Source: Patescibacteria group bacterium (GTDB lineage: Bacteria > Patescibacteriota > Minisyncoccia > 2-02-FULL-40-12 > GWA2-44-9). Taken from it: a stretch of DNA of 64,000 bases. The notes under the pieces are model-generated. The model searched no databases. It saw only the letters and a list, made by a program, of their open reading frames with translations, and was not told the DNA's origin. Numbering within the stretch: the first letter of the stretch is position 1; the number at the start of each line of letters is the position of its first letter. Location of the stretch: contig JBBTQV010000016.1 in assembly GCA_038065515.1 (NCBI GenBank), positions 5,462 through 69,461 of the forward strand, given 5' to 3'. A program made the translations under genes and the position numbers. Shown piece by piece: positions 1 through 64,000 of the stretch.

Positions 1-81
1 ATGCGCCTGTTCGTCGTAGGTGAGCGGACCCACAAGCGCAACGGCGGCGGCCACCAACGCGGTCACTGCAAGTGACTTCAA
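1..81 (-). CDS. partial CDS (5' end only, gene runs off the window); hydrophobic signal-peptide-like N-terminus
   Basis: Minus-strand reading LKSLAVTALVAAAVALVGPLTYDEQAH continues past position 1. Possible TTG start at 79-81. No ORF-track support. Confidence 0.2.
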   Translation of the reverse strand, partial: MKSLAVTALVAAAVALVGPLTYDEQAH

Positions 82-225
82 AAATATTTTTCGCGCCTTG
101 CCTTTACGGCCGCGCAACCACGCGAAAGATTTTGTAATCCATGGAAGTGTCATGCTTCTATATTGTACCAAAAAAAGAATATGCTACACTGTTTTCCGTC
201 GTTCATTCACAGAAAGGAAACCGAA

Positions 226-1086
226 ATGAAGCGGTTGCTCGTCGTTTTTGCCGTCCTCGCTTTGTTCGTCGTTATGCCCTCCCCCGTCATCGCGGAAGGA
301 CCGTCGGTGCAGGCATCGTTCAACATGCCACCGCACGACCCGTTCCGAGTACCCCTGAACATCGCGCCGCTGAACTGGGAACGCCACTACCGAATCCTCG
401 GGACTGGGACGCTTGATCGTCCGCTGTCCGGCACCAGTTCTGCGCAACCGACGGACTATACCGGCACTACCATGAGCGCCCAAGTCACGGTCATGGACGA
501 TGGCTTCCGGCTCGCGTTGGACTGGGAGCGCTCTCGGATTGCGTCCGTCCGCATCGACAGCGAGATGCTCTATCAACCAAAACTCGAGACGCTCGACTGC
601 ATCGCCCTGCCCTGTTCTCCGAAGTTGGTACAGCGCATCGATGACCGGACGGTCGCGGATCGCATTCATCACGATGCGTTCAGCCTCGGCATTTCATATG
701 ACCCGCTGAAGGACACCAAGAATTTCGTTCTGGCGCCCGGAATCGGGGTGCAGTTGTGGAGCGTGCGTGTCGTCGAAAACACCGAATACACCAAGGCGCG
801 GATGATATCTCCTGTCATCGGTTTCGGCCCCACGCGACTCGAGATTCTCCAGCACGATGTGAACCGCAACGAGACGACTCTGAACCGCTTCCTGCCGTTC
901 CTCTCGATTGACGGCCAGTGCTGGCCGTGGGGCAAACACCATAGTACAGGACTCGTCCTGCAGGCCCGCTACATCGCAGGTAGCGCATCGCAAGACCCCA
1001 CCGCGTCCTCGCTCACCGAGACATACGCGGTTCCCATCCGACAGAACCACTGGCAAGGCCGCGTCGGCCTCGCAGTCGCGTTCTAG
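226..1086 (+). CDS. hypothetical secreted protein (signal peptide MKRLLVVFAVLALFVVMPSPVIAEG)
   Basis: ORF 163..1086. Start refined to ATG 226 after AAAGGAA. Cleavable-looking signal peptide. No family recognised. Confidence 0.55.
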   Translation: MKRLLVVFAVLALFVVMPSPVIAEGPSVQASFNMPPHDPFRVPLNIAPLNWERHYRILGTGTLDRPLSGTSSAQPTDYTGTTMSAQVTVMDDGFRLALDWERSRIASVRIDSEMLYQPKLETLDCIALPCSPKLVQRIDDRTVADRIHHDAFSLGISYDPLKDTKNFVLAPGIGVQLWSVRVVENTEYTKARMISPVIGFGPTRLEILQHDVNRNETTLNRFLPFLSIDGQCWPWGKHHSTGLVLQARYIAGSASQDPTASSLTETYAVPIRQNHWQGRVGLAVAF

Positions 1087-1092
1087 TAGTAA

Positions 1093-1122
1093 CGACCCCG
1101 CCCCGGCGGGGTCGACTTTTTT
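1093..1122. terminator. rho-independent terminator (bidirectional)
   Basis: cgaccccgcc/ggcggggtcg 10-bp stem followed by TTTTTTA. Sits between convergent genes. Confidence 0.6.
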
Positions 1123-1810
1123 ACCGAGAAGAGTACCGGCGAATCCACGAACCCATGACGACCGCGATAACGACCAACAGGACACCCAGTGCGACCGCCG
1201 TAGTCCATTCCATATAATGATATGCGCGCCAGGATATCAGACCGTCCATACCCCACAGCATGAGCGCCGATGCGGTCAGCAATGATGCCGTCCATGCGCT
1301 ATGTCGGCGCATCGCAATGATCGCACAAACCAACAACAACGCCCCAGCCGCGGCGGCAATAATCAGCTGATCCAGCGGTGCAAGCGCATTATGCGCCACC
1401 AAACCGGAAGCATACGAACCGACGAAACCGAACAACGCAATCAGCGCCAACAACGATAGTGTTCTGCCGAACCAATGGTGCCGCTTCGGCGCGGAAATCT
1501 CGTGATCGGGACCAAGCGTACCGGAGGGCAGTTGCTCCTGCATCCCAAGCGCGCCGGTAGACGCAAGCGTCGCCTCGATGCTGTGTACCCGTGTCGCCAG
1601 ATGAGCGACCATCCCACGCACCTGCGCCAAATCTTCGTGAATCGACGCGCCGGGCGTTGCCGGATGCAAACCGGCGGCAACATCATGCAAAGCGTTGTTG
1701 ATGTCCGACTCGTGCCACCCCGCTTCCATCAGCGACACGCGCAAATTCTCGGCGGTAACGCCTTGTTGAGTCTGCTCCCGAATGTAGTCAACGAGTTCAG
1801 AATCCGCCAT
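1121..1810 (-). CDS. membrane protein with conserved ~40-aa N-terminal cytoplasmic domain (..VDYIREQ..G.T...L...L.EAGW...DI..AL..) and 4-5 TM helices
   Basis: ORF 1121..2098 overlaps the glycosylase gene. True start is the ATG at 1810 (MADSELVDYIREQ). Hydrophobic C-terminal half. N-terminal domain is paralogous to the 7929..8234 product. Confidence 0.5.
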   Translation of the reverse strand: MADSELVDYIREQTQQGVTAENLRVSLMEAGWHESDINNALHDVAAGLHPATPGASIHEDLAQVRGMVAHLATRVHSIEATLASTGALGMQEQLPSGTLGPDHEISAPKRHHWFGRTLSLLALIALFGFVGSYASGLVAHNALAPLDQLIIAAAAGALLLVCAIIAMRRHSAWTASLLTASALMLWGMDGLISWRAYHYMEWTTAVALGVLLVVIAVVMGSWIRRYSSR

Positions 1811-1832
1811 GTACCTTTTTATTGTACCATTG

Positions 1833-2663
1833 TCAGCGCAAGGACCAATGCGGATTGTGCACACACCATGCATGCGCACAGCGAGCCACAAACCCTTCCC
1901 GTTCCAATTTTTCCATAACCACTTTGATTTCTTTGGGTGGCTTACCCGTCGCGGCGGCAATGGCCGAGGCGACCATCCGGGCTTGCGACACCAGAACGCG
2001 GACAACCGCACCACGCAATTGCCTCTGCGAGCCTTCAAACGCCGACTGTCGCGTGTAGTGCTTACTTCGGGTATTGGGATTTTCCGCCTGCGTCGCAAGC
2101 CACGAGCCGTAATCCATCAGCGCGCTGTACCAATCCCTAGGAGAACTGACGGATAGCGAATGGCGAATAACGATTGGGAGAATATCCGAATCGGGAACCT
2201 TTCGCCGTTTCGGAAAGAAGTGGTGGAGATAGACGCGTCGGATATTCGTTTCGATCACCGGCACCGGTCGGTCGAATGCAAACGCCAGCACTGCACCCGC
2301 CGTGTACGGCCCGATGCCGGGCAACGCTCTTAATGCTTCATAGTCGTCCGGCAATTTGCCTTTATATTCATCTGCCGCAACCTTTGCACACCGGAGCAAC
2401 ATCAACGCCCGGCGATTGTATCCCAAACCTTGCCACACCCTCAGCACGGAAGCCGGTGTCGCACGAGCCAAAGCGCGAAACGAAGGAAACGCGCGGAGAA
2501 ACGAACGATAAAAGTCGATAACGCGGATCACCTGCGTCTGTTGCAACATGACTTCGCTCACGAGAATGCGATACGGATCGGTCGTGCGTCGCCACGGCAA
2601 ATCATGCCGACCGTGCCGGTGCCAGTAGCGCATCACCATTGCTTTGAATGTTTTTTCTTCCAC
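1833..2663 (-). CDS. mutY: HhH-GPD DNA glycosylase, MutY-like (A/G-specific adenine glycosylase family), no Fe-S cluster loop
   Basis: Motifs MLQQTQV, WQGLGYNRRA and LPGIGPYTAGAVLAFAF (HhH-GPD). No C-x6-C-x2-C-x5-C cluster and no NUDIX-like C-terminal domain. Confidence 0.7.
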   Translation of the reverse strand: MEEKTFKAMVMRYWHRHGRHDLPWRRTTDPYRILVSEVMLQQTQVIRVIDFYRSFLRAFPSFRALARATPASVLRVWQGLGYNRRALMLLRCAKVAADEYKGKLPDDYEALRALPGIGPYTAGAVLAFAFDRPVPVIETNIRRVYLHHFFPKRRKVPDSDILPIVIRHSLSVSSPRDWYSALMDYGSWLATQAENPNTRSKHYTRQSAFEGSQRQLRGAVVRVLVSQARMVASAIAAATGKPPKEIKVVMEKLEREGFVARCAHAWCVHNPHWSLR

Positions 2664-2708
2664 TCGATGCAGTATAAAAGAGAACAGGGCTCTTGCGAGC
2701 CCCGCGAA

Positions 2709-3173
2709 TCACCGCCACCATGTGTCAGGGAGGTCCAGAATTGCAATGCGCAACTCCCGCCCCCGTTCGCGCTCCCATGAGGCACCGACCGAACCCTGCC
2801 AACCGGGCATGAAGTACATGACATGGATTAAGCGGGTACGGAACAACGGCAGGTAAAACTCATTCAGCAATTGCGCACCGCTGTCACCGCGCTTTGAGTG
2901 CTTTATTTCAAAAAGAGCGTTCTCGAACGGCAACTGGTTGAACACGACCAGTCTTCGGCACCGTAGGTACTCGATGGCGCACCAGAAGTGTGCTAGGTTT
3001 GCTTCAGTGCTCCCCAGCCCGCCCGATGTGATGGGCCCGCACACGATACCCACTGGAGGCGGCATACGCGCCGCAATGCGACAGGCAACCACAGAAAGCT
3101 CCCCAAACTCCGTCGCTTTCTCGACATCTGCGCAGTCTTCTTCCGTCCAGTACGGCTCGAGTGGTTCGCTCAT
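2709..3173 (-). CDS. hypothetical protein
   Basis: 154-aa ORF with coding-like composition. VCGPITSGGLGS motif, no confident family. Confidence 0.4.
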   Translation of the reverse strand: MSEPLEPYWTEEDCADVEKATEFGELSVVACRIAARMPPPVGIVCGPITSGGLGSTEANLAHFWCAIEYLRCRRLVVFNQLPFENALFEIKHSKRGDSGAQLLNEFYLPLFRTRLIHVMYFMPGWQGSVGASWERERGRELRIAILDLPDTWWR

Positions 3174-3267
3174 AAGCTCCCCCTTCCTTCAATGAACAAC
3201 CCACGCAAGAGCGTATCACTACTTCCGCGAAGCGGAAAGTAGGCACGCCCCTTGCATCGGAGCCTCG

Positions 3268-3723
3268 TTGTTTTACAATCGATGTATGAGCGAATCTTTT
3301 TTGCGCGAAAGCTGGCAGCGCGTAGCCGAGCAAGAGCAGGAAGTTACCCCTGAAATGCGTGATTTGGAGCTCTATTTTGACATCCGCGAGCGGAGCGATG
3401 GAAATGAAAAAATAAAAGCAATCATGGATCGCCTCGACCACGATATCGCACAGTACACGGAGGCTCTTTTTCGTAGTGAGCGTGAATGGGTTCGTCGGGA
3501 ACGCGGAAGTGGCGACAACAGCTCCATTGAGGCTTCCGACCGAAACCGTCGAATACTCCACGATTCGCTCATAGATACACTCAATCAACTCTCACGCGCA
3601 TACCGAACGGCGGGACTTGACAACAAATGGCGAAATATGCTAGGATTAGACCGTGACCGCTTAGCACTTTGGGCTATGACGATTGCGCGCCAAGTCATGC
3701 GCACGGAGGAACCACTATCATGA
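3268..3723 (+). CDS. hypothetical protein
   Basis: 151-aa ORF (possible start MSESFLRE at 3286). Its stop overlaps the next start (ATGA at 3720). Confidence 0.45.
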   Translation: MFYNRCMSESFLRESWQRVAEQEQEVTPEMRDLELYFDIRERSDGNEKIKAIMDRLDHDIAQYTEALFRSEREWVRRERGSGDNSSIEASDRNRRILHDSLIDTLNQLSRAYRTAGLDNKWRNMLGLDRDRLALWAMTIARQVMRTEEPLS

Positions 3724-4001
3724 CCACGCAGGAGTTACGAGATCTGTGCCTTACCGACAGTCGCCTCAAGCCATCCTGGCTGAACTTATGGGATGCCATG
3801 CTGGCGGTTGCCGAGGTTCGCACTCGGGTCGCGTTCGCCAAACATGCAAAAAAGCTTCCCGAGCCCATCGATGAGTCGGAACTCGTGCGGTTGATGAAGC
3901 GCTTCCATTCACAGCGCAGCACCTTCATCGACGCCGCGCGACAAAACAACATCTCCACAAAGCCGCCGACACTGGACGAGCTCATTGAGATTGCTACCTG
4001 A
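3720..4001 (+). CDS. hypothetical protein
   Basis: MTTQELRDL... ATG at 3720 overlaps the upstream stop (translational coupling). Confidence 0.4.
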   Translation: MTTQELRDLCLTDSRLKPSWLNLWDAMLAVAEVRTRVAFAKHAKKLPEPIDESELVRLMKRFHSQRSTFIDAARQNNISTKPPTLDELIEIAT

Positions 4002-4013
4002 TTCACCCCGAGA

Positions 4014-4607
4014 TCACTCTCGGGGTTTCGTTTTCTGTACAAAGAATCTCGCAAGCGGTTCGTCGGAGTGGTTCTTCTTCCTTGCGGGTGAGTACATCCG
4101 ACCGTACTCAATGATGCGATAGGTCAGTGCGGGCCATTCTTTTTTTGGGAACAGTTTCATCAAATCGCGCTCGACTTCCGTGGCGTTTTTCCCGGTGCTT
4201 AAGCCCCATTGCCGCGCAAACCGGAGTACATGGGTGTCCACGGCTATTCCCTCCACCACGCCGTACACCGTACCCAGGACGACATTGGCGGTCTTGCGGG
4301 CCACGCCGGGTAGCGTGAGCATTTCCCTCATCGTCCGCGGCAGTTTGCCGCCGAATTTTGTTTTGAGCATCTTGGCAGCAGCCAGAATATTTTTGGTTTT
4401 GTTGCGATAAAATCCGGTCTGATAAATATCGCGCTCAAATACGCGTGGTTTTGCTCTGACATAGTCGTCGAGCGCCCGGTATTTCCTGAACAGCGCCTTC
4501 GTGACCTCATTAACCTTCTTGTCTGTGCACTGTGCCGACAGTTGCACCGCGACCATGCACTCCCACGGGGTACGATACTGCAGCGCCATCTTCGCGCGCG
4601 GAAACAA
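4014..4607 (-). CDS. nth: endonuclease III (Nth) family DNA glycosylase/AP lyase, lacking the C-terminal 4Fe-4S cluster
   Basis: LSAQCTD and LPGVARKTANVVLG (HhH) then VDTHVLR. TTG start. Upstream in-frame AAEILRILKRL also resembles the Nth N-terminus but has no start codon. No Cys cluster. Confidence 0.75.
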   Translation of the reverse strand: MFPRAKMALQYRTPWECMVAVQLSAQCTDKKVNEVTKALFRKYRALDDYVRAKPRVFERDIYQTGFYRNKTKNILAAAKMLKTKFGGKLPRTMREMLTLPGVARKTANVVLGTVYGVVEGIAVDTHVLRFARQWGLSTGKNATEVERDLMKLFPKKEWPALTYRIIEYGRMYSPARKKNHSDEPLARFFVQKTKPRE

Positions 4608-4698
4608 CCGCTTCAGTATGCGCAGTATTTCCGCCGCCCGCCAGCTATTGTCTTTATGCGTCGTATGTGTTATACTTTGTATAGGAGGTTAGTTAGTA

Positions 4699-5003
4699 TG
4701 CCAAACTTAGACAATCTGCGCGACCACAGGCTATACTGCAATCCGAGCTGCAAAGGTCCTGTTCCCGCCACCGAAGCAAAGCGAAGCGGTGTCGCCGACC
4801 GTGAGAGAACCCGCAAGATCGTTCACGGAGCTGTCGAAGTGTTTCTGTCAGCAGTGCTCGACACTCCGGGTGACAAGCCCCTGGATGTGGAGCGACTCTG
4901 GGCCGAGGCCAAGCCCGTCGTCATCGAAGCCGCCCGCGAATATCGCGCCCGCGCCCGACAGCGATTCGCCGAAGACGCGGTGGCCACCGAGTCTCTTGGT
5001 TAG
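4699..5003 (+). CDS. hypothetical protein
   Basis: ATG 4699 preceded by strong SD TAGGAGG. The ORF track's longer 4542 start lacks an RBS. -10-like TATACT upstream. Confidence 0.5.
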
Positions 5004-5051
5004 CCCGCACTCTGTCACCCCGAAGTCCCGCCACGGCGGGGCTTCTCTTTT

Positions 5052-5342
5052 TTACATGTTCTGACCGCGGTCCATATTCTCAACTGGTTCGGGTGTCACA
5101 TCCTTCGGCTCCTGGTCACGCGCCACAGTGTCTTGTGCAGGGTCAATGGGCATAAGAACAACACCGACAATATACGCGAGAACCATCGGCCACCAACCGG
5201 AAAAGAACGCCACCGCGGCCATCAGTAACCGTATAAATATGACATCGACCTGCAGGTAATGCGCCAGCCCCGACCCGACCCCGAATACCAGGCCGTCTTT
5301 CGGAGAGCGGTACAATTTTTTGTTTTTCAGATGCTCAAACAT
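5052..5342 (-). CDS. PspC-domain membrane protein
   Basis: LYRSPKDGLVFGVGSGLAHYLQVD matches the PspC N-terminal domain, followed by a TM helix. Confidence 0.65.
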   Translation of the reverse strand: MFEHLKNKKLYRSPKDGLVFGVGSGLAHYLQVDVIFIRLLMAAVAFFSGWWPMVLAYIVGVVLMPIDPAQDTVARDQEPKDVTPEPVENMDRGQNM

Positions 5343-5352
5343 AATGGCGTTG

Positions 5353-5568
5353 TTATGATTCCGGCTCTTCCAAATCTCGTTTGAGCTCCTCGAATTCGTT
5401 TTCCACCTCTTTCAGACGCCCGCGGAGGTCTTTGATGAGTCCAGCGCCTTCGCGAACCCTTTTCAGGCCCTCCTCGACCTGCACCTCGGACTGCTCGTCA
5501 AACCATTCGATAATTTTCTCAAGTTTGCCCAGCGACTGCGAAATCGTTTCTTTATCTTCTTTTTTCAT
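5353..5568 (-). CDS. xseB: exodeoxyribonuclease VII small subunit
   Basis: 71-aa helical protein with the XseB pattern (LEKIIEWFDEQSEVQVEEGLKRVREG...LKEVENE), immediately downstream of xseA. Confidence 0.6.
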   Translation of the reverse strand: MKKEDKETISQSLGKLEKIIEWFDEQSEVQVEEGLKRVREGAGLIKDLRGRLKEVENEFEELKRDLEEPES

Positions 5569-5724
5569 AGATCTACTGTTTAATAATTTTCATAACGAAA
5601 TGCTAAGATTCTGAGCGAGGCGAAGTAAGAATTCTGAAGCATATCGGTTGATATGTCGAAGAATTATTATGAAGCCGTAGCCAGAATATGAGCATTGGAG
5701 TTGAAAGGTTATTGAACAGTAGGT

Positions 5725-6906
5725 CTATTGTTCAGATTGTAATTCTTTTACTTCGCTTGCGAAAGCCCCCTTTGCCAGACGGGTGTTAACGACCTGTCCG
5801 TGCCGCAACTGACTTGCCGAGCGGATGACCGCGCCTGCATCATCGGTCACGATGCTGTACCCGAGCCGGAGTTGTCGCTCCGGGCTCACCGCGACCAGCT
5901 GACGCTCTGCGGCATCAATTGTTTGCTGTATCTGTCCGATGACCTGTCCCACCCGTTGCATTGCAAGTGCGATGCGCTGTTGCAACCGCTGGCCCGCTCC
6001 CAAAATACGCTGCACAAATCCGTCCAACCGGTGCCACGCACCGTCGAGTCTGCCTTGTTCGGTATCGATAGCCCGCTCCATCGCATACAATAGCGTGTCC
6101 GCCTGACCCGAAATGTTACGAAGCCGATCCCACGATGCGTTGATGAGTATCGCGGTTGCTGTTGGCGTGCTGGCACTCGCATCGGCCGCCATCTGCGCCA
6201 GCGGCACATCGCGGTCATGACCGATGGAAATAATGGTAGGGACACGGGAAGCAAACACCGCCCGCACCACCAGCTCGTTGTTGAATGCCTGCAAATCTTC
6301 CATCGAGCCTCCCCCGCGAATAACCACCAGCACATCGATAGATTGCTTCCTGCGATTGAACGACCCGATTGCGGAGACAACTTGGTTCACTGCGGCCGCG
6401 CCTTCAACGCGCACATCACGGTGGTACACTTTCATGCCCAGCGCTGCCAGATTGCGCCGAAAATCGTCGATGACCGCACCGGTCTTACTGGTAATCAATC
6501 CGACCCGCGCAATGAATTCAGACAGCGCCCGTTTTCGTGCAAACAGCCCTTCTTCTTCAAGCTTTTTCTTCAGTGCTTCGTATGCCTTTTTCAGCGAGCC
6601 CTCCCCCACGGGTTCGAGTGTTTCCACCTTGAATGAGAATCTTCCTTTTGGTTTATAAATGGACGGAATACCACCGACTTTTACCTGCATACCGTCTTCG
6701 ATAACAATGCCCAGCCCCCGGTATGCATACGGACTCATATAGCAATCCATCACCCCGCCCGCTTCCGCATCTTTGAGCGAAAAATACATGCCGGTCGGAT
6801 GCGGCCGTGCACCGATGACCTCGCCTTGTACAAAAAAATCATGCGCTCCGAGAATCTCATTGATGAAATCCAAAAACTCGCCCACCGAGAATACGGCTGG
6901 CGGCAT
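5725..6906 (-). CDS. xseA: exodeoxyribonuclease VII large subunit
   Basis: Start refined to MPPAVFSVGEF (aligns with the E. coli XseA N-terminus). OB-fold then catalytic region GLITSKTGAVIDD...RGGGS. Confidence 0.85.
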   Translation of the reverse strand: MPPAVFSVGEFLDFINEILGAHDFFVQGEVIGARPHPTGMYFSLKDAEAGGVMDCYMSPYAYRGLGIVIEDGMQVKVGGIPSIYKPKGRFSFKVETLEPVGEGSLKKAYEALKKKLEEEGLFARKRALSEFIARVGLITSKTGAVIDDFRRNLAALGMKVYHRDVRVEGAAAVNQVVSAIGSFNRRKQSIDVLVVIRGGGSMEDLQAFNNELVVRAVFASRVPTIISIGHDRDVPLAQMAADASASTPTATAILINASWDRLRNISGQADTLLYAMERAIDTEQGRLDGAWHRLDGFVQRILGAGQRLQQRIALAMQRVGQVIGQIQQTIDAAERQLVAVSPERQLRLGYSIVTDDAGAVIRSASQLRHGQVVNTRLAKGAFASEVKELQSEQ

Positions 6907-6916
6907 ATTGGGACGG

Positions 6917-7921
6917 TTACCGAATAGTGGTTCTTGAGTCATGAATGGCCACTTGATACTGGTTCGAAATATCCACAGGAATTTGGGAAACATCGGCGAT
7001 GCGGCCGCCCGTAACGGTCACCACCAACAACAACCCTTTGCGTGTCTCTTCCGAAAAGTTCTGGTCAAAAACGAAATTACCCAACGAATACGCTATCCAT
7101 TTCCCTCCGTAGCGCTCTACATCTTGTACCACATGCGGATGCGTGCCGACAACAAGATCGGCTCCCGCATCGATAATCGCGTGGTACATCCGCCCTTGCA
7201 CAGCATTATGCAGTAATTCATATTCCGTGCCCGAGTGAACGGAAACCACCACGACATCCGCCATCGTACGCGCCCGAGCTACATCTTCTTTCATCCGCTG
7301 TTCATCCCAGATGTTAGCGCCGGAATGACTGGCGAGAGCTCCGGCGGAAGCGGGCAGCAGATCGGTATACGCGAGATACGCAATGCGCGCCCCTCGCACG
7401 GTGCGCACGACCGGCAAGCGCGCCTCTGCGGCATTTCTGCCTCCGCCGACCGCGCTGATGTCATTGACGGCTAGGTAACCGAGCGTATCGGTGAACGCCT
7501 GTGGTCCGAAGTCCCAGATGTGATTATTTGCCACCGACAACACATCGAAACCGGCATTCACCAGCCCAACAACGGCCTTCGGGTCGGCACGGAAGCAAAA
7601 ACCGCAACCGTTTTTTGCGCCACGGGTCGAAACGGTAGTCTCGAGATTTGCAAACGCGAGATCGGCAGATGCGGTCACTGAAGCGATGCGGGAGAACGGC
7701 CAGAGCCAGTCGCGCTTGGCGTTCATACTGTCACCCACCGAACGCGACAGCATGATGTCGCCTGCAAACAGGAGCATCACCGGTTGCGCGTCGCGGACAA
7801 TCGGCATCGGCGTGGTGCCCGCAACAATCCGCACAGTGCGCGTGCCGAGAGGATACAAAACGACGGCCCATGCGGAGGCCGCCAACAGCAGGACGATCAC
7901 AATTACTTGCCAGTGCTTCAT
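6917..7921 (-). CDS. capA: CapA/PgsA-family metallophosphatase (poly-gamma-glutamate/capsule synthesis protein family)
   Basis: MKHWQ... signal anchor, then DIMLSR, GTHPHVVQ and GNFVFDQ metallophosphatase motifs. Confidence 0.75.
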   Translation of the reverse strand: MKHWQVIVIVLLLAASAWAVVLYPLGTRTVRIVAGTTPMPIVRDAQPVMLLFAGDIMLSRSVGDSMNAKRDWLWPFSRIASVTASADLAFANLETTVSTRGAKNGCGFCFRADPKAVVGLVNAGFDVLSVANNHIWDFGPQAFTDTLGYLAVNDISAVGGGRNAAEARLPVVRTVRGARIAYLAYTDLLPASAGALASHSGANIWDEQRMKEDVARARTMADVVVVSVHSGTEYELLHNAVQGRMYHAIIDAGADLVVGTHPHVVQDVERYGGKWIAYSLGNFVFDQNFSEETRKGLLLVVTVTGGRIADVSQIPVDISNQYQVAIHDSRTTIR

Positions 7922-7928
7922 CCTTGCA

Positions 7929-8234
7929 TCAATAATACGAGAGTAACAGATACCCGATAAAGCCGATTGCGAATGATACTGCGGCAACCGCAATCAGATG
8001 CGGATCATAACTGCGCGGCGCAATGCGTTCTGCCACTGAAGGGCGGGGTGCCACAGGCACAGGTTCGCAGATTACGGTCTCTTTCGGGGTAGTAATTTTG
8101 CGATACAACTCCATTGCATCCTGAATGTCCACCTTATACCATCCCGCCTTGTGCAAGCGCTCAATAATATCGGCGTCGCTTGCGTCACATCCTTTCGCCT
8201 TGCGAATAAACTCCAAAAGCGCGTGATAAGTCAT
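7929..8234 (-). CDS. small membrane-anchored protein with N-terminal domain paralogous to the 1121..1810 product
   Basis: ALLEFIRKAKGCDASDADIIERLHKAGWYKVDIQDAMELY aligns with the N-terminus of the 1121..1810 protein. C-terminal TM helix. Confidence 0.45.
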   Translation of the reverse strand: MTYHALLEFIRKAKGCDASDADIIERLHKAGWYKVDIQDAMELYRKITTPKETVICEPVPVAPRPSVAERIAPRSYDPHLIAVAAVSFAIGFIGYLLLSYY

Positions 8235-8274
8235 ACATCTATCATATCACAGCAAACGCGTATATGATGTGCAC

Positions 8275-8991
8275 ATGCGCATCCAGAAATATATGTCCGA
8301 GCAAAGCATGGCATCCCGGCGTGAAGCCGAACGGCTTATCAAGCGAGGCCTGGTCTCGGTCAACGGCACGGTCGTGCGCGAAATGGGTGTACAAATCGAC
8401 CCCGCCAAAGATACGGTGGAAGTTCTTCCGTTCGCGAAGAAAGAAATGACCGCCAAACAAACCATTGCTCTCTACAAACCCCGCGGCATCGCGTCATCGC
8501 GAGTCCGTGCCGAGGGCACATCGGTGTACGATCTCTTCCCGAAATTTTCCGGCCTCGATATCGTCGGGCGGCTGGATAAAGCAAGTGAGGGCCTTCTGAT
8601 GCTGTCCGACGACGGCGTGATCGCCAAAGCCGTGACCGGTGCGGCGCATGTGGTGGAAAAAGAATACGAGGTTGCGGTGCGCGAAGAGGTCAATGCCGGT
8701 CGTTTGAAGATGTTAGAACCGGGCATTGAACTCGAAGACGGCATGACACTGCCGGCGAAAACGCACTTCATCAACAAGCATCTCTTCCGGATTGTCTTAC
8801 GCGAGGGGCGCAAGCATCAGATTCGGCGGATGTGTGAGTTCCTGCACCTCACCGTTGTGTACCTCAAGCGTCTCCGTATCGGTCCGGTCGTGTTGAGCGG
8901 TCTGAAGCCGGGCGAATACCGCCTGCTTACTCCGCAGGAGATAGCGCTGTTGAAACGGTCAGTTTCTAATTCGCCAAAACCCCGATCTTAA
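8275..8991 (+). CDS. rsuA: rRNA pseudouridine synthase, RsuA/RluB family (S4 domain + catalytic domain)
   Basis: S4 motif SRREAERLIKRGLVSVNG. Catalytic GRLDKASEGLLMLSDDG with Asp. KHQIRRM. Confidence 0.85.
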   Translation: MRIQKYMSEQSMASRREAERLIKRGLVSVNGTVVREMGVQIDPAKDTVEVLPFAKKEMTAKQTIALYKPRGIASSRVRAEGTSVYDLFPKFSGLDIVGRLDKASEGLLMLSDDGVIAKAVTGAAHVVEKEYEVAVREEVNAGRLKMLEPGIELEDGMTLPAKTHFINKHLFRIVLREGRKHQIRRMCEFLHLTVVYLKRLRIGPVVLSGLKPGEYRLLTPQEIALLKRSVSNSPKPRS

Positions 8992-9394
8992 ATCCTGCAA
9001 GTTCGTTTGCAGGTTTTCGCGCACCACCGTGCTGACCGTTGTATAAAGCCGATCCATCAATCCCGCACAGCATCTCAATGGTACCCGCGCCTCCGGAGTG
9101 CGCATTGAAGAATGAGGTAACATCATACACTGCACCGTTGATAGCGGTCCAGCAGCTGGAGCGGGAGTTGTGTGCGGCAACCTGCGCCATTGTGTAATTT
9201 CCCGCAGGCAACGGTGTGGGAGTTTTTGAGACGACACCGCTTGGTGTCGGAGTAGAGGTCGGCACACCAACACCGCTCGGCGTTGGTGTCAGTCCGGTCG
9301 GCGTGGCTGCGGGACCTGGATTCGAACCAAGATATTCACCTCCAGAGGGTGACGGCCTACCGTTAGCCGATCCCGCAAAATGCGCAGAAATCAT
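8966..9394 (-). CDS. cytochrome b5-like heme-binding domain protein with Thr/Pro-rich linker
   Basis: C-terminus HNSRSSCWTAINGAVYDVTSFFNAHSGGAGT...LYNGQHGG matches the cyt-b5 fold with both His ligands. Preceded by TPTPSGVGVPTSTPTPSG linker. ORF-track start 9694 is unlikely; ATG 9394 chosen. Confidence 0.5.
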   Translation of the reverse strand: MISAHFAGSANGRPSPSGGEYLGSNPGPAATPTGLTPTPSGVGVPTSTPTPSGVVSKTPTPLPAGNYTMAQVAAHNSRSSCWTAINGAVYDVTSFFNAHSGGAGTIEMLCGIDGSALYNGQHGGARKPANELAGFKIGVLAN

Positions 9395-9441
9395 ACAACA
9401 AAAAAGACCAGTTTGCAATGGCCAAAAGCAACTCGCTGAAA

Positions 9442-10353
9442 TTATACTCTCAAAAAACGGCGGATGGCGATGAGGGACGAAACTACGCCAAGGCCGATAC
9501 CGGCCGCCAGCGTCATGAGCACGATTTGGATGCCATTGCCGACAAAATATCCGATGAGCGAAACGCCCGGCATAACCAACGCGACTTTCGAGGAAACACC
9601 TGCGGCGCCGAAGTAAAACACGACCAAAGCCAGTACGCCCGCAAAGATGCCGTACAGCGACCCCTCCACCAGATACGGCGAGCGGATGTACCAATTCGAA
9701 CCTCCGACCAGCCGCATAATTTCGATTTCCGACTTCTGGTTGTAGATGGTCAGGCGGATGGTGTTAAACGCGACGAGCACCGCAATGACCGCCAAAATGA
9801 GCGTGACGATGAGCCCCCACTGCTGTGCGGATTGCGAAATGTTCTGCACGCGACCGATGACCGCCTCGTTCTCGTAGTAGTTTATTTTATCGATGGTCGT
9901 GCGCTGTTTGTGCGTCTCCAAAAAACTGACGATAGACGCGTATTGCCCCGTGTCGGTAGCTTTTACATTCAGCGATGCCTGCAACGGATTTGTTTCCAGC
10001 TCGGCAAGTGATTCCTGAATCAGCGCATCCTGTGCGTGCCGTTCTTTGAACTGCGCCAACGCTTCCTCACGGCTGACATATTGCACGCTTTTTACGGTAT
10101 TGAGTGACTCCAAATCAGTCTTCACCGTGCGGATGGCATCATCGCTTGCTTCGGCCTTAAAATAGACGCTCACATCCACTTTGGATTCAAGCGATGTCAC
10201 CATTACGCCTCCCAGAAAATTCACGGCGACCAGACCCAAAAACAGAATGAGCACCAGCGCCATAACTCCGGTGGTGCCGAAGCTGACATAGCTGTTGCGG
10301 CGGAAATTCGTCCATCCCGAGGTGACGACGCGGCGTAATTTTTCTTTCAACAT
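9442..10353 (-). CDS. ftsX: cell-division ABC transporter permease FtsX
   Basis: 4-TM topology with large extracytoplasmic loop. Overlaps ftsE stop. Confidence 0.85.
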   Translation of the reverse strand: MLKEKLRRVVTSGWTNFRRNSYVSFGTTGVMALVLILFLGLVAVNFLGGVMVTSLESKVDVSVYFKAEASDDAIRTVKTDLESLNTVKSVQYVSREEALAQFKERHAQDALIQESLAELETNPLQASLNVKATDTGQYASIVSFLETHKQRTTIDKINYYENEAVIGRVQNISQSAQQWGLIVTLILAVIAVLVAFNTIRLTIYNQKSEIEIMRLVGGSNWYIRSPYLVEGSLYGIFAGVLALVVFYFGAAGVSSKVALVMPGVSLIGYFVGNGIQIVLMTLAAGIGLGVVSSLIAIRRFLRV

Positions 10354-10356
10354 ATG

Positions 10357-11040
10357 TTAGATGATATATTTTCCGTTCTCCACCTGGTCGCGGACAATCT
10401 TCCCCTTCTCCATCGTCACAACTCTGCGGCTTAGGGAATCGACAATCTCGCGGTTGTGCGTGACCAGCACGACCGTCGTACCCAGTTCGTTGATTTTCTG
10501 CAGCAATTGTATCACATCGTGACTGTTCACTAGGTCGAGGTTGCCGGTAGGTTCATCGGCCAGAATGATGCGCGGACGGTGAATGAGCGCGCGGGCGATG
10601 GCCAGGCGTTGTTTCTCGCCGCCGGAGAGCTGGTGCGGAAAATTAGCAGCCTTGTCCGCCAGTCCGACGATTTCCAACGCCTTTGGAACATCTTCTTTAA
10701 TACGGCTGGTCGGAGCCCCCACGACTTCCAGTGCGAATGAGACATTTTCAAACGCGTTCTTTGCCGTCAGAAGCTTGAAATCCTGAAAAATAGTGCCGAT
10801 TTTCCGACGCAGAAGCGGAATGTCATCGTTGGACAGCGCGGCGAGATTGACTCCGTCGATGAGCACCTCTCCCGATGTCGGTTTCTGCTCGCGGGTCAGC
10901 ACGCGTAACAGCGTGCTCTTACCGGCGCCTGCCGGTCCCACGATGGAAACAAACTCCCCTTTTTCAATATGCAAATCAATTTCGTGCAAAGCTACGAAAT
11001 GGTCATCGTATACGCTGGAAATTTGTTTGAGCTCTATCAT
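10357..11040 (-). CDS. ftsE: cell-division ATP-binding protein FtsE
   Basis: Walker [10 protein letters not shown], signature LSGGEKQR, Walker [12 protein letters not shown]. Confidence 0.9.
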
Positions 11041-11765
11041 GAAAGAATGAATTTCGAAAGGTCGCCTTCGAGCACTTTCTCGGGCTGGGATGATTTCACG
11101 CCGGTGCGGTGATCTTTCACCATCTGGTACGGATGTAGCACATAACTGCGGATCTGACTCCCCCAGTCCACTGACCCTGATTTCAGTTCCGGTTTGAGCT
11201 GGCTCAACTCGGATACTTTTGACTGCTCCATGAGCACCGCCAACCGTGAGGTCAGAAGTGTCAACGCCTTTTCTTTGTTCTGCGCCTGACTCCGTTCGGT
11301 CTGCCCGACGACGGTGAGCCCGGTCGGTTTATGACGGACACGAACCGCCGTTTCCACCTTGTTCACATTCTGACCGCCCTTGCCCCCGGAGCGAAAAGTC
11401 TCGTACTCCAGATCCTGGGGATTCAACGCGAAATCCTTCGCAAGAACAATCGGCATGATCTGCACCAGCGCAAACGATGTATGCCGGAGTCCTTTTGCGG
11501 AGAACGGACTCATACGCACGAGCCGGTGCACGCCACCCTCCCCCTTCAGTGTATCATACACCGCCGGTCCGACCACTTCATACGATGCACTCTTGATGCC
11601 TTTCTGTTCCCCGAGCGATTCGTCGAGCATCGTGAATTTCCAACCGCGGGAAGCGGCGTACCGCTGATACATGCGCGCCAACATGGACGCCCAATCCTGG
11701 GCATCCACCCCCCCGGCTCCCGCGAACACGGAGAGCACGGCCTTATTTGGTTCATAGGTAAACAC
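11037..11765 (-). CDS. prfB: peptide chain release factor 2, lacking N-terminal domain 1
   Basis: SPF tripeptide (RMSPFSAK), GGQ motif ([10 protein letters not shown]), [11 protein letters not shown]. Alignment to RF2 begins near E. coli residue ~115. GTG start. Only ~50 bp separate it from the upstream gene. No CTT-TGA-C frameshift site. Confidence 0.8.
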
Positions 11766-11816
11766 GCCTCTGCATCGTACAAAAAATGAGCTCTTCTGTA
11801 CAGAAACAGACCATCG

Positions 11817-12953
11817 CTAACCAAAGGTAAAGGTAAACGCTTCAAGTCCTGGCTTCAGAATTCTGAATTCAATGATATGGGCTTCTGATCGATCGCCTTG
11901 AATGATTTTGTAGAGGCGCGCTTCTTTAATTTTCACAAATGTTTTTCCATCAGAATTTTTGACGATATCCGCTCCCGCTTCGGAGCCAAGGGGCTCTCCA
12001 TCGCGAAGAACCTCAACGACTATTTCGTTGTCTGCTTGAGAAACAAAGAAGACATCTTTTGCGTTGTATTTGTATACAATGCCGGCATTCGGTGAGCCAT
12101 TTTGAGCGGATTCATTTGCAATATTCCAATCACCGGAAAGATACAAAGTATCGGGATTGATTTTGGCGGGGGCGATGAGACTCTTCTGATCTCCGACGAC
12201 ACCGCGTGTCCCATTTCCAAAAAATTGATTGCGGGTAGCGCCAAAATATGTTTCAGGACTTTTGGGGCCGCCCTGAACGGGGATCTCTTTTGTTATCGCT
12301 TTGTCAATCGTCCCATCTTCGCCGAGAATAGCCATCCGCTCTCCCAACGCTTCTTGAATCTTTTGCTCCGTTTCCTCGTATTGCCCTTCTCCGATGTGGT
12401 CATAGACGACATAGCCGTCGATATCAATGAGGTATTTCCTTGGCCAATATTGATTCTTATATGCGGTCCAGGTCGAATAATCGTTATCGAGTACGACCGG
12501 AAACTTGATGCCAAATTTTTCTACCGCCGCTTTGACATTATTGTAATCTTTTTCAAATCCAAATTCCGGAGTATGGATACCGATGATAACGAAACCCTTG
12601 TCTTTATATTTTTCATACCACGCGTTCAGATAAGGCGTTGTTCGCTGGCAGTTGATACAGCTGTATGTCCAGAAATCAATGAGGATAACTTTTTTCCCGA
12701 TAAGACTATTGATGGCGATTGCCTTCCCGTCCGTATTTATATAGCCATCGGGAGTAGTGATTTCTTTGGCTAACTCATAGCGTTTTGATTTCTCTTCTTT
12801 TTTCGTCCCGCTTTGCTCGGAAGACATTCTCGGAACAACCGATATGGCCTCGTCCGATCCTTTTTTGCTTACGCTATTCGCATTGATAAAATCAATCACC
12901 CCCGCAATAACAATGATAGTCGCAATGAGAATGTATGGTTTTGAGACTTTCAT
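11817..12953 (-). CDS. membrane-anchored thioredoxin-fold thiol:disulfide oxidoreductase (TlpA/ResA-like) with extra C-terminal domain
   Basis: N-terminal TM helix. FWTYSCINCQ (WxxxCxxC redoxin motif). ~200-aa C-terminal domain of unknown fold. Lower GC than surroundings. Confidence 0.65.
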   Translation of the reverse strand: MKVSKPYILIATIIVIAGVIDFINANSVSKKGSDEAISVVPRMSSEQSGTKKEEKSKRYELAKEITTPDGYINTDGKAIAINSLIGKKVILIDFWTYSCINCQRTTPYLNAWYEKYKDKGFVIIGIHTPEFGFEKDYNNVKAAVEKFGIKFPVVLDNDYSTWTAYKNQYWPRKYLIDIDGYVVYDHIGEGQYEETEQKIQEALGERMAILGEDGTIDKAITKEIPVQGGPKSPETYFGATRNQFFGNGTRGVVGDQKSLIAPAKINPDTLYLSGDWNIANESAQNGSPNAGIVYKYNAKDVFFVSQADNEIVVEVLRDGEPLGSEAGADIVKNSDGKTFVKIKEARLYKIIQGDRSEAHIIEFRILKPGLEAFTFTFG

Positions 12954-13661
12954 TTATTTGAGGAGTATGTCGTTGAGAAATCCAACATTGGCAATCAGGG
13001 ACAGTTTTTGAGTAAATATGAGAACACCGAGAGCGAGGAGGACGACTCCGAAAACGAAATTGAGATACTTGAGTCCCGTCGCATGACGATTGATAAAGTC
13101 TGCGGCCTGACCTGTAAAGGCTCCCACAGCGAGGAATGGGATGCCCAGCCCCAACGCATAAGTAAGAAGGAGAATGAATGCCGAACCGGGTTGCGTTGCC
13201 GCAAGGCCGAGGATAACCCCTAATGCCGGGCCGACGCACGGCGTCCAACCGACGGCAAATGCCAAACCAAAGAGAAAGGAGGTGGCGTATCGGGATTTGA
13301 ATATTGTCTTTACCCCGAATTTATATTCCTTTTCCAAAAAAGGAATTTTGATGAGTCTCACCAAATAGAGACCGAAGAAGATAATCATCACTCCCCCCAT
13401 ACGAGAGAGCCATGCTTGCACATCATACGCAATCCCCTCAAGGAGCGTGTTCAGAAGCACCCCGAGTAGGGCAAAGACGACACCAAAACCGAGAACAAAG
13501 AACGCGCTGTTGATGAATATCTCTTTGCGCTTCGAACCCGTTTCGGTAGTACTTGCTCCCGCAAGATAAGCGAGAAAACCGGGAATGATGGGGAGAACAC
13601 AGGGCGCAAGAAATGAAACAAGTCCTCCTAAAAATGCACCAACAACAAGGCTTTCTGTCAT
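12954..13661 (-). CDS. ccdA: cytochrome c-type biogenesis protein CcdA (DsbD-family transmembrane electron transporter)
   Basis: LAPCVLPIIPGFLAY and TPCVGPALG conserved Cys motifs. 6 TM helices. Confidence 0.85.
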   Translation of the reverse strand: MTESLVVGAFLGGLVSFLAPCVLPIIPGFLAYLAGASTTETGSKRKEIFINSAFFVLGFGVVFALLGVLLNTLLEGIAYDVQAWLSRMGGVMIIFFGLYLVRLIKIPFLEKEYKFGVKTIFKSRYATSFLFGLAFAVGWTPCVGPALGVILGLAATQPGSAFILLLTYALGLGIPFLAVGAFTGQAADFINRHATGLKYLNFVFGVVLLALGVLIFTQKLSLIANVGFLNDILLK

Positions 13662-13664
13662 ATA

Positions 13665-14618
13665 TTATTGGGCCAAAGCCTTGTTAATCTCCATGTCATA
13701 GCGCTTGTCATCCCATCCTTCAGGTGACTTGAGAATCCTTTGGCCGTTCTTCACGAACACTTTCGTGTGTTGATAGGCCACGCCAAATTCCCTAGCCAAG
13801 TTTTTTTCGTCGACATCGGTTTGATCGTCGTTATAATTCACGCGGAAACCGATTGCTTTGTCCGTGGTCAGCTCCTTAAATACATTCTGCAGTATCGGAA
13901 ATTCGGCCCTGCAGACCGGACACCAGTTTGCATAAAAGTACAGGACAACGAGCTTGTCCGTCTTTAATGCCGCATCATAGTCGGCTTTGGCAAAATCAAG
14001 AAGCGGGGCGGTCTCGCCGGCCAAAACTGTTCCCGTATATTTTGCCATCATGGCTCCGTCTTCCTTTTTCTCCATCATCAAAGCACCCAATGTATCCCTT
14101 GACAGATCGCCACAAGATACGAATGTCTTTATTTCATCTTTTGATTTATGCGCCATCACCGCAAGAGGCAGTTTGCTGTTCAGTGTCTCTAGTGATACAT
14201 CGAGGATGGTTTCCGCTTTTCCGTTCAGCACCGCGCTTAACGGATATCCTATTGCGCCCGGGGTCGAGCATGAGCCCAAGTGGATGTGTGACGGCTGTGG
14301 AATGCCGACGGCGCCGGAAGAAATTTCAACTACCACCTTCGTCTTCCCATTCATGTCGCTTAGCGTCGCCTTACCCGTCTGACCGGAAGCGTTCAGCGCG
14401 TTCATTGCTACCACCGCGCCCTTCTTCTCCATCGCTTTCGTCGCTACCGCATCATCTTTTTTCATAGCATCTTCTGCGGGCTTACCCATTGCCTCTTCTT
14501 TGACCGGGGGCTCTTGTCGCGTTGCATAATAAGCGATCCCGCCAATTGCCACGACCACCGCGACGATTGCCATAGCGAAAGGCATCGCGAAACCTTTTTG
14601 TGAATAATTGTTTATCAT
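13665..14618 (-). CDS. membrane-anchored thioredoxin-like protein with possible CHRD-like N-terminal domain
   Basis: N-terminal TM. Central PSHIHLGSC segment (CHRD-like, tentative). C-terminal YFYANWCPVCRAEFP thioredoxin active site. Confidence 0.55.
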   Translation of the reverse strand: MINNYSQKGFAMPFAMAIVAVVVAIGGIAYYATRQEPPVKEEAMGKPAEDAMKKDDAVATKAMEKKGAVVAMNALNASGQTGKATLSDMNGKTKVVVEISSGAVGIPQPSHIHLGSCSTPGAIGYPLSAVLNGKAETILDVSLETLNSKLPLAVMAHKSKDEIKTFVSCGDLSRDTLGALMMEKKEDGAMMAKYTGTVLAGETAPLLDFAKADYDAALKTDKLVVLYFYANWCPVCRAEFPILQNVFKELTTDKAIGFRVNYNDDQTDVDEKNLAREFGVAYQHTKVFVKNGQRILKSPEGWDDKRYDMEINKALAQ

Positions 14619-14801
14619 GTTTTACATCCTACGCCCACGCAAAATCAATGTCAAGTCACCTTTACATACTAATTGTGGATAACTCTCGCGCTTACTCTTT
14701 CTTTCTCAGTTCCCAATACACGGAATTAACATAATTTCCTCGCACCACGCGATACAGTCCCAGCGAAAGCGCTTCGTCTTTTTTCATATCATCATCCGTG
14801 A

Positions 14802-15350
14802 TTATTTTTCGTTATCCTTTAGTAGTTTGGCAAACTCTTCCTTGACCTTCTGAAGTTTTGGATTAATAACGAGTTCGCAATAGGGTTGTGTCGGATTTTT
14901 CCGATAATAGTCGCGATGAGATTCTTCGGCGACATAAAATGTATCCAGCGGTTTTAATTCTGTCACCACCGGATTGCCTTCGCTGTGCGAAGCATTTATT
15001 TCCTTGATGAAGCGCTCCGCTTCGTTTTTTTGCGATTCGGTCGTATAAAGAATTATCGAACGATACTGCGTTCCGACATCCGATCCCTGCCGGTTTGGTG
15101 TTGTCGGGTCATGGCTCGCGAAGTATACCGTAAGCAAATCCCTGAATGAAATCTGTTGCGGGTCATACTCCACACGCGTCACTTCTGCATGGCCCGTCGT
15201 CCCACTGACGACTTCCTCGTAGATGGGATTCGATTTTGTCCCTCCGGCGTATCCAGGCGAGACCGCTATCACACCTTTCAATATGCTGAAAGTTGCTTCG
15301 GTGCACCAAAAACAACCCCCTCCGAATGCTATCACTTCAATTTTTCCCAT
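14802..15350 (-). CDS. msrA: peptide methionine sulfoxide reductase MsrA
   Basis: GGCFWCTE active site, GHAEVTRVEYDP. Confidence 0.9.
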   Translation of the reverse strand: MGKIEVIAFGGGCFWCTEATFSILKGVIAVSPGYAGGTKSNPIYEEVVSGTTGHAEVTRVEYDPQQISFRDLLTVYFASHDPTTPNRQGSDVGTQYRSIILYTTESQKNEAERFIKEINASHSEGNPVVTELKPLDTFYVAEESHRDYYRKNPTQPYCELVINPKLQKVKEEFAKLLKDNEK

Positions 15351-15354
15351 ATGT

Positions 15355-15633
15355 TTAATACTTAATCCGGCCGTATATACGCCCGATAATTTTTGCCAAA
15401 ATCATCGCACCAAGGGTACATACCATCCAAAAATCAAGTTCGTGCTTGAAGCTTTGGACAACAATGCCGATCACCAAAAGAGCTGCGCCAACAAGAAAAG
15501 CAATTCGACCCGCTATCATCTTATGAAGGCCCTCTCGTTCATCTCTGGAGTTTTCTTTCCAAACAAAGCTTGCGAACACGACAAACACAACAACGAGACC
15601 AAGCACCATCATCATGAAGAGCGCGCTCGGCAT
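15355..15633 (-). CDS. small 2-TM membrane protein (DUF2178-like, partner of the XRE regulator)
   Basis: Two hydrophobic helices. Immediately downstream of the HTH gene in a conserved pairing. Confidence 0.45.
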   Translation of the reverse strand: MPSALFMMMVLGLVVVFVVFASFVWKENSRDEREGLHKMIAGRIAFLVGAALLVIGIVVQSFKHELDFWMVCTLGAMILAKIIGRIYGRIKY

Positions 15634-15709
15634 CCAAAATGCGAATGGGTCTAAAAATAATACAAGCAGAACAATAAGAACTAGGGAGGTAGCGATTTCT
15701 TAAAAAAAA

Positions 15710-15922
15710 TTATTTTTCATATTTAAGGTAAAACACTTCTTCGAGTGGCCTCTTAAATAGCGCGGCAATTTTCAGAGCTAATATCACCGAAGGCGCATAA
15801 TTTCCTTTTTCGATTGCGATAATAGTCTGGCGAGTGACGCCAACCGCATCCGCCAACGCCTCCTGCGTAATGCCGGATTTTATTCGCAATTCGTAAACTT
15901 GATTCGTGATGAATTCTTTCAT
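15710..15922 (-). CDS. XRE-family helix-turn-helix transcriptional regulator
   Basis: [29 protein letters not shown] matches the Cro/C1 HTH. Confidence 0.8.
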
Positions 15923-16066
15923 GCATACGCCTGATAGACTGCAGTATAAGAATTAAATGTCGAGGTGTCAAATATCCTTTACATTACCGCAGCCCCGCTC
16001 ATACGAGGTTGCGTCTTCATGAGCCACCTCCCAGATTTGCACTGGGGACAGATATTTACCTACTGG

Positions 16067-16138
16067 GAGCCGACCCCGGGACTTGAACCCGGAACCCTTC
16101 GCTTACGATGCGAATGCTCTACCATTGAGCTAGGTCGG
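16067..16138 (-). tRNA. tRNA-Thr (anticodon CGT)
   Basis: Manual fold: acceptor GCCGACC/GGTCGGC, D-arm GCTC-AATGGTA-GAGC, anticodon loop ATCGTAA, T-arm CCGGG-TTCAAGT-CCCGG. CCA not encoded. Confidence 0.8.
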
Positions 16139-16143
16139 CATCT

Positions 16144-16587
16144 CTATGCCTTCATTGCGCGAGCCTCTTTGGCCCTCTTGCTCAACACACGAATCCTTTG
16201 ACTATTGCCGCGATTTAATCCCGCATATGTTGGGGTCAGTGCGTCACAATTCGGACACAGCAGTCGCAGATTACCCTCAACATTATTACGCCAGTTCCCG
16301 TCAATATGATCCGCAACTACTGGAACGACACCCGCGCTAGGATTTATCTCAGACCACCCACACAAGCAACACCGGTTGTTATATTTTTCTCGCAAGTATT
16401 TTTTGACATATCTCGAAACTAAACCCAACGACATGAGACCACTTTCTTCGCCATCTCTCCACCTTTGGATATACGAACGGTACTGATGTTCTGCTTGGCA
16501 AGCATTACTACAATATTTGCCATCCGCTTCTCTCACTTCTTTAGAACAAACAGGACAGTGTGCACGAGGCTTCTTTGGGTACGACAT
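16144..16587 (-). CDS. HNH endonuclease with N-terminal zinc-ribbon
   Basis: HIDGNWRNNVEGNLRLLCPNCD (HNH). CPVCSK...CSNAC Cys pairs. Sits between two tRNA genes on the same strand. Confidence 0.7.
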   Translation of the reverse strand: MSYPKKPRAHCPVCSKEVREADGKYCSNACQAEHQYRSYIQRWRDGEESGLMSLGLVSRYVKKYLREKYNNRCCLCGWSEINPSAGVVPVVADHIDGNWRNNVEGNLRLLCPNCDALTPTYAGLNRGNSQRIRVLSKRAKEARAMKA

Positions 16588-16665
16588 ATCCCATCATACC
16601 AACCCGGTAACCATTGTACAGCCAGACAGTGGTACCTAGCATGCATAACGATTTACCATCGAAGA

Positions 16666-16735
16666 GCGGATGACGGGAATCGAACCCGTGTCTCAACCTT
16701 GGGAAGGTCGCGTTCTACCATTGAACCACACCCGC
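16666..16735 (-). tRNA. tRNA-Gly (anticodon CCC)
   Basis: Manual fold: acceptor GCGGGTG/CATCCGC (one G-U), D-arm GTTC-AATGGTA-GAAC, anticodon loop TTCCCAA, T-arm ACGGG-TTCGATT-CCCGT. Confidence 0.8.
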
Positions 16736-16740
16736 AGACC

Positions 16741-17109
16741 CTATTTCCCCCGCACCCAATCGAGCCATTTGCGCCAGCTGGCCCGAGCGTCCCCTTCAGA
16801 CGCTTGCGGCTTGACTATTGTACCAGCTTTTTCGGATTTGTACACGAATACGACCGTTTCACCAGGCAGTTTGTAGTTCAGGCGTTGGCGAGCAAGTAAT
16901 GCCAGCCATTGGGGTTGTTGCATGCGCTGAACTTCCGATGCGAGGCGCGCATTCTCTTTCTGTGCATCTTCAATGCGTGCTTCCAATGCGCTCAATTGGG
17001 ATGCCGCACTGTACCGACGGATGCCGGCCGACACCACCAGCACCGCAAGCCACAGCATGAATGCCGTCAGCGCTACCGTCGTCAGTTTTGAGCGGAAAAG
17101 TGAGTGCAT
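16741..17109 (-). CDS. ftsB: septum formation initiator (FtsB/DivIC family)
   Basis: N-terminal TM, then coiled coil LSALEARIEDAQKENARLASEVQRMQ and LNYKLPGE. Confidence 0.6.
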   Translation of the reverse strand: MHSLFRSKLTTVALTAFMLWLAVLVVSAGIRRYSAASQLSALEARIEDAQKENARLASEVQRMQQPQWLALLARQRLNYKLPGETVVFVYKSEKAGTIVKPQASEGDARASWRKWLDWVRGK

Positions 17110-17257
17110 ACAATTGTCAGGATGCGTTTTCCGCGTTACAGTGAGATTCTATGGCACTGGAAAAACGAACAATGAGAATCCTGACTATCGGAGTCGCAGT
17201 CGTCACCATTCTCGGGATGATTGCGTTCTTGCTCATCCCATTATTTGTGTAGAGCCT

Positions 17258-17743
17258 CTATTGCACAACAATGGTACCGCGCATGGTCGGATGTATATTG
17301 CAGCGGTACTCGTATGTGCCGGGAGCCATATTTGCCGTTTCAAGATCCCACGATGCATTTTGTGGCATTGAACCGCTTTCGAATTTTCCCGTCAGCGATG
17401 TCACGGTATGGTTTGAGGAGTCGAGGTTCGTAAACTGGATCAGATCCCCTTTCTTGACCGTAAGAGTCGTCGGAACGAACGCAAAATTCTGGATGACAAC
17501 TGTGTAAAATTTCACTTCGTTTACAATAAGCCCCGGCGTCGGTGAAGCCGAAACGGGCGTTCCCAGCGGCGTGCGGGAAGGAGTCGGACTGGGAGTTGCG
17601 CTAGGCGCCGGAGAGACTGAACCCACTGCCGATGGTGTCGGCGACACATCTGCGGGAGCATTCGCTCTCTGCTTGCCCCGGTAATACCAAGCTCCTGCGC
17701 TAATAATTGCAGCTACCGCGATAAAAATGAGTAATTTTTTCAT
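17258..17743 (-). CDS. membrane-anchored cupredoxin (type-1 blue copper protein, amicyanin/pseudoazurin-like) with Ser/Pro/Thr-rich linker
   Basis: Signal anchor, then SPTPSAVGSVSPAPSATPSPTPS linker. Copper ligands H...C-x2-H-x2-M in YEYRCNIHPTMRGTIVV. Confidence 0.75.
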   Translation of the reverse strand: MKKLLIFIAVAAIISAGAWYYRGKQRANAPADVSPTPSAVGSVSPAPSATPSPTPSRTPLGTPVSASPTPGLIVNEVKFYTVVIQNFAFVPTTLTVKKGDLIQFTNLDSSNHTVTSLTGKFESGSMPQNASWDLETANMAPGTYEYRCNIHPTMRGTIVVQ

Positions 17744-17755
17744 GCCGTTATTGTA

Positions 17756-19552
17756 TCACTTCTTCAGCATTTTCAAGAACACATCATGCGGAATCTGCAC
17801 GCGACCTTCGGCCTTCATGCGCTTCTTGCCTTTCGCCTGTTTCTTGAGCAGTTTCATTTTGCGGGTCACATCTCCTCCATACAGGTAGCCCGTCACATCT
17901 TTTCGCAATGCGCTGATGGTCTCCCGTGCGATTATTTTCCCGCCCAACGCCGCCTGAAGCGTGACTTCAAACCACTGCTTCGGCAGTACCTCTTTGAGTT
18001 TGGTGACCATCGTGCGTCCGACATACGCCGCCTGTTCTCGCGGCACGATGCGTGAAAACGGTTCCACAAGTTCACCGGCAACCAGCGTGTCGAGGCGCAC
18101 CAGGTCGTATGATTGCACTCCTGCCGGCTCATAGCTCATGGAAGCATACCCCTGCGAGACCGATTTCAACCGGTCGTAGAAGTCGGTGACGATTTCTGAA
18201 AGAGGGACTCGATATTTGAGCACCGATGTCTCGGTACCGATATATTCGGTAGCGATGTACATATTGCGGATGGTACCCATGAGCTCCATGACTGCGCCCA
18301 TATACTGCACGGGAGCTATGACCTCAAGCGCAACGACCGGTTCGGCAATGTCGGTCCATCGCGACGGGTCGGGCAATAACGCGGCGGAGCGCACCAGCTC
18401 GGTACTCCCATCGTTCATTTGCACTTCGTACTGCACCGATGGTGTCGTCACAATGAGCTTGAGCCCGAACTCCCGCGTGAGCCGTTCGCTGACAATTTCC
18501 ACATGAAGCATTCCCAGAAACCCGAGGCGGAAACCGCGTCCAAGCCCTGCGGATGATTCCGGTTCGTATTGCAACGCCGCATCAGTGAGTTTCAACTTGC
18601 CTAATGCGTCTTTGAGCTCATCATATTGCTCACCGTTTTCGGGAAAGAAACTTGCGAACACCATCGGACGAATTTCGCGGTATCCCGGCAATGGCTCAAA
18701 ATGCGCAGGGTCGGTGCCCGCCATAGTGATAGTGTCACCCACTCTGATTTCTCCGGGGTCTTTTAATCCGGTTGCCACATATCCGATTTGTCCTTCATCC
18801 AACCGTTGTGCCGCAGTCAGTTTCGGCGCAAAATACCCGACCTCCAGCGCATCGGCGCGCGTCCGTGTCGCCCACGCCATGATTTTGTCGTTGTGGCGAA
18901 TGGAACCGGATACGACGCGAACAAATGCAAGAACGCCTTTGTACGCATCAAATGAAGAATCGAAGATGATTGCGCGCGTATTCTTGTCATGCGTCCGGCT
19001 TTGGGGCGCTGGCACGATACGGATAACGCTGTCGAGCAATGCCTGTACATTGTGTCCGGTCTTGCCGGAAATCTCGAGTATTTCTGATTCTTCAACGCCC
19101 AACAGATAGGATAATTCTTCCTTCACCTGTGCCGTGCGTGCGGTTGGCATATCGATCTTGTTCACCGCCGGTATGATGGTGAGCCCCTGGCGTTGCGCAA
19201 GATGCAAATTCGCCAGCGTTTGCGCCTGCACACCCTTCGTTGCGTCCACCAGCAAGATAGCTCCTTCGACGGCAGCCAGCGACCGGCTGACCTCGTATGA
19301 GAAATCGACATGGCCCGGCGTGTCGATAAGATTCATCTCGTATTCGGTGCCGTCGAGCGTGTAGTGCATCCGCACCGGCTGCAGTTTAATGGTGATTCCC
19401 CGCTCGCGTTCAAGCTCCATCGTGTCCAGATACTGCTCTTTCATGTTGCGCTTCTGCACGGTGCCGGTCAGCTCCAAAAAACGGTCCGCAAGCGTGGACT
19501 TCCCATGGTCGATATGGGCGATTATACAAAAATTTCTGATGTGGCTGGTCAT
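17756..19552 (-). CDS. lepA: elongation factor 4 (LepA)
   Basis: G-domain AHIDHGKST, DTPGHVDF, NKIDM. Full-length LepA C-terminal domain. Confidence 0.95.
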   Translation of the reverse strand: MTSHIRNFCIIAHIDHGKSTLADRFLELTGTVQKRNMKEQYLDTMELERERGITIKLQPVRMHYTLDGTEYEMNLIDTPGHVDFSYEVSRSLAAVEGAILLVDATKGVQAQTLANLHLAQRQGLTIIPAVNKIDMPTARTAQVKEELSYLLGVEESEILEISGKTGHNVQALLDSVIRIVPAPQSRTHDKNTRAIIFDSSFDAYKGVLAFVRVVSGSIRHNDKIMAWATRTRADALEVGYFAPKLTAAQRLDEGQIGYVATGLKDPGEIRVGDTITMAGTDPAHFEPLPGYREIRPMVFASFFPENGEQYDELKDALGKLKLTDAALQYEPESSAGLGRGFRLGFLGMLHVEIVSERLTREFGLKLIVTTPSVQYEVQMNDGSTELVRSAALLPDPSRWTDIAEPVVALEVIAPVQYMGAVMELMGTIRNMYIATEYIGTETSVLKYRVPLSEIVTDFYDRLKSVSQGYASMSYEPAGVQSYDLVRLDTLVAGELVEPFSRIVPREQAAYVGRTMVTKLKEVLPKQWFEVTLQAALGGKIIARETISALRKDVTGYLYGGDVTRKMKLLKKQAKGKKRMKAEGRVQIPHDVFLKMLKK

Positions 19553-19603
19553 GCGATGAGTGTGCTAATCTAGCAGAAATACTAGAGTAAATCAAGGTTG
19601 AGC

Positions 19604-19632
19604 TTGACTTTTTGTGTATTTTGGAGTATAAT
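19604..19632 (+). promoter_or_regulatory. consensus sigma70-type promoter (TTGACT-17 nt-TATAAT)
   Basis: TTGACT at 19604-19609, 17-nt spacer, TATAAT at 19627-19632. About 25 bp upstream of RBS AGGAGG/ATG 19659. Confidence 0.6.
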
Positions 19633-19658
19633 GGTTGTGTTGATAGGAGGAAGAAGAA

Positions 19659-19997
19659 ATGCAGCTCTTTCAGAAGCTATTTCGAAAGCCCCAAGCCATG
19701 CCCGCGCATGAATTGGCCGTAGTCGACTTCGATCATGGCGGGTGTATCACCATCGCGACGCGTCATCGGCGGCTAGATTTGCCGAGGAAACGCAGGGACA
19801 TCAGACTCCACGATACACTGCTGTCACACGAGCCGTACGCACATTGCGGAGGAAAGGTCATCTACCGCAGACGATTCGGATGGCTCATCTGTGAGTACTG
19901 CGGCCAACTCTGGCTACGGCCTCTGGAGGCGACTACGCTAGGTAGTCTTCTTCAGCATTTCCACGATGCAGGGTTCGCATGCATCTGGAAGTGGTAA
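19659..19997 (+). CDS. hypothetical protein with CxxC...CxxC zinc-ribbon
   Basis: Strong RBS. Cys pairs (HCGGK...CEYCG). No family recognised. Confidence 0.5.
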   Translation: MQLFQKLFRKPQAMPAHELAVVDFDHGGCITIATRHRRLDLPRKRRDIRLHDTLLSHEPYAHCGGKVIYRRRFGWLICEYCGQLWLRPLEATTLGSLLQHFHDAGFACIWKW

Positions 19998-20010
19998 GCG
20001 GTGACGGGCA

Positions 20011-20040
20011 AAAAGGCCACGCGATGAGCGTGGCCTTTAT
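20011..20040. terminator. rho-independent terminator (bidirectional, between convergent genes)
   Basis: ggccacgc-gatga-gcgtggcc stem-loop followed by TTTAT. Confidence 0.6.
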
Positions 20041-22211
20041 CATTTCAGCGTGGCCTCAATTTGCACATCCCGTGCAAAGCCATCATGCAATCGCCAGCTG
20101 TCCGGCCACTCGGTCAATTTCGGCTTTGAACTTGTAACCGAAACAGATACGCTTTTTTGTAGAGTAAACTCAAAATCGGTGACATCCAGCCCGGGCTGCC
20201 GTTGCACCAATAGCTGATAGTTGTCGGCCACAACACGCGCCGGCACTACATATTCAATCTGCACCGCTTCAGTGGTGCCCGGTTCTACGGACATCCAAAA
20301 TGCAAATCCTGTTTTTCCGGATTCTGCGTATGTCACAGCTCCGCGCGTATCTTTTTTATATGTCGCTTCCAGCGCAACTAAATCCGCATCGCGGACAGCC
20401 TTTTCATTTGTATAATCCATCAGCGGACGGTATGAGGGATTCTCATTACCACTGATGCCGCGCAACACCGAGCCTTCCGGTACCAACACGCGTATCCATG
20501 AATGATTCGACTTGTTGTAAAATCCAAAGTCACTGGTCCCCCCGTTGTGCCGACGGGTCAGCGTCAACCGGTGCACCATGGTCCCGTCCTGAAGCCAGCT
20601 CTCCAGTTTCATCGTGGTATCGGTAACCGCATCGCTTTTCGCACCCTTGATGTTGGAAATATCCACCATCAGATAATCCCCGTTCGTTTGCTTCACTCCG
20701 CCGTCAAACCCTTCGGACACAACATATTTCTCCATCGCGTCGTCTTCGAAGTACATTATGATGTCGCGCGCATCCAGACCGTCTTTGAACAATGTCAGCA
20801 ATTGCGCCCACTGCGATGCGGGAGCAGAGCTTAGCCGCTGCATGATCAACGGTGCCAGGTCGACGATAATCTGCTTCGGGTGCGGACTGTTTGTGTCTTC
20901 GACTTCCGACTGCAGTGTTGCAAGAACATTATCCGCAGTGAGCAGTGTATCGTATTTCGGAAGCGACACGGGGCCCGTAATTTTCAGAATACCGGCCAGG
21001 ATATCCGGCTTGATGGTAATGACTCCGTCCACCGCGGCACCTCCGCCGCGCTGCCAGTACGACATCACCTTGCGCGCCGATGCCGGGAAATCTATCCACC
21101 ATGCGGCATCGCGCATCCCCCATCCGGGCGTAATGTGTTGCAACTGCAGCGGCGGCACGACAAGTTCCTTGATTTGGCCGTCCGGATTGTAAATATCATC
21201 GGCGCGGAAATCTTTGACACGCCCCTTTTCGAATGTCAGCAGACCGTAACTGCCGGGGAACCCGCCGGTCGGCCGCAACTCGCTGGAGTTTGTGAACAGC
21301 ACCAGGTACCGGCGCGGACGGTCGGTGCCCGTCAGACTCGACAGAAATCCCGTCATCGAGACGGTACGCCCGACCAGTTCTTCAACAGCAGGCAAACGGT
21401 CGCGGAGCGAGATGAACTGCCCGCTGTATTGATCGGGTAATTCTTGCGGATTGATTCCTCCGATGAGCGCTGATGCTGTATCAACATCTTTCTGCGCCCG
21501 GGCAAGCGCATCACGAAATGGTGCCAACGCATCGCCCAAGGAGGTTTTTTCGACGGAGCCCGCGTCCAAGATGCCGCCGGAAGTGGTCAGCGTATCCAGT
21601 GCACCGCTGAGCGCGATGCCGGCGTCGGAAATAAGCCGTCCTGCATCGAGCAGGTCGCGGCCGATACGCAACGAAGACAGGCCGGGAATGTGAGAAATCA
21701 AATTGATGAACGACGGACCAAGCATGTCCAGCTCACGACTGGCTCCGTCGAACTGTTCGCGTGCCTGGTTCAGGTCTGTTTTCGCGCCTTCGACATCAAG
21801 TTGCTCGAGACTGTCTTTCGCACTCATCAAATATCCGATGGCGGCATTGCCCTGCTGAACAACTCTGTTTTTCACTTTGCCGCCGTATTGACTCACATAT
21901 AAAAGTCCCGCAACAACAATACCGGCACCTAATACCCACGGTACGAGCGTGGCAAGCCCTCGCCAGTTGCGAGAAGCCGGCGGCGCTTTTTGCGGATGTT
22001 TCAGACGGTGCCGGCCCGCGTTCACCCACGCATCAATAGGATGCATCTGCACCGGAGCGAATTGCGCAACGGGAAGCTCGTCAGATGTGCTCTGACGCGC
22101 AACACGGATTGTCTGCTCCAGTTCGCGGACGATATCTTCGGAAACTTCAACGGCGTCCGCGCGCGCGCGGACATCGACAACATCGCCGGAGTATCGGCGT
22201 CGGGATTGCAT
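20040..22211 (-). CDS. DUF4012-like membrane-anchored protein (polysaccharide/cell-envelope locus component)
   Basis: N-terminal TM after ~95 aa, large extracytoplasmic domain (ELRPTGGFPGSYG...YNPDG). Family assignment from memory, moderate confidence. Confidence 0.55.
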   Translation of the reverse strand: MQSRRRYSGDVVDVRARADAVEVSEDIVRELEQTIRVARQSTSDELPVAQFAPVQMHPIDAWVNAGRHRLKHPQKAPPASRNWRGLATLVPWVLGAGIVVAGLLYVSQYGGKVKNRVVQQGNAAIGYLMSAKDSLEQLDVEGAKTDLNQAREQFDGASRELDMLGPSFINLISHIPGLSSLRIGRDLLDAGRLISDAGIALSGALDTLTTSGGILDAGSVEKTSLGDALAPFRDALARAQKDVDTASALIGGINPQELPDQYSGQFISLRDRLPAVEELVGRTVSMTGFLSSLTGTDRPRRYLVLFTNSSELRPTGGFPGSYGLLTFEKGRVKDFRADDIYNPDGQIKELVVPPLQLQHITPGWGMRDAAWWIDFPASARKVMSYWQRGGGAAVDGVITIKPDILAGILKITGPVSLPKYDTLLTADNVLATLQSEVEDTNSPHPKQIIVDLAPLIMQRLSSAPASQWAQLLTLFKDGLDARDIIMYFEDDAMEKYVVSEGFDGGVKQTNGDYLMVDISNIKGAKSDAVTDTTMKLESWLQDGTMVHRLTLTRRHNGGTSDFGFYNKSNHSWIRVLVPEGSVLRGISGNENPSYRPLMDYTNEKAVRDADLVALEATYKKDTRGAVTYAESGKTGFAFWMSVEPGTTEAVQIEYVVPARVVADNYQLLVQRQPGLDVTDFEFTLQKSVSVSVTSSKPKLTEWPDSWRLHDGFARDVQIEATLK

Positions 22212-22217
22212 ACCCGT

Positions 22218-23360
22218 TCAGTATACCACGGAGCGCAGTTGCTGCAGCGTCTGACGGGCAGTATCAGGCCATGAAAATCGCGTAACGCGTTCGTATCCTT
22301 TCGCAATCAGCCGCGACCGTAGCCCTGCGTCAAGCAACACCGCTTCTAATGCGGCGGTAATACCTTCAATACGGTACGGATCCACCAGAAGTCCTGCGTC
22401 TCCGATAACCTCCACAACCGATGATGTCGCGCCAGCCACAACCGGTGTCCCGCACGCCATAGCCTCCAACGGCGGGAATCCGAACCCTTCTAAAAGCGAT
22501 GGGTACGCCAGAACGGATGCCGCAGACAGTATCAGCGGCCGCTCCGCGCGGTCAATCCGGTCGAGAAACTTCACCATACCGGGAGTGCGTGTTGCACGGA
22601 TCGACCGCATCAACTCCTGCTCCATCCAACCGGACTGACCGGCGATAACCAGTTGCATATTCTGCATACCCTCTCTGCGCCGAAGCAGGTTCCACGCCGC
22701 CACGAGAGCGGGAAGATTTTTGCGCGGCTCGCGTGTTCCCAATGCCAGTATAAACGGCCCTTCGATGTCGTGCGATTCGCACCACTGCCGTATGACTTGC
22801 TCCGACGGACGGCGCAGCAGCGGATCCGTACCCGAATGCACGACGGCGATGCGTTCCGGTGCGATGCCGTACACACCGGTGAGGTCGTCGGCCGTCGACC
22901 GGGAAACCGCAATAATGCGGTCTGACGCCCGCACCTGCGCGCGCGGACGCATCTGAATGTCGTGCCAGCGGCGGCGGTGCCACGACAACAACTGCGGCAT
23001 GCGCTCGTACGAGAGGTCATGCCATGTCATCACTCGCCGACATGATGGTGAGAGTGCCCCCAGTAAGAAATGCGGAAAGAAAAACACATCGACGCCTCCG
23101 ATGATGGTATCCAGAAACGGACGCCCGGTGAGCCGCGTCCGCAACCACAGCGCGCGGTTGGACATGCCGGTTTCATACACTTTCACATTGGGCATCTCCA
23201 TCCATGACCGTCGCGTCAACGGCGCACGGCCGCTATAAAACAGTTTCCACTGCACAGCGAACTCCAACGGAATCATGTGCGCCAACAACTGTTCGGTATA
23301 TTCTTCAATACCGCTCGCGCGTCCGGTTCCCAACACCCTGATATCAACTCCAATCCTCAT
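22218..23360 (-). CDS. glycosyltransferase family 4 (GT-B, group 1)
   Basis: EGFGFPPLEAMACGTPVV (E-x7-E motif region). Confidence 0.8.
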   Translation of the reverse strand: MRIGVDIRVLGTGRASGIEEYTEQLLAHMIPLEFAVQWKLFYSGRAPLTRRSWMEMPNVKVYETGMSNRALWLRTRLTGRPFLDTIIGGVDVFFFPHFLLGALSPSCRRVMTWHDLSYERMPQLLSWHRRRWHDIQMRPRAQVRASDRIIAVSRSTADDLTGVYGIAPERIAVVHSGTDPLLRRPSEQVIRQWCESHDIEGPFILALGTREPRKNLPALVAAWNLLRRREGMQNMQLVIAGQSGWMEQELMRSIRATRTPGMVKFLDRIDRAERPLILSAASVLAYPSLLEGFGFPPLEAMACGTPVVAGATSSVVEVIGDAGLLVDPYRIEGITAALEAVLLDAGLRSRLIAKGYERVTRFSWPDTARQTLQQLRSVVY

Positions 23361-23983
23361 CTGTCAATGGGCACCATTGACAGATCGTCGGTGGCGCATT
23401 TATCTGATCGATACTCTTCAATAAATTTCGAGTATCCCGCTCGATCTGGGAACTGGCTAAGAATAATGTCTTTTTCACACCATTCGCCATTCCCCTCCCC
23501 AAAGTATTCCCCACAACTACTCCATTGATACGCTGCTGAATTTTTCACTAGACCATCCTTGCAGGGGTTATTATGTATATATGCCGAGAGATTTTTGAGA
23601 TATTGATTATCTCCGATATTTCTTTGCTTAAATTGGTCTTGGAATATGTGGCCGACTCTTTTGTGTTTCAGATTGAAATATTTTGAATAGCTTGTGCAAA
23701 TTCTCATCATGAGAACGCTCGTAGGAATTTCTTTGTTCTGTCCGATTAATAAGTGAAAATGATTCGGCATGAGACAATATGCGATAAGTGAAAATGCCCC
23801 CACCGGGAGCGAATGCATTCTCCGTGGTAATTTATTACGATCGGGATAAATATTCTGGACAAGTCGGAGTAAAAAGAATTGATAATCAGCGGAATCAAGA
23901 AAAATATCCTGCCTTGCGTTCCCCCGATTATAAATATGAAAATACCCACCCGGCACAGAATCTTTGTAGTCGCGATCATTCAT
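23357..23983 (-). CDS. IS200-like / REP-associated Y1 (HUH) tyrosine transposase
   Basis: YHIYNRGNARQDIF, HUH motif LMPNHFHLLI, catalytic Tyr region YIHNNPCKDGLV...YQWSS. Start likely MNDRDYK. AT-rich relative to flanks. Confidence 0.75.
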   Translation of the reverse strand: MNDRDYKDSVPGGYFHIYNRGNARQDIFLDSADYQFFLLRLVQNIYPDRNKLPRRMHSLPVGAFSLIAYCLMPNHFHLLIGQNKEIPTSVLMMRICTSYSKYFNLKHKRVGHIFQDQFKQRNIGDNQYLKNLSAYIHNNPCKDGLVKNSAAYQWSSCGEYFGEGNGEWCEKDIILSQFPDRAGYSKFIEEYRSDKCATDDLSMVPIDR

Positions 23984-24075
23984 ATGCCCGATACTAGAGT
24001 GTTTTCTGACGCTGTCAATGGTGCCCATTGCCATCTAGGGTAGCTCGTGGCTCATAACAGCGCTAATAGGCCATG

Positions 24076-25152
24076 TTAGCTGTTCAGAAGCGTAGACATT
24101 TTCTTAACAAACACCGGAATATCGAAACGGTCGGCCTGACCCCGGCATACCGTTGGTAGCCACTTCATCCGGCTCGCACGGTCCACGGCCGCCATCAGAG
24201 ACTCTTCGGTTTGTTCATCAAAAAACACGCCGGTGATGCGGTCGATAATCGTTTCCAGTGCGCCGCCGCCGCGGTATGCGATGACGGGACGACCGGAAGC
24301 CATGGCTTCGAGCGGGACAATGCCGAAATCCTCTTCCTGCGGGAACAGCACTGCACGGGCATCGCCGTACAGTACGGCAAGCTGTTCGTCAGTGATCGCG
24401 CCGATAAACTCGATGTTCGGTTTGGCCAGTGCGCGCAGGCGACGCTCTTCAACGCCGGTGCCCACGATTTTCAGCGGCCAACCCAGCCGGTTAAACGCAC
24501 GAATGGCCAAATCAAAATTCTTGTACGCCACCAGCCGTCCGACCATGAGCCAGTAACTTCCCGGCTTATGGCTGACCGCAAATTTCGAGACATTCACCGG
24601 CGGATACACCACAACGGAATCTTTTCCGTAGTATTTAGCGATACGCCGTTTCACACAATCGGATATGGCAATCCATTCGTCCACGCGCTCGGCGGCCTGG
24701 CGGTCCCACACGCGCAGGTACGACAATCCCAACGGCGCGAGCTTGCCGATAGGAATCGGATACCCGAACCGTTGTGCAAACCGCTGGCTGTCATCCCACA
24801 AAAACCGCGGAGGGGTGAGGCAGTAACAAATGTGCCGCGTGTGCGGCGCCGTAATCACGCCTTTGGCGAACGATGCCGATACCGACAGCACGGTGTCGAA
24901 CGCGCCGGTATCAAACTGCTCGATAGCCAGCGGCATCAGCGGTGAATACAAGTGGTGCCACCGCCGTGCAAACGGCAGGCGCTGGAGAAACGATGTTCGT
25001 ATTATTTTGCCGTCGAACACTCCTCCGGTCATCGCGCGGTCGTAGAGTGTGGTGTAGATGGGCGCGTATGGCAACATCGTGCCGAGCACCTGCAGGACGC
25101 GTTCGGCGCCGCCGTACTGATTCAGATATTCATGGATGATAGCGGCTTTCAT
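24076..25152 (-). CDS. glycosyltransferase family 4 (GT-B, group 1)
   Basis: GIVPLEAMASGRPVIAYRGGGALETI. Confidence 0.8.
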   Translation of the reverse strand: MKAAIIHEYLNQYGGAERVLQVLGTMLPYAPIYTTLYDRAMTGGVFDGKIIRTSFLQRLPFARRWHHLYSPLMPLAIEQFDTGAFDTVLSVSASFAKGVITAPHTRHICYCLTPPRFLWDDSQRFAQRFGYPIPIGKLAPLGLSYLRVWDRQAAERVDEWIAISDCVKRRIAKYYGKDSVVVYPPVNVSKFAVSHKPGSYWLMVGRLVAYKNFDLAIRAFNRLGWPLKIVGTGVEERRLRALAKPNIEFIGAITDEQLAVLYGDARAVLFPQEEDFGIVPLEAMASGRPVIAYRGGGALETIIDRITGVFFDEQTEESLMAAVDRASRMKWLPTVCRGQADRFDIPVFVKKMSTLLNS

Positions 25153-25200
25153 ATAAAATTAAACTTCAAGAATCAAATATCAAAATGACAATGAATAAAT

Positions 25201-25578
25201 CTAAATAGTTTTCTTCTTTTTGAGCGTCAAGATACTTGGACCCAATATGTTAGCAATTTCGGTAATTTCAGCGAGCAGGAGAGTTGCTTTTGATTCCGTA
25301 GCTTGCTTGGTGTCGCGTAACAATGCAAGCCAAAGTTTCGATTCATTCGCTGACTTCAGGGAATGGGTGAAGAAATTGATAAAATCCCGACGGGAGCTAG
25401 CCGCCGAAGCTTCGGTATAGTTGGCAATAATACTCGTTCCGCTTCTTAACAACTGCTTCCCCATAACATCGCCAGAAGTACCTTTTGGCAGATGCTCAAC
25501 AAAGCTCACGAGATTGAGAGTCCATTGATAGAGGCGTTTTTTGAACTCGTATTTGAATTTTGATGTGTCATTTTGCAT
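25201..25578 (-). CDS. four-helix-bundle protein (23S rRNA intervening-sequence protein / Avd family)
   Basis: 125 aa. LY.W......V..LPK and C-terminal ..LAEITEIANIL pattern typical of this family. AT-rich. Same family as DGR Avd, but no RT adjacent. Confidence 0.65.
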   Translation of the reverse strand: MQNDTSKFKYEFKKRLYQWTLNLVSFVEHLPKGTSGDVMGKQLLRSGTSIIANYTEASAASSRRDFINFFTHSLKSANESKLWLALLRDTKQATESKATLLLAEITEIANILGPSILTLKKKKTI

Positions 25579-25602
25579 TTTGATATTTTATTTTTGATTT
25601 CT

Positions 25603-26988
25603 CTACACTGCCGAACGGTCCCACAACATCCGCGCGGCGGTGCGCACCATGATGCGAACATCCAGCCAGAGCGTCCAGTTCTCGATATAAAATGTGTCAA
25701 GCGCGACCTCGTCTTCAAACGGCAGGTCACTTGCACCGCTCACCTGTGCGAGTCCTGTAGCGCCGGCTTTGATTGCCAGCACCTTGCGGTGATGTTTTTC
25801 ATATTTCGCGATTTCGTCGGACTGATGCGGACGCGGACCCACCAGGCTGATGTCTCCGGTGAGCACATTCATGAATTGCGGCAATTCGTCGAGTCGTGTG
25901 TGACGGATAAACTTGCCGACTTTTGTGATACGCGGATCGTCGCGCATCTTAAACAGCGGGCCGTCTGCGCGTTCATTGCGCGCTGCCAACAATGGTTTGA
26001 GCTCTTCAGCATTCTCAACCATACTCCGAAACTTATACAGACCGAATGAATGTCCCCGCGACACGCGGTACAAACGCACCAGTACCGGCCCCGCAGTTTC
26101 CCATTTGATTGCAAATGACACGACGGCAAATACCGGCGATAACAACACAAGCGCCACCATACTGCCGATGATATCAATGATACGCTTGAACACCTTCCCC
26201 CACCCATCCAACGCCGTACACCGCAATTCGACGACCGGGATGCGCCCGATGGCATCTACATCGTAGTGCGTGGTGAGCGTCTGATAGATGTTCGGAACAA
26301 ATTTAAAAATGATATGGCGTTCGTGACAAAAGTCCACAAGGCTGACGATGCGGTCCGCCGGATAATCGGGGTTCGCCAATAGGACCTCATCCACTCCCGG
26401 ATTGCCGATGGATGCCGCAATTTCGGAAAGATCCGGATCATCAAGGCGCTTCACGACACGCCAGCCTAAACCGCGGTCTGCGGCCATCGTTTGTTCGAGT
26501 TGGCGGGTCACGCGGTCGTTGCCGATAAGTAGTATACGGTGAACGCCGATATTATACCGGGCCATCAGCCGCCGCTGCACGCTCCGCAAGACAAGCCGTC
26601 CGACTGAAATCATCGCCGTCGCCAATACCCAATAACCAATAACTAAAAAGCGTGAGTTAAACGCCTCCGCGCGTACAAAAATCACAAGAATGACTATCAT
26701 CATCGCCGCACTGGACGCGACGATGATGCGGGCGGTCTCCTGCGGTACGGTCATCCGCAGTTTCATGGCATACAAACCGCTTGCGGCATACATCAGCACA
26801 AACAACACGGAGACCACCAGTACAAGCCACACGAACCTATCCAGCGGAAGTTGCGGCCCGAAAAGCACCGGACGCCACGCATCCAGTACCCGGGTACGGA
26901 GAATATAAATGGCTACACCGGCGGCCACAAGCACCAGAAAATCCAGTGGCACCCGGAGCACATTGAATATAAAATCACCCTTTTTCAT
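25603..26988 (-). CDS. wbaP: initiating sugar-phosphate transferase (WbaP/WcaJ-like bacterial sugar transferase)
   Basis: 5 TM N-terminal region. C-terminal catalytic domain PVLVRLYRVSRG...FKMRDDPRITKVGKFIRHTRLDELPQ. Confidence 0.85.
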   Translation of the reverse strand: MKKGDFIFNVLRVPLDFLVLVAAGVAIYILRTRVLDAWRPVLFGPQLPLDRFVWLVLVVSVLFVLMYAASGLYAMKLRMTVPQETARIIVASSAAMMIVILVIFVRAEAFNSRFLVIGYWVLATAMISVGRLVLRSVQRRLMARYNIGVHRILLIGNDRVTRQLEQTMAADRGLGWRVVKRLDDPDLSEIAASIGNPGVDEVLLANPDYPADRIVSLVDFCHERHIIFKFVPNIYQTLTTHYDVDAIGRIPVVELRCTALDGWGKVFKRIIDIIGSMVALVLLSPVFAVVSFAIKWETAGPVLVRLYRVSRGHSFGLYKFRSMVENAEELKPLLAARNERADGPLFKMRDDPRITKVGKFIRHTRLDELPQFMNVLTGDISLVGPRPHQSDEIAKYEKHHRKVLAIKAGATGLAQVSGASDLPFEDEVALDTFYIENWTLWLDVRIMVRTAARMLWDRSAV

Positions 26989-27044
26989 GAGATGGGGTCA
27001 GGATTCATCTGGCTGGGTATACCACAAATACCGACCACTCTCAA

Positions 27045-27082
27045 TGCAAAACCCTCACTTAATGATTAAGTGAGGGTTTTGC
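27045..27082 (-). terminator. rho-independent terminator downstream of rnpB
   Basis: 15-bp perfect inverted repeat aaaccctcacttaat/attaagtgagggttt with flanking T/A runs. Confidence 0.6.
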
Positions 27083-27091
27083 GCCTGCCTG

Positions 27092-27553
27092 CCGGCAGGG
27101 TCGGTGCGTGCGATAAGCCGAGTTCTGTCCCCCATCATGTCGCCATGGTGGGGGGACCGTCATTTATCTGCGATGTGTGTTGCCACACACCTGTAGCCCA
27201 CCTTCGCTCTTGCGAGCTTCGGCGGACAATAGCGTACGAACTTTTCGCTGTGCCCTCCATAGCTTTAGCGACGGAGGGAATCAACGCTGTACTTGCACTC
27301 CGGTAAGGATTTAGCCGTTTCACCCCCGGTCTTGTTACCCGCGACCGGGATTGAGCGTAGCCTCCGATAGAATCGATGGCCCTGGGTCAGCTCTCCTGCA
27401 CCTTTCGGCGCAGATCGTCTCTGCTCGCACCTCTTGGCTTGCGCCAGACGGGAATTACCCGCTACCATTCTCAGTGCCATGTGGCACCGTAGTGCTCGGA
27501 CTTTCCTCACTCAGCCTTGCGGCCAGGCGCGACAGTCTGCACGCACCGACTCC
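27092..27553 (-). ncRNA. rnpB: RNase P RNA (bacterial type A)
   Basis: Minus strand carries GAGGAAAGTCCGAGC (P4 5' strand) and ACAGAACTCGGCTTATCG (P4 3' strand). P1 pairs GTCGGTGCGTGC with GCACGCACCGAC. GGGGGTGAAACGG J11/12-like. -10 TATACT at 27557-27562. Ends approximate (+/-10 nt). Confidence 0.8.
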
Positions 27554-27647
27554 TGTAGTATAGCACAGTTTTTATAGAAAAGCCAGCACTTGCCGATCTG
27601 GTGCCTACTACAATAATACTAGACTAGCAATTACAAGGGGCTCGTAT

Positions 27648-27676
27648 TTGACATTCCTTAGTTTGTATGCTATGAT
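27648..27676 (+). promoter_or_regulatory. sigma70-type promoter (TTGACA-17-TATGAT)
   Basis: TTGACA at 27648-27653, 17-nt spacer, TATGAT at 27671-27676. GGAGG RBS at 27705 and ATG at 27715. Confidence 0.55.
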
Positions 27677-27714
27677 GAACATAGTTCCATTCTGGAACAT
27701 TTTGGAGGTACGCG

Positions 27715-28239
27715 ATGGGCATTTTCAGTGTGTTCAGCGGTATCAGCCGCGACAACCTGGCCGAGAAGCTCGGGTTGCTGGGTCAAGACCTAGATCGTCG
27801 CATCGACGCCAAGGCCGAAGAGTTTGAAGCCGAGAACGGTCCGAATCCTCTGGCAATCCTAGCCGCCATTAGCCAGGTCGAGTCGGAATTACTGGAGGAG
27901 CACTACACCGGCACGAACATCAAGCAGCTTCACCAGAAGTGGATAGTCATCATGGAGACCATGTACTTCAAGAGGGTCGCGGTGATCAAGGACGATCCGT
28001 CCGTCTTCTTGCACTTCTCCGTGAAGGATGGCATCAGGAAGTTCATCAAAGATCGGTACCGCGAACTAAGCGCAACGGTGGAGTACTCGATGCTCCCCAT
28101 GCTGGCGCTCGTCGATCGGGCCATGCTGGAATGTATGGCCAGCGGAGCACCAAAGGGACAAGACTTTGGCGCTTGGGTCCGTGAGGTCTGCCACTCGGGA
28201 TACAAAGCAAAGGAGGAAGTCCTCAATCATCGTCTCTGA
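27715..28239 (+). CDS. hypothetical protein
   Basis: 174 aa with good RBS and own promoter and terminator. No family recognised. Confidence 0.5.
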   Translation: MGIFSVFSGISRDNLAEKLGLLGQDLDRRIDAKAEEFEAENGPNPLAILAAISQVESELLEEHYTGTNIKQLHQKWIVIMETMYFKRVAVIKDDPSVFLHFSVKDGIRKFIKDRYRELSATVEYSMLPMLALVDRAMLECMASGAPKGQDFGAWVREVCHSGYKAKEEVLNHRL

Positions 28240-28250
28240 ATCTGTCGCGC

Positions 28251-28281
28251 AACGCCCCGGGGTTTCCGGGGCGTTCTTATT
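28251..28281. terminator. rho-independent terminator (bidirectional)
   Basis: aacgccccgg-ggttt-ccggggcgtt stem-loop. Confidence 0.55.
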
Positions 28282-28284
28282 CAT

Positions 28285-28656
28285 CTACTTCTGTGCGACT
28301 TGTCCCGCTAATTTCTTGCCCTCTTCTTCAGGGTCAGCCTCGTCTTCCTCAATCAGAAAAGCTTCTGCTTTATCGTCCTCAATAAGCTCATCCTCTACGG
28401 CATTCATTTCATCCACAATACCGGTTGCCATCGTGACAGTAGCTGCGGCAATATCTTTCTCGGCTTCGGCGATGCGGGCATCCAGTCCGAAACTTTCGAG
28501 CTTCTGCGAGTCCTCGTCGATGCCGGCTGATAGGCCACCGAGTGCGGCCTCATAAAGCGCCAGCTTCTCGCGCAGTTCGTCAGCAAGCTGTTCCAACCCC
28601 CGAATTGCTTTTGCGTCCCGCTTTGTCATGACTTGTTGTGAGTGTATAGCGGTCAT
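28285..28656 (-). CDS. hypothetical acidic coiled-coil protein
   Basis: 123 aa. Start overlaps the stop of the upstream 821-aa gene. Very acidic C-terminus. Confidence 0.4.
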   Translation of the reverse strand: MTAIHSQQVMTKRDAKAIRGLEQLADELREKLALYEAALGGLSAGIDEDSQKLESFGLDARIAEAEKDIAAATVTMATGIVDEMNAVEDELIEDDKAEAFLIEEDEADPEEEGKKLAGQVAQK

Positions 28657-31121
28657 TATTTATTTACTTTAGCTGCAAAGAGGTCTCTGCTTGCCTTAAA
28701 CTTCTTCATCGTGTTCGGTGATAGCCGGAGCTGTTGGTATTTCTGCGTCAGGTCCAATAGCTGCTGCCGTGTCGGAATGCCATCCTGATGCAACCGGGCC
28801 TGCTCGGATGCGACGAACGCAACAAACTCGTCCGGTTTTTCAATCACAAGCTCCACATTGTACGCATTCCATCGCTTCACAAAGTCAGCCGGTTGCCATT
28901 CTTCTGCCATGCGTTGCTCCCTATTGGGCCCCTCGGTCACCGTGGATTGCTCCGGACCCGCTGTCGTTGCAATGCCCGCCTGCGGCGGTGCTTCAACGGT
29001 TGTGCGTTTCGGCCGTGTCAGACCTGCCGCCTCGGGGAATTTCATGCGCTGCGCGATGGTCTTCTGCTTCAGCTCCCATGTATCTATCCCCGCCTGTGCG
29101 CGCGCCAGCGGAGCCCGTGCTTTCGCTACACTCTTATCGGCTTGCGCCTCAAGCCGTTCAAGACTTTTGACCTCCTGCTCAATTTCTTTGATAGCCCGCC
29201 GGGCACGGGAAGACATGAACATCGAACTTCGTTTTCCCGCATCTGCCTTTGCAACTGCGAGCTTCTTAAGCGCATCCTGACGCAACGCCGAAAGATTCTT
29301 CCGAACATCCATTGCTGCGGCTTCTTTGCTTTTCAACACCGTAGCCAACTCCCGGTACGGTTCCAGCTCGCGTTCGTAGCGTTCGGATACCTGCCGTTGT
29401 AAATCATTATGTTTCTCCTGCCAGCGATGTCGGACCGATTCATATTTGTCGACACGGGATTCGCATGTATTCGCATGTTTTTGCCATGCCCGGACCCGAT
29501 TCGCATAAAACAATTTCATAGGCCATCCGGCGTCCTGGGCTGTTGCTTCCCAGTTCGATAACTTGTTGTTCGCCCGATTCAATAGTCCTTGTGTGCGGAC
29601 CTGTTGCATCATGCGCACCTCTGCCATCTGCCGGTGGAATACCGATTCCAAACGCGGGGCAAGTGTATCAAGCCATGGCTTTGTCCCGCTCTTTTCGACC
29701 GCCCAGTCCAGTGCTCCGCGCACATAATCAAACGGGCTGATGTATTCGTGAAGAGGTTTTTGTTCCGGTGCTTCTTTTTCTTTTTGTGCGGGCCGCTCGA
29801 CTGGTTCAGGTGCGGGTGGTTGGGGTTCCTTCAGTTCACTTATTTTCGCTTCTGCCGCTTCGCGCGCCACTTGTATCTCGGGAGACAGCGGTACATTTAC
29901 CCTCTCGGAACCGACTTCTTTTTTCCCCGGTACTTCCGATGGGCCCCGTTCTTGCCGTAAAATATTCAGTGATTCATCGGGTGATGGTGCTACGACTTCC
30001 GGTGAGACCGACAGGGAAGCAGCTTCTTGCTCAAGAAGATTCCTGACCTTTTCCCGCAAGCCGCCGGCCGGAGTTATGTATTGAAGCATTTCCTGAACTG
30101 CCAAAAGATTTCCTTTTTCTTTGCGGAATGTGTCGCGGATGTCTGTGATGTTTCCGATCAGTTCGTCGGCTTTGTAAGGCTTACCGGTAGTGCCGATGAC
30201 TTCCCCTGCCGTGATGAGTAATTCGCGCAACTGATCAAATGACTGCGCTACTGAAAAGTCTGGGCCCTTCTCAATCTTTCCCCTAGGCACTTCAACCAGT
30301 TCGGGTTTTGGTTCCTCTATCGTTTCCATCCGCGGGGGGCGGCCCTCCGCATTGACCTCCAATACACGGGCGCTTACCTTGCCCTCGGTAACGACATCAC
30401 CAACCCGCGAACCAGTCGGATGCTCTGGTTCATTTTTCTCGCCAAATTGGAACCACTTATTTTGTGCTTCTACGGCAATGGCCTGGGCTGATTTTGCCTC
30501 GGGACTGTCCATGCCAAGTCTCCTTTCAATTTCGTACAGCTTTTGAAAAGCTTTCTTGCGTATATCATTCAGACGATCCTTTTCTGGTTCTTCCCTAGCC
30601 TCCTTCTCCTCAAGAGCATCACTGTATTGTTGTGTTAACTTTGTGAGCCGTCGAACTTCTTGCGGTTTCTTTTCGGCTTCGGCGCGTTTCAAGGCCGCCT
30701 CCGCGCTTTCATATTCTTCTTCAATTGAACCGAGCGTTTTCTTTTCACCCGAAAATTCGGCTGCCTTTGCTTTCAGGCCCCTCTCATACGCTATGCGGGC
30801 TTCTTCTATCTCGTTCTTTGCCGTTTCTTTTGCGGCTACATCCGGTGATGGCGTTGCATCAACACGATGCTTGGCGTCTTCGGCTTTCGATTCGACGCTC
30901 CGGTCAATCTGTTCGGGAGTGGACGGCTGTTCTCCGAATTCCTTCCATGATGCTTCTTCCCGTATACGCCATTGCTCTTCACTTTGTCGCGCCTCCTCCA
31001 TATCTTCTTTGTGAGACGACTCTTCCATTGCCGCAAGCCGCACTACCGGACGCGACATGCGGTACGGCGGATGCGGGATTTCAAGTTCTTCGAGAATATT
31101 GTTGGTCATGTTATTATGCAC
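28656..31121 (-). CDS. large (821 aa) charged coiled-coil protein of unknown function
   Basis: Long Glu/Lys/Arg/Ala-rich predicted alpha-helical sequence. No TM, no enzymatic motif. Start overlaps the upstream 90-aa gene. Confidence 0.55.
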   Translation of the reverse strand: MHNNMTNNILEELEIPHPPYRMSRPVVRLAAMEESSHKEDMEEARQSEEQWRIREEASWKEFGEQPSTPEQIDRSVESKAEDAKHRVDATPSPDVAAKETAKNEIEEARIAYERGLKAKAAEFSGEKKTLGSIEEEYESAEAALKRAEAEKKPQEVRRLTKLTQQYSDALEEKEAREEPEKDRLNDIRKKAFQKLYEIERRLGMDSPEAKSAQAIAVEAQNKWFQFGEKNEPEHPTGSRVGDVVTEGKVSARVLEVNAEGRPPRMETIEEPKPELVEVPRGKIEKGPDFSVAQSFDQLRELLITAGEVIGTTGKPYKADELIGNITDIRDTFRKEKGNLLAVQEMLQYITPAGGLREKVRNLLEQEAASLSVSPEVVAPSPDESLNILRQERGPSEVPGKKEVGSERVNVPLSPEIQVAREAAEAKISELKEPQPPAPEPVERPAQKEKEAPEQKPLHEYISPFDYVRGALDWAVEKSGTKPWLDTLAPRLESVFHRQMAEVRMMQQVRTQGLLNRANNKLSNWEATAQDAGWPMKLFYANRVRAWQKHANTCESRVDKYESVRHRWQEKHNDLQRQVSERYERELEPYRELATVLKSKEAAAMDVRKNLSALRQDALKKLAVAKADAGKRSSMFMSSRARRAIKEIEQEVKSLERLEAQADKSVAKARAPLARAQAGIDTWELKQKTIAQRMKFPEAAGLTRPKRTTVEAPPQAGIATTAGPEQSTVTEGPNREQRMAEEWQPADFVKRWNAYNVELVIEKPDEFVAFVASEQARLHQDGIPTRQQLLDLTQKYQQLRLSPNTMKKFKASRDLFAAKVNK

Positions 31122-31386
31122 CGATGCTCGCTTTGATGCGTTCTATTTCTTCCTGTGCACCTGCGGCCTGTTGTGACTTTGCCTGTGCAAGATAATCGAC
31201 AACAATAGCGTCCATTTTGTCGATGGCCAGCTTCGCAAGGCGCTTGCGCTCTTCCAGTGATACCTCCATCGCTGCGCTTCCGGTAACCGCCGGTTTCTGC
31301 GTTAGTTCGTCAAGTTTCGCCAAAATATCGGCGCCCAATGCTTGGGCTTGCGCGCCCACATCCTGAACTGCCGGTTCGTCTGGCAT
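31114..31386 (-). CDS. hypothetical small helical protein
   Basis: 90 aa, Ala/Gln-rich. Translationally coupled to the 821-aa gene. Confidence 0.4.
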   Translation of the reverse strand: MPDEPAVQDVGAQAQALGADILAKLDELTQKPAVTGSAAMEVSLEERKRLAKLAIDKMDAIVVDYLAQAKSQQAAGAQEEIERIKASIGA

Positions 31387-31439
31387 ATGGATACAGTATA
31401 CCCCGCTCTTGTGGCGGGGTCGCGTACCAACTGTGGATA

Positions 31440-32114
31440 CTATTTTAGCCGGAATGCCCCGGCAAGGGTCGCCAGTAAGCCTTTCTTCGCGGATTGAGCC
31501 GGTCCTTTTTGCATCTGCACAATCGCCACATGCGCTACGGCGGGAGCATGCTCCGTGGCATGCGACACCGCCGCCAGCACAGCGGAGCCGACCCGCGCCA
31601 GCCGTTCGTCTTCGACGCGCTGCACGAGCGATGAAAGCGTCGCGATTCGCGTTCGCATATCGCGGCGTTGGTCTATGGTTAGCATGTGTTGGACGGAGGC
31701 ATACGAAACTTTTACGCGATGATGGAGGTCACGGACAGCCGAAAGGTCAATCTGCTGCATTGTGGCCGGATATTCGGTGCGCAGCTTATTGATCAATCCC
31801 ATCAGCGCACGCCGCTCCTTTGATTGGGCCGGTGCCTCTGCCTGTTCATCCAGTTCCTGAAGCTTCTCCTGTGCGGCATCCAAACCATCATGAAGCATCT
31901 GAAGCTTTGCCTTCGTCAATTTGTTCTTCAGCGCAAACTCGAATGCCGATTCAAGAGACACGACATCCGCCAGAATATGCCGGACCTGTTCGTCATAAAG
32001 CTCCAACGGAATCAGAATGCGCGGCTCTTCAGGCGTTTTGACCGTTTGCCATTCAGCTTTCAGCGCTCGTATCTTCCGCTCGATTTCCGATTCGATATGT
32101 TCCGGGCTCGTCAT
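31440..32114 (-). CDS. hypothetical coiled-coil protein
   Basis: 224 aa. First gene of the apparent operon downstream of rnhA. Confidence 0.45.
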   Translation of the reverse strand: MTSPEHIESEIERKIRALKAEWQTVKTPEEPRILIPLELYDEQVRHILADVVSLESAFEFALKNKLTKAKLQMLHDGLDAAQEKLQELDEQAEAPAQSKERRALMGLINKLRTEYPATMQQIDLSAVRDLHHRVKVSYASVQHMLTIDQRRDMRTRIATLSSLVQRVEDERLARVGSAVLAAVSHATEHAPAVAHVAIVQMQKGPAQSAKKGLLATLAGAFRLK

Positions 32115-32129
32115 GATGCTTTCATTATA

Positions 32130-32576
32130 CTACAGCTCAAGTTTCGGGGAATCTTGTCGGTCAAGCGCTTCGTTGACCATGGCATCGGCGTCCTTGTTGT
32201 GCTCGCGGCGGACATGCGTGAACGAAATTTTGGCAAAATCCTGCCGCGCGTTGTACAAATCAACGAATAATTTCTTGAGTCCGGCATCGCGGACTTTGTA
32301 TTCCCCGTTCACCTGACGCACAAGCAATTCGCTGTCTGCCATCACGCGCACATGCGCCGCGCGGGCGCGTTCGGCTCCGATGAGCGTTTTCAGTTTGTTC
32401 AGCGCAAGAATCGCCGCGGAGTACTCGGCAACATTGTTGGTCTGCACCCCTAGGTAGTGTCCTTGCTCGGTCCGGCGGATATCCGGACCTTCAATAACAT
32501 ACCCCGCCGCAGCAGGACCGGGATTTCCACGGGACCCGCCGTCGGTGTATACGGTGTACACAGATATGCTACTCAT
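32130..32576 (-). CDS. rnhA: ribonuclease HI
   Basis: YTDGGSRGNPGPAAAGYV, AEYSAAILAL, HVRREHNKDADAMVNEA (DEDD catalytic residues). Start MSSISVYT chosen; ORF-track start 32636 would overlap the upstream gene. Confidence 0.85.
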   Translation of the reverse strand: MSSISVYTVYTDGGSRGNPGPAAAGYVIEGPDIRRTEQGHYLGVQTNNVAEYSAAILALNKLKTLIGAERARAAHVRVMADSELLVRQVNGEYKVRDAGLKKLFVDLYNARQDFAKISFTHVRREHNKDADAMVNEALDRQDSPKLEL

Positions 32577-33165
32577 ATTTCCGGTCCATGAGCTTCTTGA
32601 AGATTTCGTAGGTCGCACGCGCATCCACAAGCGCATCGTGCCACTGCTGGTTCTTGAGATGAAAATATCTTACTACTTCACGCATACGAAATCCGTCCAT
32701 ATGTGAACGGTACAAGTCGCTGAAAATCATACTCTGCACATCCAGTACCTGCCAATGATACGAGGGCTCGATGCCCACCTGATGAAATGATTTCTTGAGC
32801 TGAAAGAAATCACCGACAACATTATACCCGATGAGTACCGCGCCGCTGACGAATGCATCGAACCGCATCAGCGCCTCTTTCAGCGGTATGGCGTCTTTCC
32901 ATTTGCGCGCAGAATAACCAATGAGCTCCAGTGCTTTGCGGTCACCGTTCTCCATGTGTCGCGGTTTTACCCGCGTCTGCCATTCGCCGATAATTTCAAA
33001 TTTTGGCTGGTTCACCAACACAACACCGATTTGCAGTATCTCGTTGATAGCAGACAGTCCGGAAAATTCCAAGTCGACGAACGCTAGCGGCCGCTCCTTG
33101 ATACGCGTATCCGATACATACCGCAACGGCATCTTTTCTTTTGGTTTTTTTACTTTATGCTCCAT
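32569..33165 (-). CDS. dnaQ: DEDDh 3'-5' exonuclease (DnaQ/epsilon-like)
   Basis: Exo I FVDLEFSGL, Exo II YNVVGDFFQL, Exo III HDALVDARATYEIF. Confidence 0.7.
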   Translation of the reverse strand: MEHKVKKPKEKMPLRYVSDTRIKERPLAFVDLEFSGLSAINEILQIGVVLVNQPKFEIIGEWQTRVKPRHMENGDRKALELIGYSARKWKDAIPLKEALMRFDAFVSGAVLIGYNVVGDFFQLKKSFHQVGIEPSYHWQVLDVQSMIFSDLYRSHMDGFRMREVVRYFHLKNQQWHDALVDARATYEIFKKLMDRKYE

Positions 33166-33168
33166 GTT

Positions 33169-34164
33169 TCATGCTTCATCGTAATACCCAAGTACTTTGA
33201 GCCCTGGTAGCTGTGTGCCCGCAAGAAATGCGAGCATCGCTCCCCCGCCGGTGGAAACAAATGTAAACTTCTCCAGCAGTCCGAGAACATCAACCGCAGA
33301 AATGGTATCACCGCCCCCGATAATCGACAATGCGCCGCTTGCGGCGATGGCACGGGCGATCGCTTCGGTTCCGGCCATGAATCGCGCATCCTCAAAACGC
33401 CCCATGGGCCCGTTCCAAATAATGAGCTTCGCTCCTTCCGCGAGCACCGTAAATGCCCGCGTCGTCTCGGGCCCGATGTCCCGTGCGTGGCCATCGTCCA
33501 TGATAAAATCCGTCGGCAAGTGCAGTCGTGAGTCTTGCGTATTGATATTTGTCATCCCTGCGAGAATCTCATTGGCAGCCACACCGCCGACGGCAACATG
33601 CTCTGCTCGTACGATAAGATGTTCGATGACCGGTATCTTCGTGCTCGCCTTGGCACCGCCGATGTAGACTACTTTCCCCTGCGCGGGTGCATTAATGGCT
33701 TTCACAAGCTGTCGGGTTTCTTCCTGTATCAGCAAGCCGGCATACGCGGGCAAGAGTTTTGCCGCCGCAACAACCGATGCATGCTCGCGATGGCACACCG
33801 CGAACGCACTATTTACATAGAGGTCGCATCCCGCGACCAGCTCGCGTGCAAACGATTCGTCGTTGGTTTCTTCTCCGGGATGCTGGCGCGTGTTCTCCAA
33901 CAGCACTACCTCATCCCCGAATGTAACGCCAAGCAATTGCTCCAATTGCGGTTTGAGCGGTTCAAAACTTGGCACCGCGGAGATGTGTGCCGCCAACACT
34001 ACATGCGCGCCGCGCGAAAGCAGATAGTCCAGCGTTGGCTTCTGCCGCACGATGCGATAGCGTTCGGCAATCGTGCCATCAGTATTCACAGGTACATCAA
34101 AATCCGCGCGCAGAAATACTTTCTTGCCGCGTATATTCCCTGCTTGGTCGAGTGTACGCATCAT
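33169..34164 (-). CDS. pgk: phosphoglycerate kinase (compact, 331 aa)
   Basis: VFLRADFDVP, LENTRQHPGEE, IIGGGDT, STGGGA. ATG overlaps the RT1 stop (ATGA). Confidence 0.9.
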   Translation of the reverse strand: MMRTLDQAGNIRGKKVFLRADFDVPVNTDGTIAERYRIVRQKPTLDYLLSRGAHVVLAAHISAVPSFEPLKPQLEQLLGVTFGDEVVLLENTRQHPGEETNDESFARELVAGCDLYVNSAFAVCHREHASVVAAAKLLPAYAGLLIQEETRQLVKAINAPAQGKVVYIGGAKASTKIPVIEHLIVRAEHVAVGGVAANEILAGMTNINTQDSRLHLPTDFIMDDGHARDIGPETTRAFTVLAEGAKLIIWNGPMGRFEDARFMAGTEAIARAIAASGALSIIGGGDTISAVDVLGLLEKFTFVSTGGGAMLAFLAGTQLPGLKVLGYYDEA

Positions 34165-35150
34165 ATGCTCTCTCGAATATTATAGGTATTTCCGTGTCCC
34201 AACAACCCCCGATATGACTGCCTTGTTGCTTCTACCGGACATTCCCGCAACCGTCTGAACATCCGGCGCTTTGTATTCATCCGCAGTACTCGGTGATCCG
34301 GGAAGTGCGCCCAGCCCAGGAAGTCGATGCCGGAAGCTAGAGTGCGGAGAGAAACCTTGTGTGGATGCAAATCGAGATGAAGTTTTTCCTGCAGAAAGTC
34401 GCCGATACGAGACAGGAGTTCCTGCAAATAAGACTTGTCGCCGTGCAGAATTGCAAAGTCGTCCGCGTAGCGGATGTAGTGTTTCACTTTGAGCGCGTGT
34501 TTCACCCACTGATCAAACTCGTTCATATAGATATTCACCATGAGCTGTGATGTCAGGTTGCCGAGAGGGAGGCCCGGGAAGAAGCTGGAAATAATGCGGG
34601 ACAGAAGCCAGAGGGTATCGGAGTCAGGAATGTGTTTAGCTATGATGTCGTTCAGAATGTCGTGGTCTATACTGGCAAAAAACTTGCGGATGTCGCACTG
34701 TAGCACCCAGCAGGTGCGGGTATGATTCTGGGAGACCCGGTACCCAAAGGCGCGAAACCGGTTTAGTGCACGATGCGTGCCTTTGCCCAGCTGACAGGAG
34801 AAGGAGTCGGCAATGAATTTCCTGCTGAAATAGTGACACAGCACCCGATGCACGGCGTGGTGCAGAAGGCGGTCCCGCACACTTGCTTTGTGGATACTCC
34901 GTGGCTTTGGGTCAGAAATGTTAAATGCTTCGTATGGTGAGTGGTGATATGTTTTTGCAATCAGATCGTTATGGAGCATAACAACATTATCCATTAGGTT
35001 GTGCTCAAAATCCTGCACATCTCTACGGGCCCGCTTGCCGCCCAAAAACTCCTTCCATGCTCCAAGGAGATTTTCCAAAGAAATGATATGCTGAAAGCCC
35101 TCATCAAGCTGAATATGACTCATTCGCCCAATAATACCCCCCCGGCTCAT
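34161..35150 (-). CDS. diversity-generating retroelement reverse transcriptase (DGR-1 RT)
   Basis: RT motifs: LPLGNLTSQLMVNIYMNEFD (DGR-specific SQ in motif 4) and YIRYADDFAIL (motif 5/C). A TR/VR pair is adjacent. True start may be the internal Met at 35123 (MSHIQLDEGF). Confidence 0.85.
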   Translation of the reverse strand: MSRGGIIGRMSHIQLDEGFQHIISLENLLGAWKEFLGGKRARRDVQDFEHNLMDNVVMLHNDLIAKTYHHSPYEAFNISDPKPRSIHKASVRDRLLHHAVHRVLCHYFSRKFIADSFSCQLGKGTHRALNRFRAFGYRVSQNHTRTCWVLQCDIRKFFASIDHDILNDIIAKHIPDSDTLWLLSRIISSFFPGLPLGNLTSQLMVNIYMNEFDQWVKHALKVKHYIRYADDFAILHGDKSYLQELLSRIGDFLQEKLHLDLHPHKVSLRTLASGIDFLGWAHFPDHRVLRMNTKRRMFRRLRECPVEATRQSYRGLLGHGNTYNIRESI

Positions 35151-35508
35151 TCCACTACTCCAAAGCGCAAAAAGCGCTTACGGACTTTGGTATAGCTATC
35201 TTCAGACACTCCCGAAAACCCATCGGCACTCCCTGGGCGTGAGGGTTGATGCGTTATTTATTGAAATCATTGAGACACTCGCAGTCGCGAGTTTTCTGGT
35301 GCGTGAAGAAAAAATCCCTTATGTGCGTATTGCTATCAGAAAAACGGATACCCTCAAAATACTACTGATGGTGCTCTGGGAAACAAAATCACTCGACGAT
35401 AAAAAGTACATCGCACTATCGCTCAAGATAGACGAGATTGGCAGGATGCTTGGCGGATGGAGCGGTCAACTTCAAAAACAAAACTCCCCCACGAAGGGAG
35501 AGAAATGA
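35115..35508 (+). CDS. avd: Avd-like four-helix-bundle protein (DGR-1 accessory variability determinant), N-terminal segment out of frame at a C7 tract
   Basis: ORF-track GTG 35239..35508. The same frame upstream (from 35119) encodes ...AYGLWYSYLQTLPKTHRHSLG, matching the Avd/IVS N-terminal helix, but has no start. ATG 35115 is in the -1-adjacent frame and is joined by deleting one C from the C7 run at 35137-35143. Opposite strand to the RT. Confidence 0.6.
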
Positions 35509-35515
35509 AGAGAGT

Positions 35516-35647
35516 TGCGCGGGGCCAAGAACACCCACCGATTGTCAGGGTACCAGGCATTGTCGGGCTTACCGTAGTTGCTGTTCAACCACCGGTCACT
35601 GCTGTCGTGTTCGACATTGAACACCTTCAGGTAGTCGTCCGAGTCCG
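35516..35647 (-). repeat. DGR-1 template repeat (TR1)
   Basis: 132 bp, near-identical to the target1 3' end. Differs at 14 positions, every one an adenine in TR (coding/minus strand). Lies inside the spurious ORF 35472..35768. Confidence 0.85.
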
Positions 35648-35883
35648 TGTATAAAGGATGCCGTCTATGCCACTGTCCCTCGAATGCTCTTGGGACTGTA
35701 TCGTATTCGGCATCATTAATGCCATAACATCCTTTACCAAGTATCTTCATTTTTTGAAGTTTCTGCATATGTCCTCCATCTCAAACCGTAATCGGAGATG
35801 TTCTCAACATACGGATACTGGATTCGGCAGCGGGAAACCGTAATCTCCCACATATTCGCCTAATACCAAAGTGAGTATACCAG

Positions 35884-35925
35884 AATAAAGAAAGTGGCCG
35901 TACACGCTTTCGCATGCACGGCCAC
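35884..35925 (-). terminator. rho-independent terminator after DGR-1 target gene
   Basis: gtggccgt...acggccac 8-bp stem followed (minus strand) by TTTCTTTATT. Confidence 0.5.
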
Positions 35926-35988
35926 CAGACGGGGCCGAAGGACTAAGGTTCAGAGGTCAGACAGACCAAAGAAACTAAGTGCCGAGGA

Positions 35989-36603
35989 CTAAGTCGTGCG
36001 CGGGGCCAAGAACACCCACCGACCGGCAGGGTACCAGGCATGGCCGGGCTCACCGTAGTAGCTGTACAACCACCGGCCACTGCCGACGTGTTCGACACTG
36101 AACACCTTCAGGTAGCCGCCCGAGTCCGCGAGGGGCTCCATGGCAATCAGGAGCCATTCTCCGGGGGGTTGATCAGGGTACTGCAGACGAAGCTGCGGAC
36201 CGACCTCGGCGGGACAGAGCCGGAGTCCCAACTCCAGAGCACGGGCGTAGATGGTATCGCGGCGAGCGGCCTGGGTGAAGCCCAGATCAGTGCCGGAGAC
36301 GATAACGAGATCGAGCTTGGTCTTCTTGGGGCTCATGCTGTTCTTGGCCAGGATCCGACCGGCGTAGTCGCTGATGCGGAAGCCCGCGGATACCAGCGAT
36401 GCGCGGAGCCCGTCCACGGTCTTGAAGGTACCAAGTGTGATGGTCTTCCAGACCGGGAACTGGGGCCAGGGGTCCTCCTTGCGGAGGAACCGCTTGAAGG
36501 CGGCGAACCACTGGGGACCTTCGGGTCCGGCGAGTTTCTCAAAAAATGCCTTGAACGGTCCGGCCGTCTCGGCCAGAGCGCTTGCGTCGAGCATGATGGA
36601 CAT
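35989..36603 (-). CDS. DGR-1 target protein (204 aa, no signal peptide) with C-terminal variable region
   Basis: C-terminus ...YLKVFSVEHVGSGRWLYSYYGEPGHAWYPAGRWVFLAPR is the VR counterpart of TR1 (N/D/K in TR become Y/G/H/E/A/V here). Confidence 0.75.
   Translation of the reverse strand: MSIMLDASALAETAGPFKAFFEKLAGPEGPQWFAAFKRFLRKEDPWPQFPVWKTITLGTFKTVDGLRASLVSAGFRISDYAGRILAKNSMSPKKTKLDLVIVSGTDLGFTQAARRDTIYARALELGLRLCPAEVGPQLRLQYPDQPPGEWLLIAMEPLADSGGYLKVFSVEHVGSGRWLYSYYGEPGHAWYPAGRWVFLAPRTT
35997..36128 (-). repeat. DGR-1 variable repeat (VR1) at 3' end of target gene
   Basis: Aligned base-by-base to TR1. All 14 mismatches correspond to TR adenines. GC-rich IMH-like end (GGCCCCGCGCA) shared with TR. 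Confidence 0.85.
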
Positions 36604-36672
36604 GGTCGACTCCTTTCAGAAAACGAGGAAAGTGGTTTTTAACGAGCGCAGGGACTGATGTCACCCTGTATT

Positions 36673-37530
36673 TTAATTACACTCCTGTCTTCCTGATTTG
36701 TCAATCCCCTGTATCTCATCTTCTGCAATCTCGCTTGCAATGGTGAGAATCCGCGCAAAATCTTCAGCGCGGACGGACGCCCCGCCGACGAGAACGCCGG
36801 AAATTTCGGAGCGTTGCAAAAACTCATGCGCATTGGCAGGCGTCACCGAACCGCCATAGAGAAAGGCGATGTGCGACACATCGAAATGATCGGCTAACGC
36901 TTCGCGGATGAGACTCATCGACTGCACGGCGCTGGCGGGCGTGTCGGGTTTGGCATCAGGGTTGGTGCTAATGGCCCACACCGGCTCGTACGCTATGATG
37001 CACTGCCCTACCTGTCCGGGCGTCAATCCGCGGAATGTCGCGGCGACCTGCGCTTTGAGCGCATCCTGCCAATCGCCCTCGCGAGCTTGCCCGCCGAAGC
37101 CTTGGCGTAGGCGGGTGCGCTCACCGACGCACACAATAGGCACCAATCCGTTGCGGAGCGCCGCCCGCAGTTTTTCGTTGACCATTTCGTCATCTTCATT
37201 GAGCTTGTAGCGCCGGTCACTGTGCCCAACAATCACATACCGCACGCCGAGTTTTGCCAGTTGCGGACCGCTCACCTCGCCCGTCTGTGCGACATCATCA
37301 CGCGCCGCAATATCCTGCGCACCCAACCGCGCTACATCGGCAAGCACGCCTTCGCCCAACATTGCGGCGACATCTTCCAGAAAAACAAACGGCGGACAGA
37401 ACACAATATCCAGCTGTTGCGCCCCTGCGCCCAGTCCGCGGACATGTTCGTCAATTTTCGCGACAATATCCTGCGCCTCGGCAAGAGTCTTCGGATTCAT
37501 CTTCCAATTCGCGATGATTAACTTTTTCAT
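36673..37530 (-). CDS. tpiA: triosephosphate isomerase
   Basis: IANWKMN, GHSDRR, IAYEPVWAIST, GGSV. ATG overlaps the RT2 stop (ATGA). Confidence 0.9.
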   Translation of the reverse strand: MKKLIIANWKMNPKTLAEAQDIVAKIDEHVRGLGAGAQQLDIVFCPPFVFLEDVAAMLGEGVLADVARLGAQDIAARDDVAQTGEVSGPQLAKLGVRYVIVGHSDRRYKLNEDDEMVNEKLRAALRNGLVPIVCVGERTRLRQGFGGQAREGDWQDALKAQVAATFRGLTPGQVGQCIIAYEPVWAISTNPDAKPDTPASAVQSMSLIREALADHFDVSHIAFLYGGSVTPANAHEFLQRSEISGVLVGGASVRAEDFARILTIASEIAEDEIQGIDKSGRQECN

Positions 37531-38561
37531 GTGGAATAGAGCCACGCAACATTGCGCAATTCCTGTTCTATCTTATACGCATTCCCGTGGCCGAGCAATC
37601 CGAGATAGGACTGGAGCGTAGTCTGGACTGGCCTCTTTACGATGTTACGGAACGCTCGTCGTTTCGTTACTGTTCGCAGAACTTTGTGGGTTGGAAAATA
37701 GGACCATCCAAGAAAGTCGACACCGGATGCCAATGTCTTGAGCGCAATCTTCCGAGGATGCAAGTGCAACAACAAATAGCATTGCAGGAAGTCGCTTACG
37801 CATGGAACGAGCGAGACCAGAAAAACTCTGTTGGGATGCAGTATGACAAAATCATCTGCGTAGCGGATATAGTGAGGCAAACCCATCCGGTTCTTCATGA
37901 AGCAATCCAGCTCATTCATATAGATATTGGCCAGTAGTTGCGATGTCAGATTACCCAACGGCAAACCCCTACCAGGGCTTGCATGGAAACTGCTGATGAC
38001 TTCTTGAAGAAGCCTCATAACCAAAGCATCTGAAATCGTCCGCGCAAGAATGGCCGATAGTCTGACATGGTCGATGCTGGCAAAGAATTTTCGGATGTCA
38101 CACTTCAACACCCAGCAGGTCCGAGTATTGTTTTCGCTTGTCTTGTTGATGAAAGAACGGAATCGCGCTCCGGCTGCATGAATCCCCTTGTCTACCCGAC
38201 AAGAAAATGAATCGGAAATGAATAGATGGTCAAAGATTGGATATAACACTCGATGGATTGCGTGATGGAGCAAACGGTCGCGAACTGTTGCCTTATGGAT
38301 ATGGCGCGGCTTGGGATCGCAAATATGAAAGCTGTGATACGGACCATGCCGATACGCTCCATTGGCAAGCTCGTCGTGCAGGTATAGGATGTTGTCCATC
38401 AGTTCCCGCTCGAATTCTTGGACATCAACCTTGTCCCGCTTGCCAGACACGAACTCTTGCCATGCGAGCAGAAGATTTTCCAGAGAAATTATTTCCTCAA
38501 ACATACAAAAACCTATATGACCCCCCCCCCAACAAGACTTACCGATACTGCAAAAGGCCAC
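37527..38561 (-). CDS. diversity-generating retroelement reverse transcriptase (DGR-2 RT), paralogue of RT1
   Basis: LPLGNLTSQLLANIYMNELD and YIRYADDFVIL. Roughly 60% identical to RT1 by eye. True start probably MFEEIISLE at 38504. Confidence 0.85.
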   Translation of the reverse strand: MAFCSIGKSCWGGGHIGFCMFEEIISLENLLLAWQEFVSGKRDKVDVQEFERELMDNILYLHDELANGAYRHGPYHSFHICDPKPRHIHKATVRDRLLHHAIHRVLYPIFDHLFISDSFSCRVDKGIHAAGARFRSFINKTSENNTRTCWVLKCDIRKFFASIDHVRLSAILARTISDALVMRLLQEVISSFHASPGRGLPLGNLTSQLLANIYMNELDCFMKNRMGLPHYIRYADDFVILHPNRVFLVSLVPCVSDFLQCYLLLHLHPRKIALKTLASGVDFLGWSYFPTHKVLRTVTKRRAFRNIVKRPVQTTLQSYLGLLGHGNAYKIEQELRNVAWLYST

Positions 38562-38874
38562 CGCCGCATACCTGCTCTGGCATGAGTGTCTTCCCCGTTT
38601 ACCGCGATTGACTCGGTTTACCCTCGGCTCAAAAATAGATCGACTCTATCTCGAGACTATCGAATACATGCTCATCGCCGGATATACCGCCCGCGAACGA
38701 AAGCTCGTTATCGTTCAACAAGCAAGCGCCAAACTCGATACGCTCAAGTTTTTCTTGAAAATCGCCTGGCAGGCAAAAGCGCTGTCTCCAAAAAAGTATG
38801 CGGAGCTGTCAGCGCCAGTCGCCGAGATTGGTAAGATGCTCGGCGGCTGGCATAAACAGTTGACCAGCGAATAG
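38517..38874 (+). CDS. avd: Avd-like four-helix-bundle protein (DGR-2), N-terminus out of frame at a C10 tract
   Basis: ORF-track TTG 38608..38874. Same frame upstream from 38521 encodes PPPQQDLPILQKATAAYLLWHECLPRLPRL, homologous to the Avd1 N-terminal region. ATG 38517 is joined if the C10 run (38521-38530) were C9. Confidence 0.6.
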
Positions 38875-39001
38875 ACTTGCGGACTGCGGCGAAACGGTAG
38901 TTCTCGTTCCACTCGTTGTCGAACCAGTTCAGGTTCAGGTTGCGTTCATGGTCGTTCCGGTTCAGATACGCCACATTGCGGTTGTCATTGACCTTGGCCA
39001 C
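38875..39001 (-). repeat. DGR-2 template repeat (TR2)
   Basis: 127 bp matching the target2 3' end with 12 differences, all at TR adenines. Lies inside the spurious ORF 38744..39004. Begins 1 nt after the Avd2 stop. Confidence 0.85.
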
Positions 39002-39236
39002 CATGTGCAGAGTGCCATCCGTATCACTGTCCTTTAGCTATCTTCGGGACTGTATTTTATCCGGAGCCTGTGCTCACCAGCACCCTGCACCAAGTATATT
39101 CATTGGAAGAGAATTGCGATGGCACACTGACGACGAACATGTTCGCAGTCATTCTGTCCGGTCGCCAATTCTAGAATTCGGCCGCCCGAAGCCGTAGCCG
39201 CGGACCGCATCGCCTACTATCCACAGACAGTATACA

Positions 39237-39278
39237 CAAAAAAGAAACCGCCGTGCGAGCACGATGCTCGCACGGCGG
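39237..39278 (-). terminator. rho-independent terminator after DGR-2 target gene
   Basis: 13-bp perfect stem ccgccgtgcgagc/gctcgcacggcgg with 5-nt loop, then T-run on minus strand. Confidence 0.55.
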
Positions 39279-39284
39279 AAGGAA

Positions 39285-39305
39285 CCAAGGCTCCCAGCAC
39301 CTTGG
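39285..39305 (-). promoter_or_regulatory. hairpin immediately 3' of VR2 (candidate DGR target-recognition/IMH-associated stem-loop)
   Basis: ccaagg-ctcccagca-ccttgg. Located about 30 nt past the VR2 end. DGR VRs are typically followed by such a hairpin. Confidence 0.4.
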
Positions 39306-39335
39306 CCAGTGCCAAGAGCCCCAGGTTCCCAGTGC

Positions 39336-39980
39336 TTACTTGCGGACTGCGGCGAAACGGTAGTTCTCGAACCACTCGCTGTCGAACCAGTACAGGTTCA
39401 GGTAGCGTACACGGTCGTACCGGTCCAGATACGCCACATAGCGGTCGTCATGGACCTTGGCCACGGTGCCCAGCGCAACGATGGGAAACTCCAACTGGAG
39501 ACCCGAGTGTTGGATGCCGATCCAGAGCAACTCCAAGAAGGTGGCCGGACGCAGACCTTGGCGGTCCATGTCAGCGATGACCTCGTCCGAGGTCATCCGC
39601 TTGTTGTAGTGGAGCAGATGGACTTCGGCGGTACGGGTGCCGTCTCCGGTACCGAAACTGAAATGCTTGACGATGTTGGAGTTGACCCAGTCGTACTTGC
39701 CGTCGGCGATGAGCTGGACCGTTGTCTTGGTCAGATCCATCATCACGGAGATGGTGCGGTCGAGGAACTCGATGGCGGTACGCTTGGTACCGACGATGAG
39801 TTGGGCAATTTTGCCGCGCAAGTCCTTGCTCGTGAGGATTCGCTCCAGGTCGGCGTCGTTGCCACCCAGCGCGAGCACCGCATCCACGAGGGCCTTGAAC
39901 ACCTCGAACGCCTTACCCCAACCCTTGAGAAACTCACTCTTCTGACGAGCCATAGCTCGCCTCCTTCGTTTGTGGCTCAT
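39336..39980 (-). CDS. DGR-2 target protein (214 aa, no signal peptide) with C-terminal variable region
   Basis: C-terminus VAKVHDDRYVAYLDRYDRVRYLNLYWFDSEWFENYRFAAVRK versus TR-encoded VAKVNDNRNVAYLNRNDHERNLNLNWFDNEWNENYRFAAVRK. Confidence 0.75.
   Translation of the reverse strand: MSHKRRRRAMARQKSEFLKGWGKAFEVFKALVDAVLALGGNDADLERILTSKDLRGKIAQLIVGTKRTAIEFLDRTISVMMDLTKTTVQLIADGKYDWVNSNIVKHFSFGTGDGTRTAEVHLLHYNKRMTSDEVIADMDRQGLRPATFLELLWIGIQHSGLQLEFPIVALGTVAKVHDDRYVAYLDRYDRVRYLNLYWFDSEWFENYRFAAVRK
39338..39464 (-). repeat. DGR-2 variable repeat (VR2)
   Basis: All 12 mismatches to TR2 are at TR adenine positions. Ends at the target stop codon. Confidence 0.85.
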
Positions 39981-40168
39981 TCCCTACCCACGCAGAATAC
40001 GGGGCCCGGAACTTGCCGTTTTCAATGTTCGCAGGGCTTCACCCCTGTATTTTTGTATTATATCAAATCTCAACGATAATAGCAAGGACTCGCTCGGACC
40101 GCCGAATATGGTGATCCGAGCGAAGCGATGGCGGCACAAGGCAAAACCGTACCTACCGTCGCGAAGCG

Positions 40169-41191
40169 CTATACCTTCGTTTCGCGAAGATGCCTAGCAC
40201 AGTCGTCGGGATCGAACGGGTTGATATAGATGGCGGTTGAGAGCTCAAAGCCCGCGGCTATCGGGATGCGCGGTACGACCTCGATGTGCCAGTGATAAAA
40301 ATCGTAATTGATGAGCGGGTCACGCATGACCGGTGCGGTATGGATATAAAAGTTGTAATCGACATCGTCCAGCGCGGCGTACAACTTACGCAAAACCACA
40401 TTCAACATATTGGCGCATTGCGAAAGCGTGGCGTCATCGGACAACTCGAACCGCGGCATCTGCCGTTTAGGGAAAATACGCACTTCGTATCCGCCTTTGG
40501 AGACAAACGGACAGAACGCGATGAACTGTTCGTTCTCATACACAATGCGTTTGTTTTCGCGCAGCTCCCAGTCAATCATTGCCTGATGCACCGGAACCCC
40601 ATGCTGCTGCATGTAGTCATCGGAACCCTGCAGTGAACGGACAATTTCCGGTGGCACAATGGGAGTAGAAATAATCTGCGAGTGATTATGCAAAATACTG
40701 GCACCTGCCGCGCGTCCGTGATTGTGGAATATGCTGATGTAGTCGCCGCACTCATCCTGTGAGATTTCAGTGTATCGGCCCCGGTATACTTGCAGGACCT
40801 CCCGTGTCTGCTCATCGGTGAACTGCGCGAAGTGCGCGTCGTGGTCGCGCGTGATGACCAATTCATGAAAACCGTTCGCCGCATGCGTCAGATACGGTCC
40901 TGCCTGTCGGGGCTCTCCGCATATCCCATGCTGTAACGCGGGAAATTTATTCGGTACCACCACGGTCGTCCACGGACCATTCCAGTCACCATGCCAAGTG
41001 ATGGGTTTGCCGTTGTCATAGACATGCACCGGCGTTTCCTGTGCGCCCATCTGTTCAGGCTCAAAGACGCACTCCTCTTTCGATTGCATAAGGCGTTCGC
41101 GCTTCCCGTCATGCGGCCTCCGGGCACGCAAACTCGAAATAAGGACCCACTCGCCTGAAACCAAATCTTTTCTGAATTCGTTGACTGCCAT
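40169..41191 (-). CDS. galT: galactose-1-phosphate uridylyltransferase family (GalT-like HIT transferase)
   Basis: IFHNHGRAAGASILHNHSQI (H-x-H-x-Q active site). Zn-binding Cys/His N-terminal region. Confidence 0.75.
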   Translation of the reverse strand: MAVNEFRKDLVSGEWVLISSLRARRPHDGKRERLMQSKEECVFEPEQMGAQETPVHVYDNGKPITWHGDWNGPWTTVVVPNKFPALQHGICGEPRQAGPYLTHAANGFHELVITRDHDAHFAQFTDEQTREVLQVYRGRYTEISQDECGDYISIFHNHGRAAGASILHNHSQIISTPIVPPEIVRSLQGSDDYMQQHGVPVHQAMIDWELRENKRIVYENEQFIAFCPFVSKGGYEVRIFPKRQMPRFELSDDATLSQCANMLNVVLRKLYAALDDVDYNFYIHTAPVMRDPLINYDFYHWHIEVVPRIPIAAGFELSTAIYINPFDPDDCARHLRETKV

Positions 41192-41195
41192 CGTT

Positions 41196-41918
41196 TTATT
41201 TATTGTAATCCCCGCGAATGCGTTTGAATCCGACCAGAACGGTTTCCATGAGCACCTTCGGATAGGTCCAAAAATTCACGCGCGTTTCCGGCGGATTATT
41301 CCAGGTAATGGGAATCTCGCGGATACCGAATCCGCGGGCGCGCGCACCTGCCAGCGCATCCACATCGAATCCCCACCCGAAAATGGTAAGCCGTGAGAAT
41401 ATTTCCTGCGCGGCGCGTGCAGTGAACACCTTGAACCCGCGTTGAGTATCCCACACACCCGGCACCGCCCATATCTGTATCCAGAGATTTCCCGCCTTGC
41501 CCAACAATTGCCGCCAGAGCGGCTCCGACCCTCCGCGCACCACTTTAGACCCGTGTACCGCGAGCGAACCGATAACGACCGCAATCCCCTGTTCCAAGAG
41601 CGGCCGCATCGCGTCGAAGTGATCGATGGTGGTGCTGTTGTCGGCATCCATGAACAGACGCACTTCACCCGTACCGAACAGCATGCCCGTTATCACCGCA
41701 TATCCTTTGCCCGGCCGCTTTTCATCGATAAGCCGGATACTGCGAAATTGATGCTGCATACCACGCACAATATCTGCCGTCGCATCCGTGGATCGGTTGT
41801 TGACCACGATAACTTCGGAAACAAAATCCTGCTTCGCCAGCCACGAGCATACGGCCTGCAGTGTCGAACCGATGCGCTTCGCTTCATTGTATGTGGGAAT
41901 GATGACGGAGAGGTACAT
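41196..41918 (-). CDS. glycosyltransferase family 2 (polyprenyl-phosphate sugar synthase-like)
   Basis: VIIPTYNEA...DADNS GT-A DxD fold motifs. Confidence 0.8.
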   Translation of the reverse strand: MYLSVIIPTYNEAKRIGSTLQAVCSWLAKQDFVSEVIVVNNRSTDATADIVRGMQHQFRSIRLIDEKRPGKGYAVITGMLFGTGEVRLFMDADNSTTIDHFDAMRPLLEQGIAVVIGSLAVHGSKVVRGGSEPLWRQLLGKAGNLWIQIWAVPGVWDTQRGFKVFTARAAQEIFSRLTIFGWGFDVDALAGARARGFGIREIPITWNNPPETRVNFWTYPKVLMETVLVGFKRIRGDYNK

Positions 41919-41976
41919 GTTCCCTCTTATAGTATACGAAGCATCAAGTAATGGAAACTACCAACGGAATTGACAA

Positions 41977-42888
41977 ATGGGATTCCCTTCCATATTATAT
42001 GCAGTCTGCATGCCGCACACCGAAATCATCACCATTCGTCCGGATGACGACCGCTATCCCGAATTGCTCAAACGCATCGCCGATCCGCCCGCCCAGCTAT
42101 ATTGTCTGGGCAATATCACGCTATTGAATTCGTTTTGCGTCGGGGTTGTGGGTACCCGCAAGGCCAGCGACTATGGCCGCCAGGCAACTGCGGACATCGC
42201 CGGCCAGTTAGCGCAAAACGGCGTGACGATCGTGAGCGGTCTGGCGACGGGCATCGACTCGGTTGCGCACCGTGCCGCGTTGGATGCCAAAGGAAACACG
42301 ATTGCGGTCTTCGGCACGGGACTCGCTGACGACGATATTTTCCCCGTAGACAATGTACGACTCGCGCACGAGATCGTCGCCGCAGGCGGTCTGCTGATTT
42401 CGGAATACGAAGAAGGCGTGCATGGCCAGCCGTGGACATTCCCGATGCGCAACCGCATCATCTCCGGATTGTCGCGCGGTATCGTCGTGGTTGAAGCGGA
42501 TAAGAAATCCGGCTCTCTCATCACCGCCAAAGCCGCTCTGGATCAAGACCGAGATGTGTTCGCCGTACCGGGCAGTATTTACTGGCCGCGCTCGGTGGGT
42601 TCCAACTGGCTCATTCAGCAAGGCGCTCGGCCCGTACTGTGCGCAGCGGACATATTGGAATCGTACAAAATGCGTCAAATTCCTCTGCCCGAAGCGGCTC
42701 TGTCCACATCCGATCCGGTGCAAGAGAGTATACTGGCACTACTGCGACAAAACGGTCCGACACATCTGGACACGCTGGCCTCGCAGACGGGATTCGACAC
42801 GCCGCGCACGATGGCAGCGATTGCGATGCTCGAACTGTTCAGTGCCATCCAGCACATGGGCGGTGGTATCTACAAAACAACACAATGA
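41977..42888 (+). CDS. dprA: DNA processing protein DprA (Smf)
   Basis: VVGTRKASDYG, SGLATGIDSVAHRAAL, AVPGSI Rossmann-like DprA motifs. TGA stop overlaps the topA ATG. Confidence 0.85.
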   Translation: MGFPSILYAVCMPHTEIITIRPDDDRYPELLKRIADPPAQLYCLGNITLLNSFCVGVVGTRKASDYGRQATADIAGQLAQNGVTIVSGLATGIDSVAHRAALDAKGNTIAVFGTGLADDDIFPVDNVRLAHEIVAAGGLLISEYEEGVHGQPWTFPMRNRIISGLSRGIVVVEADKKSGSLITAKAALDQDRDVFAVPGSIYWPRSVGSNWLIQQGARPVLCAADILESYKMRQIPLPEAALSTSDPVQESILALLRQNGPTHLDTLASQTGFDTPRTMAAIAMLELFSAIQHMGGGIYKTTQ

Positions 42889-44900
42889 AATTAGTCATCG
42901 TTGAAAGCCCTACAAAAGCAAAAACAATCTCCCAGTATCTGGGAGATGATTTTGTCGTCCGCTCGAGCTACGGCCATGTGCGCGACTTGCCGAAATCCGA
43001 GCTGGGCATCGACACCGAACACGAGTTTGCGCCCACCTATATCGTGCCGACAAAAGCGAAAAAAAACCTCACCGAGTTGAAAAAAGAAGCGGCAAAAGCC
43101 GACACTATCGTGCTGGCGACCGATGAAGACCGCGAAGGAGAAGCGATAGCATGGCACCTCTTTGAGGCGTTGGGTCTGGCGAAACTTCAGAAGAAAAACA
43201 AAGAGCTCAAAATCCAGCGCATTGTGTTTCATGAAATCACGAAGCATGCCATCGAAGAGGCCGTCGCGAATCCGCGCGACATCGACCGCCATCTTGTGGA
43301 CGCCCAGCAGGCGCGTCGCGTGCTTGATCGTCTCGTCGGCTACAAACTTTCGCCGGTCCTCTGGAAACGCTACTACCGCGGGCTGTCGGCCGGGCGCGTA
43401 CAATCCGTCGCTACACGGCTGATTGTCGACCGGGAACGCGAAATCGAAGCGTTCAAGCCGGAAGAATACTGGACTATCACCGCGACGCTGCTGTCCGACG
43501 AGCACAAAGACATTCCCATCATCGCGGAGCTGTCGCAACGCGACGGCAAGCCATTGGATAAGTTCGGCATTCCCGACGAAATCACCTCAAAGAAAATCCT
43601 CGCGGCGCTCGACGGCGCCCCCTTTACCGTCGCCGCTGTTGAACGCACCGAAACATCGCGCATGCCGCACGCGCCGTTTACCACTTCCACCCTTCAGCAG
43701 GAATCCAATAAGCGCCTGCACTACTCCAGCAAGCAAACGATGATGTTCGCACAAGGTCTGTACGAGTCCGGTTATATCACCTACATGCGAACCGACTCGG
43801 TCAGTGTGGCCGAACAAGCGCTCGGACAATCGAAAGCATTCATCGAATCGCAGTACGGAGCGAATTACTTCAAGCGTCGCAAATTCAAGACAAAATCCAA
43901 GAGCGCGCAGGAAGCGCATGAAGCCGTGCGCCCAACCGACCCCGCACGCACACCCGAAATCATGGCTTCATCACTCTCGCCGCAACAACTCAAGCTGTAC
44001 GACCTCATCTGGCGTCGCTTCATGGCATCGCAGATGTCCGACGCGGTGTTTGATGCGACTGCCATTGATATCACCGCAAAGAATTTCGGTTTCCGCGCAA
44101 ACGGTTCGGTGCTCAAATTCGACGGCTGGCTCAAAGTCCTGCCGTCAAAGTTCGAAGATAATGCACTTCCGCTGGTGCGCTCCGGGGAAACGCTCGCACT
44201 GCAGGAGTTCAAACCCGAACAGCATTTCACGAAGCCGCCCGCGCGATACAACGAAGCGTCGCTCATCAAAACGCTTGAAAAAGAAGGTATCGGCCGGCCC
44301 AGCACCTACGCCGCAATCATCTCCACCATTGTCTTACGCAAATATGTAGAAAAAGACCGCTCACGCTATTTTCACCCGACACAAATCGGCAAGGATGTGA
44401 ACGACTATCTTGTCGAACAGTTCCCGCGCATCGTAGACCCGAAGTTCACCTCCGGCATGGAAGATCAGCTCGACGACATCGCCGCCGGCACGCGCCAGTG
44501 GGTCCCCACCATCCGCGCGTTTTACGCGCCGCTGGCGTTGGGCATCAAAGAAAAGATGACCGAGGCGCAGGCCGCGAAAGAATCCGAGATCGAGACCACC
44601 GACAAAATCTGCGACAAGTGCGGCAGTCCGATGGTGGTCAAGCGCGGCCGCTTTGGAAAGTTCATTGCCTGCTCAAACTTCCCCGAGTGCAAGAACATCT
44701 TCAAAGAACCAAGATCAACCGCGCCCGTTGAAAAAGTCGGCCGTGTCTGTCCGAAAGATGGCGGCGAGCTCATTTACCGCGTCGGCCGCTTCGGCAAGTT
44801 CATCGCCTGCGAAAACTTCCCGAAGTGCAAACACACGGAGAAGATCAAGAAAGCAAACGACGAACCAGTCACTTCTAAAAAAGAGGAACTGCAAACATAG
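42885..44900 (+). CDS. topA: DNA topoisomerase I
   Basis: MKLVIVESPTKAKTI (TOPRIM), catalytic Tyr region, C-terminal CxxC zinc ribbons. ORF-track start 42639 lies inside dprA and is rejected. Confidence 0.9.
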   Translation: MKLVIVESPTKAKTISQYLGDDFVVRSSYGHVRDLPKSELGIDTEHEFAPTYIVPTKAKKNLTELKKEAAKADTIVLATDEDREGEAIAWHLFEALGLAKLQKKNKELKIQRIVFHEITKHAIEEAVANPRDIDRHLVDAQQARRVLDRLVGYKLSPVLWKRYYRGLSAGRVQSVATRLIVDREREIEAFKPEEYWTITATLLSDEHKDIPIIAELSQRDGKPLDKFGIPDEITSKKILAALDGAPFTVAAVERTETSRMPHAPFTTSTLQQESNKRLHYSSKQTMMFAQGLYESGYITYMRTDSVSVAEQALGQSKAFIESQYGANYFKRRKFKTKSKSAQEAHEAVRPTDPARTPEIMASSLSPQQLKLYDLIWRRFMASQMSDAVFDATAIDITAKNFGFRANGSVLKFDGWLKVLPSKFEDNALPLVRSGETLALQEFKPEQHFTKPPARYNEASLIKTLEKEGIGRPSTYAAIISTIVLRKYVEKDRSRYFHPTQIGKDVNDYLVEQFPRIVDPKFTSGMEDQLDDIAAGTRQWVPTIRAFYAPLALGIKEKMTEAQAAKESEIETTDKICDKCGSPMVVKRGRFGKFIACSNFPECKNIFKEPRSTAPVEKVGRVCPKDGGELIYRVGRFGKFIACENFPKCKHTEKIKKANDEPVTSKKEELQT

Positions 44901-44946
44901 AAATAGAACTGCTCTCGGCACTTCTGTTCCCGCTCCGCCCAGCGAG

Positions 44947-45051
44947 CCCGCCCCGCCTGGGCATACGCAGGGTCGCTTGCTGTGCCAAAGCCAAGCAAAC
45001 AGCGATGACGACGCATGCACCGGGACCCGGCGTATGCCCAGGCGGGGCGGG
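44947..45051. repeat. 22-bp perfect inverted repeat (cccgccccgcctgggcatacgc ... gcgtatgcccaggcggggcggg) enclosing 61 bp
   Basis: Arms at 44947-44968 and 45030-45051 are exact reverse complements. The enclosed segment contains a nested cttgct/agcaa hairpin. Intergenic between topA and rel. Confidence 0.6.
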
Positions 45052-45166
45052 AAGCGCTATCTGAAATGACCCCGCTTTGGCGTTGGCAACTGCGAAGATT
45101 CGGATGTGGAGCAGTCTCTGCACAACAGGTTGAAACCGCCAGAGAATAGTTATAGACTTGCGTCAA

Positions 45167-46906
45167 ATGGAAACCGTGTTAGCAGACATCATTGCCCGGT
45201 TCGGATTATCGGACCAAACGCTCATCGAGCAGGCGTTCGAGTTTGCCCAACACGGCCACGAGGGTCAGGTGCGGGCATCCGGAGAACCGTACATCACCCA
45301 TCCCCTGCAGGTGGCGACATTCTTGGCAGACTTGGGTTTTGATGCGTCCACAGTGGCGGCTGCTCTCCTGCACGATATTCTGGAAGATACGCCCGTCACG
45401 AAAGGAGAGCTGGAACTGCGTTTTGGCAAAGAGGTCGCATTTCTGGTGGACGGGGTAACAAAGTTATCCGCCATCACTCTGCGCGGCACCCGCAAAGATA
45501 AGAAGTCCGCCGACCTGCAGACCGAATCATTGAAAAAGATGTTCTTCGCCATGGCCGAAGATTTGCGCGTCATCATCATCAAGCTGGCCGACCGTCTGCA
45601 CAACATGAACACTCTGCGCTATCTGCCCCCTGCAGACCGTGAACGCATTGCGCGCGAGACCATGGAAATCTACGCGCCCATCGCGGGACGACTCGGTATG
45701 GGCCGCCTCAAGGGCGAACTCGACGACCTGGCCTTTCCGTTCGCCTACCCCGCCGAATACGCATGGCTGAAGAAAACCATCAAGGGAAAATACGAAAGCC
45801 GCCTGCACTACATTGAACGCACCGCCCCGCTTGTGAAGCGGCGGTTGCTGGATGCCGACATCCCGGTCATTGACATTCACGCGCGTGCAAAACGCATGTG
45901 GTCGCTGTATGAAAAACTCCAGCGCTACAGTATGGATCCCGACAAGGTGCTCGACCTCGTCGCGATGCGCATCATAGTGCCGGAAATAAAAGATTGCTAT
46001 GCCGCCATGGGCGTCATCCACGCGCACTATAAACCAATGCCCGGCCGCGTGAAAGATTTCATCGCCCTCCCCAAGCCCAACGGCTACCGCTCACTGCACA
46101 CCACGGTGTTCTGCGAACGGGGCCGCATCGCTGAAATCCAAATCCGCACACCGGAGATGCACGACCACGCCGAGAACGGCATCGCATCGCACTGGGCGTA
46201 CACCGAAGCGGGCAAGCCCCGAGCAGTGTCGGCCAAACAACAGGAGCTCGCATGGGTGAACCAGTTGAAGAATGTCCTGCGGGACATCAAAACATCGCAG
46301 GGCATGGCCGACCTGAAAATCGAATTCTTCAAGAACCGCATCTTTGTGCTCACCCCGCACGGCGACATCAAAGATCTTCCCGAAGGCGCAACGCCGCTGG
46401 ATTTCGCATATTCCATCCACTCCGAGTTGGGCCATCGAACGACCAGTGCGCTGGTGAACGGCCGCATCGTCCCGTTGAGCTCGGCACTGCAATCAGGCGA
46501 TGTGGCGGAAATCATCAAAGGGAAGGAAGCGAGGCCGAGCAAAGGCTGGCTGCACATTGTGAAGACAAACCAGGCCGCCAAACACATCAGGTCGTGGTTC
46601 AATAATTCGGGGCCGCCGGATAAGTCCGAATCTAACTCGGAGCCATCTCATAGCTCACGCCTTTCGACAGGCACTGCACGCAAGAAAGTCGCACGCCCGA
46701 AGACGATTGCGGCTCATGCTTCGGCTATTCTCATCGACGGCCAGGATGGGATGGCATATCGGCTCGGCAAGTGTTGTACGCCGACCACCGCTTCCCCCGT
46801 CATCGGCTATCTCACGCTCACCCGCGGCGTCACCGTGCATGTCGTCGATTGCGCCAACATAAAAACCGCCGATAAACAGCGGCTATTGGACGCTCAGTGG
46901 GAATAA
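45167..46906 (+). CDS. rel: bifunctional (p)ppGpp synthetase/hydrolase (Rel/SpoT homologue)
   Basis: HD hydrolase domain (HDILEDT), synthetase domain (RSLHTTV, YKPMPGRVKDFIA), TGS domain, C-terminal CC zinc-finger domain. No ACT domain at the extreme C-terminus. Confidence 0.85.
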   Translation: METVLADIIARFGLSDQTLIEQAFEFAQHGHEGQVRASGEPYITHPLQVATFLADLGFDASTVAAALLHDILEDTPVTKGELELRFGKEVAFLVDGVTKLSAITLRGTRKDKKSADLQTESLKKMFFAMAEDLRVIIIKLADRLHNMNTLRYLPPADRERIARETMEIYAPIAGRLGMGRLKGELDDLAFPFAYPAEYAWLKKTIKGKYESRLHYIERTAPLVKRRLLDADIPVIDIHARAKRMWSLYEKLQRYSMDPDKVLDLVAMRIIVPEIKDCYAAMGVIHAHYKPMPGRVKDFIALPKPNGYRSLHTTVFCERGRIAEIQIRTPEMHDHAENGIASHWAYTEAGKPRAVSAKQQELAWVNQLKNVLRDIKTSQGMADLKIEFFKNRIFVLTPHGDIKDLPEGATPLDFAYSIHSELGHRTTSALVNGRIVPLSSALQSGDVAEIIKGKEARPSKGWLHIVKTNQAAKHIRSWFNNSGPPDKSESNSEPSHSSRLSTGTARKKVARPKTIAAHASAILIDGQDGMAYRLGKCCTPTTASPVIGYLTLTRGVTVHVVDCANIKTADKQRLLDAQWE

Positions 46907-46911
46907 CACCA

Positions 46912-47469
46912 CTATCGCCTATAGCTATCGCGTGCCAGCTCAACAGCACGGCGCTGCTCGGAGCTCATTCGTTTGAATCGCGGATCAAAAAGCAGGCAGG
47001 TAAGAATCCCCACAGCGCTAGTTGGCGCAGCGGCGGCAGCTTCTGCGAGTTTACTTCCAATCATCTGATCGAGTTTGCTCTTCGGTTCTAATCTCTCTAT
47101 TTCGCCACTGATGTATGCAATGACTTCAGGGTCGTTTTCTCGTAGCGCAAAAGCGTATAAATCATCGAGACCACCTTTTGCATCGGCGCGGGTCGCTTTT
47201 CCTGAAAATCCGGCATCCAAGATTATGCGGGCGGCACGAACCAATTCTTGCGCCCGCTCAATACTGCCGATTCCGGATGTCATATTGACAATTCCCGCTT
47301 GTTGCTCATACTCATTTAACGCATCTTGAGCCTCTTGGACTTTTGGATTTTCCAAATCCAGCGGATTATTAATCCCTTCTTCTTTCAATTTCTTGAACAA
47401 TTCTAAAGCATTCTCGTAGCTACCGAGTTCCGTTTCTTTCTTTTCCGGCGGTATCGGAGGACCTTCCAT
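46912..47469 (-). CDS. hypothetical protein
   Basis: 185 aa with coding-like composition and lower GC. No family recognised. Confidence 0.4.
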   Translation of the reverse strand: MEGPPIPPEKKETELGSYENALELFKKLKEEGINNPLDLENPKVQEAQDALNEYEQQAGIVNMTSGIGSIERAQELVRAARIILDAGFSGKATRADAKGGLDDLYAFALRENDPEVIAYISGEIERLEPKSKLDQMIGSKLAEAAAAAPTSAVGILTCLLFDPRFKRMSSEQRRAVELARDSYRR

Positions 47470-47478
47470 ACTTATAGA

Positions 47479-48384
47479 TTAGCCGATAATCTTTTTAACG
47501 ACAGTGTTGAGGTGCTCCAAATCGGCAAAACGGATAACGATTTGCCCGGTTCGCGATGAAGACCCCTGTGCGCGAATGATGACCGGCGCTCCTAGATGAT
47601 CAGCGAGATTGCGCATCAGATCATCAAACCTTTCATTGTGACGCGCTTTCCGCCGACCGACCGCGGCTTTCGCGGATGATGCGGCGTACTCGAGGTCTTT
47701 TGTGGAAAAACCACCGGTCGCAATTTGCTCGTACGCCTGTTTCTGCGCAGTGGCATCCTGAAACGACAGGAGCGAACGGGCGGCGGTCCCACTGATGCGG
47801 CCATCGCGCGTGGCATCTTTGATGTACTGCGGGAGGTTGACCAGACGCATCACATTGGCAACCGCCTCGCGCGATTTGCCAACCTTATCGGCGATTTCTT
47901 GCTGCCGGAGACCAAACTCTCCCGCAAGCCGGCAATAGGCTTCGGCCTGCTCGATGGGATTGAGGTCTTCGCGTTGGAGATTTTCGATGAGCGCGACTTC
48001 AAGCCGGTTTGATTTTGTCCCGGAACTGCTGGGTGTGAGGTCGTCGCGGATGATTACCGGCACGGTCGGCAGTCCCGCAAGTTGCGCGGCACGCCACCGG
48101 CGCTCTCCGGCAATGAGCTGGTAGGTGACCGCTCTCCCCCGCGGGAGATCTTCTTCCATTTTAGAAACCAGTAACGGCTGGAGCACACCGAACTTGCGAA
48201 TGCTCCGTGCCAGCTCGGCGAGCGCCTCCTGATCGAAATCGGTGCGGGGCTGATCGGGGTTGGGTTGAATCTTTGTGACCTCAACAAAGAAGATACTCTC
48301 GCGGCGGTTGTTCACCGCATCCGCGACGGAGTCGGGAATCAGGGAACCCAACCCTTTGCCTAATCCGAATAATTTTTTGGGCAT
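47479..48384 (-). CDS. parB: chromosome partitioning protein ParB (Spo0J)
   Basis: ParB box [19 protein letters not shown], downstream of parA. Confidence 0.9.
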
Positions 48385-48388
48385 AGTG

Positions 48389-49150
48389 TCAGTGTAAACG
48401 AATTATCTCCTCTGCCAAGTGGCGGTACGCCATGGCGGCTTTTCCGGCGGGGTCATGCTGAAGAATTGTTTTCCCAAAACTGGGCGCTTCCGCGACCGAA
48501 ATAACCCGCGGTATCACCGATTGGAACACGCGCCCCGGAAAATTGTTCATCACTTCGTTGACCACCTGCCGTGAGAGTTGGATGCGCTTGTCGTGCATGG
48601 TGAGCACGACGCCCAGCACGCTCAAGTTTGGATTGATGCCGCCGCGTACCAGATCAATGGTGCGCATCAGCTGGCCCAGGCCTTCCAGCGCATAGTATTC
48701 GCACTGCACCGGAATCAGCACATGATCGGACGCCGCGAGCGCGTTGATGGTGAGCAATCCCAACGACGGCGGGCAATCGATAAGCACATAATCGTAGTTA
48801 TTGCGCAGGTGGTTGAGCGCACGGCGCAGACGATATTCGCGCTCCTCCATGCTCACCAGCTCTACGGTCGCGCCCGCCAGAGACTGTGCGGCTGGCAATA
48901 TGTCGTAGCCGAAAATGGATGTCTTGCGAACCATCGGCAACGGGTTGGCGTCGCTCACCAGCGAGTGATACACATTCTGGGCGGCCGGTTCCACCTCCAT
49001 GCCCAGCCCCAGTGTGGCGTTGGCCTGCGAATCTAAATCAACGAGCAGAACATATTTACCCTGCGCGGCGAGATACGCGCCAAGATTGACCGATGTAGTG
49101 GTCTTCCCCACACCACCCTTCTGATTACAGACAGCAATGATTCTCGCCAT
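48389..49150 (-). CDS. parA: chromosome partitioning ATPase ParA (Soj)
   Basis: Deviant Walker A KGGVGKTTT. Start at second Met (MARIIAV). Confidence 0.9.
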   Translation of the reverse strand: MARIIAVCNQKGGVGKTTTSVNLGAYLAAQGKYVLLVDLDSQANATLGLGMEVEPAAQNVYHSLVSDANPLPMVRKTSIFGYDILPAAQSLAGATVELVSMEEREYRLRRALNHLRNNYDYVLIDCPPSLGLLTINALAASDHVLIPVQCEYYALEGLGQLMRTIDLVRGGINPNLSVLGVVLTMHDKRIQLSRQVVNEVMNNFPGRVFQSVIPRVISVAEAPSFGKTILQHDPAGKAAMAYRHLAEEIIRLH

Positions 49151-49209
49151 GGCCATCCCATTCTATTGGATAATCCAAGATTTGCAAAGAAACAACGCGC
49201 AACCCCACA

Positions 49210-49237
49210 TTGAAAAAATCCTAAACCATGCTATAAT
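49210..49237 (+). promoter_or_regulatory. sigma70-type promoter for tRNA-Leu (TTGAAA-16-TATAAT)
   Basis: TTGAAA at 49210-49215, TATAAT at 49232-49237, about 12 nt upstream of the tRNA 5' end. Confidence 0.5.
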
Positions 49238-49248
49238 AACTTTCACAT

Positions 49249-49332
49249 GCCGCTGTGGCGGAATTGGCAGACGCAATTGACTCAAAATCAATCGGGAGCA
49301 ATCCCATGTCGGTTCGACTCCGACCAGCGGCA
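49249..49332 (+). tRNA. tRNA-Leu (anticodon CAA), class II with long variable arm
   Basis: Acceptor GCCGCTG/CAGCGGC, anticodon loop CTCAAAA, variable arm CGGGAGCAATCCCATG, T-arm TCGG-TTCGACT-CCGA. Confidence 0.8.
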
Positions 49333-49368
49333 CAGAACAAAAAATCCCTAAGGGATTTTTTGTTCTGT
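49333..49368 (+). terminator. rho-independent terminator after tRNA-Leu
   Basis: 17-bp inverted repeat acagaacaaaaaatccc / gggattttttgttctgt. Confidence 0.6.
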
Positions 49369-49492
49369 GGATGCCGATCCTTTTTATTTATGCACACCTT
49401 CAGGCATTGCGCTGAAAATCAACATGCTATCATGCGCGTATCGCGCGGCGTGCGCGGGGGGAGTTACCCTCCGAAGCCTTAGCGAAGGAGGG

Positions 49493-49729
49493 ATGAAACA
49501 ACTACACAAACAAAAACATGAGCGTCAGCGAACGGAACCGCTGCCCGAATCCTATCTGCTCTGTCGCGAATGCGACGGCACCTGGGTCGACAGCCGCAAC
49601 GGCACCTGCACCCACTGTTCAGTGCATACGACAAGCCAGGATTTTCATCTCTGCCTCTCGTGCGCACTGACTGAAAAAAGATGCCAGCACTGTGGTCAGG
49701 AGATGCATGTGCATATAGCCAAGTGCTAA
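49493..49729 (+). CDS. small Cys-rich zinc-ribbon protein
   Basis: RBS AGGAGGG then ATG 49493. CRECDG...CTHC...CLSC...CQHCG. ORF-track start 49367 overlaps the terminator and is rejected. Confidence 0.45.
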   Translation: MKQLHKQKHERQRTEPLPESYLLCRECDGTWVDSRNGTCTHCSVHTTSQDFHLCLSCALTEKRCQHCGQEMHVHIAKC

Positions 49730-49732
49730 AAG

Positions 49733-49762
49733 AATCGCCCGCCACATGGCGGGCGTTGTGTT
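49733..49762. terminator. rho-independent terminator (bidirectional)
   Basis: cgcccgcc-acat-ggcgggcg followed by TTGTGTT. Confidence 0.55.
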
Positions 49763-50210
49763 AGCTGTGCTTGATCAGTTCGGCGCGATACTGTTCTTGA
49801 AAAAACATGAGCGCCCAGTCCTCCGCGCTCCACCCCCGCTGGGTCCAGTGGATCCAGCGGCCACACGCAACCGGCTGTCCGCTGACCCATTCGTACTTAT
49901 AGACAATCTTCCGCGCCCACGATGGCAAGTGGCCCCAGAAAGCGACAACGATTTTTCCAATCTTGGACCACTGATACGAATAAGGGTGAAAACCCTCGTA
50001 ATGGTCCGTATGGATAACACCGTCGAACAGAATTGCGCCTTCCGATGACTCCACCTTGAGGTGATCACCCTCCTCAATAATCGCCAGCGCATCGTACATC
50101 AGATCGGAACCGCACTGGTCTGTATCGACATCCAACACCCAGACCGTGCCTTCACATCCCGTCTCAAAAAAGTCAAACAGGACACCCGTGTACCGTTTTT
50201 CCATGCACAC
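49761..50210 (-). CDS. hypothetical protein
   Basis: 149 aa. No family recognised. Confidence 0.4.
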   Translation of the reverse strand: MCMEKRYTGVLFDFFETGCEGTVWVLDVDTDQCGSDLMYDALAIIEEGDHLKVESSEGAILFDGVIHTDHYEGFHPYSYQWSKIGKIVVAFWGHLPSWARKIVYKYEWVSGQPVACGRWIHWTQRGWSAEDWALMFFQEQYRAELIKHS

Positions 50211-50237
50211 CTCCTCGTATGAACTGCCGACAGGTTA

Positions 50238-51068
50238 TCAGATATGAGTTACCAGCACAATCAGATTCTCCAGTACTGCGGAGACCACCAGCGGACCCAT
50301 ACCACCGGGAACCGGCGTCAGAAGGCCGGCTTTTTTGTGTGCTGAAGCGAAATCAACATCACCGAAATATGCGGTGCCCTTTTTGGCGAATCCGTAATCA
50401 ATAACGATCGCACCCTCGCGTATCCACTCGTCTGTTACGAGGCCGGGCGTTCCGGTTGCGGCAATCACCATCTCTGCCTGCCGTGAAATCTCCGACGGAT
50501 GAGGCGTGTTTATGTCGATGATGTCTACACGCGCACCCTGTTGCGCAAGCCAGTGAGCGACGGGTTTGCCCACGAGCTCACCCGCTCCCACCATCGCAAT
50601 ACGCATATCGCGAATCGCAATCTCGTGCGCGTGCAATACATACTTTAGCGCCAACACCGACGAAGGCACGACCGCACCATGATTTTCATAAAACATCTTC
50701 TGTGTATGCGGCGATAGCACATCCACATCTTTCTGTGCGGGTATCAGCGACAACAGCGCCGCGCTGTTCCACGATACGGGTAGCGGCAACTCCACAAAAA
50801 TTCCGTGCACGCCCTCATCGCCGACTAGATACTGCAGAGTCTGCCGCGCCCCATCTTCATCGTTTGCATCAAAAAAATAACTGGAGAATTCAGCGCCAAT
50901 TGATTGTGCCGCCTTTTGTTTCAGTTTCACAAATGAACGCAGCCCCACATCGTCGCCCACGCAGAGCGCGGCAAGACGCAACGGTTCACCGAGCGCGCTC
51001 AACTGTTCGGCAAGGCCGGTCATCACCACATCCGCAATTGCTTTTCCGTCAACAATTTCCGCGGTCAT
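50238..51068 (-). CDS. folD: bifunctional methylenetetrahydrofolate dehydrogenase/cyclohydrolase
   Basis: GFAKKGTAYFGDV, TPVPGGMGPLVVSAVLEN. NAD(P) fold. Confidence 0.9.
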   Translation of the reverse strand: MTAEIVDGKAIADVVMTGLAEQLSALGEPLRLAALCVGDDVGLRSFVKLKQKAAQSIGAEFSSYFFDANDEDGARQTLQYLVGDEGVHGIFVELPLPVSWNSAALLSLIPAQKDVDVLSPHTQKMFYENHGAVVPSSVLALKYVLHAHEIAIRDMRIAMVGAGELVGKPVAHWLAQQGARVDIIDINTPHPSEISRQAEMVIAATGTPGLVTDEWIREGAIVIDYGFAKKGTAYFGDVDFASAHKKAGLLTPVPGGMGPLVVSAVLENLIVLVTHI

Positions 51069-51105
51069 TTTTCTTTATTCTATTTTCCACTTTCTATTTT
51101 CTATT

Positions 51106-51738
51106 CTAGAGCAACGCTAGTATCTTGTCTGCACGCACAGCACCCTGACGCAATATGCGCGGCACGCGGCCGGAGAGATCCACCACAGTTGACGGCAGAG
51201 AGTCCGGCAGCGGCCCGGCATCGATAATCACATCCGGCTGCGGAACCGTCGCCGTGAATGCGGCGGCGATATGCGCGGCGTCACTTGTCGGTTCCGAGCC
51301 AGACACATTTGCGGATGTCCCCGTGAGCGGGTAGCCTAGGTGACGCAACAGCCCCTGTAAAAATGGGAAGTCCGGCGCGCGAATACCGACAGTCTGCCCT
51401 CCCCCACACATGACGGCCGGCACAATAGAACGACGCGGCAGCACGAATGTCACCTTCCCCGGCCAAAACTGCTCGATAACTTTTTCCTGTTCGGGAGTGA
51501 TGTACGCAAGCTCGCGTGCCCATGACAGATCGCGCACCAACATCGGAAGCGCCTTCACATAACTGCGATGCTTGATGTCGAACACCCGCCCGACCGCCGT
51601 CGGGTCCAATGCATTGCATCCCAAACCGTAAAGCGTATCGGTTGGAAACACCGCCGTGCCGCCGCGGCGCAACACCGCCACAACCCGTTCAATGACCGGC
51701 ATAGTGTCCGCGGCAAAGTCAGTCTTGAGCGTCTGCAT
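51106..51738 (-). CDS. tsaC: L-threonylcarbamoyladenylate synthase (TsaC/YrdC family)
   Basis: FPTDTLYGLGCNA, GTSANVSG. Confidence 0.85.
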   Translation of the reverse strand: MQTLKTDFAADTMPVIERVVAVLRRGGTAVFPTDTLYGLGCNALDPTAVGRVFDIKHRSYVKALPMLVRDLSWARELAYITPEQEKVIEQFWPGKVTFVLPRRSIVPAVMCGGGQTVGIRAPDFPFLQGLLRHLGYPLTGTSANVSGSEPTSDAAHIAAAFTATVPQPDVIIDAGPLPDSLPSTVVDLSGRVPRILRQGAVRADKILALL

Positions 51739-51765
51739 GGCAGGCTCCCTCTTGTCGGTTTCGGA

Positions 51766-52053
51766 TTACTTCTTTTCTTCCTTCTTTTTCTTGGGCTTCC
51801 AGCTCTCCATCTTTGGCCGATCCCATACCTTGTAATTGACCATTAGATTGTTGACGGTCGGGCTGATCTGCGCGCCGTTAGCCATCAAAGCTTCGATGCG
51901 TTCGCGGTCCGCCTTGAACACCTTACCGCGGGGGTCGTAGGTGCCAAGCATTTCTTGGTATTTTCCCTGCGGCTTCTTGGTATGTTCAAGCACAACCACC
52001 TTGAAATGGGCTTGCTTCTTCTTCCCGATGCGTTGCAGTCGGATCATCAACAT
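51766..52053 (-). CDS. rpsP: 30S ribosomal protein S16
   Basis: MIRLQRIGKKKQAHFKVVV matches the bS16 N-terminus. Lys-rich tail. Confidence 0.9.
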   Translation of the reverse strand: MLMIRLQRIGKKKQAHFKVVVLEHTKKPQGKYQEMLGTYDPRGKVFKADRERIEALMANGAQISPTVNNLMVNYKVWDRPKMESWKPKKKKEEKK

Positions 52054-52142
52054 AGTGAACTATCCTACTACATAAGCACTAAAAAGGCAAGTATTTGACT
52101 ATCTCTCACGGTCGTGCCATATTCATTGCGGAGGCTTAACAA

Positions 52143-52478
52143 ATGACCATAGTGCAGCTGTGTGAACAGCTTGGTGCAGCACTCATGATGCGCATTCAGT
52201 ACCCGCGCAATGAGTTTGAGACCTGTGCAGGCACGCATACCTGCTATCTGGACCCCGAACGATGCGCCGTCTTCATAGACGGGAAAAGGAGCCTTCCGGG
52301 ATTCCCGTTCGGAATCGGCTGGAATGAACGGGAAGCGATGACCGATCTGGTCGCGGGGCTGCTCGAATTGCGGAAGCCGCATGGGAAAGCGCCGGTGCAT
52401 AGCATCGTCATCCGCTGCCGGAGTCTCTACGACAATCAGATTCGCGAGATTCCCATCCCCGCGGACCTGACCGCATAG
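52143..52478 (+). CDS. hypothetical protein
   Basis: RBS GGAGG before the ATG. Preferred over the overlapping minus-strand ORF 52068..52565. Confidence 0.4.
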   Translation: MTIVQLCEQLGAALMMRIQYPRNEFETCAGTHTCYLDPERCAVFIDGKRSLPGFPFGIGWNEREAMTDLVAGLLELRKPHGKAPVHSIVIRCRSLYDNQIREIPIPADLTA

Positions 52479-52494
52479 ATAGATTGAGGTAACC

Positions 52495-52890
52495 ATGAAG
52501 AACTTGCGGAAGTTTGTGCACGATGTGTGCCGGCAGACAGGCGCTAATTGCTTCATCGATATCACCTACTTTGCCGGCCCACGGCCGGAGGTGTCCGGCC
52601 CCAACGACATCTTCGTTGCGCGCATGAGGATGCAGATTCTTCTCAACGGAGCTTTTCCAAACATTAGCCTCTGTTACAAGGATGAGCGGCTCACGCGCGA
52701 GTTCGGCAGTGTCTACGGTCGTGGTCGCACCGCCGACAAGGCATTCGCAGCGCTTCTGCGTTCCATTGCCGGCAAAACACTCACCGTGACCATCGGGGAC
52801 ACCACCCATACCATCGATGTGCCGCGCAACATCACTAAAGGAAAGCTCGTCACCAAACCCGACCCCTTGTATTATTCTCGTGGTCGATAA
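52495..52890 (+). CDS. hypothetical protein
   Basis: RBS GAGGT before the ATG. Followed by a terminator. Confidence 0.4.
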   Translation: MKNLRKFVHDVCRQTGANCFIDITYFAGPRPEVSGPNDIFVARMRMQILLNGAFPNISLCYKDERLTREFGSVYGRGRTADKAFAALLRSIAGKTLTVTIGDTTHTIDVPRNITKGKLVTKPDPLYYSRGR

Positions 52891-52895
52891 CACTC

Positions 52896-52924
52896 AGCCG
52901 CCCCTCACCGGGCGGCTTTTCTTA
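52896..52924. terminator. rho-independent terminator (bidirectional)
   Basis: agccgccc-ctcacc-gggcggct followed by TTTTCTT. Confidence 0.6.
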
Positions 52925-53638
52925 TTGCGCCGCACTGCGCCCTGCCCAATGTTTATTCTGTAGAGCATCTTCAGCGGCGGCTTGCTGGGCATCCTGTTTA
53001 CTCTCGCCCTGACCTTCCCCCGCGAGTTCCTTTCCCAAGTACACGGCAATCTTGAACTGCCGAGCATGGTCGGGCCCCCACTCTTCCATGACGCGGTAGG
53101 TCGGCGTGACCCCGATGCGGTCCTGTGCCTCTTCCTGTAGGAGCGACTTGGGGTCGCGGTACAATTTTTTCGAAATGATTTCGGAGAGGTGTGTGAGCAC
53201 AAATTTGGCAACGAATGTTTTGCAAGGCTCATATCCGCCGTCGAGGTACATCGCACCGATGATCGCTTCAATAGCATTGGCAAGAATGTACTGCCGCGCA
53301 CGCCCCGTATCGCGTGCCTCGCCGCGCGAGAGTAGCATATAATCGTTGAGGTCGAAGTCCGCGGTGATTTCAGAGAGGATATTTGCGTTCACCAACGCAG
53401 CCCGCCAGTTGGTCATCTCCCCTTCGGGTGTCTCGGGATACTGCGCGAACAAATACTCGGTAACGATGAGCTCCAATACCGCGTCCCCCAGAAATTCCAA
53501 CCGTTCGTTGTGGCCGATAGGCCAGTCGGGATGCTCGTTGAGGTATGATCGGTGCGTCAACGCTTGCTCCAGCAGTTTGGAGTTTTTGAAGGTATATCCG
53601 ATGCGCTCTTGCAGAGGCGCTAGCTTTTGACTCGACAT
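52922..53638 (-). CDS. rnc: ribonuclease III
   Basis: RNase III signature ERLEFLGDAVLE and C-terminal dsRBD. Confidence 0.85.
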   Translation of the reverse strand: MSSQKLAPLQERIGYTFKNSKLLEQALTHRSYLNEHPDWPIGHNERLEFLGDAVLELIVTEYLFAQYPETPEGEMTNWRAALVNANILSEITADFDLNDYMLLSRGEARDTGRARQYILANAIEAIIGAMYLDGGYEPCKTFVAKFVLTHLSEIISKKLYRDPKSLLQEEAQDRIGVTPTYRVMEEWGPDHARQFKIAVYLGKELAGEGQGESKQDAQQAAAEDALQNKHWAGRSAAQ

Positions 53639-53708
53639 CCCGTGATGCCCAGCCACACATCACGCACGGCGGAGTCTCCTCCGTGCTTGGTCTATGGCCG
53701 GGTGATTA

Positions 53709-54209
53709 TTATTCTCCCGACAGTTCTGTCGGTTGCCCTTCTTTCATTTCTCCGTCCTTCTTGCGCGGCGGCGCATCGTCTTTGCCCGGTTCTCCCATTT
53801 CTTTGTACACAGTCCCGAGTACGCCGTTGATGAATCTGCCGCTGGACTCACCGCCGAACGATTTCGCCAGCTCGATGGCTTCGTTGATAGCAACCTTTGG
53901 CGGCACCGCATCACGATCACCCCACATTAACTCGAAGAGTCCCAGACGCAGAACATTACGGTCAACCATCGCGATCTGGTCGATGGGCCATTGCGGAGCG
54001 GCGGTCTCGATGATTTTGTCGATTTCGTCGATATGTTCCAGCGTTCCTTTGACCAGCTGGACGACAAACTCCGGTTCATCGAGTCCTTCACCGAATTCCT
54101 TGAGCATGTGTTCGAGAATTTCCGGCAACAGGTCATTATTGCGACCTTTGAAATCCCACTCATAGAGGGACTGCATCGCAACCGACCGTGCAAGATGTCG
54201 TGAGGCCAA
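53709..54209 (-). CDS. nusB: transcription antitermination factor NusB
   Basis: [14 protein letters not shown]...NGVLG NusB fold. Acidic/Pro-rich C-terminal tail. Confidence 0.8.
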
Positions 54210-54236
54210 GGAACAAAAACTTAGCGATCGTTATTC

Positions 54237-54437
54237 TTACTTCGCCTGATGCTTCTTCTTCTCCGCTTTCTTCATCTGCTTCGCCAGCACATTGACCACT
54301 TCGCGGCCCTTGTAGTACCCGCAATATTTGCACACCGTGTGCGGCTTGCCCATCTTTTTGCACTGACTGCAGGCGATGAATGCCTGTTTCTTCAACGCCA
54401 AGTGGCTGCGACGGCGCAGCTGCTTTCCCTTGGCCAT
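54237..54437 (-). CDS. rpmF: 50S ribosomal protein L32
   Basis: MAKGKQLRRRSHLAL then CxxC...CxxC zinc-binding. Start at Met 8 of the ORF. Confidence 0.7.
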   Translation of the reverse strand: MAKGKQLRRRSHLALKKQAFIACSQCKKMGKPHTVCKYCGYYKGREVVNVLAKQMKKAEKKKHQAK

Positions 54438-54628
54438 ATGGTGTCGTGGAACTCCCATCGGATAGAATCTAGAAGCTAGGAAATAGAATCTAGTAGTTAT
54501 CGTTACATTGGTAGATTTAACGGTAGCATAAAATCGTCATACTTACAAATCACCAAAAAACGGGTCGGAAAAACAGCCCAAAAACTGTCCACTTTGCGGC
54601 ATGGGCAACAGTGGGCTACAATGCCCCC

Positions 54629-57600
54629 ATGGACCGCCGCCCCAGCCAATTCGACACGCCCCCACCTGGGGGCTTTGTTCACCTTCATACGCATTCGCAC
54701 TACTCGTTGCTGGATGGGCTATCCAAAATAGATGCACTGGTGAAGCGCGCAAAGGAACACGGCATGACCGCCATGGCACTGACCGACCACGGCGTGCTCT
54801 ATGGTGCCATCGAGTTTTATAAGAAAGCGACGAAGGCGGGCATCAAGCCCATCATCGGGTGCGAGATGTACATCACCGACACGACGCGGCACGACAAACA
54901 GCCTACCATCGACACCGACAAACGCTGGCATCTCATCTTGTTGGCCAAAGATGAAACGGGGTACCGCAATCTGGTAAAGCTCGTGACCGCGGCGCATCTG
55001 GAAGGGTTCTATTACAAGCCACGCATTGATAAACAGCTTCTGCGCGCGCACCACGAAGGGCTCATTGCGCTGTCGTCATGTCTCGGCGGAGAAATCTCGC
55101 GCGCACTGGCCGCGGGTGCCGACGAGAAAGCACGCCGCATCGCTACCGAGTACCGCGACATTATGGGGCCGGACAATTTCTATATCGAACTGCAACAGCA
55201 CACCAATATGCCCGAGCAAAACGAAATGACACCCAAGCTCGTTGCACTTGCCCGCGAATGTGGAATACCACTTGTCGCAACCCAGGATTCACACTACTGC
55301 ACACCCGATGATGCCAAAGCGCATGACATTCTACTCGCGGTGCAGACGGGCAACACGATCCATGACGAGAAACGGTTTTCGATGAATCAGGATGATTTTT
55401 CATTCTGCTCCGGAGAGGACATGCGGCAGAAATTTGCTTCTCTACCAGAGGATGTATCGCGTGAGGCATTTGCAAATACGGCTATCATTGCCGACCGGTG
55501 CAATCTCACGCTCGAGTTGGGCAAACTACAACTCCCCAATTTTCCACTGCCCAAAGGCCAGACCGATCCGTCCGAATATCTCACAACGCTGACTTATCAG
55601 GGATTGCGGCGCCGTTTTGGTGCGAAGCCGGACCCGTCAATCGTGGAGCGGGTTGAATTCGAATTGGGCGTTATCAAGCAGGCGGGATTTGCGGGCTACT
55701 TCCTTATCGTGCAGGATTTCGTGAACTGGGCGAAAAATCAGGGCATCTTTGTGGGTCCGGGCCGCGGTTCAGCAGCAGGTTCGCTGGTGTCGTACCTGCT
55801 GAACATCACCAATGTCGACCCGCTCAAGTACAATCTGCTATTCGAGCGGTTTCTCAATCCCGCCCGCATCAGCCAGCCGGATATCGATCTCGATTTCGCC
55901 GATGCGCGCCGCGGTGAAGTGCTCCAATATGTCGCCGAAAAATACGGCAAAGACCATGTAGCGCAAATCATCACCTTCGGCACCATGGCCGCCCGCGGAA
56001 GCATCCGTGATGCCGGCCGCGCGCTGGGATACACCTATGATTTTTGCGATTCCATCGCCAAGATCATTCCGGCCGGCCCGATTCCCGACTATCCGGGCAA
56101 ACGCACCGGCAAACCGTTCCTCCAGCACTGCGTGGAGAATGTGGACGAAGTAACACAGCTCTACAACTCCGACACACAGGCAAAAGCGCTCATCGACGCG
56201 GCCTGCAAACTCGAAGGCGTGGCGCGCCACGCGTCCACGCACGCCTGTGCTGTGGTCATCACACCCAAACCGCTCACCGAATATGTACCGCTCCAACAGG
56301 GCACGCACGAAAATGACATCATCACCCAGTACGAAATGCACGCGGTCGAGGACTTGGGTCTGTTGAAGATGGATTTTCTCGGACTGGCGAACCTCACCAT
56401 CATCGAAGATACGCTTAACATGGTGAAGTCAAATCACGGCACAAGTATCGACATTGATTCCATACCCCTGGATGATGCGAAGACATTCGCATCATTACAG
56501 CAGGCACAGACGACGGGCGTGTTCCAGTTGGAGTCCGCCGGTATGAAACGCTATCTCAAAGAGCTCAAGCCCACCGGCGTAGAAGACATCATCGCGATGG
56601 TTGCGCTGTACCGGCCGGGCCCGATGGATCTGATTCCCGATTATGTCGATCGCAAACACGGACGCCAGCGCGTTGAGTACCTGCACCCCGCGCTGGAGCC
56701 CATCATGAAACCGACCTACGGCATCATGGTATACCAAGAACAGCTCATGGCGGCCGTACGCGCACTGGCGGGTTTCACGCTAGCCGAAGCCGATGTGATG
56801 CGTAAAGCCGTCGGAAAGAAAATCAAATCACTCATGGAGGAGCAAGAGGGCAAGTTTAAGGAGGGATGCGCAACCGCCGGAACGCCACCGGATGTTGCGA
56901 ACAAATTCTGGGAGCTCGTAGAACCGTTCAACCGTTACGCGTTCAACCGCAGTCATGCGGCGTGCTACGCGATGGTTGCCTACCAGACCGCGTACCTGAA
57001 GGCTAATTTCCCGAATGAGTTTATGGCCTCATTCATGAATTCGGAGACCGGCGACATCGAGCGCGTCGCATTTCTGGTGGATGAGGCGCGGCAGATGGAT
57101 ATTCAGGTGTTGCCTCCCGACATCAATGAGAGCGCTGAGCGGTTCACGGTGGTAACGAGTAACGAAAAACGAGAAACGAGTAAGCCGTCGTTGCGGTTCG
57201 GGCTCACTGCGATCAAGAACATCGGCGCAACGGTTGTCGGTGCCATTATCCAAGAACGGCGCGCCAACGGACCATTTGTGAACATTGAAGATTTGATTGT
57301 CCGCGTCCAACACAAAGACATGACCCGAAAATCGCTGGAGGCACTGGCCAAGTGCGGAGCGCTCGACGGTATGGGCGAACGAAATACGCTTTTGGCGAAC
57401 ATCGAGACACTGCTTATCCACGCAAAAGAAAAACAGAAACATTCCACCATGGGACAGGTCAGCCTGTTCGGGGAAGCGATGGAAGCGGAACTGCCGCCCG
57501 TGAAACTGATACCCGCCGAGCCCTCGGCAAAAGCAGACCGTCTGCGGTGGGAAAAAGAACTCATCGGCTTGTATGTCAGCGAGCACCCGTTGAGCGACTA

Positions 57601-57916
57601 TCAGGCGCGCCTTGCGCTCGAGCGGCCCACCGCCATCAAAGACCTCAAGCCCATCCCCGGCTCGCAGGCAAAAATTGCCGGTCTCATCACCAGCACGAAA
57701 AAAATACTCACCAAAACAGGCAAACCGATGCTGTTCTCGCTCATCGAAGACCTCACGGCAAAAATAGAGGTGGTGGTGTTCCCCTCCGTGCTGGAGAAGT
57801 CTCCGAACGCCTGGGCGCCCAACACGGTCGTCGTACTGTCGGGCAAGCTCGACAACCGCGACGGCAATCTCAAACTGCTCTGCGACACCGCAAAGCCCAT
57901 CGCTATCGTGGCATGA
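54629..57916 (+). CDS. dnaE: DNA polymerase III alpha subunit
   Basis: PHP domain VHLHTHSHYSLLDG, palm/fingers motifs, OB-fold C-terminus. Confidence 0.9.
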   Translation: MDRRPSQFDTPPPGGFVHLHTHSHYSLLDGLSKIDALVKRAKEHGMTAMALTDHGVLYGAIEFYKKATKAGIKPIIGCEMYITDTTRHDKQPTIDTDKRWHLILLAKDETGYRNLVKLVTAAHLEGFYYKPRIDKQLLRAHHEGLIALSSCLGGEISRALAAGADEKARRIATEYRDIMGPDNFYIELQQHTNMPEQNEMTPKLVALARECGIPLVATQDSHYCTPDDAKAHDILLAVQTGNTIHDEKRFSMNQDDFSFCSGEDMRQKFASLPEDVSREAFANTAIIADRCNLTLELGKLQLPNFPLPKGQTDPSEYLTTLTYQGLRRRFGAKPDPSIVERVEFELGVIKQAGFAGYFLIVQDFVNWAKNQGIFVGPGRGSAAGSLVSYLLNITNVDPLKYNLLFERFLNPARISQPDIDLDFADARRGEVLQYVAEKYGKDHVAQIITFGTMAARGSIRDAGRALGYTYDFCDSIAKIIPAGPIPDYPGKRTGKPFLQHCVENVDEVTQLYNSDTQAKALIDAACKLEGVARHASTHACAVVITPKPLTEYVPLQQGTHENDIITQYEMHAVEDLGLLKMDFLGLANLTIIEDTLNMVKSNHGTSIDIDSIPLDDAKTFASLQQAQTTGVFQLESAGMKRYLKELKPTGVEDIIAMVALYRPGPMDLIPDYVDRKHGRQRVEYLHPALEPIMKPTYGIMVYQEQLMAAVRALAGFTLAEADVMRKAVGKKIKSLMEEQEGKFKEGCATAGTPPDVANKFWELVEPFNRYAFNRSHAACYAMVAYQTAYLKANFPNEFMASFMNSETGDIERVAFLVDEARQMDIQVLPPDINESAERFTVVTSNEKRETSKPSLRFGLTAIKNIGATVVGAIIQERRANGPFVNIEDLIVRVQHKDMTRKSLEALAKCGALDGMGERNTLLANIETLLIHAKEKQKHSTMGQVSLFGEAMEAELPPVKLIPAEPSAKADRLRWEKELIGLYVSEHPLSDYQARLALERPTAIKDLKPIPGSQAKIAGLITSTKKILTKTGKPMLFSLIEDLTAKIEVVVFPSVLEKSPNAWAPNTVVVLSGKLDNRDGNLKLLCDTAKPIAIVA

Positions 57917-58163
57917 AAAAGCGGGGCCCCGTGGACCCCGCCGCTTGCCCGTTAGGGCGGTGGATCTCTTCCGTCAATCATGACGGCCTCCTCTGAAGAG
58001 TACCAAGCAAAAAAGAGTCGCCGTTTTACATGGTTCCCTCGGCCGTTGCGCGAGAAGCGCGGGGCCCCGAGAGCGAGACTGGAACCAGCCTCTATACTAA
58101 TGATAGCAGGTTATATGTCATTTGTCAATAGTTTCGTAAATGGCACTATTTTGCTAGGATAAC

Positions 58164-59906
58164 ATGATTATGGCACAGAACATCGAACATATCCGACACA
58201 CACTCGCCCACCTGCTCGCGGCAGCCGTGTTGAAGCTGTATCCTGATGCCAAGCGCACCATCGGACCGGCCATCGATACCGGCTTCTACTATGATTTTGA
58301 GTTTTCCGCGCCTATCAGCGATGAAGATTTGCCGCGCATTGAGATGGAAATGAAGAAATTGCTACCGACTTGGACATCGTTCTCCCATAAGGAAGTCTCA
58401 GCCGACGAGGCGCGTGCATTTTTCAGGGACAACCCCTATAAGCTCGAGCTCATCGATGAAATTGCGGCGAAGGGTGAAAAGCTCACTCTGTACACCTCCG
58501 GCGATTTTACGGATCTATGCCGCGGCGGCCATGTGGATGACCCCTCTTCCATTGATCCGGCATCGTTCAAGCTCGACAAGCTCGCGGGCGCATACTGGCG
58601 CGGCGACGAAAAGAACACCATGCTCACCCGCATCTATGGTTTTGCATTTGAGACTGCTGACGCGCTGAACGCCTATACCACAATGATGGAGGAAGCAAAA
58701 AAGCGCGACCATAAGGTGCTGGGCCTCCAGCTCGATTTGTTCACCTTCTCCGAATTAGTCGGTTCCGGCCTGCCGCTGTGGACTCCGCGCGGCACGCTGG
58801 TGCGCAATCTGTTGGATGATTTTGTCTGGTCTCTGCGCCGTGCCCGCGGATATGAACGCGTTGAAATCCCGCATATCACAAAGAAAGATTTATATGAGAA
58901 GAGCGGTCACTGGGACAAATACAAGGACGACCTATTCAAGATTACGACCAGAGAGGGACATGTATTCGCGATGAAGCCGATGAATTGTCCGCACCACACA
59001 CAAATCTACGCCCGCCGACCGCATAGCTACCGCGAACTCCCCCAGCGCTATGCAAATACCACAATGGTGTACCGCGATGAGCAGTCCGGTGAGCTTGCCG
59101 GCATCACGCGCGTGCGCTCGATCACGCAGGACGATGCCCATGTGTTCTGCCGCATGAATCAGGTCAAGGACGAGGCGCTCAAAGTGTGGGACATCATCCA
59201 CGAGTTCTACGGTGCATTCAACATTCCGTTGCGTGTGAGACTATCACTGCGCGACCCCGCACAGCCCGAAAAATATCTGGGCAATGCCGCCAACTGGGAA
59301 GCCGCCGAAGAAATACTGCACGCTATTATCGCAGATAAAAAAGTGAACGCCATTGACGGACTGGGAGAAGCTGCCTTCTACGGCCCGAAGCTCGATTTCA
59401 TGGGACGCGACGCCATCGGACGCGAGCATCAGGTTGCCACCATCCAGCTGGACATGAACATGCCGGAGCGCTTCGACCTCACCTGCACGAATGAAAAGGG
59501 TGAGCATGAACGCATCGTGATGATACACTGCGCAATCATGGGCTCCATCGAGCGGTTCATGGCGGTACTCATCGAGCACACCGCGGGCGCACTTCCGCTA
59601 TGGCTCTCCCCCGTGCAAGTGGCGGTGCTCCCCATTTCCGATAAACATACCGACGCCGCACATGCGCTGGTGCCCGAGCTCCAGCTCGCAGGTATCCGTG
59701 TGCAGATGGACGACGCGAAAGAAACAATCGGCAAGAAAATCCGAGCATCCGAAACGATGAAAATTCCCTATACGCTCATTCTGGGCGATAAAGACATCGC
59801 CGCAGGAGTTGTCTCGGTGCGCAAGCGCGGCGGCGAGGACTTGGGGCAGCTGTCGCTGGACCAGTTTATCTCTCATCTGAAGAAGGAGGTCGTAGCAAAA
59901 GCGTAA
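58164..59906 (+). CDS. thrS: threonine--tRNA ligase (no N-terminal TGS domain)
   Basis: Editing-domain HxxxH (IRHTLAHLL), class II motifs, C-terminal anticodon-binding domain. 580 aa. Confidence 0.9.
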   Translation: MIMAQNIEHIRHTLAHLLAAAVLKLYPDAKRTIGPAIDTGFYYDFEFSAPISDEDLPRIEMEMKKLLPTWTSFSHKEVSADEARAFFRDNPYKLELIDEIAAKGEKLTLYTSGDFTDLCRGGHVDDPSSIDPASFKLDKLAGAYWRGDEKNTMLTRIYGFAFETADALNAYTTMMEEAKKRDHKVLGLQLDLFTFSELVGSGLPLWTPRGTLVRNLLDDFVWSLRRARGYERVEIPHITKKDLYEKSGHWDKYKDDLFKITTREGHVFAMKPMNCPHHTQIYARRPHSYRELPQRYANTTMVYRDEQSGELAGITRVRSITQDDAHVFCRMNQVKDEALKVWDIIHEFYGAFNIPLRVRLSLRDPAQPEKYLGNAANWEAAEEILHAIIADKKVNAIDGLGEAAFYGPKLDFMGRDAIGREHQVATIQLDMNMPERFDLTCTNEKGEHERIVMIHCAIMGSIERFMAVLIEHTAGALPLWLSPVQVAVLPISDKHTDAAHALVPELQLAGIRVQMDDAKETIGKKIRASETMKIPYTLILGDKDIAAGVVSVRKRGGEDLGQLSLDQFISHLKKEVVAKA

Positions 59907-59930
59907 GAAAAGCCCCCTCGTCAGGGGGCT
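59904..59930. terminator. stem-loop terminator between thrS and the convergent membrane-protein gene
   Basis: agccccct-cgtc-agggggct. T-run present on the minus strand. Confidence 0.5.
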
Positions 59931-59931
59931 G

Positions 59932-60480
59932 TCAATGAAAGATTGTCCAGACCGAGAGGGCGCCCGCCATGAGGTAGGCGGTCCGAATCGCGTTCCCAAC
60001 AACGAGAGCGTACAGTCCTCCGCGGAACTTCGTGATGCCCACACCAAGCAGGGCCGGTGACCGCACGCCCCACACTGGATATACACCGACGCCGGAGAGA
60101 AAGCCACACCCCGCCCACTTCGTCATGGTCAGCAAACGACGCCCTTGTCGATGCGCCTGATCGCGTCGGACGCGTAACTCGTCGAAAAACGAGTCAACAT
60201 ACCCTTCTTGGCGAATGAGCCTGGCTGCCTGCTTTGCAACCACGATGAGACGCTGAATGCGGTTCGTGTCCGCGATGAGATCGCAGAGCCACCCCCAGAA
60301 CCAGTATGTCCATGCCATCTTTCCGGTTGTTATCAGGATGACGATGATAGTCGCGGGCACGATTCCGAGTCCCAACCACAACCGCCATGCCTCCGATGAA
60401 AGGATGAGCAGGTCGCCTTGAATTGGGATCGTCAGCACCGCGACACCCAGCGGCCAGAAGTCGACTACATGCCGGTGCAT
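59932..60480 (-). CDS. integral membrane protein (DedA/YqaA-like, tentative)
   Basis: 4-5 hydrophobic helices. Family assignment weak. Confidence 0.4.
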   Translation of the reverse strand: MHRHVVDFWPLGVAVLTIPIQGDLLILSSEAWRLWLGLGIVPATIIVILITTGKMAWTYWFWGWLCDLIADTNRIQRLIVVAKQAARLIRQEGYVDSFFDELRVRRDQAHRQGRRLLTMTKWAGCGFLSGVGVYPVWGVRSPALLGVGITKFRGGLYALVVGNAIRTAYLMAGALSVWTIFH

Positions 60481-60523
60481 CTCTCCTCCTTGCAGTAAAA
60501 GGAACGGTTGGGTATATTATACC

Positions 60524-61471
60524 ATGTTTTATATGAAAGACAATCGCCCACGCATCATCGTTGTTGCCGGTCCCACCGCTTCAGGAAAATCTGATATCGC
60601 GATTGCGTTGGCGCGCCGCTTCAACGGAGAAATCATTTCCGCTGATTCGCGGCAGGTATACCGCGGGATGGATATCGGCACCGGCAAAGTCACCAAACGC
60701 GAGCAGAAACTCGCCCGACATCATCTTCTTGATGTTGCCTCCCCAACCCGACAATACAGCGTAGCTCACTTCAAACGCGATGCACAGCGTGCGATCCGCG
60801 ACATTGTACGCCGCGGTAAAATACCCATCGTCTGCGGCGGTACCGGCTTTTGGATCGATGCTTTGGTGTATGACCTGCAGTTGCCGAATGTGAAGCCCGA
60901 TGCCAAACTCCGCGCGCAGTTGCGAAAGCTATCCATAATACAACTCTACACCCGCCTGAAAAAGCTCGACCCCGTCCGTGCGGCAACTATTGACCGGCAC
61001 AACCCTGTTCGTCTTATCCGCGCACTGGAAATCGTACTCGTCACCAGCAAACCCGTTCCCGCTAAAAAGGTACAAGCTACCAGCTACAACCCTCTGTATC
61101 TGGGCGTATCGCGCCCGATGGATGAACTCAAACAACGCATCGAGAAGCGTCTGGACGCCCGCCTCAAGTCGGGCATGGTTGCCGAAGTGCGCCGGCTGCG
61201 CACATCGGGTGTTTCCTGGAAGCGACTGGAATCGTTCGGCCTTGAATACCGCTGGGTCGCAAGATACTTGCAGGCAGTAACAAAAAACAAGAAACGAAAA
61301 ACGAATAGTTTTTCAGAAATGAGAGCCGGATTGCTGCGTGACATTATCGCCTACGCCAAACGCCAGCTCACCTGGTGGCGAAAAAATTCTGATCTAGTCC
61401 ATATCGCCGATGAAGCTCACGCACAGAGGTTCGTGGCAAAATTTCTAAAGTCTGCTCAAAAAACAAAATGA
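60524..61471 (+). CDS. miaA: tRNA dimethylallyltransferase
   Basis: P-loop GPTASGKS, SADSRQVYRGMDIGT. Confidence 0.85.
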   Translation: MFYMKDNRPRIIVVAGPTASGKSDIAIALARRFNGEIISADSRQVYRGMDIGTGKVTKREQKLARHHLLDVASPTRQYSVAHFKRDAQRAIRDIVRRGKIPIVCGGTGFWIDALVYDLQLPNVKPDAKLRAQLRKLSIIQLYTRLKKLDPVRAATIDRHNPVRLIRALEIVLVTSKPVPAKKVQATSYNPLYLGVSRPMDELKQRIEKRLDARLKSGMVAEVRRLRTSGVSWKRLESFGLEYRWVARYLQAVTKNKKRKTNSFSEMRAGLLRDIIAYAKRQLTWWRKNSDLVHIADEAHAQRFVAKFLKSAQKTK

Positions 61472-61625
61472 GCCACCGATGGTGGTTCATTTTATAGGCC
61501 CCAAGAGCGATAAAGTTTTATTGCACACTCCCCGGCTTCCCCTTACGGTTGGCCTTCTTTCTCTTGGGACCCACCTATAAGGTATTCTTCGCTCTTATTG
61601 CGTCAATATCAGTTATCCACAGGCC

Positions 61626-63092
61626 CTACAAGCTCAACTTTTCCCGCAACATCTGCTCGGCAACTTTCGGGTCGGCTTTACCTTTCGAAAGCGCCATCAC
61701 CTTGCCGACAAGCGCTTTCAGCGCGACTTCTTTGCCACCCTTGAAATCGGCGACAATTTTTTCACTCTGCGCGATAGCGTCTTCGACAAAGATGTTCATC
61801 GATACCGAATCGGACACCTGCGCGAGATCTTTGGCCTTGATGATGTCTTCCGGGTCCTCGCCCGTCTCCCACATCGTCTGCAAGACAACCTGCGCGGCGG
61901 TACTGCCGATTTGTCCCGACGCCACGCGGACGACAAAATCAGCGAACAGTGCGGGAGTGATCTTGGTGTCCTGCGGAATGGCTGAAACGGCATTGAGCTT
62001 CGGCTGCAATTGCGTGATAAGCCAGTTCGCGGCAACCTTAGTGAGTTTTCCATAATCGGTCGCCTCGCCCGTGACGGGACTGTCTTCGGCCTTCAACTCG
62101 GACACGACTTCTTCAAAAAAATCTCCCAGCTCCTTGAACACCGTCAAAATCTCCACATCACCATCGGGCAAACCGTACTCGCGCGCGAACCGTTCACGCC
62201 GCGCCACAGGCAGTTCCGGAAGTGATGCGCGGATGGCTTCAATCTCGGTGTCGGTGAACACGATAGGCGGGAGGTCGGGTTCCGGGAAATAGCGGTAGTC
62301 GGCACTCCCCTCTTTGGTGCGTTGGCTAATCGTCTTGTCGTGCACATCGTCCCACCCGCGCGTCTCCTGAACGAGCGTCCCGCCCGATTCAAGCACTTCT
62401 GCCTGCCGTTTGATTTCGTAATCAGCAGACTTTGCCGCTGAAGAAATTGAGTTGATGTTTTTGACTTCCACTTTCGTACCGTAGTCCTTCTGTCCTTTGG
62501 GCCGTAGCGACAGGTTTACCTCAATGCGCATCTGGCCTTTTTCCATATCCGCATCAGACGCCCCGAGATACCGCAAGATGAGCTGCAGTTCGGATGCAAA
62601 CCGGCGTACCTCTTCGGGTTCAGTGAGGTCGGGATGCGTAACCAACTCCATCAGCGGGACACCTGCGCGGTTGTAGTCGACAAGCGTGACATCACCCGAT
62701 TCGTGTATCAGTTTTCCGGCATCTTCCTCTAAATGGATACGCTCGATACGAATCTTCTTCCCGCCCACATTAAGCACACCTTCACGACAAAATGGAACCT
62801 GAAATTGAGATATCTGGTACCCCTTGGGCAGATCGGGATAGAAGTAATTTTTACGCTCGAAGAATGAATGCTTTTCGATACTGCACTCAAGCGCCAGACC
62901 GGCCGCGATGAGTTTTTCCACCGCACCGCGGTTGATAACCGGCAGTGTTCCGGGGTGGCCCATGCAAATGGGACAGACATTCAGGTTGGGAGTCTTCTCC
63001 AGTGGGTCGTTGGCACAGTCGCAGAACATCTTTGTCTTCGTGTTCAGCTCCGCGTGCACTTCCAAGCCGATGGTGGTCAGGTAGTCGGTCAT
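61626..63092 (-). CDS. gatB: Asp-tRNA(Asn)/Glu-tRNA(Gln) amidotransferase subunit B
   Basis: GLEVHAELNTKTKMFC, YFPEPDLPP, C-terminal GatB/YqeY domain. Start MTDYLTTIG. Confidence 0.9.
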   Translation of the reverse strand: MTDYLTTIGLEVHAELNTKTKMFCDCANDPLEKTPNLNVCPICMGHPGTLPVINRGAVEKLIAAGLALECSIEKHSFFERKNYFYPDLPKGYQISQFQVPFCREGVLNVGGKKIRIERIHLEEDAGKLIHESGDVTLVDYNRAGVPLMELVTHPDLTEPEEVRRFASELQLILRYLGASDADMEKGQMRIEVNLSLRPKGQKDYGTKVEVKNINSISSAAKSADYEIKRQAEVLESGGTLVQETRGWDDVHDKTISQRTKEGSADYRYFPEPDLPPIVFTDTEIEAIRASLPELPVARRERFAREYGLPDGDVEILTVFKELGDFFEEVVSELKAEDSPVTGEATDYGKLTKVAANWLITQLQPKLNAVSAIPQDTKITPALFADFVVRVASGQIGSTAAQVVLQTMWETGEDPEDIIKAKDLAQVSDSVSMNIFVEDAIAQSEKIVADFKGGKEVALKALVGKVMALSKGKADPKVAEQMLREKLSL

Positions 63093-63170
63093 TGCATTGC
63101 CACTGTACCATGAAAATAGGTGGTTATAAAAGACCATCTCCTGATAAGAGATGGTCTTGGTTTGTCAGAA

Positions 63171-63851
63171 CTATCCGATGTCGCCATGGGCCGCACGGAG
63201 CCGCGACCGAAGCTTCTCGACCAGGCCGTCCTTTTCGAAATGGTGCTTGACGCGCTCCAGCACCTGCGGACGGGTCAGTTCGTCCGTATCAATTGCATGA
63301 ATCTTCCACGGACGCTCGGCCCGATGCTTGAGCAGATCGGCGAAACATTCGAACCCTCGTGACACTCGGGCATGAAACTCTTCGCCCCTCGCCTCAATAC
63401 GATCCGGCTGCTTGTTCGGATTGCGCATGCGGACAACCTCTGGCGACGCTTTCAGAACGAATGTGATGTCGGGCACCACACCGCAGGTCGCCAGTTCGAT
63501 CGCCGGAAGCGCGAGAGTCGGATCTAGGCCACATCCGGCAACCTGATATGCGAGAGAAGATAGGGTGGAGCGATCGAGCACCACGATCTCGCCAGCTTGG
63601 ATCGCCGAGATGATTCCTTGTTTCATCAACTGCGCTCGCGACGCCAGAAACAGAAACAACTCCGCCGCCGGAACGATCGGTTGCGAACTGTGCTTGAGAA
63701 TCTCCCGCAATGTCGGACCGAGTGACCCGCTGCCCGGCTCATAGAGCTGCTGCACCGGGATCTCCGGAAACTCCTTTTCGAGCCACTCGGCGAATATCTT
63801 CGCCGTCGACGACTTTCCGCATCCGTCGTTGCCCTCAAATAGTACCAACAT
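63171..63851 (-). CDS. tmk: thymidylate kinase
   Basis: P-loop FEGNDGCGKSS, DRS lid region. Start MLVLFEG. Confidence 0.85.
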   Translation of the reverse strand: MLVLFEGNDGCGKSSTAKIFAEWLEKEFPEIPVQQLYEPGSGSLGPTLREILKHSSQPIVPAAELFLFLASRAQLMKQGIISAIQAGEIVVLDRSTLSSLAYQVAGCGLDPTLALPAIELATCGVVPDITFVLKASPEVVRMRNPNKQPDRIEARGEEFHARVSRGFECFADLLKHRAERPWKIHAIDTDELTRPQVLERVKHHFEKDGLVEKLRSRLRAAHGDIG

Positions 63852-63935
63852 AATTTTCTCCTCAAAGAGCCGGGACCAGCATAGCACAGCAAAACCCCTC
63901 TGCAAGGAGGGGCTTTGCGAAAAACATCAGCCGAA

Positions 63936-64000
63936 TTACTTCACTTCAATGCCCATGCTGCGGGCGGTGCCGGCGATAACTTCCATCGCGGCGTCGACAT
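63936..64000 (-). CDS. rplK: partial CDS (3' end), ribosomal protein L11-like C-terminus
   Basis: Minus-strand frame ends ...AMEVIAGTARSMGIEVK*, resembling the L11 C-terminus. Only ~21 codons in window. Confidence 0.4.
   Translation of the reverse strand, partial: VDAAMEVIAGTARSMGIEVK

Follow-up and report, generated by a model that had tools for sequence, protein, structure and literature searches.

The window analysed here, a stretch of 64,000 nt of DNA, contains two avd-like genes which lie opposite to the RT genes of their DGR cassettes and are each broken at a poly-C tract, C7 in the first and C10 in the second. The question raised by this locus is why both copies are interrupted in the same way. 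The original prediction had offered three candidate explanations: slipped-strand phase variation, programmed +1 frameshifting on CCC codons, and a homopolymer sequencing or assembly error. We verified the reading frames and tracts in the window and compared them with related loci, for which the same prediction had proposed a comparison of orthologous DGRs. The data favor the first explanation.

Two DGR cassettes of the window carry avd on the opposite strand

Both DGR cassettes are located on the minus strand, and each is accompanied by a plus-strand gene of the bAvd family. In either cassette, an RT gene lies beside a TR/VR pair, with repeats of 132 and 136 nt that are 89% (TR1/VR1) and 88% (TR2/VR2) identical. 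The changes from TR to VR occur at template adenines as read on the coding strand, and non-A differences are confined to the padded ends of the compared stretches. The VR ends the target ORF and is then followed by a GC-rich hairpin in both cases. A Pfam profile search gave no match for target genes 1 and 2. The features are as follows.

34161..35123, minus strand: RT1, 320 aa from ATG 35123 (PF00078, E 2.5e-21), start set by homology to related loci
35115..35508, plus strand: avd1, with ATG 35115, a 7-codon leader, C7, a four-helix-bundle body in the +1 register and stop 35506-35508
35137-35143, plus strand: poly-C tract C7 of avd1, beginning 22 nt after the ATG; proposed slippage switch in the ON+1 state
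35516-35647, minus strand: TR1, template repeat directly past the avd1 stop (avd1 being on the other strand)
35893..35926, minus strand: hairpin 1, GC-rich with a T-run, 15 pairs, just downstream of VR1
35997-36128, minus strand: VR1, at the 3' end of target gene 1, with 18 A-to-N changes relative to TR1
35989..36603, minus strand: target gene 1, 204 aa, with VR1 at its 3' end
37527..38504, minus strand: RT2, 325 aa from ATG 38504 (PF00078, E 3.9e-20), start set by homology
38517..38874, plus strand: avd2, with ATG 38517, ACC (its final two C's being the first of the C10), a body in the +1 register and stop 38872-38874
38521-38530, plus strand: poly-C tract C10 of avd2, beginning 4 nt after the ATG; like C7 of avd1 a proposed slippage switch at ON+1
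38875-39010, minus strand: TR2, template repeat, from the repeat-pair comparison
39248..39278, minus strand: hairpin 2, GC-rich with a T-run, 14 pairs, downstream of VR2
39338-39473, minus strand: VR2, at the 3' end of target gene 2, with 14 A-to-N changes relative to TR2
39336..39980, minus strand: target gene 2, 214 aa, with VR2 at its 3' end

The differences between the VRs and their TRs at 14-18 adenines indicate that mutagenesis operated earlier, despite the present OFF state of both avd genes described below.

Each avd gene is positioned between TR and RT; it points towards the TR and target and away from the RT gene. The ATG codons of avd2 and RT2 diverge at a distance of 12 nt. Those of avd1 and RT1 adjoin on opposite strands as described in the original prediction, with ATGACTCAT (35115-35123), a 9 bp overlap of the start regions, containing the ATG of avd1 and, on the complementary strand, that of RT1. 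The orientation of avd had been regarded as atypical, a view that had to be abandoned. By their coordinates both cassettes belong to architecture B3, TR-(avd)-RT, which according to passages of Wu et al. 2018 (PMC5758913) represents 90% of the CPR DGR set and has the same order of target/VR, TR, reverse-strand avd and RT as found here. Among 80 Patescibacteria loci picked by RT alone, avd was divergent from RT in 76/76 related loci. That the spacer between TR and RT is antisense to avd, as noted in the original prediction, is a consequence of the B3 architecture. The passages of Wu et al. (PMC5758913) make no mention of a repeat tract at avd, and the single 'frameshift' in them refers to TR-VR indels. 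A scan for sigma-70-like promoters around both avd starts found nothing above shuffled expectation.

Both avd genes are out of frame at a poly-C tract

The avd frame is open from just past TGA 35116-35118 in avd1 and TGA 38518-38520 in avd2. In both genes this open frame codes for helix 1 (..SAYGLW.. and ..AAYLLW.., respectively), and no in-frame ATG, GTG or TTG occurs between the upstream stop and GTG 35239 (avd1) or TTG 38608 (avd2), bearing out the claim that the N-terminal helix is encoded upstream of these codons without a start codon. The only upstream ATG codons, at 35115 and 38517, are in the -1 register, and reading from them ends after 26 and 22 codons. As assembled, both genes are OFF; C6 or C9 in avd1 would yield an Avd of 130 or 131 aa and C9 in avd2 one of 118 aa, so that removal of a single C restores reading in either copy, as had been claimed. 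Both tracts are therefore one C beyond an in-frame (ON) length, a state referred to here as ON+1.

With the upstream in-frame segment included, the two proteins matched the bAvd profile PF22296 with E values of 9e-10 (Avd1; 39.4 bits, just below the 40-bit cutoff) and 3e-16 (Avd2; 60.4 bits). An AlphaFold model of Avd shows a bundle of four helices (pLDDT 94.6) in which helix 1, residues 8-26, contains the invariant Y17 and W20. A sequence search of solved structures with Avd returned only weak bAvd matches (E 0.02).

Three C runs of at least 7 nt are present in the 64-kb window, and two of them are the avd tracts. The third, a C7 at 11708-11714, lies in frame inside an RF2-like gene, and G runs of at least 7 nt are absent from the window. 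Among the tract lengths commonly taken as phase-variable, this C7 of avd1 (35137-35143) lies at the lower limit.

A simple repeat of variable register is conserved at the avd 5' end

We compiled a census of 128 non-redundant loci related to the window cassettes. In 118 of them a simple repeat occupies exactly the same spot at the avd 5' end and, as in the window, falls within the 5' coding region. Poly-C tracts of C6-C13 (mode C9/C10) account for 111 of these loci and dinucleotide repeats (CT, GA, CA) for 7. The closest relative of Avd2 has a (CA)n repeat at the tract position. The occurrence of different repeat types at one position argues that repeat instability is what is selected, rather than a Pro-Pro-Pro peptide or a G-run motif. 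PPP stalling as the selected feature was rejected, since the Pro residues are hardly ever encoded by synonymous codons (only in L026) and dinucleotide repeats substitute for the tract.

The upstream ATG was in frame with the avd body in 25 of the 118 repeat-bearing loci, in the +1 register in 57 and in the +2 register in 36 (21/48/31%), with a significant excess of +1 (chi-square p = 0.001). Even tracts of C8 or shorter (C6-C8) were out of frame in 15/20 loci (75%), as were 6/7 dinucleotide repeats. All 10 loci lacking a repeat were in frame (Fisher p = 8e-7 versus repeat loci), which indicates that the upstream ATG is the real start. A conserved start at TTG was also considered and rejected: some relatives have this codon at the conserved Leu in helix 1, but the window copies do not.

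The repeat is specific to this position and clade. In 609 kb of sequence, 62 of the 68 C/G runs of at least 8 nt were located at the avd 5' end; of the other 6, at least 3 were found at the start of a locus just upstream of RT, where a truncated avd would lie. In a control set of 79 avd loci that are more distant and lie on viral contigs, a 5'-end repeat occurred in 2 only, both CPR-like B3 loci with an RT 50-59% identical to RT2. By inspection, 12 other control loci of the B3 type had no repeat and an ATG close before helix 1, and none of the 61 control loci with a same-strand RT had a 5'-end repeat.

Tract length differs between near-identical contigs and out-of-frame copies remain intact

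Four pairs of contigs differ by one indel each, the C of the tract, plus 0 to 4 substitutions; consensus lengths from Illumina data at C10-C11 can be one off in single assemblies. L306 (C9, ON) and L307 (C10, OFF) are distinguished solely by a single C across 1294 nt. L308 (C10, ON) and L309 (C11, OFF), again one C apart, come from two assemblies of one Hainich H43 sample series (0.1 um), labelled R2 and R1, respectively. L311 (C9) and L312 (C10) are from consecutive SRA run numbers, and L167 (C10) and L177 (C9) form a further pair. Every DNA-confirmed ON/OFF pair toggles between ON and ON+1.

A search of metagenome contigs with window-specific flanks gave 0 matches. The closest relative of window Avd1 had identical flanks in 6 contigs with C10 and in a single one with C8, and protein P0111 points to an ON allele with C9. 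The polymorphic tract of this relative is orthologous to 35137-35143. In the relatives, repeat number thus varies among otherwise identical genomes. In other same-species sets the consensus length was constant (C10 in 6 samples for P0050, C8 in 3 for P0091, and L126 equal to L165), indicating that switching of the majority allele is not rapid everywhere. Scaffold gaps or contig ends coincided with the tract in L001, L045, L316, L034 and L117.

The avd bodies were intact to the end of the profile in 137/144 cases. According to a custom Nei-Gojobori routine, pairs of OFF copies had a median dN/dS of 0.11, and their pN/pS of 0.275 was virtually that of ON-ON pairs (0.278). Out-of-frame avd copies are not pseudogenes; purifying selection acts on them just as it does on in-frame copies. 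Tract length shifts the register while the ORF is otherwise kept intact.

The poly-C tract as a probable contingency switch on Avd

We conclude, with a probability of roughly 0.7, that the poly-C at the avd 5' end is a contingency switch, operated by slipped-strand mispairing, which controls Avd and through it mutagenesis, and that both window copies are in the commonest OFF state, ON+1. Among the initial candidates, slipped-strand phase variation is best supported by the comparative data, namely by 118/128 loci with a tract and by length differences within the same strain. The anatomy of the loci, the position-specific repeat throughout the clade, its variation in length and register, same-strain polymorphism and purifying selection on out-of-frame copies are direct observations; we infer a slippage mechanism, its reversibility and rate of switching, and a dependence of the window RTs on Avd.

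G/C homopolymers of 7 or more are prone to slipped-strand mispairing, and in the Bordetella phage DGR Avd is needed together with RT for cDNA synthesis. Mispairing during replication would alter the number of C's. With the ATG in register, translation would run through a brief leader and a Pro-Pro(-Pro) linker into the whole four-helix bundle of Avd. At any other tract length it would end after about 22-26 codons and yield no Avd. If Avd is required for cDNA synthesis as in the Bordetella phage system, the tract would switch adenine mutagenesis of the cassette's own target. The change between ON and OFF would be heritable and reversible, and a population would consist of a locked majority and a diversifying minority. 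As each cassette has its own tract, the two targets could be switched independently.

Alternative explanations

Recoding rather than switching would mean that out-of-frame alleles still yield Avd in small, tuned amounts, either by +1 slippage of tRNA-Pro on CCC-C or by slippage of RNA polymerase, with +1 as the 'low' state; it may coexist with DNA variation. CCC-C is known to be prone to +1 shifts, and long homopolymers give rise to transcriptional slippage. The predominance of the +1 register (57/118), the ON+1 state of the window copies and in all DNA-confirmed ON/OFF pairs, the constant C10 (+1) of the species with P0050 in 6/6 samples and full purifying selection on out-of-frame bodies would all fit such a mechanism. 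However, a frameshift of the prfB type takes the same direction at the same site across homologues, whereas here 48% of loci need +1, 31% the other direction and 21% none, so that no single programmed shift is conserved. Dinucleotide repeats occur at the same site, length alleles are demonstrably present at the DNA level, and C6-C8 tracts, on which RNA-polymerase slippage is inefficient, are nevertheless 75% out of frame; the length required for transcriptional slippage, about 9 or more, is reached by C10 but not by C7. By inspection of the window, the zero frame continues past the tracts without a stop (CCG GCT.. and CCA ACA..) and no obvious stimulator is seen. We regard recoding in place of switching as rather unlikely. 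An obligatory programmed +1 frameshift, as originally listed, is not supported by the distribution of registers; leaky +1 decoding of the commonest state may nevertheless occur.

Homopolymer error, the third original candidate, would place the true tracts at C6 and C9 and leave both avd genes intact. C10 is long enough for occasional consensus mistakes, and the gaps and contig ends at the tract in five loci show that the site is hard to assemble. Nonetheless, C7 is read reliably in Illumina-type data, and the sole other C/G7 run of the window, in the RF2-like gene, is in frame. Out-of-frame tracts were found in 79% of 118 independent loci, short and dinucleotide tracts included, and the same out-of-frame length recurred in independent assemblies (6 at C10, 3 at C8, and 6 at C10 for the Avd1 relative), making an error very improbable.

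It is also hard to attribute the tract to the RT strand. There it would be read as a G-run of the TR-spacer-RT transcript, lying 13-16 nt ahead of the RT start, and would serve as a ribosome-binding-like or structural element for RT expression or the DGR RNA, its effect on the avd frame being incidental. The tract is always found 10-25 nt upstream of the RT start codon, and both G-runs and the (AG)n that CT repeats form on the complementary strand are rich in purines and resemble a Shine-Dalgarno sequence. This spacing, however, varies and is too long for a Shine-Dalgarno site; five census loci have GA or CA repeats (TC or TG on the RT strand), the closest Avd2 relative also has a CA repeat, and repeat-less loci and sister B3 loci lack the tract. 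A role on the RT strand would also fail to account for the contrast between loci lacking a repeat, all of them in frame, and loci with one, most of which are out of frame. We consider it highly improbable.

Translation of functional short forms from GTG 35239 (89 aa) and TTG 38608 (88 aa), which the original prediction had named as a refuting alternative, or from a non-canonical start past the tract, with the upstream ATG being irrelevant, is very unlikely: despite the 88 aa database annotation and rare codons such as ATT, ATA and CTG in frame past the tract, the GTG/TTG products would begin at residue 30 of the model and lack the predicted helix 1 with its invariant Y17 and W20, which is open and conserved in all loci and is joined in frame to a conserved ATG in every repeat-less locus, and neither window copy has a start codon at the conserved Leu.

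The slipped-strand switch could be extended, tentatively, to a three-level and cassette-autonomous rheostat for targeted hypermutation that is kept by second-order selection across a very large Patescibacteria DGR clade. Full mutagenesis would occur in frame, ON+1 would be the favoured, leaky resting state with a trickle of Avd, and the other register would be tightly OFF. The leak in ON+1 might arise by +1 slippage of tRNA-Pro on CCC-C or by polymerase slippage. In this way the dosage of a programmed hypermutator would depend on a hypermutable repeat that changes blindly. We regard this extension as speculative.

Comparison with known systems

In the SSR contingency loci of Neisseria, Haemophilus, Campylobacter and Helicobacter, a repeat follows the start codon and its length sets the frame. 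Papers on SSR phase variation include PMC4965091, PMC5084427 and PMC3315296. The avd loci share with them a G/C homopolymer of at least 7 or a dinucleotide repeat just past the start codon, a tract length that varies between and within strains and sets the frame, and OFF alleles that keep the downstream ORF. In contrast, the gene affected here encodes an accessory factor of RT mutagenesis and not a surface antigen, restriction-modification enzyme or glycosyltransferase; the hosts are uncultivated Patescibacteria, and the tract is common to a retroelement clade instead of belonging to the phasome of one species.

Phasevarions are based on phase-variable methyltransferases, and repeat-mediated mutator switches are found in mutL. 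There, too, a hypermutable repeat toggles a gene that alters many phenotypes or the mutation rate, but the effect of the avd tract would be targeted hypermutation of one VR and not genome-wide methylation or mutability. Programmed recoding at homopolymers is represented by the prfB +1 frameshift, dnaX, transcriptional slippage in IS elements and the rescue by poly(A) slippage in endosymbionts. The need for a frame change at a homopolymer near the 5' end is shared with these cases, as is, by its over-representation here, the +1 register; the avd loci differ in having no conserved register, shift heptamer or stimulator and in the substitution by dinucleotide repeats. With the Bordetella phage BPP-1 DGR (bAvd-bRT; PDB 4dwl, 8ub7), the window cassettes share the protein families, adenine-specific TR-to-VR transfer and a four-helix-bundle Avd. 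In BPP-1, however, avd is on the same strand upstream of TR (B1), a class without the repeat in our control set, and the similarity of bAvd to window Avd is weak (E 0.02).

In the literature searched on DGR, Avd or CPR we found no link of a repeat tract, phase variation or a contingency locus to avd, and the avd tract seems to be unreported; an earlier mention is possible in Paul et al. 2017 (Nat Microbiol). For Bacteroides, published work suggests that DGR mutagenesis is restrained at the level of transcription (10.1101/2024.11.15.621889). A clade-wide repeat switch in avd would be another solution for cellular restraint, one that is stochastic, heritable and specific to each cassette, in the lineage where DGRs are densest. 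It would also be the first clear candidate for a phase-variable locus family in Patescibacteria, and the register of the tract could serve to predict the DGR 'activity' that is inferred from metagenomes. In this clade most avd genes are mis-annotated, either as truncated 'four helix bundle' proteins or as products extended through fortuitous upstream starts; the only database copy of avd from the organism of the window, P0003, is annotated as the 88 aa form.

Two DGR cassettes with avd genes lacking an in-frame start

The minus strand of the window holds both diversity-generating retroelement (DGR) cassettes, with tpiA between them and pgk and a galT-like gene as flanks; in this order (pgk, DGR1, tpiA, DGR2, galT-like; 33169-41191) the cassettes alternate with genes of core carbon metabolism.

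Elements of the two DGR cassettes (VR, variable repeat; TR, template repeat; RT, reverse transcriptase)
36603-35989, minus strand, target ORF, cassette 1
35997-36128, minus strand, VR1
35926-35893, minus strand, hairpin plus T-run, cassette 1
35516-35647, minus strand, TR1
35123-34161, minus strand, RT1 (PF00078 match)
39980-39336, minus strand, target ORF, cassette 2
39338-39473, minus strand, VR2
39278-39248, minus strand, hairpin plus T-run, cassette 2
38875-39010, minus strand, TR2
38504-37527, minus strand, RT2 (PF00078 match)

TR and VR are 88-89% identical in the two cassettes, with 18 (cassette 1) and 14 (cassette 2) A-to-N changes at template adenines. Between TR and RT, each cassette has a plus-strand gene of the bAvd family (PF22296; E-values of 9e-10 for Avd1 and 3e-16 for Avd2 with the upstream in-frame segment added). 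The cassettes are diverged paralogues, stretches of RT-gene DNA being 73-82% identical and Avd1 and Avd2 43% identical. Each TR lies within an ORF-like remnant (35472-35768, minus strand, 98 aa; 38744-39004, minus strand, 86 aa) resembling the C-terminus of its own cassette's target gene, as is usual in DGRs. A terminator-like hairpin plus T-run (35484-35504, minus strand, the strand of TR and RT) occurs just after TR1 within the avd1 3' end; it might stop a short TR RNA before antisense passage through avd, or be a structural part of the DGR RNA.

Frame analysis confirmed the original observation that helix 1 of both avd genes is encoded in an open frame without a start codon ahead of it. The frame opens directly after a TGA (35116-35118 in avd1, 38518-38520 in avd2) and encodes the conserved first helix (..SAKSAYGLW.. 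and ..ATAAYLLW.., respectively), and it contains no ATG, GTG or TTG upstream of GTG 35239 (avd1) or TTG 38608 (avd2). The sole nearby ATGs, at 35115 and 38517, are off register by one base, and their ORFs close after 26 and 22 codons. Between ATG and avd body lies a C7 run at 35137-35143 (avd1) or a C10 run at 38521-38530 (avd2). Deleting one C fuses the upstream ATG to the avd body in both copies, which are both in the +1 state. These tracts represent two of the three C runs of at least 7 in the 64-kb window, where G runs of at least 7 are absent. The third is in frame within an RF2-like release factor gene (11037-11765, minus strand), at the codons of the AGAGG motif. This factor comprises just 242 aa, retaining the AGAGG, SPF and GGQ motifs and missing the N-terminal domain; the gene upstream stops about 50 nt away, so the lost domain is not encoded nearby.

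Opposite-strand avd and overlapping starts

The opposite-strand position of avd had been considered atypical. However, it is not unusual for this lineage: Wu et al. 2018 (PMC5758913) describe it as architecture B3, TR-(avd)-RT with reverse-strand avd, to which 90% of their CPR DGRs belong. When the genome collection was scanned with RT2 as query, 533 relatives were found and 80 Patescibacteria loci among them were retrieved; in all 76 of these 80 that had upstream sequence, avd was immediately upstream of RT and divergent. The closeness of the avd1 and RT1 starts noted originally was also borne out, as ATGACTCAT (35115-35123) holds the avd1 ATG together with the RT1 ATG read on the opposite strand. 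In many related loci (L010, L013, L056 and many others) the two ATGs overlap divergently by 21 bp in a quasi-palindromic motif, ATGAxxCAATTGAATTTTCAT, encoding M-S/T-Q-L-N-F-H of Avd on one strand and M-K-I-Q-L-x-H of RT on the other. This dual-coding motif is conserved at the nucleotide level although the RTs are only about 60% identical, and could double as a shared regulatory site.

A repeat at the avd 5' end throughout the related loci

In the 80 loci, helix 1 of nearly every avd is directly preceded by a poly-C run, which is replaced in a few by (CT)n, (GA)n or (CA)n. This spot accounts for 62 of the 68 C/G runs of at least 8 in 609 kb of these loci; of the six elsewhere, three or more are at a locus start directly upstream of RT, the expected place of a truncated avd. 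Metagenome contigs were scanned with the 21-bp start-overlap motif, a query independent of the tract, yielding 120 loci, of which about 60 are avd loci. Genome and metagenome loci were pooled (non-redundant n=128) and the frame of the avd body was set by an Avd HMM. A repeat was present in 118 loci (111 poly-C, C6-C13, mode C9/C10; 7 dinucleotide), with 25 (21%) in frame, 57 (48%) at +1 and 36 (31%) at +2, whereas all 10 loci without a repeat were in frame and none at +1 or +2 (Fisher's test, p = 8e-7). Thus, the conserved upstream ATG is the true avd start, and the loss of frame is caused by the repeat.

L096 and L175 (99.9% identical over 880 nt) differ solely by a C-to-A change at the first tract base (TC7 vs AC6), which shortens the repeat with the frame unaltered. 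A single species (L081-L090) is present in more than 24 assemblies; its C10 avd is in frame and identical throughout, yet the 5' region of RT exists in two versions (RT called as 333 or 291 aa), which suggests two strains or paralogous cassettes with the same avd.

Tract length varies between near-identical contigs

The comparison with orthologous DGRs proposed earlier as a check revealed tract-length variation both within strains, among near-identical contigs, and in the closest relative of Avd1, the most relevant case.

Contig pairs with the upstream ATG in frame (ON) or out of frame (OFF)
L306 C9 ON vs L307 C10 OFF: 1294 nt aligned, sole difference one C
L308 C10 ON (Hainich H43 0.1 um, R2) vs L309 C11 OFF (same series, R1): 800 + 394 nt, sole difference one C
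L311 C9 ON (SRR31558127) vs L312 C10 OFF (SRR31558128): 840 nt, one C and one substitution
L177 C9 ON vs L167 C10 OFF: 1170 nt, one C and four substitutions

The closest relative of Avd1 (84-87% identical) has an orthologous tract, ATGATTCATACGACCAATAATA-Cn-AGCTCATTCC compared to ATGACTCATTCGCCCAATAATA-C7-GGCTCATTCC in the window, with C10 in six contigs and C8 in one; protein P0111 (..NNTPPQLIP..) points to an additional, in-frame C9 allele. Length pairs at the protein level (..PPPP.. in P0217 vs ..PPP.. in P0228) and several pairs of full-length and truncated Avd proteins at >=96% identity point the same way. One scaffold of this relative has a gap precisely at the tract. Across several public assemblies, scaffold gaps or contig ends coincide with the avd tract: L001 (~3750; a long irregular G-rich stretch adjoins the tract), L045 and L316 (N-runs), L034 (position 4) and L117 (contig end), compatible with read heterogeneity or low coverage there.

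A contingency switch as the best reading

The conserved position of the repeat, the varying registers and the ON/OFF contig pairs differing by one C make slipped-strand phase variation, one of the original candidates, the best reading: the avd tract would be a simple-sequence contingency switch. Its length would be altered by replication slippage, an in-frame length giving full Avd and any other length just a peptide of 22-26 aa, without Avd. RT needs Avd for cDNA synthesis in the Bordetella phage system; by analogy, RT would make no cDNA here in the OFF state and VR would stay frozen until the tract slips back. The tracts are separate, one per cassette. Past adenine mutagenesis is visible in both VRs of the window while both avd genes are now OFF, which fits intermittent activity. 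The principle would be that of classical repeat-mediated phase variation, here on a DGR accessory gene across a large uncultivated clade; among the publications searched, none tied homopolymers, phase variation or contingency loci to avd or CPR DGRs.

Loci in the +1 register are over-represented (48%; chi-square p = 0.001), the two members of every DNA-confirmed ON/OFF pair are ON and one C more (ON+1), and one species has a constant +1 length in six samples. This leaves room for some leaky expression from the +1 state, through +1 slippage of tRNA-Pro on CCC-C or through polymerase slippage; the tract's own mutational dynamics could likewise generate the pattern. Programmed +1 frameshifting as a single conserved event, also suggested originally, fails the conservation test since all three registers are present among the loci. 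The data do not support a function for the complementary G-run within the RT leader, as its distance to the RT start varies (10-25 nt), GA and CA repeats are able to stand in, and relatives without repeat exist.

Homopolymer sequencing error, the remaining original candidate, is countered by the out-of-frame state of 15 of 20 tracts of C8 or shorter and of 6 of 7 dinucleotide repeats, and by independent assemblies that agree on an out-of-frame length (C10 across 6 samples, C8 across 3). Pseudogenes were ruled out because avd bodies are intact through the profile end in 137 of 144 cases and constraint is equal for OFF-OFF and ON-ON pairs (pN/pS 0.275 vs 0.278; median dN/dS 0.11 for OFF-OFF pairs, unsaturated dS only). 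The short GTG/TTG products, earlier put forward as possible functional forms, are disfavored by structure prediction. AlphaFold modelled Avd2, translated from the tract onward, with helices at residues 8-26, 29-55, 58-84 and 90-116 (pLDDT 94.6); starting at the annotated TTG (residue 30), the 88 aa product would be without helix 1.

Extent of the tract

Among more distant avd loci on viral contigs, a 5' repeat occurred in only 2 of 79, both CPR-like B3 (RT 50-59% identical to RT2). Twelve further B3-type viral-contig loci had, by inspection, no repeat and an ATG close ahead of helix 1, and none of 61 same-strand-RT loci on viral contigs had a repeat at the avd 5' end. Being absent from most distant loci, the tract marks a sub-clade and is neither DGR-wide nor B3-wide. 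This sub-clade is large, with >2100 protein clusters matching Avd1 at E <= 1e-25.

Follow-up and report, generated by a model that had tools for sequence, protein, structure and literature searches.

In the window, the 64-kb stretch of groundwater Patescibacterial DNA analyzed here, two DGR cassettes lie 3.4 kb apart in the same orientation, separated by tpiA (36673-37545) and flanked as a pair by pgk and galT. This arrangement raises the question of whether the second cassette, DGR2, is a functional mutagenic retroelement and how it is related to its neighbor, DGR1. Judged from its sequence, DGR2 is very probably a functional chromosomal DGR that belongs to the Patescibacteria (CPR) clade and has the B3 layout, TR-(avd)-RT.

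Repeats, reverse transcriptase, and target of DGR2

The repeats and the minus-strand genes of DGR2 are as follows.

37527-38504, minus strand: RT2, the DGR reverse transcriptase, 325 aa from the probable start ATG at 38504 (the listed ORF runs to a GTG at 38561)
38875-39001, minus strand: TR2, the template repeat, paired with VR2, with weak homology out to 39010
39338-39464, minus strand: VR2, the variable repeat, coding for the final 42 residues of target2
39336-39980, minus strand: target2, helical in its N-terminal region, with a C-type-lectin-fold domain at the C-terminus that finishes in VR2
39279-39335, minus strand: CTKGG-rich segment directly after VR2, containing a CCAAGG/CCTTGG hairpin (39285-39290/39300-39305)

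TR2 and VR2 were compared on the minus strand, which is the coding strand. Each repeat is 127 nt long, and the two differ at 12 positions, all of which are adenines in TR2. With an A content of 37/127 in TR2, the chance of finding 12 of 12 mismatches on A is about (37/127)^12 = 4e-7. Recomputation thus reproduced the original prediction of a 127-bp pair with 12 differences confined to TR adenines, and no non-adenine site was found. A repeat search also recovered the pair, lengthened to 136 nt. Nearly all TR2 adenines (35 of 37) occupy codon position 1 or 2, and nine codons are AAC. The 23 A-containing codons set a ceiling of about 10^20.7 protein variants. No further VR-like copies of TR1 or TR2 were detected within the 64-kb window.

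VR2 had been placed at the 3' end of its target gene and indeed stops at the stop codon of ORF 39336-39980; VR1 checked likewise against TR1. The final 27 nt of TR2 and VR2 are identical, and divergence starts right after them. This identical 3' end, followed by the inverted repeat that forms the hairpin at 39285-39305, constitutes an IMH-like feature with a putative role in homing. Across 70 related loci, the pentamers CTTGG, CTTAG, and CCCTT were enriched 13- to 22-fold in the 75 nt past the VR.

The RT2 ORF (37527-38561) matched Pfam RVT_1 (E 4.6e-20) and carries the motifs LPLGNLTSQ and the catalytic YADD. Its best match among solved structures was the Bordetella phage DGR RT (bRT; 8ub7_A, E 1.4e-46), whereas the top group II intron RT reached 2e-23. 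A search of NCBIfam with RT2 gave no DGR-RT-specific match and a group II intron model under its cutoff. RT2 probably starts at the ATG at 38504, since the upstream GTG extension crosses a run of 10 G. More than 574 relatives of RT2, with RT identities of 57-62%, were found in species genomes. In 78 of 80 loci examined, an antisense avd gene lies directly upstream of the RT gene, and most loci have A-biased TR/VR pairs; 70 loci passed the A-bias filters applied later.

Translation of target2 probably begins at M10 (39953), giving 205 aa, since AAGGAGG precedes this codon and the closest homologue begins there. We recognized no transmembrane or secretion signal in target2, and neither target1 nor target2 belongs to a family in Pfam or NCBIfam. 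VR2 maps onto a C-type-lectin/FGE-like fold. The two targets had been called unrelated, and BLASTP between them indeed gave no match. However, both are C-type-lectin folds that can be aligned profile to profile in register, so that this claim does not hold; the relatedness is visible only by profile-profile and fold comparison.

Transcription units and the structured template RNA

Three minus-strand features lie between VR2 and TR2, past the CTKGG-rich segment.

39238-39278, minus strand: intrinsic terminator of target2, with its stem at 39278-39248 (14 bp, 11 GC pairs), a 3-nt loop, and the tail TTTCTTTTTT
39229-39238, minus strand: putative promoter of the TR RNA with an extended -10 box, TGTGTATACT, directly past the target2 terminator
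39002-39222, minus strand: structured 5' leader of the TR RNA, with two hairpins carrying a UAC-type loop and then a 12-bp long-range helix

Both the ccaagg/ccttgg hairpin and the strong terminator predicted after VR2 are present. The extended -10 box is common to DGR1 and DGR2, and its consensus in 68 loci is Tg.TA.AaT. A consensus promoter scanner made no call at the box at 39229-39238, which was read from the sequence. The proposal that target2 is a transcription unit apart from TR-RT is supported by this succession of a terminator and a TGnTAnAAT promoter-like box, a layout repeated in 68 related loci.

We observed a conserved structure in the leader, present ahead of every TR; its 12-bp helix encloses a domain whose end is a few nt short of TR2. 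RNAalifold on 61 loci predicted 43 pairs, of which 39 show compensatory changes. In the alignment, 94.1% of cells were paired, compared with 41-49% when partners were slid, and the covariation score was 0.80 compared with 0.12-0.17; none of 500 shuffles matched the observed values. The strand of the leader follows from its numerous conserved G-U pairs. Neither the TR leader nor any DGR RNA here is represented in Rfam, whose sole subthreshold match was a ctRNA model on the terminator hairpin. For the 150 nt that follow the TR on its 3' side, RNAalifold gave no consensus structure, as the gappy alignment defeated the method. By eye, most relatives have a hairpin and a U tract after the TR, a point in which DGR2, which has neither, differs from other CPR DGRs.

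These features suggest the following mechanism. The target2 gene (39953-39336) would be transcribed alone, with termination at 39278-39248. The extended -10 box would start a separate noncoding RNA made of the structured leader, about 200-215 nt long, and the 127-nt TR2, the promoter and the RNA ends being predicted. A complex of RT and Avd would copy TR2 to cDNA from a putative priming site, misincorporating opposite template adenines. The cDNA would then replace VR2 through putative integration steps in which the 27 nt shared at the 3' end of the repeats serve as a guide, and the CTKGG-rich segment beyond VR2 probably helps to guide it. Replacement of VR2 would recode up to 23 codons of a face predicted to bind a ligand.

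The avd gene and its start-proximal repeat

Cassette 2 had been described without an accessory gene, a description that has to be corrected, since an Avd gene lies on the opposite strand between TR2 and RT2.

38517-38874, plus strand: avd2, the accessory variability determinant, antisense to TR and RT, with an ATG at 38517 and its body in the +1 frame relative to this ATG
38521-38530, unstranded: C10/G10 homopolymer that follows the avd2 start codon and precedes Avd helix 1; read on the RT strand, it is located 17-26 nt ahead of the RT2 ATG

RT2 and avd2 are arranged head to head, and their start codons are separated by 13 nt. The 88-aa avd2 ORF at 38608-38874 matched Pfam bAvd (E 2.9e-13). 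The open sequence from 38521 codes for helix 1 in frame and contains no ATG, GTG, or TTG. Removal of one C yields a protein of 118 aa that covers the full length, positions 1-104, of NCBIfam NF033474 DivGenRetAVD (E 9.4e-22; 77.3 bits, with a cutoff of 80). The match of Avd to the bAvd structure 4dwl was weak, and Avd2 lacks the C-terminal KQNSP..GEK tail found in many relatives. The neighboring avd1, 44% identical to avd2, is also +1 out of frame, behind a C7 tract. Avd accompanies about 74% of DGRs and is not obligatory. By the Bordetella paradigm, full-length Avd2 would be absent unless frameshifting occurs, since avd2 has no in-frame start; located out of frame behind C10, Avd would have to come from slippage (of DNA, RNA polymerase, or the ribosome) or be made in a subpopulation of cells only.

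A simple-sequence repeat just past the avd start codon was present in 154 of 160 related loci, as C7-C13 in most and as (CT)n, (GA)n, or (CA)n in eight. The avd gene is in frame in about 31% of 94 scorable loci (frame classes 29:40:25), and three loci that are 99.6-99.9% identical to one another carry G10, G8, and G6AG4. Protein-level conservation of Avd helix 1 persists in out-of-frame loci. Two other readings of this region were rejected. Genetic code 25 (UGA = Gly), which would lengthen avd upstream, was ruled out by three in-frame upstream stops in avd1 and a GC content of 54%. The G run was ruled out as the Shine-Dalgarno sequence of RT, as it ends at least 16 nt before the ATG and is replaced by dinucleotide repeats in eight loci.

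The frame offsets at poly-C tracts could be sequencing or assembly errors, all avd genes being truly in frame. Illumina accuracy falls in long G runs, and one contig of the lineage (L002) breaks at the G10 tract and is degraded beyond it. However, G10 was found without variation in the window and four independent assemblies of the lineage (L001/L088, L089, L003, and L090), a comparison with few independent copies, since similar contigs collapsed in exact-protein look-ups. Moreover, avd1 is out of frame at a mere 7 C, the eight dinucleotide repeats sit at the same position, and the offsets are spread across all three frame classes in two independent sets of loci drawn from many studies. We thus consider such errors an unlikely explanation.

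Even less probable is that DGR2 is a decaying relic, inactivated by the frameshift in avd2, with the TR/VR pattern left as a fossil. The +1 offset of both avd genes behind C tracts would fit this, as would the decay of DGR1 in the sister strain L001, in which RT1 has a large internal deletion and TR1 is missing. Against it, the frame offset is not a mark of a pseudogene, since most loci of the clade are out of frame and helix 1 is conserved in them. Furthermore, L001 is 99.4% identical, with 16 differences over 2601 nt. RT2 is intact, TR2 is identical, and both strains share C10, yet 13 of these differences fall in VR2, all at TR-adenine sites. An identical TR combined with adenine-only VR divergence in two near-identical strains is population-level evidence of activity in an uncultivated lineage. 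The comparison indicates that DGR2 was active recently, the strain differences in VR2 recording past and not present activity.

In one reading, the repeat that separates the start codon of avd from its four-helix bundle would gate Avd production throughout the clade, both cassettes included. That Avd is gated by such repeats across the clade and that the TR RNA stands alone with a 5' structured domain are, as a joint reading of these sequences, about evenly balanced between right and wrong. If it is right, targeted hypermutation would be a stochastic trait, either reversibly ON/OFF or low-level, with the gate depending on slippage of the DNA, stuttering of RNA polymerase, or frameshifting of the ribosome on CCC-C; rapid switching is disfavored by the unchanged G10 of the window and four assemblies of this lineage. 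Gating by the repeat would account for how the cost of a hypermutator is contained in tiny genomes and would warn annotators that "truncated" avd calls are not pseudogenes. A TR RNA structured 5' and not 3' would imply that the RT-Avd-RNA complex is organized differently from that of the Bordetella prototype.

Simple-sequence contingency loci are the poly-G/C tracts of Campylobacter, Neisseria, Helicobacter, and Bordetella. The avd genes resemble them in carrying a 7- to 13-nt G/C run or a dinucleotide repeat just inside the 5' coding region, in showing all three frame states among relatives, and in varying in tract length among near-identical strains. Contingency loci switch surface or restriction-modification genes, whereas avd encodes an accessory factor of a mutagenic retroelement. 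Unlike in contingency loci, the avd tract also sits in the 5' leader of a divergent RT gene, and switching of avd is putative. We did not find the avd repeat or the 5' leader RNA, both clade-wide features, described earlier. A full-text literature search combining DGRs with repeat slippage or frameshifting returned nothing relevant, and either feature may be mentioned in the primary CPR DGR literature. Both regularities would open the regulation and RNA recognition of CPR DGRs to experiment.

Relation to DGR1 and to known systems

DGR1 (34161-36603, minus strand) comprises the following features.

34161-35123, minus strand: RT1
35115-35508, plus strand: avd1, with its C7 tract at 35137-35143
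35516-35647, minus strand: TR1, followed by a hairpin and T tract at 35504-35484
35997-36128, minus strand: VR1, at the end of target1
35989-36603, minus strand: target1, the DGR1 target gene, with its terminator at 35926-35893

TR1 and VR1 are 132 nt long and differ at 14 positions, all TR adenines. RT1 and RT2 had been judged by eye to be about 60% identical, in agreement with an aligned identity of about 59-59.5% over 315 aa. This is lower than the median over all pairs of 83 RTs of the clade (62.6%). Each of the two ranks only 49th or 61st of 82 relatives for the other, and the smallest group of a neighbor-joining tree that holds both takes in all 83 sequences. It is hardly credible that one DGR was recently duplicated in tandem around tpiA and that the targets diverged later: the common orientation and internal layout at a distance of 3.4 kb, as well as several short stretches of similar nucleotide sequence in RT, avd, and the TR leader, would suit this, but RT1 and RT2 are less alike than the between-species median, each with dozens of closer relatives in other lineages, their ancestor spans the whole tree, the Avds are 44% identical, the targets are related at the profile and fold level only, and the common nucleotide blocks are conserved throughout the clade. 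The sequences thus indicate that RT1 and RT2 are not a recent duplication. Of the predicted second, paralogous cassette, a DGR with its own target stands, and a local duplication does not, since the two RTs are no closer than RTs between species.

Of the CPR DGRs, 90% are reported to have the B3 architecture, TR-(avd)-RT (Wu et al. 2018, PMC5758913), and DGR clade 2 is CPR restricted (Roux et al. 2021, PMC8144416). DGR2 fits B3 in its gene order, reversed avd, and Patescibacterial host. Its target/VR, TR, reversed avd, and RT have the order and strand arrangement of CPR DGRs, and, as in these, the target is small and cellular with no recognizable domain and the TR/VR differences are adenine specific. 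There is no difference in kind, and what is specific to this locus is the presence of two cassettes 3.4 kb apart flanking tpiA, together with the missing hairpin and U tract after TR2 and the missing Avd2 tail. As a DGR, DGR2 adds little to a CPR clade that is very large and has already been catalogued.

The mechanistic prototype is BPP-1 (mtd-avd-TR-brt), whose bRT is the nearest to RT2 among solved structures and whose bAvd is homologous to Avd. Both systems have a C-type-lectin-fold target with a C-terminal VR, an AAC-rich TR, and an inverted repeat after the VR. In DGR2, however, the gene between TR and RT is avd, in the opposite orientation, so that the 3' flank of the TR is antisense avd and not a structured spacer as in BPP-1, where this spacer provides the priming adenosine (PMC12875486). 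Conversely, the DGR2 clade has a conserved structured RNA 5' of the TR, unlike BPP-1. The DGR2 target also has its own terminator, and the element is chromosomal and not phage borne. Treponema denticola TvpA and other FGE-type C-type-lectin DGR targets are likewise among the closest known systems.

Two DGRs within 6 kb had been regarded as unusual. Such proximity is rare, as a second DGR-type RT within 6 kb was found in 1 of 80 species-level loci. Genomes with several DGRs are already documented, however, and make up roughly 10% of DGR-bearing complete genomes (PMC5758913), so that a close pair is not new in kind. One small genome can thus keep two anciently diverged cassettes adjacent, each diversifying its own small lectin-fold protein, and one of two neighboring cassettes can be lost in a sister strain.

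The DGR2 cassette and its recent activity

The two diversity-generating retroelement (DGR) cassettes of the window lie in the gene order pgk, DGR1, tpiA, DGR2, galT. Their chromosomal location was confirmed by a housekeeping context of RNase P RNA and tRNA genes. The relevant features are as follows.

9307-9377, 16068-16139, 16665-16735 and 49249-49332: four tRNA genes
27098-27548, minus strand: RNase P RNA of bacterial class A, scoring slightly over the Rfam gathering threshold
35239-35508, plus strand: avd1 ORF, the DGR1 counterpart of avd2 (44% identical)
37527-38561, minus strand: RT2 ORF, encoding an RVT_1 reverse transcriptase (RT)
38608-38874, plus strand: avd2 ORF, between TR2 and RT2 (accessory variability determinant, Avd; Pfam bAvd, E = 2.9e-13)
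38875-39001, minus strand: TR2, the template repeat
39278-39248, minus strand: intrinsic terminator with a 14-bp stem, downstream of VR2
39285-39305: CCAAGG/CCTTGG hairpin, downstream of VR2
39338-39464, minus strand: VR2, the variable repeat
39336-39980, minus strand: target2 ORF

The coordinates that the original prediction had assigned to the repeats, the RT2 and target ORFs, the hairpin and the terminator all hold. TR2 and VR2 differ at 12 positions over 127 nt, and, as predicted, all 12 coincide with TR adenines (chance of about 4e-7, given the 37 adenines in TR2); the same test on DGR1 gave 14 of 14. VR2 was also correctly placed at the 3' end of its target gene, since its end is the stop codon of the ORF. 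Translation of target2 probably starts at M10 (39953), which is preceded by AAGGAGG and is also the residue at which the nearest homologue begins; RT2 probably starts at the ATG at 38504. Nearly all TR2 adenines (35 of 37) occupy codon positions 1 or 2, with nine AAC codons, and TR2 could in principle specify some 10^20.7 protein variants at most. The closest solved structure to RT2 was by far that of the Bordetella phage DGR RT (8ub7_A, E = 1.4e-46; group II intron RTs, 2e-23), and Avd2 weakly matched the bAvd structure. The proposed search for additional variable repeats, run inside the 64-kb window, found no further copies of TR1 or TR2.

The predicted parts list of TR, RT and target was sound as far as it went, but it had overlooked the reverse-strand avd. 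With avd2 on the plus strand between TR2 and RT2, the cassette order becomes target/VR, terminator, TR, reversed avd, RT. DGR2 is a genuine, correctly identified DGR of a known and abundant kind (Patescibacterial [CPR] clade, B3 architecture). Wu et al. 2018 (PMC5758913) reported this TR-(avd)-RT architecture for 90% of CPR DGRs. Roux et al. 2021 (PMC8144416) assigned elements of this type to DGR clade 2, reported to be limited to Patescibacteria and to have targets that lack recognizable domains. The proteins identical or 93% identical to target1 or target2 come from MAGs labeled "Patescibacteria group bacterium" at NCBI, and over 6 kb the window is 100% identical to contig L089, which comes from Hainich groundwater (well H41). 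A scan of one genome per species recovered at least 574 loci with RT2-related RTs. The best 80 of these (55 to 62% identity to RT2) are mostly named as Patescibacterial lineages; 78 have a reversed avd immediately upstream of the RT, and most have a TR/VR pair at near-fixed spacing with A-biased mismatches (70 passed our A-bias filters). By this shared order and spacing, DGR2 is an ordinary member of a very large family with a rigid organization. In many of its loci, such as L006 (7464-7484), the avd and RT start codons overlap head-to-head, typically in a 21-nt ATG-N15-CAT stretch that reads M..LNF.H in Avd and MK.QL..H in RT, so that the ATG of each gene is a His codon of the other. In the window, the overlap is 9 nt in DGR1 (35115-35123) and the two ATGs are 13 nt apart in DGR2.

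Activity of DGR2 was assessed by comparison with a sister strain (L001, GCA_964360775.1) that matches the window at 99.4% identity over 13 kb. The DGR2 span shows 16 differences and no indels in 2601 nt. Thirteen of the 16 differences fall inside the 127-nt VR2, every one of them where the TR has an adenine, and TR2 itself is unchanged. This is the signature expected of mutagenic retrohoming after the strains diverged; judged from this comparison, DGR2 was recently active.

Origin of the two cassettes and kinship of their targets

The identity of RT1 and RT2, put at roughly 60% by eye, came to 59% on alignment. Within the clade they have no close kinship, and calling the cassettes paralogous should not imply a local duplication. 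Among 83 RTs of the clade, RT1 and RT2 are 59.5% identical, below the 62.6% median of all pairs; dozens of RTs from other species are closer to RT1, and likewise to RT2, than the two are to each other. The suggested phylogeny, run as a neighbor-joining tree of the same 83 RTs, gave a common node for RT1 and RT2 that spans the entire set. All of this makes a recent local duplication an unlikely origin of the pair. In L001, DGR2 is intact and DGR1 has decayed: the remnant between tpiA and pgk (13227-14569) lacks TR1, its RT1 is cut to a 105-aa ORF by a large internal deletion, and the target1 position is taken by another protein, 227 aa long, whose C-terminal end is similar. The pgk region beside this remnant is 88.8% identical to the window, versus about 99% elsewhere, a local drop that suggests recombination near DGR1/pgk.

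Two DGRs within 6 kb had been called unusual. This holds weakly. Of the best 80 loci, inspected with up to 6 kb of flank, a single one (L051) has another DGR-type RT close by, and that RT differs in type (37% identity; avd and RT on one strand). The MAG H51-bin041_1 has two loci on separate contigs. Multiple DGRs per genome have nevertheless been recorded in about 10% of DGR-bearing complete genomes (PMC5758913), and a tandem pair, although uncommon, is no new kind of arrangement. By itself, this pair, in which DGR2 lies beside a cassette of ancient divergence with a target of the same fold, is of mild interest to the specialist.

The targets had been described as unrelated, a view that did not survive more sensitive comparison. 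BLASTP detected no similarity between target1 and target2, and no Pfam or NCBIfam family matched either of them. Detectable homologues number 610 for target1 and 51 for target2. The two family profiles, however, gave a 139-column alignment in hhalign (E = 2.8e-4, probability 41%) that keeps register across the VR. AlphaFold2 models of both proteins were confident (pLDDT 88.6 and 93.2) and alike in strand and helix order, and the top Foldseek matches of target2 were C-type lectin domains, with weak E-values. On this evidence, target1 and target2 are distant members of one compact C-type-lectin-fold class. Each begins with a short helical region, and a membrane or secretion signal is evident in neither. 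One target2-family gene has no RT within 6 kb and lies about 23 kb from the nearest clade RT (L004 and L041, both on the 652-kb contig CAZBFM010000001.1); it could be either a remote or an orphan target.

Transcription units and template RNA

Both target genes are closed by a strong terminator. Directly past it, DGR1 and DGR2 share a TG-n-TATACT box, a putative extended -10 promoter; in a 68-locus alignment the consensus is Tg.TA.AaT, preceded by a T-rich tract. The stretch from this box to the TR is a structured leader of about 215 nt.

39002-39222, minus strand: leader of DGR2
35648-35872, minus strand: leader of DGR1

The leader is conserved in 61 loci (alignment A5, 5' of the TR), where RNAalifold predicted 43 base pairs in eight helices, 39 of the pairs with compensatory changes. 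With the structure held fixed, 94.1% of cells were paired, versus 41 to 49% when partners were slid by 1 to 3 columns; the covariation score was 0.80 versus 0.12 to 0.17 in the slid controls, and none of 500 shuffles reached the observed values. Conserved G-U pairs identify the structured strand as the TR strand, and a 12-bp long-range helix stops a few nucleotides short of the TR. No Rfam family matched the leader. Directly after the TR, most loci, including DGR1 (35504-35484, minus strand; columns ~70-170 of A6, the alignment 3' of the TR) but not DGR2 or L028, have a hairpin and then a U tract. This hairpin sits inside the antisense 3' end of avd, in the part encoding the KQNSP..GEK tail. 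Given this 3' element, the template appears to be a stand-alone transcript, some 400 nt in length. The Bordetella prototype has its structured element for RT recruitment and for priming 3' of the TR (PMC12875486), whereas the conserved structure of the CPR-clade TR RNA lies 5' of it.

In the 75 nt after the VR, the pentamers CTTGG, CTTAG and CCCTT were enriched 13- to 22-fold across 70 loci, often as several spaced copies. The corresponding segments of the window are 39279-39335 (minus strand), which includes the CCAAGG/CCTTGG hairpin, and 35930-35990 (minus strand). Such a segment may be a target-recognition element.

A repeat inside avd

Together with the leader RNA, a repeat inside avd is the clade-wide regularity most worth following; both are leads and not established mechanisms. 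The listed avd1 and avd2 ORFs lack helix 1. A helix-1-like sequence is encoded by the open frame further upstream, and neither of these upstream frames contains an ATG, GTG or TTG. Each avd instead has a C run ahead of this region.

38521-38530, plus strand: C10 run of avd2, with an ATG (38517) 4 nt ahead, in frame -1 relative to the Avd body
35137-35143, plus strand: C7 run of avd1, with an ATG at 35115 overlapping the RT1 start codon region; same behavior as avd2

Both copies are thus +1 out of frame. With one C removed, avd2 encodes 118 aa that align to the full length of the NCBIfam DivGenRetAVD profile (E = 9.4e-22), with a score of 77.3 bits against a cutoff of 80.

A repeat between the avd start codon and helix 1 was present in 154 of 160 related loci, at the same position: poly-C/G of 6 to 13 nt (mode 9 to 10) in 146, and in the other 8 a dinucleotide repeat of at most 18 units, either (CT)n, (GA)n or (CA)n. 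The remaining 6 loci lack both. The flanking Patescibacterial sequence, 854 kb in all, contains 71 G/C runs of at least 8 nt, and 68 of these lie at this site. The ATG was in frame with the Avd body in 19 loci of the genome set, +1 in 20 and +2 in 17; an independent metagenome set gave 10, 20 and 8. The pooled 29:40:25 (about 31% in frame) is not clearly different from random, and conservation of helix 1 at the protein level persists in out-of-frame loci. The tract reads G10, G8 and G6AG4 in three loci that share 99.6 to 99.9% identity across 800 nt. In our reading of these sequences, the repeat itself would be under selection and its frame would not, in which case slippage would be needed to make Avd. 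That dinucleotide repeats can stand in for the homopolymer favors slipped-strand switching at the DNA level, as in contingency loci, over a dedicated poly-G RNA signal or a required Pro-Pro-Pro. At the poly-C loci, the slippage may also be that of the ribosome, by ±1 on CCC-C, or of a stuttering RNA polymerase. Systematic miscalling of homopolymers could produce the frame offsets at the longest tracts, but we consider it improbable, and it leaves C7 and the dinucleotide repeats unexplained. The two strains between which VR2 has diversified share the out-of-frame C10, so over evolutionary time the offset does not abolish function. We found no description of the avd repeat in the searchable literature, a scope outside which Paul et al. 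2017, the primary CPR DGR paper, falls.

The window's lineage has G10 in the window and in four independent assemblies. The DGR2 G tract evidently breaks short-read assemblies; a same-lineage contig of an independent assembly (L002, Hain_H52; 11409-11473) ends just past it, reading G11 and then degraded sequence. The sole other C/G homopolymer of at least 7 nt in the 64-kb window is a C7 at 11708-11714.
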